Source: Promethearchaeota archaeon
GTDB taxonomy: Archaea > Asgardarchaeota > Lokiarchaeia > Sigyniarchaeales > SOKP01
Reading direction: 5' to 3'
NCBI GenBank assembly: GCA_016840085.1
Contig: JAEOTA010000061.1
Coordinates: forward strand, 1-22,776
DNA: 22,776 nucleotides
Positions 1 to 22,776 of this stretch are shown in pieces; positions within the stretch are counted from its first letter, which is position 1; every line of letters starts with the position of its first letter. The notes beneath the pieces were generated by a model. It made no database searches. It saw nothing but the letters and a program-made list of their open reading frames with translations, and was not told the origin of the DNA. Position numbers and translations under genes: made by a program.

Positions 1-375
1 AAGGTGCCAATTTGGAGGAAGTTGGAATAAAACAGGGCCTAATTTATGTTTTAATATTTCAATAACGTCAAAGAATTTTTTAGTGGTTTCTTGACCATCC
101 TTAAGATACTTTCTATGAGTAATAAATTGGTTTGCTTTTATAGCAAAAATAAAGTCTTCAGGAGTTTCCTCCATCCATGTTTGAACTGTATTTGCTGAGG
201 GGATTCTATAGAAAGTACTATTTACTTCAACAGATTCGAAATACTTTACATAATGCTTAAGCATTTTATTATTAGGAAATTTTTCTGGATAGAAGGGACC
301 TTTCCAATGATTATAACTCCAACCCGATGTACCAATTAAAGCTTTAACTTTACTATTATTTACAGTATTTTTCAA
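1..375 (-). CDS. DUF72 domain protein (3' end truncated by window edge)
   Basis: Not in the ORF track. Manual translation from TTG at 375 is open to base 1: ...LIGTSGWSYNHWKGPFYP...YFESVEVNSTFYRIP...W..ETPEDFIFAIKANQFITH...LGPVLFQLPP. These are the characteristic DUF72/YecE motifs. Confidence 0.9.
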   Translation of the reverse strand, partial: MKNTVNNSKVKALIGTSGWSYNHWKGPFYPEKFPNNKMLKHYVKYFESVEVNSTFYRIPSANTVQTWMEETPEDFIFAIKANQFITHRKYLKDGQETTKKFFDVIEILKHKLGPVLFQLPPNWHL

Positions 376-415
376 TATGTATTTAAATATATTTTACTAT
401 ATAGTATTATAGAAA

Positions 416-658
416 ATGTCAGATATTATTGAAAGTAATCCGGAAATCCTGGGTGGAAAACCTGTCATTAAGGGAACCAGAATTCCTGTTGCTTTAATCT
501 ATGAATTAATCGGATTAAAATATTCAATAAACGAAATATTAAAAGAATATCCGCATCTGAATCGTAATATTATTATAACTCTCCTTAAGATTGGGAAGGA
601 AGCAAATGAAAACCTCATAAATGTGGACATTGATGAGATTATAAGTAAAGAGATTTAA
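416..658 (+). CDS. DUF433 domain protein (putative antitoxin)
   Basis: The sequence IESNPEILGGKPVIKGTRIPV...EILKEYPHL is the DUF433 signature. Confidence 0.9.
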   Translation: MSDIIESNPEILGGKPVIKGTRIPVALIYELIGLKYSINEILKEYPHLNRNIIITLLKIGKEANENLINVDIDEIISKEI

Positions 659-762
659 TACTTGAAAGGATTTTCAGGATTATTAAAAGTATCAATAATT
701 TCTTCTTTTCTAATGCTGCGGATTCTCATTCGTTCTAATGCGTGCTTAATTAGAGGTTGTTT
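655..762 (-). pseudogene. DUF4258-like toxin fragment
   Basis: The frame reads KQPLIKHALERMRIRSIRKEEIIDTFNNPENPFKY*. HALERMxxRxIxxEEI matches the N-terminus of DUF4258 proteins. It has no start codon of its own ahead of the motif and is truncated. Confidence 0.55.
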
Positions 763-1092
763 TTAAGTATATGGGGAAATTATTTCCCCATATTCTAATG
801 CGTCTATGATGAGAGAAGATCCACTCTTAATTCTTTCAAATTCCTCTGGAGTATAACAGATATAATCAATATGTCTAGGAAAATCAAACTTTTTTAATAA
901 GGAGGGCATTCGTTCAATAAATGGAATTTCTTGGAACAACTTTGACACGATTATTATGTCTAAGTCAGAATTCAATGTAGCATTCCCTTTTAATCGAGAT
1001 CCGAAAATTATGATTGCTTGGGGGTTATATTCTTTAAGTATCTGCGGTAATAATGTCTTTTTAAAAAGTTTAACCAATTTATCATTCTTCAT
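763..1092 (-). CDS. Minimal nucleotidyltransferase (MNT) antitoxin
   Basis: It carries the GS-x10-DxD motif (IIFGSRLKGNATLNSDLDIIIVS) and a C-terminal IDYICYTPEEF. Confidence 0.9.
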   Translation of the reverse strand: MKNDKLVKLFKKTLLPQILKEYNPQAIIIFGSRLKGNATLNSDLDIIIVSKLFQEIPFIERMPSLLKKFDFPRHIDYICYTPEEFERIKSGSSLIIDALEYGEIISPYT

Positions 1093-1481
1093 TTTTTAAT
1101 AACTCCTTATATCTATTTTCTAATTGAGCAAATATATGTTTTGCTTTTTCTACTTTACTTTTGGCTATATTCTCAGTATAAATTTCATGGTACTTGTTCA
1201 GTAACATCAGGATATCGAGTAATAGTATAATCCCCTGTCAAATCGATGACTTTATCCTAGATTTGATTCGATAAATTTAATCTTTTACCTAAATCCTCAA
1301 TATAATGAATTTTTGGAATTTTTTTTCCTTCAAGAGTAAAAATCGATGTTAATAATTTTTCAATAGATTAATGAGAGAGAAATGCTGCAATATCATATCC
1401 TCCAATAGAGATATTTTTCTCAGCTATTTCTAAATCATGTCTAGCTTGTTTAAACCATTTGAGAGCGATTTCTTTATTCAT
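1082..1481 (-). pseudogene. HEPN domain protein, disrupted
   Basis: Translation from ATG 1481 gives MNKEIALKWFKQARHDLEIAEKNI..GYDIAAFLSH*SIEKLL...IPKIHYIEDL...I*DKVIDLTGDYTITRYPD, then a frameshift near 1188 into EIYTENIAKSKVEKAKHIF. In-frame stops lie at 1368-1370 and 1257-1259. The 3' end overlaps the MNT start. Confidence 0.85.
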
Positions 1482-1778
1482 AGAGAGTCTATTAATTATT
1501 ATTAGACATTTCTTCTTATATTATGAATAACGTTTAATACTTAAATCTTTTAAGAATTTGAATCAATTTGAGTAAATAAATAAAATTGAGATAATTGTGA
1601 TTTCTTTAATTATTGGTATTAAAAGTAAATTATTTCACATATATCTACAAAACTAATCTAACAATAGTAATCCCCTGAACTTTAATGGTCTTAGGTAAAT
1701 TTATAAAAAACTTAGCTCTTAATTTTTAATAAATTAATAAAAAATTCCTAACTTCCACGAAATTGATCATCTTCATAG

Positions 1779-2936
1779 TTATTCGATATTTCTCAATTTT
1801 TTTTCTAAATTTTTTTTGGTAACGCAATATACTGGGCCTTTTCTCATTACTACTAAGCAAGAATTACAACTTATGCATTTTGCTGGTGAAATATCACCAT
1901 TCTTCCAACGATTAGGTAAATCGGGTTCATATATCAAAGGACGACACATTGAGATGAAATCTGCTTGTTTTTCATATAGTATTTTTTCTGCGGAGAGTGG
2001 ATTTTTTATACCTCCCACCAGAATCAATTTTGCTTTATTTATTAGCGGTTTTATCATTTTAGCTGTGGATAAAAAATAGTTTTCACCCTCAGATGTTTTA
2101 ATCATTTTGCAAGGATAAGGATTTTTATGGGCTAATTGACTTTCATAAATTCCTCCACTAGGTTCAATCGCATCATAACCAGTATCGGCAAGAATCTCTG
2201 CTATTTTTGAACTCGTGTCTAATGTAAGTCCTCCAGGTACTGAATCGTGGGTTTGGAGTTTGACTGTTATGGGGAATTTTTTTCCAAGCTCATCTCTGGT
2301 TTGATTGAAGATTTCTATAAGGATTTTAGCCATATTTTCAATACTTCCCCCAAATTCATCCCTACGTTGGTTTGTATAAGGTGACACGAAATTACTTAGA
2401 AGATACCCATGAGCTGCATGGAGTTGGACCATATCATATCCACATTCATAAGCTCGAATAGCTGTTTCTTTAAATTTTTTAATTAATTCATAGATCTCTT
2501 CAATACTTAATTCTTTTGGTGTTAAACCTGTCGTTTTTTCTAGAATCGGAGAAGGTGCGACAGGAGGAAATTTTGGATGCTCACCTTGCCGTCCCATATG
2601 AACAATTTGCATAGCTAACTTAACATCTGGTTGATCATGAACTACTTTAACTAATTTTTTGTGTCCTGGAATATAGGAGTCATTATCTAATCGAAGTTGA
2701 TATGGGCTTCCTGTTGCACTCGGATCTATTCCAGTAAATCCAGTGATAATTAAACCTGTTCCACCACGTGCTAATTCATCATAAAAGTCAATTATTTTTT
2801 GACCAGCATATCCATTTTTTTCAGCTCTATGCTCAAAAGTAGCCGACCTGACAATTCTGTTCTTAATTTCTACATTTCCAATTTTTTCGGGGCTGAATAG
2901 TGTTTTTAATTCCATCATTATCTTCACTAATTTCAT
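1779..2936 (-). CDS. NADH:flavin oxidoreductase (old yellow enzyme family)
   Basis: Motifs include LFSPEKIGNVEIKNRIVRSAT, ARGGTGLIITG, QLHAAHGYLLSNFVSPYTNQRRDEFGGS and a C-terminal CISCNSC. The true start may be ATG 2918 or 2915. Confidence 0.93.
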   Translation of the reverse strand: MKLVKIMMELKTLFSPEKIGNVEIKNRIVRSATFEHRAEKNGYAGQKIIDFYDELARGGTGLIITGFTGIDPSATGSPYQLRLDNDSYIPGHKKLVKVVHDQPDVKLAMQIVHMGRQGEHPKFPPVAPSPILEKTTGLTPKELSIEEIYELIKKFKETAIRAYECGYDMVQLHAAHGYLLSNFVSPYTNQRRDEFGGSIENMAKILIEIFNQTRDELGKKFPITVKLQTHDSVPGGLTLDTSSKIAEILADTGYDAIEPSGGIYESQLAHKNPYPCKMIKTSEGENYFLSTAKMIKPLINKAKLILVGGIKNPLSAEKILYEKQADFISMCRPLIYEPDLPNRWKNGDISPAKCISCNSCLVVMRKGPVYCVTKKNLEKKLRNIE

Positions 2937-2979
2937 TCATTTAATTATGATTTCATCCTGCCTTTATTTCTATCCTAAT

Positions 2980-3295
2980 TTAGATATTCCTCAATTCTTT
3001 CATTTCCTCTCTCGTAATTAAGAGGATATAATCAAGAATGAGTTCTACAATGAAAAATAAGAAAATCGGGATCAGAAGATATACTTCCCCCCTTGTCCCT
3101 TTGATTCTTTTTGTTAATAATTGCAATGTAGCCTAGGCTAAAACCCAAAATTATATTAATGATACCTAAAGCATGTTCCAGGGGTGGTAAAGCAGAAATC
3201 CTAGCCATGAACAGGAATGATATTATGATATTGATTACATTCGCTATATATACAACAATTAAATCTATTTTTCTGTAATCCATTTGAGTCTGCAT
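2980..3295 (-). pseudogene. Small membrane protein with apparent +1 frameshift in a G6 run
   Basis: Two hydrophobic helices are followed by a polar, non-membrane tail. Removing one G from the run at 3087-3092 restores KGEVYLLIPIFLFFIVELILDYILLITREEMKELRNI*, which adds a third TM helix. Confidence 0.55.
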
Positions 3296-3633
3296 TAGGA
3301 ATCTTCTAAAAATGCTGAAATTTATTTCATAATAATATATTTTGTTTTCTATATTTAATTTGCCATGGAGAGATTAGAAAAATATGTAAATGAAGTATTT
3401 TAAACGCAGTTAGGTATAGCAGTTACACGCTTATTCCTCCCCTTTTCCAGAAGTTATAAATTTTTCTTTAAATTTCTGCCTGTTTCTTCTTTAATTCTTC
3501 AATTTTTTTCAACTCTGATGTGTCTGCTTTTTTAAGAGGGACTCCATCTCTAATCTCCTTGCTAATCTTAGATTGAAATAAATGGATTCTCCCATTTATG
3601 GATTCTTCCAAACCAACTAGTTTACAAGATATC

Positions 3634-4458
3634 TTAACTATTATATGCTATTATTGGTTTTTTTGCTTCAAACAATCCAGATATCCCCGTAACTTTGAAT
3701 TTAGACCTTTTTTCAAGAATTTTTACAATAGCTTCCTCAACTTCAACCTTTTTTTCTTGATAGTCAGGAAATTCTTCCATTGGAAACAGAGATTCAATAT
3801 AACTCATTAATGGATCAACTGAGGTGATATTTACCTGATTGATATATTCATAAAACTTAATTTCTGAAAAAAAAGGCTTTAGGACTTCTCTTCCAGTTTC
3901 ATTTCTGAATTCACTGAATAAATTCATCCTCTCTTCTGAATATAGTCCAAACTCAGAAAGAAAATCTTTTAGTTCTCGAATATGTTGTTGACTAATTGTT
4001 GTCGATATAAATCTACCACCTGACTTCAGTATTCGATTTATTGAAATAAGAGCTTTTTGGATATTTGGAATATGATATAGCATATGGCATCCAATTACCA
4101 CATCAAAAATCTGATTTGGATAAGGAATTTTTTCTGCGTCAATTATTTCAAATTTTATGGGGAGGTTGAGTGGTTGTATGTTTTCTTTGGCTTTGCTCAA
4201 CATTTCTTTTGAAAAGTCTGACAAGATGATTGAACAAGTTGAAGGAATATTTTTAATATTCTCAATCCATAATTGCCCTGTTCCACAGCCCAATTCTAAC
4301 ACTCGTTCATATTCTTGAATCTGAATATTGGAAAAAATCCATTTCTGAAAGGATTCTGGATTTGATCCGTAGGACCAAAGATTCATCCTGGTAGTCAAGT
4401 TTTGATGGTTTTTATACTGCAGTTCAGCAAATTCTTTAACAGTTTTCTTATTTTTCAT
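3634..4458 (-). CDS. Class I SAM-dependent methyltransferase
   Basis: It shows motif I VLELGCGTG, followed by ILSDFSKEML, DAEKIPY..FDVVI and RILKSGGRF. Confidence 0.92.
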   Translation of the reverse strand: MKNKKTVKEFAELQYKNHQNLTTRMNLWSYGSNPESFQKWIFSNIQIQEYERVLELGCGTGQLWIENIKNIPSTCSIILSDFSKEMLSKAKENIQPLNLPIKFEIIDAEKIPYPNQIFDVVIGCHMLYHIPNIQKALISINRILKSGGRFISTTISQQHIRELKDFLSEFGLYSEERMNLFSEFRNETGREVLKPFFSEIKFYEYINQVNITSVDPLMSYIESLFPMEEFPDYQEKKVEVEEAIVKILEKRSKFKVTGISGLFEAKKPIIAYNS

Positions 4459-4607
4459 ATAAGATGAAAGAATATACTTATCAATTTTAAATTTGATATT
4501 TGAATTAGTTCAGTTCTAATATAAATATATACCTTAAATACATTAATATACATTAACCTTCGAATACAAACTAATTAGGATTTATATAGAAAATAAAGCG
4601 AAAGAAT

Positions 4608-4895
4608 ATGAAAGAAAACCAAAGTCAAAGGGCGTCTAAACTATCCCCTATAGCATAGCTCCTAACGTATATAGCTGGAAAAACATATACACATGTAATA
4701 TCCGTCGCTGCCAAATTGGGTATTGCGGATTTACTAGCGGACGGACCAAAGTCTGTAGAAGAGCTCTCTATTGCAACGGAGACTCATGCTCCAAGCCTTC
4801 ATCGCGTTTCACGAATATCTATAACATTAGGATTATATAAGGATGTTATTCAAATATCATACATATATATTTTTTTTGAAATTATCTTATTTTAG
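4608..4895 (+). pseudogene. O-methyltransferase N-terminal dimerisation-domain remnant
   Basis: The frame reads MKENQSQRASKLSPIA*LLTYIAGKTYTHVISVAAKLGIADLLADGPKSVEELSIATETHAPSLHRVSR...LG. This is a typical OMT winged-helix dimerisation segment. There is an internal TAG and no catalytic domain. Confidence 0.8.
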
Positions 4896-5016
4896 AATTT
4901 GAAAAAAACAAATGAAATATAACTTTCATGAGAAAATGGGTATAAGACACTCTTTTTATTAACGGTATTGAATAATATCAATAGATTTATATGCTAGCAT
5001 TGCTATTTATAACTTA

Positions 5017-5514
5017 ATGAATATTCATGTTTATGATGCTTGCGCTCTAATTTACTTAACAAAGATCAAAGTTAAAGAGAAATTATCATTATTAGGATCG
5101 GTTATTGTAAGTCCTACAGTCAAAAACGAATTAATTGCAGATATTAACAGATTTTCAGATGCCAAATTACTACAACACAATTTAGATAATAAGATAATTG
5201 AGGAAAGAAAAATAAAGTTGAATGATTTTATCTTTTCTAAAAATCTAGGGAAAGGTGAAAATGAAACCATTATAATTTGTATAAGAAACGAAGGAATCCC
5301 TGTAACAGATGATCATCAAGCTATTAATTATGCTTTGAATTGTGGTTTAAAACCTAAAACATCAGAATTAATATTATTAGATTTATTAAAACAGAATATT
5401 ATTAGTCATAAAGAATTTCAAACATTTTTTAAGGAATTAGCGCACATTAAATCATTAAAACCTGATATTGTATTATTTTTTAAAAATAAATCTGAAGAAA
5501 TTATCTATAAATAG
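5017..5514 (+). CDS. PIN-domain protein (DUF3368-like), putative toxin
   Basis: The PIN acidic residues are present in VYDACALIYL, V.NEL, LGKGENETI and VTDD. Confidence 0.8.
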   Translation: MNIHVYDACALIYLTKIKVKEKLSLLGSVIVSPTVKNELIADINRFSDAKLLQHNLDNKIIEERKIKLNDFIFSKNLGKGENETIIICIRNEGIPVTDDHQAINYALNCGLKPKTSELILLDLLKQNIISHKEFQTFFKELAHIKSLKPDIVLFFKNKSEEIIYK

Positions 5515-5534
5515 CTGAATAAGAGGCAATATAT

Positions 5535-5822
5535 ATGACAAAACAAATGAATTTAAGATTAGACGAGGATCTGATAAAAGAATTTGAAGAACTTGCTGAA
5601 AATGAGAATCTTGATCGCTCCTCATTGATAAAAAAAATATTAATCGAAGGACTTCAAAAAGAACGTTTTAATTTTGCTATAAAAAAGTATGTATTAAAGG
5701 AAATATCAATAGAAAAAGCAGCTGAAATCGCAAAAATATCTCTTCATGAATTTATTTCTAAAATGTCTCAATTGGGAATCCCATCTAATTTATCTTTAGA
5801 AGATTTTAAAAAAATCATGTAA
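5535..5822 (+). CDS. RHH/UPF0175 family protein, putative antitoxin
   Basis: The N-terminus is a ribbon-helix-helix (QMNLRLDEDL...DRSSLIKKIL). The C-terminal ISIEKAAEIAKISLHEF is the UPF0175 motif. It lies next to the PIN gene. Confidence 0.85.
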   Translation: MTKQMNLRLDEDLIKEFEELAENENLDRSSLIKKILIEGLQKERFNFAIKKYVLKEISIEKAAEIAKISLHEFISKMSQLGIPSNLSLEDFKKIM

Positions 5823-6044
5823 TACACCCATTGTTCGTAATATATATAATTTTACGTTCTAAATTAGTAGAAGCAGTAGCTAGTAGATGGAATTTTTGAG
5901 ATTGTTAATTACAATATTCAGTTATATCACAAATCTACACTAAAAATTAGAAGGATTTAGCCAAAGAAGAAAAACTTGCTCCATTAAAATCCAATCAAAA
6001 GTGATTTAATGAAAAAAGCGGCTGATATTAAATGTAGATAAAGG

Positions 6045-6464
6045 CTAAAATTTCCATTTTTCTATTGCTTTATCAAATTCAGTTGTATAACCCGTATGTG
6101 CTGTTAGTAACATCTTCACATTTTCTAACTTAGCGACTTTTCTTAGTGATTCAAGTAATTGTGTAAAGTCTGCACTAATAAATTTGAAAAAAGGTTTGAC
6201 TTTACCTGCTTTCAATCTAAGTAAGTCGTCACTGAATAAATATTCATTATCTATTAGATAGGAAGTATGTCCAAGTCTATGTCCTGGAGTATTTATAGCG
6301 TGAACTTTAATTGCGCCAACCAGAATGAGGTCATTATCTTCCAGAAACTTGTAATTATCTGGATTTTTTACTCTCGAAGCTTTTCCAAAATATATTTTTA
6401 CCTCACTAAAGATTGAAAGGCCACCGATATGATGTGGATCAGGATGTGTAATAAAGACATCCAT
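6045..6464 (-). pseudogene. 5'-truncated MBL-fold hydrolase, paralog of 9433-10119
   Basis: It aligns without gaps to the last 138 aa of the 9433-10119 protein, with 25 differences by manual count. It lacks the N-terminal ~90 aa, and its motifs are altered (HSDPDH to HPDPHH, SGD to SDD). Confidence 0.75.
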
Positions 6465-6596
6465 AAAGACACCTGTTTTTTTTTAAAATCTTTTTTATAT
6501 ACAATAACCTTAAGGATTAAATTAAATGTTTATTTTGGCAACTTAACTTAAATATTAATTTCTTATAAAACATATTAAATTATCGAGTAGATTTGT

Positions 6597-6851
6597 ATGA
6601 AAAAATGGACAGCATTTATTATTGGAATAATTCTGGTTGTAATTTTTATAATTACAATGTTTGTATTGCCTCCGTTATTAGACTGGCATTACCCCGATAT
6701 TACAAGCTGGGAAGAATTTTTAGATTCTATTCGTACAACAGAAGGATTAGTTGTTGGGATTTTTACACAGTTGATTCCGATTATATGCGTTACAATCGGA
6801 GCTATATTTCTTATAATTTTTGTGATTAAATTAATTCGGGGCAAAGAATAG
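6597..6851 (+). CDS. Small two-TM membrane protein
   Basis: Two hydrophobic segments with basic termini (MKKW..., ...IKLIRGKE), followed by a T-tract. Confidence 0.7.
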   Translation: MKKWTAFIIGIILVVIFIITMFVLPPLLDWHYPDITSWEEFLDSIRTTEGLVVGIFTQLIPIICVTIGAIFLIIFVIKLIRGKE

Positions 6852-7064
6852 GTAAATAATAATCTTTTAATTTTTTTTATATTCTTTTTGATTAGAGAGA
6901 TACAGGTTCTTTTTTAACTTATTAAGTTTTATAAGAATTTCTTCTTTATTGATTACCATTTTATTAACTTTAATAATCTTAGTTTAGAGATTATAATGAA
7001 GACATTTATTAAGTTGAGTAATTTTGATGAATAATCAAATTCAATAATATGTAGGTATAAAATA

Positions 7065-7484
7065 ATGGTAAAAATTAATCCGTATTTGATGGTAAAAAAT
7101 GGTAAAGAAGCGATAGAGTTATATAAGGACTTATTTGGAGCTAAACTTATGGAACATACACCCTTTTCTAAGGAAGGGGGATCATTTTTCGGGTTTCCAG
7201 AGGATTTTGATTATGAAAATTCTACCATGCATGCAGTCCTTGATATAAAAGGTGAGGTAATTATGTTATCTGATAATGCTTTGGGAAAATCAGGTTCTGG
7301 GAACGTACAGATATTAATGACTCTTGATTCTAAAGAGGAATTAGATGATATAAATGAAAAAGTTCAGAAAAAGAAGTTTACTATAATTATGCCATTGAAA
7401 AAGAGATCCTGGGGAATGTGGTATTTAATGTTTGAAGACTCTTACGGAATTGGATGGCAAATTGCTTATTCTGAAGATCAATAA
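7065..7484 (+). CDS. VOC/glyoxalase family protein (PhnB-like)
   Basis: Motifs include INPYLMVKNGKEAIELYKDLFGA, MHAVL...IMLSD and MPL...WG.....FEDSYGIGWQI. Confidence 0.9.
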   Translation: MVKINPYLMVKNGKEAIELYKDLFGAKLMEHTPFSKEGGSFFGFPEDFDYENSTMHAVLDIKGEVIMLSDNALGKSGSGNVQILMTLDSKEELDDINEKVQKKKFTIIMPLKKRSWGMWYLMFEDSYGIGWQIAYSEDQ

Positions 7485-7573
7485 AGTATTAATTAATTTT
7501 TTTTTTCAATTTTTCAATTTTCTAATGGATTATAATATCAACTTTTTTTAAGCAAAATCTCCTCTATGATATT

Positions 7574-7942
7574 ATGACACTTGAAAGAAAGGATGCTCCT
7601 AAAACCTTTATTCCCATTTTTATGATATGGATTTTCCTATGCAATATTGTAGCGATAATCTTAGCAATTATATGGAATATTCAATTTCCCCAGAGCTTTA
7701 CATTTGATGCGATGGTCTCAATGTATATCATCATTGCGATAAATATTCTTAGCATCATTCTATTGTATCCACTGCTAGGGAAGGATCCAATAACTCCATT
7801 TCTAAAGGGTGCGCTCATCTGGTATATTGTGATATCGATAATATATGTCATTTTGGGTGCTTATTTTGCACTAATACCCGGGACCGTCCAATTGCTAGGA
7901 GACCTTTGGTTTCATTGGAAGCGGAATAAGCTGATAGGATGA
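7574..7942 (+). CDS. Hypothetical membrane protein (3-4 TM)
   Basis: A 122-aa ORF dominated by hydrophobic segments. Confidence 0.7.
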   Translation: MTLERKDAPKTFIPIFMIWIFLCNIVAIILAIIWNIQFPQSFTFDAMVSMYIIIAINILSIILLYPLLGKDPITPFLKGALIWYIVISIIYVILGAYFALIPGTVQLLGDLWFHWKRNKLIG

Positions 7943-8020
7943 ATCTAGACAAGATAAACGGAACTTAAAATATTGACGTAATAACACACGGAATTTGGAA
8001 TTACTTTAAGAGCTTTATAC

Positions 8021-8701
8021 TTAAAGAGAATATGGTTTATCCTTTAGCTTCTTTTTTGCGCCATATCTTCGAGCTTGTAATTTCCATCCAAGATTGCCAA
8101 ACGTTTTATAGATCGCACTTGGTATAAATTTTTTTGAAAACAAATCAATTGCCGCTTGAGGAATATCTTTACCTTCCTTTAAAGCGTGAGCAATAATATC
8201 TAATCCTTTTATCACATTTCTCACCATTCCTCCTTTCTCTTGTAATGGAGTTCCATTAATTGCAGCTCCTCCTCCAAGTGCGACTCCCCCCTTCCATACA
8301 AACCCACAATCTTTAGAAAAAATCCTGCAAATTTGGAGTGCTACCGTTGATTGGGAAGGTTCAGGAAATCCGCTATTACATATCGCTATAAAATTTTGAG
8401 ATTTTTGACTTTTTAACTTGTCTTTTTCTTCTTTAATAAGTTCCATTGCTTTAATAACGGGAGCAGGTAAGCTATCTACATATAATGGAAATGTAAGAAT
8501 TATTAGATCTGCATTATCAATCATTCTAAATAGATTTTGTATTTTTTCTTCTCGATATACAAGTCTATGGATAAAAGCTTTTTCAGTTTTCATCCCAAAT
8601 TCTTCTAATTTTGAGATTAGGTAATTTCCAAGAGATGCAGAGGTACTATTTTCACCTTTTGGGCTTCCTATTAATAAGAGTACTTTTTTATCGGTGGTCA
8701 T
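8021..8701 (-). CDS. Flavodoxin-fold NAD(P)H-dependent oxidoreductase
   Basis: Motifs include LLLIGSPKGENSTS, ADLIILTFPLYVDSLPA and NSGFPE. There is a 4-nt ATGA overlap with the upstream gene. Confidence 0.85.
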   Translation of the reverse strand: MTTDKKVLLLIGSPKGENSTSASLGNYLISKLEEFGMKTEKAFIHRLVYREEKIQNLFRMIDNADLIILTFPLYVDSLPAPVIKAMELIKEEKDKLKSQKSQNFIAICNSGFPEPSQSTVALQICRIFSKDCGFVWKGGVALGGGAAINGTPLQEKGGMVRNVIKGLDIIAHALKEGKDIPQAAIDLFSKKFIPSAIYKTFGNLGWKLQARRYGAKKKLKDKPYSL

Positions 8702-9270
8702 GCTGTCCCCTCTACTTTGTTTAAAATTTTGGTAAATTCACCTATAAAATCGTTTTTACTTAGGTTATTAGTATATATTATCGCTTCATGAACAGGCGCG
8801 CCCATATTAAGTGAATTACGATACACTAGTTCTTTAAATATAGCTTCCTTTTCCTCATCAGATTTATCTAAAACTCCAACAGCAATAATTGAGGCTCTCT
8901 TTTCATAACGATACTTATGATGAATTTCTCCATTTCTTTTTATAAAGAACGGTAATATCGTTGGAATAAACCTATCTATTACTTTCTTCAACTCAGAGGA
9001 GTATCCTCCAAATGTGATCGGTGTAAAGTGAATGATCAGATTACTCTGAACCATTTTTTTAGCAACATCTCGGCCATAATCATCTGTTTTACATTCCCCT
9101 GGTGTTTTTACCCAACAATCAAAACAACCTTGACAAGCAGCAACTTTAACTTCTCTTAATAAGATTGATTCTACTTCAAATCCATTTCTTTCAAGTTCCT
9201 CTATCAATAAAGAATGGATCATATCAAAATCATTCTTTAAATTGCCGTCTAATAAAAGAGCTTTCATCAT
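8698..9270 (-). CDS. Flavodoxin family protein (iron-sulfur flavoprotein-like)
   Basis: It has the four-Cys motif CQGCFDCWVKTPGEC and TPITFGGYSSELKKVIDR. Confidence 0.88.
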   Translation of the reverse strand: MMKALLLDGNLKNDFDMIHSLLIEELERNGFEVESILLREVKVAACQGCFDCWVKTPGECKTDDYGRDVAKKMVQSNLIIHFTPITFGGYSSELKKVIDRFIPTILPFFIKRNGEIHHKYRYEKRASIIAVGVLDKSDEEKEAIFKELVYRNSLNMGAPVHEAIIYTNNLSKNDFIGEFTKILNKVEGTA

Positions 9271-9432
9271 CTATTTTTTCCCCTTATAGAATATAGTTAA
9301 TTTTTGCAATCATTTTAAACTTAAAATTCGGTTAAAAATGGATCATATTTACTTAAAAATTGTTCTTATAAAATAAAGTATTGTAGATATGACTAAGTAG
9401 TTCAAGATTTGAAATAAATATTGATATAATGA

Positions 9433-10119
9433 CTAAATTTTCCATTTATCAATTGCGTTATCAAATTCAGTTGTATAGCCGGTATGCGCTGTGAACAACA
9501 TCTTCACATTTTCTAACTTAGCGACTTTTCTTATTGATTCAAGTAATTGGTCAAAGTCTGCGCTAATAAGTTTGAAAAAAGGTTTGACCTTACCTGCTTT
9601 CAATCTAAGTAAGTCGCCACTGAAGAGGTATTCATTATCTATGAGATAGCAAGTATGTCCAAGTCTATGCCCTGGAGTACTTATAGCTTGAACTTTTATT
9701 GCGCCAACCAGAATGAGCTCATTATTTACCACAAATTTGTAATTATCGTGATGTTGTACCTTCGAATCTTTTCCAAAATAAATTTGTGCCGTACTAAAGA
9801 TTGAAAGGCCACCGATATGATCTGGATCAGAATGTGTGATAAAGACATCTGTAATTTTTTCGGGAATAATATCCATTTTCATTAGTTCTTTTTTCATGCC
9901 TTTTGTAGAAAAACCTGCATCTACAACAACCCTATCAGTACCCTTGGTGTAAATATAAACATTAGCAATTCTATTTTTGATACATACAATATTTTCAGAA
10001 ATATTGCCTGTGGGAGAAAGAGGGAAATTTAATTTATACAGCCAATAAAACACAATCACTATTATAATTAGGATTCCCACTACAATAATTAATATGAAGT
10101 ACCATTCCATAAATATCAT
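9433..10119 (-). CDS. MBL-fold metallo-hydrolase with N-terminal membrane anchor
   Basis: A TM helix spans residues ~5-28. Motifs are VVDAG, THSDPDHIGG, TPGHRLGH, FSGD and TAH. Confidence 0.88.
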   Translation of the reverse strand: MIFMEWYFILIIVVGILIIIVIVFYWLYKLNFPLSPTGNISENIVCIKNRIANVYIYTKGTDRVVVDAGFSTKGMKKELMKMDIIPEKITDVFITHSDPDHIGGLSIFSTAQIYFGKDSKVQHHDNYKFVVNNELILVGAIKVQAISTPGHRLGHTCYLIDNEYLFSGDLLRLKAGKVKPFFKLISADFDQLLESIRKVAKLENVKMLFTAHTGYTTEFDNAIDKWKI

Positions 10120-10210
10120 CTAATTGAATGATTTTTGAACTTATTAATGTTTTGCAGAATTAACGCATCATAAATGGTGTCGCTTTCTTGAATTCCTCTT
10201 AGGTATACAT

Positions 10211-11269
10211 TTAATTTAGTGAGATTTTGGTAAATGGATTATGATGAGGACTTCCTTTAGTAATATGCATCACTTCCTGGTTCAGATCCATCAAAATTGT
10301 GCATATGGTGCCAACTTTTTCCATTACTCTACCAGGGATATATTTTCTACATATTGGTAATTCAGAATCAGTATCATCCAATAATATACTTTTCATAAGC
10401 TCTAATGACTGGGTTCGGTAACTTTTTGCCAAATTGCTTGCGATTTTGTATCGATTAAATGAGCTAAGTAATAATTCTGGTTTTGAATTTAGTTTTTCAT
10501 TCTTCAAAAAATGGTTAGTATGCACAAAATGATTATTTTCAGCATCTAAAAGATAGACTTCACTGCCTCCAAATTCAATATCCTGGTATTTTCCGTTTTT
10601 ATCACCCATTAATATATTCCCAGATCGACCTTTACCCACATTCTTAGCTAAATCTTTGGCTTCTTCAATAGATTTACTATCTAACATGGCACGAAGAATA
10701 ATATGAATTGGTAATCCCTTTAATTCTTCGTCTACATGAAGGAAATTTAAACAAACTCCTAAACCTGAATTATTAAAACCAATTTTACCAATCATCCCCG
10801 GTTCGGTTACTTGAATTATTTTGTGACCATCTGGTTTGGTCAATCTCATAATAAAGGCTAATTTTTCAAAATCTGCAGCCCAATCCCAGTTTTGACCTAG
10901 AATCCGTGGATTTTTGAAGTATAATGCAGTACACTCAGTACTCACATTCTCCATATTTGACATAATTTCACTTCTTGAATTAATTGCATAAATCCATAGA
11001 GGATCTACATCCGATGCTTCTGCAATTGATTCAATTTCAACTGAATAATCTGAATTATAAGCATGAATTATATTTTTAAAATTTCTAGCTGAATTTAAAA
11101 TATACTTTCTATTACTCTCCCGACCATCTTCATCTAATTTCTTGGTTACATCACTATAAAATTCAATTACTCGGTGTATTCTGTTTTTCAATAATTTTCC
11201 ATGTTGTGCCCCTATTTCTTCAGGAATCCCAGTTACATCTACCACCGGAAATTTTTCTTCCACATCCAT
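10211..11269 (-). CDS. C45 family autoproteolytic acyltransferase/peptidase (Ntn hydrolase)
   Basis: Motifs include G.PEEIGAQHG, the nucleophile context TECTAL, GQNWDW, GKIGFNNSGLGVCLN and VHTNHF. Confidence 0.9.
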   Translation of the reverse strand: MDVEEKFPVVDVTGIPEEIGAQHGKLLKNRIHRVIEFYSDVTKKLDEDGRESNRKYILNSARNFKNIIHAYNSDYSVEIESIAEASDVDPLWIYAINSRSEIMSNMENVSTECTALYFKNPRILGQNWDWAADFEKLAFIMRLTKPDGHKIIQVTEPGMIGKIGFNNSGLGVCLNFLHVDEELKGLPIHIILRAMLDSKSIEEAKDLAKNVGKGRSGNILMGDKNGKYQDIEFGGSEVYLLDAENNHFVHTNHFLKNEKLNSKPELLLSSFNRYKIASNLAKSYRTQSLELMKSILLDDTDSELPICRKYIPGRVMEKVGTICTILMDLNQEVMHITKGSPHHNPFTKISLN

Positions 11270-11359
11270 TGTAATGCTTGACGATTAATTAAATTAATTG
11301 CGTGTACAAATTAATGATATAGGTTTAGTCTAATATTATTGCAAATTAGTTAAACATTA

Positions 11360-11602
11360 TTATCCTCTCCAAATAATACCCTTCTCTTTATACCGCTTAC
11401 AATCTTCAAAAACCGCCCTACAATGTATCGGAATTGCCCTAATGTGAGCAGAATCGACATTCCAACGCTTCACATAGAAAGGACATAATTGGTCTCTAGC
11501 CCATTGATAAAACTTTTCTTCATATTTTCCTTCCCAAAAGAAGTCGTCCCATAATTTTTTACTGACTTCTTTCCTTTTCGCTTCTTTAACCTCATCTAAC
11601 AC
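11360..11602 (-). CDS. Hypothetical protein with three Cys
   Basis: An 80-aa ORF with a GTG start that fills an intergenic gap. It has protein-like composition and the pattern CPFY...HC...C..Y. Confidence 0.5.
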   Translation of the reverse strand: MLDEVKEAKRKEVSKKLWDDFFWEGKYEEKFYQWARDQLCPFYVKRWNVDSAHIRAIPIHCRAVFEDCKRYKEKGIIWRG

Positions 11603-11732
11603 GAACTCATACTATGTTGTTATGTATTTATCAATATTCATAGAAAAAATCATAAATAATCTAATATTTTGAACATTATAAAGAAATGAAGAGACAATTT
11701 GTTGTTATATTGTCTAAGAATTGATAGAAAAA

Positions 11733-13316
11733 ATGAGTAATTCAGTTATTAAAATTGTTGATTTATTTTACAATCCAAAATCAGTTGCAGTTATTGGTGC
11801 TTCAAAGGTTTCTATGAAAGGTGGAAACCGTATAGTTAATAATCTACACTCAAATGGCTACAAAGGTCAGATTTATCCTGTTAATCCCAACTATAATGAA
11901 GAAGATGAACTATGTGGTTTCAAATTTAAGAGATCTGTTTTAGATATTGAGGGGGAGGTAGATCTTGCCATTTTTTATGTAAACAATCGTATTGTAACTA
12001 ATATTCTAAAAGATTGTGTCAAGAAAGGAATAAAAGCGGCCATAATACAAAGTGCTGGATTTGAGGAAGTGGGAGTAGAAGGGTTAAAATTAAGGGATGA
12101 AATTGCAGCTATTACAGAAAATTTCTCCAAGTTACATATTATTGGTCCTAATTGTATGGGAATCAGTCGGTTCGATGGGGATTATGATGATAAAAAAGGA
12201 GGTTTCTTCACTGGACAATTTACTCTAACTAATTATAAAAGAGGTAATGCTGCGATCATCACCCAAAGTGGTTTCTTGAATGGCGGAATAGCACCACTAA
12301 TTTTTCGTCAGTACCCAAATCTTGGATTTAGGTACATTGTTTCAATTGGAAACAAGATGGACTTGGGAGAAAATGAATTTTTAGAATATATATTAAAAGA
12401 TGATACTGTGAACGTCATTGCAATATATTTAGAGTCATTTAAAGATCCTAAAAAATTCATCTCTTTATGTAGAAAAGCAAAACAATTACCCAAAAAAACT
12501 ATTATCCTTGTAAAAGGTGGAAAAACAAGCCAAGGGATGAAAGCAGCTTCTAGTCACACAGGTGCTTTAGTTGAAGATGAAAGATTAATTGATGCTATTA
12601 TTAAACAAGCAGGAGTTATTCAAGCAAATAATTTTTTTGAAATGTTCCAATTTCTGAGAACGTTTTCTATGATGTATAAATCCGGTAAAAAATTCCCTAG
12701 AAAGGGAAATATCGCCCTTGTTGTTGGGAGTGGAGGTATGGGAACTATAATGGGAGACATTGCTATGAAATACGGTTTAAAGTTCCCTGAATTTAGTGAG
12801 AATAGTTATAACATTCTCAAAAGTGTATTCCCTAATTGGATGCCTCCAAATCGATTTGCTCTCGTTGATTCTTGGCCTACAATGGAAAAAGCAATGATGG
12901 ATGCAGCCAAAAAAGCCAAAAGTACTGCTAAAAAGTCAACTAAAAAAAATGCTATAAATGAAAAAGAAAGGAATCCATTTCGTATGATGGGTTCTTTTGG
13001 AAATGTTATGGACGTAATTCAAAGAGCTGTTTTAGAAGAACCTAACATAGAAGGATTGTTTATATCAATGCCAGGTGGTCCAAGAGGACGTGAAAGTACA
13101 ATGGATTTTATGACACCAATGCTAAAACGCATAGCAAAATACCCGAAACCCGTTTTCTTTTATTCAATGATGGAAAGTGAGGGATCTTTAGAAATGTTAC
13201 GGTTATGTGGCAAGTATAATATTCCTTTATTTACTAGAACAGAAGATATTGCCAAGAATTTTGCGATTTTGGTTCAGGAAACAAAGAATAAAGAAAGATT
13301 TTCAAAAACATCTTAA
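11733..13316 (+). CDS. Acyl-CoA synthetase (NDP-forming) alpha-subunit-like CoA-binding protein
   Basis: Motifs include FYNPKSVAVIGAS, IYPVNP, IIGPNCMG, ITQSG, SIGNKMDL and the phospho-His motif ASSHTGAL. There is no ATP-grasp domain. ATG 11733 is preferred over TTG 11721. Confidence 0.9.
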   Translation: MSNSVIKIVDLFYNPKSVAVIGASKVSMKGGNRIVNNLHSNGYKGQIYPVNPNYNEEDELCGFKFKRSVLDIEGEVDLAIFYVNNRIVTNILKDCVKKGIKAAIIQSAGFEEVGVEGLKLRDEIAAITENFSKLHIIGPNCMGISRFDGDYDDKKGGFFTGQFTLTNYKRGNAAIITQSGFLNGGIAPLIFRQYPNLGFRYIVSIGNKMDLGENEFLEYILKDDTVNVIAIYLESFKDPKKFISLCRKAKQLPKKTIILVKGGKTSQGMKAASSHTGALVEDERLIDAIIKQAGVIQANNFFEMFQFLRTFSMMYKSGKKFPRKGNIALVVGSGGMGTIMGDIAMKYGLKFPEFSENSYNILKSVFPNWMPPNRFALVDSWPTMEKAMMDAAKKAKSTAKKSTKKNAINEKERNPFRMMGSFGNVMDVIQRAVLEEPNIEGLFISMPGGPRGRESTMDFMTPMLKRIAKYPKPVFFYSMMESEGSLEMLRLCGKYNIPLFTRTEDIAKNFAILVQETKNKERFSKTS

Positions 13317-13393
13317 TCATAAAGTTCGAAAAAATTATATTACTAAGTTTGAACATACTAAATTTACGGAGAGGCTATACAACACAACAATCA

Positions 13394-13423
13394 TTTGGTA
13401 ACTTCTCGAGAAATTTTACCAAA
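13394..13423. other. Intergenic inverted repeat between convergent genes
   Basis: The arms TTTGGTAA...TTACCAAA enclose the palindrome TTCTCGAGAA. Confidence 0.5.
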
Positions 13424-13550
13424 CAAGCCAAGTTCCTGAATTGAAGGATTATCTACCTCTAGAATCCCTCATAGCAGAGATTTTTATTAACATAATTCCT
13501 GAACTTTGAATTAACCTTTCCATTTAATAAATTTTAAAAATATCAAAATA

Positions 13551-14117
13551 TTAGTATCGCAACCTTTCTTTGCCTATTGTAGAATGACCACCGTGACCTG
13601 GGTATATTTTGAACTCATCTGAAATTTTAGGATAATATAATATTTTTCTAATACTAGCCATCAAATTATTATAATTTATTAGTTGCCTTGGGATTCTGCC
13701 ACGCAATAGAGTATCTCCAGTAAAGATGAGCTTATTTTTATAATCTATCAGCATTATGTCATTTGTAGTGTGACCTGGTGTTTCAATTACATGAAGATGC
13801 TCTCTTCCTATTTCGATTACATCATTTTGTTTGATAAAATGTACATTTTCAACTTTTTTTATCCCAAAATTATTGATCAATAATGGAATATTAAAATAAT
13901 CCATGATATCAATGGCACATTGAATATGGTCATGGTGTGCATGAGTACCTATTAAATAAACCGGTTTATATCCTTCTCTTTTAATAACGCTTTTAACATC
14001 GTTTGAATCAATCCCGGGATCAATAATACCAACCTCTTTTGTACTTTCATCCCCAAAAAGATAACAATTAGTTCTGAATCTACCACTTACGACTAACCGA
14101 TTTAAAATAATAATCAT
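13551..14117 (-). CDS. MBL-fold metallo-hydrolase (glyoxalase II-like)
   Basis: Motifs are TNCYL, IIDPG, THAHHDHI, ETPGHT, FTGDTL and IYPGHG. Confidence 0.92.
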   Translation of the reverse strand: MIIILNRLVVSGRFRTNCYLFGDESTKEVGIIDPGIDSNDVKSVIKREGYKPVYLIGTHAHHDHIQCAIDIMDYFNIPLLINNFGIKKVENVHFIKQNDVIEIGREHLHVIETPGHTTNDIMLIDYKNKLIFTGDTLLRGRIPRQLINYNNLMASIRKILYYPKISDEFKIYPGHGGHSTIGKERLRY

Positions 14118-14385
14118 TCACCGATTCATTCGATATTTATAATTTAAAGTAACTATACCCAAAACAAATAGTTTTTTCGAAATTAAAAATTATTCAAAAT
14201 TATAGGAAATTACTTTTTCACGTTTTTATTGGTGAAAATTGATATGAGGTCATATTCATATATTTCTAAATATCGTCTTAATCCAAAGTATTAAAAAAAT
14301 AAAAAGAAAAGAGTCAATTATAGGAATTGTAATAGATACAATTGACCATAAACGGTTCTTAACCTTAATTTAAAGTGTAGATAAT

Positions 14386-15126
14386 TCACCTAAATATTAA
14401 TCTTACATTCTTATTCCTTTGTCCGTGATAACGGAATAAAGTATTTACACCCATAATTTCTAAAGCTGTATTGAGAGTGGTTTTTCCATGTAAAACACCA
14501 TTTGGGGGTACATCAGCCAATCTGGTCGCAATCTCTTTGACCTTCTCTTCAAGCTGTTCTCTGGGCACACTTAAGCTTACTAAGCCTATTCGCTCTGCTT
14601 CTATTCCATTAATCGTTAGCCCTGTCATTAAAAGATACCGAGCCTTTTTAACTCCTAGATATACTTGCCATAGTGGCATGCTTGTCGAGAAACCTCCACG
14701 GGTAGCTGGATGTCCTAGATTTGCATTATCTGCCGCTATTGAAATATCACACAGCAGCTGTAAGTAACACCCCGCTGCAAGACAATGTCCATGGATTTGG
14801 GCAAGAGTTGGTTTCGGAAAGTTCCAAATGCGTATATATTTTGCATATATTTTTTTTTCTAAGATGTCATACAGCTTTCTATACGTCCATCCACCCTCTG
14901 GTGGTGTTGTATAGTATGAACCTCCTAAATCGTATCCCGAACAGAAACTTTTGCCATTTCCCTTTAATACAATAGCATTTACCGATTTATCTGCTTCAGC
15001 ATGATCAAAGACGGCATCTAAATCATCAAGCATCTGGTAATTCATCGCATTATGTTTTTCAGGTCTATTTAAGGTGATATATCCGATTTTGTTTTTCGCT
15101 TCATAAAGAATGGTCTCAAAACTCAT
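14386..15126 (-). CDS. Enoyl-CoA hydratase/isomerase (crotonase) family protein
   Basis: Motifs include ITLNRPEKHNA, FCSGYDL, PKPTLAQIHGHCLAAG and EAERIGLV. Confidence 0.92.
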   Translation of the reverse strand: MSFETILYEAKNKIGYITLNRPEKHNAMNYQMLDDLDAVFDHAEADKSVNAIVLKGNGKSFCSGYDLGGSYYTTPPEGGWTYRKLYDILEKKIYAKYIRIWNFPKPTLAQIHGHCLAAGCYLQLLCDISIAADNANLGHPATRGGFSTSMPLWQVYLGVKKARYLLMTGLTINGIEAERIGLVSLSVPREQLEEKVKEIATRLADVPPNGVLHGKTTLNTALEIMGVNTLFRYHGQRNKNVRLIFR

Positions 15127-15424
15127 TTTTTAATCACCAATACTTATTTTAACTTTTTCAGTAATATAATTTGGGTTTAGTAAGAGAAAATCTCGGTTTT
15201 AAATGTTGATTGTCTTAGTTTCTTTTTTTCACTAAATTCTCATCGAAATTAGGCTCTGAACATGCCTTTCCAGAACATTTGAAGTTAATATTTTTTTTCA
15301 TTCTTTTTTAATAGAAATGCAATTAGACGCCTTTGAGTGTCAAATAAATAATATCATGGCAAATTATAATAAACAAATAAATTATTTTAACCATGTTTTA
15401 TTATAAAGAAATGAGTTGGTTATT

Positions 15425-16252
15425 ATGTCAAAAATAGATATAGATTCAGTAGGACAAACAAGAGAGGGAATATTTGAGTATGATTGGAAAATGAGTGCCT
15501 TGTATAATTTGTGTGTTGGTGCACAAGCAGAAGATTTATCCTTTGTTTATGAGAGGGCACAGGGTGGTATGAAAGTGTTTCCGAGTTTTGCAACGATAGT
15601 AGCAGGCAGCGGAATGATTTTCCCAAAAGGAACTGATTTTGTTCGATTATTACATGGTGAGCAATTAATTCGTCTTTATGCACCTTTTAAACCAAGTGGA
15701 AAAATAAATACAAAAGGTGTCATAGAACATATATACGATAAAGGTAAAGCTGCTGTCATACATATAAAAATATCCGGACATTCACCAGAAGGCGAGCATA
15801 TATTTGATACAAAATATGTATATTTCGTTGGTGGTTCAGGAGGTTTCGGTGGAGACCCAGGACCAAAAACTGAGCCCATAATTCCTCCCGAGGGTGTAGA
15901 ACCAGATTTTAGTAGTTCCTATCAGACCAGTTCAAATCAAGCAGCATTTTATAGACTAAATGGAGATCTTAATCCATTACACATAGATCCGAATTTTGCT
16001 AAAATGGCACGTCAACCAAAACCAATCCTTCATGGTTTATGTACATACGGGATTGCTACACGTGCTATTTTGTATGAATTATGTGATAGGGATGTTTCTC
16101 GCTTTAAAGAATTCAGTGCAAGATTTACAGGTGTCGTGTTTCCTGGAGAAACTCTTATAACCGAAGGCTGGAAGGATAATGGACGTTATATAATTCAACT
16201 TAGAAAGGATAACACCGTAGTCCTAGGGAATTCTTATGCCATTGTAGAGTAA
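15425..16252 (+). CDS. MaoC/hydratase-2 type (R)-specific enoyl-CoA hydratase (double hot-dog)
   Basis: It has LLHGEQ, the catalytic motif YRLNGDLNPLHIDP, PILHGLCTYG and ARFTGVVFPGETL. ATG 15425 is preferred as start. Confidence 0.92.
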   Translation: MSKIDIDSVGQTREGIFEYDWKMSALYNLCVGAQAEDLSFVYERAQGGMKVFPSFATIVAGSGMIFPKGTDFVRLLHGEQLIRLYAPFKPSGKINTKGVIEHIYDKGKAAVIHIKISGHSPEGEHIFDTKYVYFVGGSGGFGGDPGPKTEPIIPPEGVEPDFSSSYQTSSNQAAFYRLNGDLNPLHIDPNFAKMARQPKPILHGLCTYGIATRAILYELCDRDVSRFKEFSARFTGVVFPGETLITEGWKDNGRYIIQLRKDNTVVLGNSYAIVE

Positions 16253-16813
16253 ATAATATTTTTAAAATTTTTATTTTAATTTTTTATTTATTTCTAAAAA
16301 AGAAGGAAAAAGCTTAGGGGCGTAAAAAAGTTAGTTATTCCCTATATGTGAGCTTTTATTTTTTATAGGTAGCTATTGAAGATTATAAAGAGATAGGGAA
16401 ATCGAAACGCGAAAGAAATAAAATAAGATCAATTATAACGATTGTCTTAGATATTTCACCTTTTCGATGCTACTTTTAGGAGTTCATAATTTTAGTTTAG
16501 TACTTTCATAGGAATTTTCATTGAAATCAAACTCTGAATTTACCTTTCCATCCTAATTTCATAGGAAATTGGGACAAAATTTAAAAATGTTCGAACCTTG
16601 TGGCTCTTAAAACGGAGGAAAAGACAAATGAGCGAAAAATCTAAACCACTCATAGTGGAGACAACAACTTTCCTCACGAGTGGAATATTTTCAACTCACC
16701 TTTATTGCGATCTGATCGAGGAGAAGCCAACGTTTTCAACAGATTATGTGTTCAAAATGATAATTATTTCGTATGTTTTCATAAAAAGAGTTCACTGAAC
16801 TCATATATCAAGC

Positions 16814-17446
16814 TTACCTTGGTTTTCTTAACATACACCAAAGAGGAACATCGGATTTAGGGATTATTTCATGTTCAAGTATTTCAAATCCATATTTTTG
16901 GTAAATTGACACGTTTTTTTCCGTATTAGTTTCTAAATAAATGGGTAACCCATCGCTCTCAATTTTTTTAATCATAGTACTTATCAGTAGCCCTCCGTAT
17001 CCTTTCCCTTGTTCTTCTGGCTTAACGGCAATATTTTGAAGATACCAATGGTCGTATGGTACAAGATGCTTATGTCTCTCTTCTTCATACTTAAGAATCG
17101 TCATAGTTCTTTTCATTGCTTTTATTTTTAAACCTACTTTACGCATTGTATAAAAACCACCATATCTCATCATAGTCCAGGTAGATGGATAAAGTTTCCC
17201 AAGGGGAAGCCATATTGTAATTCCTTCTAAGTTCTTAGAGGTTGCAAAAGTTAGTCCATGTTTTATTCCGTAATTATAGAGCATATAAAATCCATATTGT
17301 AGTTTTTCCTTTCTTTCTTTCTCATCTGGATATGTAAATATCGTGACGGGATCATTTTGAAAAGCACTACCTGCTACTTGGATTGCCTTTTCAACATACT
17401 CCGGTGTTAATTTAAAAAGATTATTTAAATCATTATTCGCATTCAT
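16814..17446 (-). CDS. GNAT family N-acetyltransferase
   Basis: It has the acetyl-CoA motif HWYLQNIAVKPEEQGKGYGG and IYLETNTEKNVSIYQKYGF. ATG 17446 is more likely than TTG 17491. Confidence 0.9.
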   Translation of the reverse strand: MNANNDLNNLFKLTPEYVEKAIQVAGSAFQNDPVTIFTYPDEKERKEKLQYGFYMLYNYGIKHGLTFATSKNLEGITIWLPLGKLYPSTWTMMRYGGFYTMRKVGLKIKAMKRTMTILKYEEERHKHLVPYDHWYLQNIAVKPEEQGKGYGGLLISTMIKKIESDGLPIYLETNTEKNVSIYQKYGFEILEHEIIPKSDVPLWCMLRKPR

Positions 17447-17783
17447 AATAGAATATAAAAAAAAGTCGATTATAAAAAATTTGTAGACCAATAAATTATT
17501 AGAGATAAATTCTCTCTCTTATATTATAATAGAATTATGTATATAAATCCATTTGTGTTCTTTTCAATTAAACTTGGATTTATCCCATTCTGAAATAAAT
17601 TAAATAGAAGATGATCTAAAAGGCAATTTTAAGAAATCATATTGAATAATGTTTAGGTAGTTTTTTATTTGATTAATTGGAATATTCTTTACAGTATACT
17701 TTTATGAGTTGTTTATGTATTTTATATTGCTTGATACGTTTATATTAATATGAATTATCATATTTGTTCTAAGATGGTCAGAT

Positions 17784-18695
17784 ATGGGTAAAATAAAGTT
17801 TGGAGTAACTATAAATGCTGCACCAGAAATGCAATACAGATCTGATTACAATTCAATTAAAAAAATAGCACAGGAATGTGAAAGATTGGGTTACAACTCT
17901 CTTTGGGCTATGGATCACCTTTTGTGGGGAATAAATAATGAGGGGAGCGTTTTCGAAGTGTGGGCACTGCTTTCTGCCTTAGCTGTGGAAACTAAATCCA
18001 TCAAGCTCGGACCATTGGTGGCATGCAATTCTTTTAGAAACCCCACACTGACAGCTAAAATTGCATCCACAATTGATATTATCTCCAAGGGAAGACTGAT
18101 ATTTGGCTATGGTGCCGGTTGGAAGGAGGAAGAATACGAAGCTTATGGTTATCGATTCGGAGATCCAGTTACAAGAGTAAAACAAATGAGGGAAGGAATA
18201 ACACTAATAAAGAAGCTCTGGACTGAAGAAAAAACGACTTTCAAAGGAGATTTCTATGAAGCAAAAGACGCAATCTGCAACCCTAAGCCCGTGCAAAAAC
18301 CACATCCTCCCATCATGATTGGCGGGGGTGGAGAAAAGTATACACTAAAGGTCGCAGCCGAAATCGGAAATATCTGGAATGTTTGGGGTCCTAGCATAGA
18401 AGAATATAAAAGAAAGGTGAATTTTCTACAAAAATACTGCGATGAACTTGGGAGAAAAATGGATGATATAGATCTCTCATGGAGTGGTAACATTTTGATT
18501 GGAAAAAATGAAAAACAATTGAATAGAAAGATTAGTAGGTATGGAAAAGACATTAACTTTGTGTGTACCTATGACAACTGTATAGAAAGATTACAAGACT
18601 ACATTGACGTGGGTTGTAAAGAATTCATTTTTTCATTATATAGTTTTAATGAGGAAAAGGAGACCTTTATGGAAGAGATAGCTTCATCATTTTAG
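17784..18695 (+). CDS. LLM-class (probably F420-dependent) oxidoreductase
   Basis: Motifs include E.LGYNSLWAMDHL, FRNPTLTAK..STIDIISKGRL..GYGAGW...E and PKPVQKPHPPIMIGGGGEK.TLK.AA. Confidence 0.92.
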   Translation: MGKIKFGVTINAAPEMQYRSDYNSIKKIAQECERLGYNSLWAMDHLLWGINNEGSVFEVWALLSALAVETKSIKLGPLVACNSFRNPTLTAKIASTIDIISKGRLIFGYGAGWKEEEYEAYGYRFGDPVTRVKQMREGITLIKKLWTEEKTTFKGDFYEAKDAICNPKPVQKPHPPIMIGGGGEKYTLKVAAEIGNIWNVWGPSIEEYKRKVNFLQKYCDELGRKMDDIDLSWSGNILIGKNEKQLNRKISRYGKDINFVCTYDNCIERLQDYIDVGCKEFIFSLYSFNEEKETFMEEIASSF

Positions 18696-18899
18696 AAAAA
18701 AATAAAAAAAGTTCATCTACGCAGTGATAGGTATAGAAACAGTACTGTTAATTAGAAGTAAAATGAAAAGAATAAAATAACATTTTTTTTCGATGCCAGG
18801 AGATTTCAACTTGTTTTTAGGAGTATTTAGCTCTAATTAATTTATTTACCGATGGTTATATATTTTAACTAAGATATTGTTTCAACTGTAAGTTGAATT

Positions 18900-18927
18900 C
18901 TTATAAAAACTTATAAATTCTTATAAA
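18900..18927. repeat. Three CTTATAAA units at 10-bp period
   Basis: The units lie at 18900, 18910 and 18920 and are preceded by the inverted repeat TTCAACT-GTA-AGTTGAA (18881-18897). Confidence 0.55.
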
Positions 18928-19129
18928 AATCCAAAAAATTACATCTCTCGCTCAGTAAAAATAGAATAATACCCTTTTATATTATCAATTTAGTAAGAAA
19001 TAAAATGGGTGAGGAAAAAAACCAAAATAAATTGTTTATACCTTTCATTGATTTGAACGAAAATAATCATATTCACTTGACTCATTAAATCATTGATTCT
19101 TTATTCAAGTGAAAACTCGAAGGAGCTTC

Positions 19130-19455
19130 AAATTTAAGGAAAAATTTCCTGCCATTTGTAAATGGTTGCTCTCGCAAGTCGGGGATTCTGAGCCTCGTTT
19201 GAAAAAGAGCAGTCCCTCCGGCAAATGGTTCTAAATTTGTGTTTTTTCGAGTATTATGGGATAATTTCCTTCAAAACTTCGGAAATAGAACAAAAAGAGC
19301 TATTAATGAGGTATGTTTTGAACTCGGTGACGAGCATACAGTCTGATAACCTTAGGGCTGGTCTTTCTTAAAAAAGAAGAATTGATAATTAGAATAGAAA
19401 TTTAGATTTTTATAGAAATTTCTAAATTTTTATAAATAATTGTAAGGTTATGTTA
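19130..19455 (+). mobile_element. Decayed 3' end / right end of a TnpB-family element (relative of 22028-22354)
   Basis: It aligns by eye with the 3' end of the tnpB-like gene, e.g. FKEKFPAICKWLLSQVGD vs FKDAIPTIYKWLLAQVGD and RYVLNSVTSIQSDNLRAGLS vs KYVLNLVTSEQPDNLRVGLS. It contains stops and indels. Similarity continues past the stop codon to ...AAGGTT(A/C)TGTTA. Weaker similarity may extend back to ~19035. Confidence 0.88.
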
Positions 19456-19475
19456 ATATGAATAGAGAGATTAAA
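19311..19475 (+). ncRNA. Putative orphan omegaRNA (scaffold to 19455, followed by predicted guide)
   Basis: Conserved hairpins lie at 19339-19360 and 19402-19425. ATAACCTT (19346-19353) is perfectly complementary to AAGGTTAT (19444-19451). The 5' end is uncertain and expression is unknown. Confidence 0.45.
19429..19436 (+). promoter_or_regulatory. Candidate archaeal TATA box for the MNT-HEPN operon
   Basis: TTTATAAA is centred ~26 nt upstream of ATG 19458, the spacing expected for a leaderless archaeal transcript. It lies inside the mobile-element remnant. Confidence 0.5.
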
Positions 19476-19841
19476 CAATTAACTGAAAAATTTTTGGAGC
19501 AATTAAGACATACAAAATATTTTCCTAAAACAGAATTTGCTATTTTGTATGGGTCTTCTCTGGGCAATTATCATTTAGAAAAAAGTGATATAGATATATG
19601 TTTATTCATTGATGCTGAGAAGGAAGATCTTTCAAAAATACGATTAGAATTGTTGAAAAAATTTAATGATAGATTAGATATTCAAATTTTTCAATTACTC
19701 CCATTATATGTTCAGACTGAGGTATTAAAAGGTAAAGTACTTTATGTGAGGAATGAAGAAAGGTTATATGAAATTGCTAACAAGACTATTGAAGAGTATG
19801 AAGAATTTTATCCATTTTATTTGGACTATATCAATCGGTGA
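19458..19841 (+). CDS. MNT nucleotidyltransferase antitoxin (MntA-like)
   Basis: It has the GS-x10-DxD motif (LYGSSLGNYHLEKSDIDI), LDIQIFQLLPLY and a GTGA overlap with the HEPN gene. Confidence 0.9.
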   Translation: MNREIKQLTEKFLEQLRHTKYFPKTEFAILYGSSLGNYHLEKSDIDICLFIDAEKEDLSKIRLELLKKFNDRLDIQIFQLLPLYVQTEVLKGKVLYVRNEERLYEIANKTIEEYEEFYPFYLDYINR

Positions 19842-20284
19842 GTATTTTAAGAATTGATATAATTAAAACAAAACTGAAAATTATTGAAGAAAATATTGAG
19901 TTAGTAGAAGAAAACCTTCCTAATGCTGTAAATGAATTTAAAGGTTTAGGATTAGTTAAGGATGGTATTTATAAAAGAATTGAGACATCAATTCAAGAAG
20001 TTTTGAATATTTGTTCAATAATTAATTCGGATTTAAAACTAGGTATTCCCTCTAATAGAGATGATATCATTATCACATTAACAGAGAATAATATTTTATC
20101 ACAAAAAATGGGTGAAAAAGTTAAAGAGATGAAGGGATTTAGAAATTTTTTAGTGCACCGTTATGGAAAAATTAATGATGACGTTGCATTTAAAGATATT
20201 AAAAAAGGTTTAACTGATTTCGAATTATTTAAGAAAGAAATTCTTAATTTCTTAAAAAAATCTACAGAGATTCCAGATGACTAA
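19838..20284 (+). CDS. HEPN/DUF86 ribonuclease toxin (HepT-like)
   Basis: The R-x4-H-x-Y motif is intact (GFRNFLVHRYG), and the gene is coupled to the MNT gene. Confidence 0.92.
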   Translation: MSILRIDIIKTKLKIIEENIELVEENLPNAVNEFKGLGLVKDGIYKRIETSIQEVLNICSIINSDLKLGIPSNRDDIIITLTENNILSQKMGEKVKEMKGFRNFLVHRYGKINDDVAFKDIKKGLTDFELFKKEILNFLKKSTEIPDD

Positions 20285-20550
20285 AAGCATAAAACCTATT
20301 TAGAGGGTGTTAATTAATGATTCTGGAAATTTCTTATACTAATTAAATTCTTTAAAAATATAGAATAGTTGTACAGGATATTTTTAAAATGGAAATTTCA
20401 TTATTTAGCACGATGATTTCACTAAAAATTGCATATGAAGTTATTACTTTTATTTATTGAAAGTCTTCTACTAAAACGCAATATATATAATATCGTGTTA
20501 TATTATTCTTATGGCGGAAATCGATTTTTTTTTAACCTTTCTTATTATAT

Positions 20551-20757
20551 GAAAAGAAAGAGAAGAAAAGAAATAGTATTACAACCATTATTGATATTAT
20601 CTGTCTTGCGTATGAAAATATGTGTGATATAGTTGTGTTGGTATCTGAAGACAGTGATTTTGTGTCTATCGTAAAAAGAATGAAAGAATTGGATAAAATT
20701 GTGGAAATATGAGCATTTAGATATTCATTAACGAATGCCTTAAAGGAAGAATTCTAG
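20551..20757 (+). pseudogene. NYN (LabA/DUF88) domain remnant
   Basis: The frame reads EKKEKKRNSITTIIDIICLAYENMCDIVVLVSEDSDFVSIVKRMKELDKIVEI*AFRYSLTNALKEEF*. This matches the NYN pattern 'D..VLVSGDxDF..V...KE.GK.VE'. There is an internal TGA at 20710 and the 5' part is decayed. Confidence 0.78.
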
Positions 20758-20759
20758 CA

Positions 20760-22354
20760 AGAAAAACCATAACCAGTTTTTCTATAAATACTTAAAATTA
20801 GAGAGATTACTAGATGAAGCAAACCATCAAATTTCGATTGCATCCGACGGCTTCACAAGAACAGAAATTACATGAAATTTTCACTATCTATAATAAAATA
20901 AAGCGAATAGGATTTAATCGTTATTTTGAGTTAAGACATACCGATTTCACTAAGAATGAAAAACGATTATTTGTTCAACATCATTTGATGGAACTCTGCC
21001 ATAATAATCCTTATGTTAATAGTGTCCTCATAGATTGTGAGACTAAGTTAGCCCAGCAACACACATGGTATGACAAACGTGAGAAGTATTTAAAACATCA
21101 AATTATTACAATTAAGAAGAAGATTAAACAGGTAAGGGAAAAAAGCAAGAAAGATAGACGTTTAAAAGGGTTATATTCACGTCTGTCATCAGTTCAGAAT
21201 AACTTATTTGCGTTGCGATTTAAACCAATTGTATTTGGAACAAAACGGTTATTTCGGGAGCGAATTTTAGGCAAAATTAGCAGAGATGAGTTTAGAATTA
21301 GGAGAGACTCTTCATTTTGCTGTGTGGGAAAGAAACAAGGAGTGAATTTAAACTTGAAAATTCTCCCCGACATGACACTTAAAGTTCGTACCTTTTCTAA
21401 AGAAAAAGCTCAGAGGTGGTTGCTCATCCCTTTTATCGTAAATTACAAGCAAGAACAATGGTTTGAGGAAATACTCGATTTGGAATTATATACTGTGTCT
21501 GTAGTGAGACGTTTAATTAAAGGAAACTTAAGATATTTTGCTCATGTTTCATATGAGATTCCTGAAGAAGAACTCAAGTATGGTTTTAAAAATGGAGCTG
21601 TCGGGCTTGATATGAATTATAATTTTGTTTCTCTCTGTAATGTCGATAAAGTGGGTAATTTCAAGAGTTTTCATGAAATTAAATTTAGAAACTTGCATTC
21701 TTATCGTAAATACAAGAGTACTGATTATATAAGTTATAAGATGGATAAAGTAGTTAATTATTGCATCAATAAAAAAAAAGGGTTAGTGATTGAAGATCTT
21801 TCTTTTGAACAAGAATTCTCATATGGAAGAAGACGCAATAGAAAATTAAGTAATTTTAAAACTTCCGCATTAATTTTATTAGAAAGAAAATGCTTAAAAA
21901 GAGGTGTCGCTGTTAGAAAAGTACATCCTGCCTATACCTCTTTAATTGGCAAGTATAAATATTTACGCTCACGTAATTTATCTACTCACATATTAGCAAG
22001 TTACGTGATTGCTCGAAAAGGTCTGGGATTTAAGGATGCGATTCCAACCATTTATAAGTGGTTACTTGCACAAGTCGGGGACGTTATAAAGCCCCGTTTG
22101 AAACCAAGCACTCCCTACTATAACTGGGCTAAACTCCACGATTTTTTCAAGCATAGCGGGATAACGTCCTTCAAGACTTCCGAAGTAATGAAAAAAACCT
22201 TACGAATGAAGTATGTCTTGAACTTGGTGACGAGCGAACAGCCTGATAACCTTAGGGTTGGTCTTTCCCCCACAGGAAAGGTTGATGATTGGAATAAATT
22301 TTGGAATTTTATAGAAATTACCAATTTTTTATAAATAATTAGAAGGTTCTGTTA
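20760..22354 (+). mobile_element. Non-autonomous tnpB-only element (IS1341-like organisation)
   Basis: No transposase is adjacent. The right boundary is fixed by the point where similarity to the remnant stops (GTTA at 22354). The left boundary is approximate, at the hairpin AGAAAAAC-N8-GTTTTTCT (20760-20783). Confidence 0.6.
20814..22334 (+). CDS. tnpB: TnpB-related RuvC protein (IS200/IS605-IS607 accessory protein)
   Basis: The N-terminus TIKFRLHPTASQEQKL is an OrfB-type start. RuvC-I is AVGLDMN and RuvC-II is LVIEDL, followed by VRKVHPAYTS and THILASYVIARKGLG. There is no CxxC zinc finger and there is a ~100-aa C-terminal tail. Confidence 0.88.
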   Translation: MKQTIKFRLHPTASQEQKLHEIFTIYNKIKRIGFNRYFELRHTDFTKNEKRLFVQHHLMELCHNNPYVNSVLIDCETKLAQQHTWYDKREKYLKHQIITIKKKIKQVREKSKKDRRLKGLYSRLSSVQNNLFALRFKPIVFGTKRLFRERILGKISRDEFRIRRDSSFCCVGKKQGVNLNLKILPDMTLKVRTFSKEKAQRWLLIPFIVNYKQEQWFEEILDLELYTVSVVRRLIKGNLRYFAHVSYEIPEEELKYGFKNGAVGLDMNYNFVSLCNVDKVGNFKSFHEIKFRNLHSYRKYKSTDYISYKMDKVVNYCINKKKGLVIEDLSFEQEFSYGRRRNRKLSNFKTSALILLERKCLKRGVAVRKVHPAYTSLIGKYKYLRSRNLSTHILASYVIARKGLGFKDAIPTIYKWLLAQVGDVIKPRLKPSTPYYNWAKLHDFFKHSGITSFKTSEVMKKTLRMKYVLNLVTSEQPDNLRVGLSPTGKVDDWNKFWNFIEITNFL

Positions 22355-22374
22355 CCACTACATATATTATTATA
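22211..22374 (+). ncRNA. Putative omegaRNA overlapping the tnpB 3' end (scaffold to 22354, predicted guide CCACTACATATATTATTATA)
   Basis: TnpB omegaRNAs are known to overlap the gene's 3' end. Hairpins at 22239-22260 and 22301-22324 are conserved in the remnant. AACCTT (22248-22253) is complementary to AAGGTT (22343-22348). Confidence 0.6.
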
Positions 22375-22420
22375 AAAAAACCTGGAACAGTAAAATATGG
22401 CCCAAGAATTATTTGTAAAC

Positions 22421-22774
22421 TTAATTTGAACTTAGATAATTCTTGCAGAATTCTTCTGATGTGCAAATTTTTATAATGTTCTTTCCTCGATTAAATTTTC
22501 CATCATTAGTGATTAAGAATGACACTTTCTCATGTAAAGAAGCTGCGACAATAATGCTATCGGGTAATCTAAGATTTGTTTCACTTCGAATTTTTGCCGA
22601 TTGATCAGCTAATCTCCTATCCAAATTAACGATTATGTAATTATCTTGCGAATATAACTTCGAAATATATTCATCTTTCTCTTTAGGTTTGTGTATATTA
22701 TAGTAACCTACGCATAGTTCTGCAATTGTAATAATCGAAATAACTCCTTTTAATTGCCCGTCTTCAATCGCATC
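22421..22774 (-). CDS. VapC/PIN-domain toxin (5' end outside window)
   Basis: The frame is open to the window edge: DAIEDGQLKGVISIITIAELCVG...LRLPDSIIVAASL...LITNDGKF. Confidence 0.88.
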   Translation of the reverse strand, partial: DAIEDGQLKGVISIITIAELCVGYYNIHKPKEKDEYISKLYSQDNYIIVNLDRRLADQSAKIRSETNLRLPDSIIVAASLHEKVSFLITNDGKFNRGKNIIKICTSEEFCKNYLSSN

Positions 22775-22776
22775 TA

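Follow-up and report, generated by a model that had tools for sequence, protein, structure and literature searches.

A probable protein-free IS607-family mini-transposon with a predicted omegaRNA scaffold ahead of an MNT-HEPN operon in Promethearchaeota

The window, a stretch of 22,776 nucleotides of Promethearchaeota DNA, contains at 18877-19449 an insertion of 573 bases that consists of a left end, an RNA scaffold of ~380 nt and a right end, and whose longest ORF is 59 aa. This insertion is quite probably a complete, protein-free and non-autonomous mini-transposon of the IS607 family, placed 8 nt before the start codon of mntA, and such mini-elements (minis) probably form a long-lived gene-less lineage in Promethearchaeota. 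Judged from sequence comparison, its likely role is that of a standalone omegaRNA that would use a borrowed TnpB to defend its own empty site.

Extent, ends and target site of the mini-element

The ends, target and empty allele of the mini-element were observed directly, and from them we infer how it was inserted. The features at this site, all on the plus strand, are as follows.

18856..18863, +, native host TATA box of mntA-hepT (putative promoter), which now points into the mini-element
18875..18878, +, target motif and predicted TAM, TATT (TATT in 56/64 left-flanked elements; empty alleles)
18877-18878, +, left crossover core TT, within the target TATT
18879..18960, +, IS607-type left end (left-end HMM 52.6 bits, E 2e-13 in the genome; inverted repeats I1/I2)
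19067..19449, +, predicted omegaRNA scaffold, ~380 nt, originating from codons ~383-506 of tnpB, frame dead
19400..19449, +, right end, finishing in AAGG and the core TT at 19448-19449 (empty allele, right-end alignment)
19450..19469, +, predicted guide of the mini-element in the host flank: 8 nt of leader and the first four mntA codons, at an assumed length

Element ends were sought with nucleotide HMMs of both ends. The left end, which matches copy C5 of the source genome (G000), element L199 and other elements, holds three TTATAAA-type repeats at 18901, 18911 and 18921, 10 nt apart and inverted relative to the right-end repeats; these are the phased repeats without true terminal inverted repeats by which IS607 elements are recognised. 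At the other side, AAGGTT closes 114 of 129 right ends and is followed by variable sequence, and the empty allele identifies the six bases after 19449 as host DNA.

A relative with 96% identity (G076) carries the empty site, in which TATT is followed by a 20/20 match to the guide. A second empty allele was present in an independent sequencing run (X7), in which 571 nt are skipped with TT on both sides, while the junctions of the filled allele are covered by run X5; this run lacks coverage of most of the tnpB, from which no conclusion is drawn. The TT found at both junctions occurs once in the empty target and can also be read as a 2-bp duplication. In the filled allele, GGTT and not TATT precedes the target, and because of this replacement the filled allele should escape targeting.

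The initial annotation had described 19130-19455 as a coding-dead relative of the tnpB 3' end. The duplication was recovered (19132-19455 matches 22028-22354, 75% over 330 nt, E 6e-51, 2.9 kb apart), and so were the 5 stops plus indels of the former tnpB frame, the end motif quoted for both copies, mntA-hepT and the 506-aa TnpB-like ORF. The ends placed at 19455 and 22354 were rejected, since the empty allele and the right-end alignment put the AAGG-TT ends at 19449 and 22348. The predicted guides, taken as proposed from the flank beyond the element, therefore begin 6 nt earlier, at 19450 and 22349; the TGTTA common to both right flanks is a coincidence (0.5% of random guide pairs). The stretch also proved to be more than a 3' scrap starting at 19130, since it has its own left end (18877-18960) and is homologous to tnpB from ~19030 onward. 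For the alternative of an older insertion at a hotspot, the independent insertion and its location were borne out and the decaying scrap was not. Decay of a duplicate of the neighbouring tnpB was likewise rejected: the copy is equally far from C5 and belongs to a different lineage.

Element family and RNA scaffold

A total of 65 elements with the same ends were found, 24 of which are minis of <1.1 kb, in 14 genomes. These 24 occupy different TATT sites, unrelated among relatives, which is the mobility expected of a standalone omegaRNA or PATE-like element. The family core is TT in 62/64 at each position, in place of the GG typical of described IS607 members, and the target is TATT in 56/64; GG does stand at the element end, just ahead of the core. 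Eight elements (2.2-2.4 kb, same ends) encode a MerR-HTH/resolvase tnpA before tnpB, as IS607 elements do, and the tnpA of L199 (PF13411/PF00239) adjoins a tnpB 93% identical to that of the window. No cognate tnpA was found in the source genome (98.8% complete) apart from a fragment of 25 aa ahead of copy C5, and excision may therefore now be rare.

In the tree, 14 of 15 minis fell on one side of a 100/98 branch, and the orphan mini of the window had a short terminal branch. Some 5' part of tnpB is present in 11 of the 14 mini-bearing genomes, which is expected from shared ancestry and was not counted as evidence. Insertions lay <=20 nt before a start codon in 5/96 cases, against a null of 19/3000 that used different criteria and included coding sites. 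Searches for minis were run with 3'-end queries, so that scaffold retention is not claimed for all deletion derivatives.

The 5' end of the scaffold (19067) was set at the first conserved helix and is not a mapped RNA end. Codon periodicity has been lost in the minis (0.198/0.196/0.176 vs 0.214/0.134/0.274 in intact copies), and stops are shared among them. When base pairs were defined from intact copies only, the orphan kept 71/76 vs 61.9 expected (0/2000 simulations, which were simple and compared related sequences), as many as any mini; pairs defined in this way were also kept between minis. The independently decayed copy L113 showed no such excess (64 vs 61.9). Across the minis, pairing was 86% vs 41-49% when slid, and 33 pairs showed double changes. 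G-U outnumbered A-C (183 vs 45), the fold z was -4.6 on the plus strand vs -1.2 on the reverse strand and -6.1 for the orphan scaffold, and the left part of the element was unstructured (z +0.4). Because codon periodicity is gone while intact-defined pairs are kept, this comparative evidence points to selection on the RNA of the minis after coding was lost; the fold, pair-retention, covariation and G-U/A-C results agree with the earlier observation that the RNA-like part is better preserved than the reading frame. The scaffold is thus conserved, structured, homologous to the omegaRNA of the effector and finished at the element end, as in standalone omegaRNAs. Freed from coding, the minis provide covariation that maps a ~380-nt scaffold for which Rfam has no model, and they indicate, by comparison, that selection on standalone omegaRNAs continues once the gene is lost.

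TnpB gene, MNT-HEPN operon and alternative readings

Downstream of the mini-element, the following features were assigned.

19458..19841, +, mntA, intact MNT antitoxin of a type VII TA (NF047752 E 5e-14, 52 vs cut-off 60; PF18765)
19838..20284, +, hepT, intact HEPN RNase toxin with GTG start and RX4HXY motif (NF047751 90.6 bits, above cut-off; PF01934)
20605..20758, +, decayed gene fragment, which we take to be NYN-like, 75% to G000 C5:23487-23647 and joined to the tnpB upstream region
20814..22334, +, intact TnpB of 506 aa (RIIIr-4 type) with D266-E327-H392 and lacking a zinc finger
21963..22348, +, scaffold of the cognate omegaRNA, with the right end of the tnpB element (fold from the consensus of 38 intact copies; core TT at 22347-22348)
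22349..22368, +, host-flank guide predicted for the tnpB element, at an assumed length

In TnpB, D266, E327 and H392 are invariant in 17 homologues and no CxxC pair is present; the clade was assigned by motif (His for Asp in RuvC-III, with D of RuvC-I and E of RuvC-II retained and the C4 zinc finger missing) and not by tree. The AlphaFold model was mediocre (pTM 0.47), with a fold nearest to Cas12f/RuvC at weak scores, and no text reporting activity for clade RIIIr-4 was found in the literature. The right end of the tnpB element is marked by loose ends at 22348 in three sequencing runs and by a contig joining at 22347 in run X7. Where its left end should be, at the junction with the fragment at 20605..20758, the left-end HMM gave no match, and run X7 continues the decayed gene past 20758; the genomes yielded no empty allele of the full tnpB element. 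Intact TnpB genes occur twice in the source genome (20814-22334 and the C5 copy). Identity of the orphan scaffold to each of these copies is only 75%, and its compatibility with TnpB is assumed.

The link to the toxin-antitoxin operon looks incidental, with the guide reading into mntA only through the landing place, because none of 19 mntA orthologues carries the element and no TATT-plus-guide target for four guides was found in the source genome, where nothing matched beyond a 9-nt seed. The functional tie envisaged earlier is not supported, given this absence of the remnant-MNT junction, the minis of relatives at other sites and the GGTT of the filled allele. A conserved TATA motif lies upstream of 17/19 mntA orthologues, and in the empty allele it starts 31 nt ahead of the mntA ATG; the right end contains TTTATAAA at 19429-19436, which is a possible replacement TATA box for mntA. 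The toxin-antitoxin connection adds little.

The same element could be a silent passenger, a copy of the RNA-selected lineage that is no longer expressed or loaded and is retained only through a right end that leaves the operon expressed. Its left-end TATA-like box is degenerate (TTTAAA in 41/65 left ends, TAAAAA here), no tnpA was found in its genome, and it differs by 25% from the resident TnpB scaffolds; yet its pairs are as well kept as those of any mini, its terminal branch is short, the native TATA box of mntA is directed into it, and two intact TnpB genes are at hand, and we consider this reading unlikely. That the conserved pairing is instead a DNA-level or intron-like feature (palindromes or IStron-type self-splicing) deserves hardly any credence. 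IS607 IStrons exist and splicing would silence an insertion in a 5' leader, but the G-U/A-C asymmetry points to plus-strand RNA and the structure falls at the 3' end of tnpB, the usual place of omegaRNAs; an IStron was rejected since the Rfam scan of the window gave no relevant family, group I introns included, and the left part is unstructured.

Domestication as a trans-acting guide regulating the operon, through TldR-like repression or an addiction circuit, would suit a guide that covers the likely start site and first mntA codons, the non-canonical D-E-H site of TnpB and a second independent mini inside a hepT orthologue (L057). It is highly improbable in view of the 19 element-free orthologues, the missing target, intact mobile ends with relatives at many other sites, and the neighbours of 100 other right ends, among which no TA family recurs; for a TldR in particular, D266 and E327 are invariant and guides vary per copy, and that candidate was rejected. 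Equally improbable is a 3.5-kb composite IS607 element bounded by the left end at 18877 and the right end at 22348. These outer ends are correctly oriented, the tnpB copy lacks a left end of its own, and excision would join TATT to the 22349 guide and so produce a self-consistent target; against this, mntA is native directly behind TATT in relatives, neither a further copy nor a joint of 18878 to 22349 turned up, and the two elements are only 75% alike. A combined scheme also appears very unlikely: the element would supply the operon TATA, any mntA allele without the element, whether excised or incoming, would regain TATT at the start site and be cut or silenced by the D-E-H TnpB, tying the host through the toxin, and with the neighbouring right end TA and TnpB might move as a composite.

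Proposed mechanism and comparison with known systems

In the preferred reading of a mini-transposon with a standalone omegaRNA, a serine-recombinase TnpA supplied in trans would have inserted the element at TATT before mntA. Transcription through the right end into the flank would yield the scaffold and a guide matching its own empty site, which a TnpB of the family, made from another locus (20814-22334 or copy C5), would load. TnpB would then attack TATT-plus-guide alleles without the element, and repair would restore or spread it, as in characterised IS605/IS607 systems; the filled allele, with GGTT in place of TATT, would escape. The operon is probably still expressed, via the right-end TATA-like box or read-through. 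Two earlier suggestions fit this scheme: sequence comparison gives good support to a second protein-less omegaRNA locus predicted to serve TnpB in trans, and cutting of element-free alleles has comparative support in the empty allele of G076. Precedents have been described (PMC10691335, PMC10055086, 10.1101/2023.11.20.567912).

Like the standalone omegaRNAs of OMEGA systems (PMC10691335, crediting Altae-Tran 2021) and omegaRNA-bearing PATE-like elements (PMC10055086), the mini-element is protein-less, with both ends, an omegaRNA, a right-flank guide, and effector and transposase in trans. It differs in having IS607 (serine recombinase) ends where theirs are IS200/605 hairpin ends, a ~380-nt scaffold without Rfam match and an Asgard host, and its trans function is predicted. 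With clade RIIIr-4 (PMC10691335) the TnpB of the window has in common a D-E-H site, in which His stands at the RuvC-III position of Asp while the acidic residues of RuvC-I and RuvC-II remain, and the lack of the C4 zinc finger; it differs in ~100 aa after RuvC-III that overlap the scaffold and in having no MazE/RHH partner; the scaffold, end and TAM prediction make such a TnpB directly testable. The operon resembles type VII MntA-HepT, with overlapping MNT and HEPN genes and canonical motifs, and is nothing unusual; here it serves as the insertion site.

Compared with IS607/IS1535 (PMC6188088), CboIStron (10.1101/2023.11.20.567912) and ISXfa1 (PMC10711439), the family likewise has autonomous copies with a MerR-HTH and resolvase tnpA ahead of tnpB. 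Also shared are short phased repeats inverted between the two ends, a dinucleotide that recurs unchanged at the two junctions and the target, and a scaffold and TAM that end in the core. GG cores and G-rich TAMs are given in these papers and in a 2026 review (PMC13565253), whereas the mini family has core TT, target TATT and no intron. Such a core breaks with the GG pattern of IS607, and a TAM that is correspondingly AT-rich is predicted from it. The protein-less omegaRNA element is of a kind already known; the TT/TATT target of this IS607 family is unusual.

Duplicated sequence and element boundaries

The window corresponds to contig C56 in a 4.7 Mb genome with 29.5% GC (G000). The features of concern here are as follows.

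18877-19449, protein-free mini-element (the orphan)
19458-19841, mntA, MNT antitoxin gene
19838-20284, hepT, HEPN toxin gene
20814-22334, TnpB-related ORF of 506 aa

The stretch 19132-19455 is 75% identical to 22028-22354 over 330 nt (E 6e-51) and 76% identical to a second tnpB copy on contig C5; the duplication is genuine and far beyond chance. The initial annotation had described this stretch as a coding-dead relative of the tnpB 3' end, and both points held, the old reading frame carrying five stops plus indels; the end motif it quoted was found in both copies. Its element ends, 19455 and 22354, had to be moved: the final six bases were rejected as element sequence, being host flank conserved among mntA orthologues, and the guides start at 19450 (orphan) and 22349 (tnpB element). 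Two random guides would match at the five shared positions by chance in 0.5% of cases. Contigs of three sequencing runs diverge from the window at 22348, and 114 of 129 distinct right ends finish in AAGGTT and are variable thereafter.

The orphan also has a left end, because 18877-18960 matches the upstream regions of the C5 tnpB and many other family members. In a relative (G076) that is 96% identical across mntA-hepT, window position 18878 is joined directly to 19450 with one TT shared, and the same joint, skipping 571 nt, was found in a sequencing run from another study (X7). The element therefore spans 18877-19449, both TT counted.

The IS607-type family and its TnpB

Both ends were detected in 65 elements, 41 of at least 1.1 kb and 24 shorter minis (216-1044 bp; 14 genomes, six genera). 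Of 64 elements, 56 have TATT as their left flank, and phased TTATAAA-type repeats lie at both element ends in inverted orientation to each other. Eight elements with the family's own ends, 2.2-2.4 kb long, encode a MerR-HTH/resolvase tnpA. L199, an autonomous copy that is intact, has a TnpB with 93% identity to that of the window. As judged from sequence, the family has the IS607 anatomy described in PMC6188088, with one departure, its TT/TATT target.

Close homologues of the 506-aa ORF are almost all in Promethearchaeota (Lokiarchaeia) records. D266 and E327 do not vary, an equally invariant H392 stands in place of the RuvC-III Asp and the C4 zinc finger is absent, which is the signature of clade RIIIr-4, supposed active by its authors (PMC10691335). 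In a survey of 59 orthologues, the only rearranged protein that the text gives as active is of type RII-r5 (PMC10278001), and a further literature search found no reported activity of a RIIIr-4-type TnpB. The predicted fold is nearest Cas12f and RuvC, with weak scores. No left end was found for the window's tnpB copy; left end and tnpA are gone, and in their place is a decayed gene fragment (20520-20760, 75% to the intact G000 C5:23444-23941) that joins the tnpB upstream region at ~20758 and that looks NYN-like. Searches of G000 for a cognate tnpA gave only a 25-aa C-terminal scrap, beside a second intact tnpB element (C5:65588-67371; 78% protein identity, both ends, TATT flank).

G000 also holds a solo right end of 55 bp without scaffold (C69:112873-112927) and a short decayed tnpB scrap near a gene resembling cas6 (C22:7392-7574, L011). 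In four genomes of genus g22 (G091-G094; e.g. L100, L101, L226, L228-L231), minis of a 626-646 bp subfamily have multiplied to several per genome, 72-90% identical, and are the best covariance-model material. One family element lies on a contig labelled Patescibacteria (L046, JANBVM010000002.1), which may reflect mis-binning or transfer. A more distant subfamily (L144-L172, ~60% protein identity) has the AAGGTT right end common to the family; no left end was detected in it with the left-end model built here.

RNA-level constraint on the scaffold

A consensus structure was derived from 38 intact elements only, and the minis were then mapped onto it. Of the 76 pairs, 71 persist in the orphan, a number reached in 0 of 2000 simulations, where its own substitution load predicts 61.9. 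Its substitution rate is 0.16 in stems but 0.35 outside them; the earlier impression that the RNA-like part has outlasted the reading frame is thus borne out. Its double changes absent from the intact set include 19077/19108 and 19079/19106. The pair-retention null was exceeded by 14 of 15 minis (p below 0.02), and these 14 all fall on the same side of a 100/98 branch. L113, which did not exceed it, groups within the intact elements and was used as a decayed control.

Because part of the divergence could predate gene loss, minis were also compared with each other. Here 12 of 13 comparisons still gave more retained pairs than expected (p below 0.05), stops were common to minis, and codon periodicity was lost (0.198/0.196/0.176 in an eight-member mini clade versus 0.214/0.134/0.274 in intact copies). 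When the minis are aligned, 86% of cells are paired versus 41-49% in slid controls, 33 pairs show double changes versus 20 in shuffles, and G-U outnumber A-C combinations by 183 to 45; relatedness of the sequences inflates such pair and double-change counts, but the tests nonetheless agree. Good folding is confined to the plus strand (z -4.6 versus -1.2), with z -6.1 for 19070-19449. These comparative data show constraint on the scaffold at the RNA level. Its predicted span, ~19067-19449, is within the 79-466 nt of processed omegaRNAs (PMC10278001); an Rfam scan gave no match to it.

The toxin-antitoxin operon and known systems

The connection to the operon is most likely positional. A functional link to the toxin-antitoxin (TA) module had been suggested, with conservation of the remnant-MNT junction as a check, and neither found support: the element is absent from all 19 mntA orthologues in the family, and G000 contains no TATT-flanked target for any of four guides. 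TATT stands at the same spot in 11 of the 19 orthologues, within a conserved promoter region. Among genes adjoining 100 other right ends, no TA family recurs in the 25 commonest, and of 107 flanks one other matches this operon.

That one (L057:1-420, JAHLWH010000046.1) is an independent family mini at a TATT in a hepT orthologue (86% identical), breaking the toxin gene at ~codon 16. In another genome (L021; G068:C84:45991-50700), 1.4 kb separate hepT from an intact family element downstream of it, and an unrelated IS605-type tnpB-like gene immediately precedes the mntA promoter. The mntA-hepT region is TA-rich and insertion-tolerant, and the locus attracts insertions. Further TA-like genes (DUF433-like, MNT, PIN with a UPF0175-like partner, PIN PF01850) occur in the window at 416-1092, 5017-5822 and 22421-22776, the last (PIN PF01850) tested and the others assigned by likeness. 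Elsewhere in the window, 6038-6337 and 9426-9725 form a 90% identical duplication in two metallo-beta-lactamase-fold-like ORFs, the first copy 5' truncated.

In the empty allele the native TATA box of mntA lies 31 nt upstream of the ATG; the insertion has parted this box from the gene, so that it is now directed into the scaffold. The right end, however, has TTTATAAA at 29 nt from the mntA ATG, on its upstream side, and both may have promoter roles. Transcription would pass through the right end of the mini, and the omegaRNA would be loaded in trans onto a family TnpB, which may attack empty alleles, with homologous repair following, as for IS605 and IS607 elements (PMC10055086, 10.1101/2023.11.20.567912). 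By analogy with CboIStron, with its TGGG TAM and a scaffold ending in the core (10.1101/2023.11.20.567912), the family TAM should be TATT; the filled site, with GGTT instead, would escape self-cutting.

The orphan is genuine and well preserved, a mini-transposon with a predicted standalone omegaRNA. The element type is known: earlier papers describe both trans-acting standalone omegaRNAs and PATEs that bear an omegaRNA (PMC10691335, PMC10055086). Described IS607 members have a GG crossover and G-rich TAMs (PMC6188088, PMC10711439, PMC13565253, 10.1101/2023.11.20.567912), whereas the Asgard family has a TT core and a TATT target, a variant rule that it combines with a previously undescribed scaffold.

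What the first reader, a model, noticed from the sequence alone, without database searches (positions are those of the whole stretch)
22211..22354. Two-copy comparison reveals the scaffold fold: hairpins, a compensatory pair and a terminal pseudoknot
Seen: (1) Hairpin A is CAGCCTGATAACCTTAGGGTTG (22239-22260) vs CAGTCTGATAACCTTAGGGCTG (19339-19360). Both substitutions keep pairing (C-G to U-G, G-U to G-C) while changing amino acids (P to S, V to A). (2) Hairpin B is TTGGAATTTTATAGAAATTACCAA (22301-22324) vs TTAGATTTTTATAGAAATTTCTAA (19402-19425), with a true compensatory change from G22303-C22322 to A19404-T19423. (3) The apex of hairpin A, ATAACCTT, pairs with AAGGTTAT (8/8, remnant) or AAGGTTCT (7/8, intact) 4 nt before the boundary. 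(4) Synonymous third-position differences are frequent upstream (AAG/AAA, TTA/TTG, CTT/CTC, CCC/CCT, TCC/TCG) but absent in the AAC...GGT CTT block. Established: characterised TnpB omegaRNAs form a pseudoknot next to the guide. Inference: this is an omegaRNA fold for this TnpB subfamily, and the protein's last ~40 codons are constrained by RNA.
Basis: partly seen in the sequence, partly recalled or inferred. Interest (0 to 1): 0.75.

Follow-up and report, generated by a model that had tools for sequence, protein, structure and literature searches.

The report
Guide-RNA scaffold inside Asgard tnpB
The last ~300 bases of a TnpB-like transposon gene in this Asgard archaeon also encode a conserved, base-paired RNA that ends exactly at the element's right end, which is the layout of a TnpB guide (omega) RNA, here for a TnpB clade with no guide RNA described in the papers I could search.

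Summary
The gene at 20814-22334 is a divergent TnpB (no zinc finger, His in place of the RuvC-III Asp). This family was found almost only in Asgard archaea.

About 120 copies from genomes and metagenomes show:
- **Codon constraint.** Synonymous variation collapses over the last ~120 codons, not ~40.
- **Structure.** A 67-pair structure spans 22048-22348. 94.8% of cells pair, against 42-51% when partners are slid, and 34 pairs carry compensatory changes.
- **Strand.** G·U outnumbers A·C 291 to 49, so the fold is read on the sense strand.
- **Hairpin A** is confirmed.
- **Hairpin B** is only the variable tip of a longer stem (22294-22332). Three copies have lost that tip.
- **Pseudoknot.** It is 6 bp: AACCUU in the hairpin A loop with the terminal AAGGUU. 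It is intact in 111 of 120 copies. Two copies carry the matched change GACCUU/AAGGUC. Seven carry one uncompensated mismatch.

The geometry matches the ISDra2 omega RNA. No Rfam family matches. Expression and nuclease activity are untested.

This is a new member of a known kind. First readers of this scan noted similar hairpin clusters in tnpB tails of at least six other genomes.

The parts
20814..22334 (+). tnpB-like gene, 506 aa. It has the RuvC-I Asp (D266) and RuvC-II Glu (E327). It has no zinc finger, and an invariant His392 stands where RuvC-III Asp is expected.
   Evidence: NF040570 scores 40 bits (cut-off 100). TIGR01766 scores 34 bits (cut-off 32). Alignments. Foldseek top hits are Cas12f, Cas12k, TnpB and RuvC. 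The features match the clade RIIIr-4 of PMC10691335.
21965..22047 (+). Start of the zone of suppressed synonymous change. It holds a possible GGAA-NNNN-UUCC hairpin (~22032-22045). The stem is invariant, so it could not be tested.
   Evidence: Synonymous-codon entropy falls from ~1.2 to ~0.6 bits at about aa 384-400. The hairpin is seen by eye in alignment A3.
22048..22127 (+). P1: long interrupted stem of the 5' domain. It encloses the hairpin CGGGG/CCCCG (22076-22096).
   Evidence: 24 pairs, 12 with changes on both sides. Examples: UA 31 / GC 19, CG 33 / UA 16, CG 27 / UA 18.
22158..22170 (+). P2: hairpin GGGA-UAACG-UCCU.
   Evidence: 99.5% of cells paired. AU 46 / GC 4 at the closing pair.
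22185..22203 (+). Hairpin E (GUAAUG...CAUUAC in most copies).
   Evidence: 4 of 6 pairs have double changes. Examples: AU 20 / GC 20, and AU 24 / CG 15 / UA 3 / GC 2.
22223..22234 (+). Hairpin D: 4-bp stem closed by a GNRA-type tetraloop (GUGA, GCGA, GGAA). Its compensatory changes force paired amino-acid changes (NSVTS / NPVTG / NSVTN).
   Evidence: UA 80 / CG 17 and CG 94 / UA 4 on 101 copies. Peptides are and DNA.
22239..22260 (+).
   Evidence: 99.4% of cells paired. 4 of 5 pairs have double changes (AU 89 / CG 9; GC 91 / AU 3).
22248..22253 (+). Pseudoknot 5' strand, AACCUU, in the loop of hairpin A.
   Evidence: Invariant apart from GACCUU in L040 and L136, which also read AAGGUC at the end.
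22262..22281 (+). Hairpin C (UCUUUCC / GGAAAGG).
   Evidence: 6 of 7 pairs have double changes. The stem is lengthened in a sister clade.
22294..22332 (+). Stem B. The outer stem AUAAA(N)/(N)UUUAU is conserved. The stop codon is at 22332-22334.
   Evidence: Each copy folds into the extended stem. The middle pairs covary (UA 45 / GC 29; CG 27 / UA 12). The tip is deleted in L047, L050 and L173 while the outer stem is kept.
22333..22342 (+). Conserved single-stranded linker AAAUAAUUNN. Together with the U run before it, it reads as a TATA-like box in DNA.
   Evidence: Nearly invariant across the family.
22343..22348 (+). Terminal AAGGUU: pseudoknot 3' strand and last bases of the element's right end.
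   Evidence: Identical in 110 of 120 copies. Flanks diverge from the next base.
22349..22368 (+). Predicted guide: flanking DNA read through from the scaffold. The ~20 nt length is assumed by analogy.
   Evidence: No conservation after AAGGTT in any comparison. The function is inferred.
18874..19449 (+). Internally deleted copy of the element (~576 bp). It has its own left end (hairpin TCAACTGTAAGTTGA at 18882-18896) and a coding-dead copy of the RNA region (19149-19449). It ends 8 nt before the MNT start codon.
   Evidence: Left-end motif. nhmmer E 1e-69. Covariance model 145 bits. 62/67 pairs intact. Stop codons in the frame.

Best explanation
Window 22048-22348, and perhaps from ~21965, encodes on the sense strand the scaffold of an omega-type guide RNA for the TnpB-like protein whose own gene it overlaps.

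The scaffold has two parts:
- A 5' domain: long stem P1, hairpin P2 and hairpin E.
- A 3' core: GNRA hairpin D, hairpin A, hairpin C and long stem B, then a 10-nt linker and the terminal AAGGUU.

AAGGUU pairs back to AACCUU in the loop of hairpin A, about 100 nt upstream. This closes a pseudoknot directly before the first flanking base.

Transcription through the right end would add the flanking ~16-20 nt as the guide. The RNA is probably cut out of the tnpB mRNA, as in ISDra2.

The scaffold lies inside the reading frame up to 14 nt from its end. The last ~100 codons therefore evolve under RNA pairing rules as well as protein rules.

Shown here: the conserved end, the covarying helices, the strand, and the complementarity and matched change of the pseudoknot.

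Inferred: that the RNA is expressed, is bound by this protein, and directs it to DNA.
For: - **Right end.** It is defined to the base by about 100 independent flanks.
- **Codons.** Synonymous-codon entropy drops from ~1.2 bits (aa 1-380) to 0.4-0.7 bits (aa 385-506).
- **RNAalifold.** 50 pairs, 26 with compensatory changes.
- **Named structure, 67 pairs, 50 copies.** 94.8% paired against 42-51% slid. 34 pairs with double changes against 10-17. Covariation 0.263 against 0.065-0.085. 0 of 500 shuffles reach the observed values.
- **3' domain, 101 copies aligned with the model.** 94.5% paired against 38-52%. 21 pairs with double changes against 3-9.
- **Strand.** G·U 291 against A·C 49.
- **RNA over protein.** Compensatory changes in hairpin D change amino acids in pairs. 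In a sister clade the frame stops 72 nt before the end, yet hairpins C and B, the linker and AAGGUU persist. The coding-dead remnant keeps 62/67 pairs.
- **Pseudoknot.** 111 of 120 copies have a perfect 6-bp complement. The two copies reading GACCUU are the two reading AAGGUC.
- **Geometry.** It matches ISDra2, where -5..-3 pairs with -103..-105, the stem next to it is stem 4, and the gene overlaps the RNA down to -10.
- **Distribution.** The RNA model hits only places that hold the gene or its remnants, in the window's genome and 60 relatives.
- **Protein.** It has a TnpB/Cas12 fold.
Against: - There are no expression, processing or binding data.
- The single-sequence folding energy is unremarkable (z = -1.24).
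- Pseudoknot covariation rests on two copies. The tree separates them (97* branch), but an AU test does not reject a single origin (p = 0.43).
- Seven of 120 copies carry one uncompensated mismatch in the terminal hexamer and still have intact frames.
- In the Loki-type copies, stem B is followed by six U. That could stop an archaeal polymerase before the guide.
- The protein has His for the RuvC-III Asp and no zinc finger, so cleavage activity is unproven.
- This intact copy lacks the family's left end. The genome shows no Y1 transposase. Its present biological role is therefore unclear.
Confidence: 0.8

Rival explanations
1. The conserved hairpins and the AACCTT/AAGGTT complementarity act in single-stranded DNA as the right end of an IS200/IS605-type element. 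In that family, subterminal hairpins are bound by a Y1 transposase, and the cleavage site is recognised by pairing with an internal guide sequence.
For: - The feature sits at the element's right end.
- The left end has its own hairpin, plus a stretch that resembles the reverse complement of stem B and its box.
- A matched change between the terminal base and an internal base would also arise from DNA pairing.
- Borrarchaeum genomes with many copies do hold a Y1 transposase.
Against: - The covarying structure runs 300 nt into the gene. From my own knowledge, that is far more than transposase-bound ends span.
- G·U-type pairs outnumber A·C 6:1, and GNRA tetraloops are present. Both are marks of RNA.
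- The window's genome, with three copies, shows no Y1 transposase at 98.8% completeness.
- The Y1 genes found elsewhere sit next to an ordinary 427-aa TnpB, not this family.
- This reading could still be true of stem B alone, alongside the RNA role.
Confidence: 0.08
2. It is a structured 3' end of the tnpB mRNA with no guide function. It would act in stability, termination (stem B plus a U run) or control of translation.
For: - In Loki-type copies, stem B followed by UUUUUU looks like a terminator.
- The structure lies within the mRNA.
Against: - Conservation continues 16 nt past the U run, to an invariant AAGGUU that pairs 100 nt upstream.
- Borr-type copies have only four U.
- The U run is the 3' strand of a covarying stem.
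- Internally deleted copies without a gene keep the fold.
Confidence: 0.07
3. There is no RNA. The conservation reflects protein constraint on the C-terminal tail, or recent copying between elements.
For: - The tail is conserved as protein and is modelled as helices at pLDDT 75-84.
Against: - Synonymous sites are the ones frozen.
- Pairs covary, including through non-synonymous changes.
- Conservation continues past the stop codon, and past earlier stop codons in a sister clade.
- Copies are 55-88% identical as protein, so the similarity is not recent copying.
Confidence: 0.02

Closest known systems
ISDra2 TnpB omega RNA (reRNA), Deinococcus radiodurans (PMC10097598)
   Same: - It is a sense RNA overlapping the 3' end of tnpB down to ~10-14 nt from the right end.
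- The scaffold ends at the element boundary and the flank serves as guide.
- A pseudoknot joins the last bases before the guide to a site ~100 nt upstream.
- A hairpin (stem 4 there, stem B here) lies just before the 3' pseudoknot strand.
- The protein's C-terminal tail is encoded by the scaffold DNA.
   Different: - There is no sequence similarity.
- The pseudoknot here is six Watson-Crick pairs in a hairpin loop. ISDra2 has three canonical plus two non-canonical pairs.
- A further covarying 5' domain brings the scaffold to about 300 nt. In ISDra2 the region upstream of -116 is dispensable.
- The protein here lacks the zinc finger and has His for the RuvC-III Asp.
- Nothing here has been tested at the bench.
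TnpB major clade RIIIr-4 (Altae-Tran et al. 2023, PMC10691335)
   Same: The clade is described by RuvC-III Asp replaced by His and loss of the C4 zinc finger. Both features are invariant in this family and in its wider relatives.
   Different: - I could not place this protein on their tree, so membership rests on features only.
- The passages of that paper that I read give no RNA structure for the clade.
- That paper says the clade is represented in viruses. This family gave one distant hit in viral contigs.
Sense-overlapping transcripts of IS1341-type tnpB genes in archaea (Gomes-Filho 2015, as cited in PMC10097598)
   Same: [quoted passage not shown]
   Different: I know that work only through the citation and did not read it. 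It concerns other archaea and other TnpB families.
Cas12f sgRNA (tracrRNA plus crRNA) pseudoknot core
   Same: A pseudoknot precedes the guide, and the protein fold is similar. Cas12f gives the best Foldseek hits. The conserved core is described in PMC10097598.
   Different: Cas12f uses two RNAs and a CRISPR array. Here there is a single RNA carried on a transposon.

Membership tests
TnpB omega RNA (OMEGA guide RNA) | Encoded on the sense strand across the 3' end of tnpB and ending at the transposon's right end | tested here: met
   The structure spans 22048-22348. The stop codon is at 22332-22334. The conserved end is at 22348. The sense strand is shown by G·U 291 against A·C 49.
TnpB omega RNA (OMEGA guide RNA) | Conserved secondary structure supported by covariation | tested here: met
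   34 of 67 pairs carry compensatory changes, and all controls are exceeded.
TnpB omega RNA (OMEGA guide RNA) | Pseudoknot formed by the bases just 5' of the guide | tested here: met
   6-bp AACCUU/AAGGUU is present in 111 of 120 copies. Two copies carry the matched change GACCUU/AAGGUC. Seven copies carry a single mismatch. The support is moderate, because it may rest on one evolutionary event.
TnpB omega RNA (OMEGA guide RNA) | Variable guide taken from the flank right after the conserved scaffold | tested here: met
   Flanks are unrelated from the first base after AAGGTT.
TnpB omega RNA (OMEGA guide RNA) | Transcribed, bound by TnpB, and directing DNA recognition next to a TAM | not testable with these tools
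   No expression or biochemical data are available. The TAM was not resolved. A conserved ATATTRTT sits at or next to the left-end boundary.
TnpB / Cas12 RuvC nucleases | Bilobed TnpB/Cas12 fold with a RuvC domain, RuvC-I Asp and RuvC-II Glu | tested here: met
   D266 and E327 are invariant. Foldseek gives Cas12f at 5e-8 and ISDra2 TnpB at 4e-4. TIGR01766 is above its cut-off, NF040570 is below its cut-off.
TnpB / Cas12 RuvC nucleases | RuvC-III Asp and C4 zinc finger of typical TnpB | tested here: not met
   His392 is invariant and there are no Cys pairs. This is the stated hallmark of clade RIIIr-4. It is therefore an atypical, not a typical, TnpB.
IS200/IS605 autonomous element | Y1 transposase (TnpA) gene in the element | tested here: not met
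   There is no PF01797 match in the window's genome and none next to copies of this family. It is a tnpB-only element.
Any Rfam family | Match to a curated covariance model | tested here: not met
   There are no hits at gathering score in the window. Only noise appears at E up to 10 across 21900-22420.

The most novel reading that the evidence does not exclude
Internally deleted, gene-less copies keep both ends and the whole RNA fold. Examples are the 576-bp copy at 18874-19449 and the orphan in a sister genome. Such copies may be maintained as stand-alone guide-RNA genes that load the His-type, zinc-finger-less TnpB in trans.

The guide of the remnant here would then be the first bases of the MNT antitoxin gene. 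The protein would be targeted to, or would regulate, the MNT-HepT toxin-antitoxin operon. That would be a transposon-borne step towards multi-guide, CRISPR-like or repressor-like use of TnpB in Asgard archaea.
Probability: 0.1. Interest if true: 0.8.

Novelty: new member of a known kind. Interest (0 to 1): 0.45.

Why it matters
- **A testable guide RNA for an atypical TnpB.** The report gives a base-resolved scaffold, guide start and pseudoknot for a TnpB clade with a His in its active site and no zinc finger. The papers I could search describe no guide RNA for this clade. Anyone can now ask whether these proteins are RNA-guided and whether they cut DNA.
- **A clean case of dual coding.** RNA helices visibly dictate paired amino-acid changes across about 100 codons.
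- **A reusable detector.** The covariance model finds copies and gene-less remnants in Asgard genomes, where such elements are routinely left as 'hypothetical protein plus intergenic DNA'.

Tried and rejected
- **Rfam.** Searches at gathering score and at a permissive threshold found nothing.
- **Sequence search of solved structures.** phmmer against PDB sequences gave no informative hit.
- **Long-range pairing.** RNAalifold proposed UCCA (22135-22138) pairing with UGGA of stem B. I rejected it: the matched G-to-A change is explained by stem B itself, and L049 breaks the long-range pair but keeps stem B.
- **Extra pairs.** Pairs 241-254 and 263-274 of A3 were dropped as mostly A·C or mixed.
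- **Crude helix finder.** It drowned in G/U-rich noise and was not used.
- **Independence of the two compensated copies.** The tree says two events, but the AU test does not reject one. I left this open.
- **Left end upstream of the intact gene.** None was found. The only match in the window belongs to the remnant.
- **Viral contigs.** One distant relative only.
- **Thermodynamics.** The z-score alone is not significant.
- **TAM.** I could not separate it from the first bases of the left end without an empty site.
Full report
**What is there**

The window comes from an Asgard (Promethearchaeota/Loki-type) genome assembled from a metagenome. Named relatives of the gene all carry such names, apart from two contigs binned to bacteria. 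ORF 20814-22334 (506 aa) is a divergent TnpB.
- Its N-terminus matches the OrfB helix-turn-helix.
- TIGR01766 passes its cut-off. The guided_TnpB model scores 40 bits against a cut-off of 100.
- An AlphaFold2 model (pLDDT 70) finds Cas12f, Cas12k, Cas12m, TnpB and RuvC as best folds.
- D266 and E327 are invariant. There is no zinc finger. An invariant His392 stands where RuvC-III Asp is expected. This holds in the family and in its remoter relatives.
- These are the stated hallmarks of the major clade RIIIr-4 of Altae-Tran et al. 2023 (PMC10691335).

**Check of the observation**

The two window copies align at 82%. The window's genome holds a second full copy on another contig (78% protein identity) and a weak fragment.

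**The family and the true right end**

I gathered 59 loci from species genomes and 80 from metagenomes. 120 of them hold the full 3' region. In all comparisons similarity stops right after AAGGTT, which is 22343-22348 in the intact copy and 19444-19449 in the remnant. The bases that follow are unrelated.

**Nucleotide-level constraint**

At codons with a conserved amino acid, synonymous-codon entropy is about 1.2 bits through aa 1-380. It falls to 0.4-0.7 bits from about aa 385 to the end. So about 120 codons are constrained at the nucleotide level, not 40.

**Structure**

RNAalifold on 50 copies predicts 50 pairs, 26 of them with compensatory changes. I added two helices seen by eye (E and the extended stem B) and the pseudoknot, then counted 67 pairs in 12 helices.

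| Measure | Observed | 3' partner slid 1-3 columns |
|---|---|---|
| Cells paired | 94.8% | 42-51% |
| Pairs with changes on both sides | 34 | 10-17 |
| Cells with changes on both sides | 237 | 32-55 |
| Covariation score | 0.263 | 0.065-0.085 |

None of 500 shuffles reached any observed value.

A covariance model of the 3' domain aligned 101 distinct copies. There, 94.5% of cells pair against 38-52% for slid partners, and 21 pairs have double changes against 3-9. G·U cells outnumber A·C cells 291 to 49, so the fold is read on the sense strand and behaves as RNA.

Helices in window coordinates:
- P1: 22048-22127, enclosing CGGGG/CCCCG
- P2: 22158-22170
- E: 22185-22203
- D: 22223-22234, with a GNRA tetraloop
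- A: 22239-22260
- C: 22262-22281
- B: 22294-22332
- Linker: 22333-22342
- Terminal AAGGUU: 22343-22348

The MFE z-score of the single sequence is only -1.24. The case rests on comparison between copies, not on thermodynamics.

**RNA rules override protein rules**

- In hairpin D, the U-A to C-G change turns Ser...Ser into Pro...Gly (NSVTS to NPVTG). The C-G to U-A change gives NSVTN.
- In a sister clade (L062-L066 and metagenome relatives) the frame stops 16 codons after the PDNL motif, 72 nt before the end. Hairpin C, stem B, the linker and AAGGUU are still kept.
- The remnant has stop codons but 62 of 67 pairs intact, against 63 of 67 in the intact copy. Between the two, 6 pairs are kept through double changes and 7 through single changes.

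**Hairpin B re-read**

Folding each copy alone shows a longer stem. AUAAA plus 2-4 variable bases plus UGG pairs with CCA plus variable bases plus UUUAU. The variable middle covaries (UA 45 / GC 29; CG 27 / UA 12). All three keep the outer stem closed by a short loop. The U run after 'hairpin B' is therefore the 3' strand of this stem.

**Pseudoknot**

The six terminal bases AAGGUU are complementary to AACCUU in the loop of hairpin A, 95 nt upstream.

| Copies (of 120) | Loop / terminal hexamer |
|---|---|
| 110 | AACCUU / AAGGUU (two of these carry a change elsewhere in the loop) |
| 2 (L040, L136) | GACCUU / AAGGUC, a matched change on both sides |
| 1 | AACCUU / AGGGUU, a G·U wobble |
| 7 | One uncompensated mismatch: AAAGUU in 4, AAGAUU in 2, AUGGUU in 1 |

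All the variant copies have intact frames. No copy has a loop change without the matching terminal change.

A tree of the upstream 1200 nt places L040 inside a well-supported clade of canonical copies and L136 outside it, which implies two events. An AU test does not reject a single origin (p = 0.43). I therefore count one to two events. A perfect complement anywhere in a shuffled scaffold arises in about 8% of shuffles.

In ISDra2, -5..-3 pair with -103..-105 to form the pseudoknot that precedes the guide. Stem 4 lies next to it. The gene overlaps the RNA to -10 (PMC10097598). Here the strands are -6..-1 and -101..-96, stem B is adjacent, and the stop codon ends at -15.

**Element context**

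- Many copies carry a left end about 190-250 nt upstream of the start codon. It reads ATATTRTT, then the hairpin TCAACNGTTNGTTGAAA, then A/T boxes that partly mirror the right end.
- The C5 copy has this left end. The element there is about 1.8 kb.
- The intact window copy does not have it.
- The 'remnant' does have it. It is a 576-bp internally deleted element (18874-19449) with both ends.
- No Y1 transposase is found in this genome at 98.8% completeness.
- Borrarchaeum genomes, with a dozen copies, have one, but it sits beside an ordinary TnpB.
- In 60 relatives the RNA model hits only genomes with the gene or its remnants. It also finds another gene-less copy in a sister genome.

**Comparison and novelty**

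This works like, and by its sequence features is, an omega RNA. It is a sense RNA overlapping the tnpB tail. It ends at the right end, covaries, has a pseudoknot before a variable flank, and travels with a TnpB-fold protein. Expression and function are untested. It matches no Rfam family. I found no paper describing the RNA of this clade. It is a new member of a known kind. The points of interest are the atypical active site of its partner protein, the extra covarying 5' domain, and the gene-less copies.

First readers of this scan noted similar hairpin clusters in tnpB tails of at least six other genomes. Those notes are unchecked, and I did not use them as evidence.

Noticed in passing
window 18874-19449: The 'remnant' is a complete, internally deleted element of about 576 bp. 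It has its own left-end hairpin (18882-18896) and its right end at 19449. The tnpB frame is gone, so it resembles a MITE.
   Followed up: partly
window 19428-19460: The conserved box TTTATAAATA of the remnant's right end lies about 26 nt before the ATG of the MNT gene (19458). That is the spacing of an archaeal TATA box for a leaderless mRNA. The remnant's predicted guide would cover that start codon.
   Followed up: no
window 20285-20813: The intact tnpB copy lacks the family's left end. Only about 75 nt upstream of the ATG (with a TTTCTATAAATA box) resembles other copies. The copy is probably immobile. It lies directly downstream of an MNT-HepT toxin-antitoxin pair (19458-20284).
   Followed up: partly
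L007:3181-3250 (second copy in the window's genome, contig C5) and left ends: Part of the left end (TTTATAAAAA..TTCTATAAAAATC) resembles the reverse complement of the right end's stem B and box. The ends are thus partly inverted-repeat-like, which is unusual for IS200/IS605-type elements.
   Followed up: partly
protein aa 436-455 (window ~22119-22178): W438, H442 and D443 are invariant within the Asgard family, in the tail beyond the His392 motif. Their codons lie inside the RNA scaffold. Their conservation could therefore reflect the RNA, the protein (perhaps a relocated acidic residue), or both.
   Followed up: no
L069 and L070, 3' ends: Two copies carry a 20-nt tandem duplication of the box between stem B and AAGGTT.
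   Followed up: no
L173:3540-3564: A second, isolated match to hairpin A lies 14 nt beyond the right end of the 656-aa family member.
   Followed up: no
window 22421-22774 (- strand): A PIN-domain gene converges on the element's right end. Together with MNT-HepT, this shows that the neighbourhood is rich in toxin-antitoxin-type genes.
   Followed up: no
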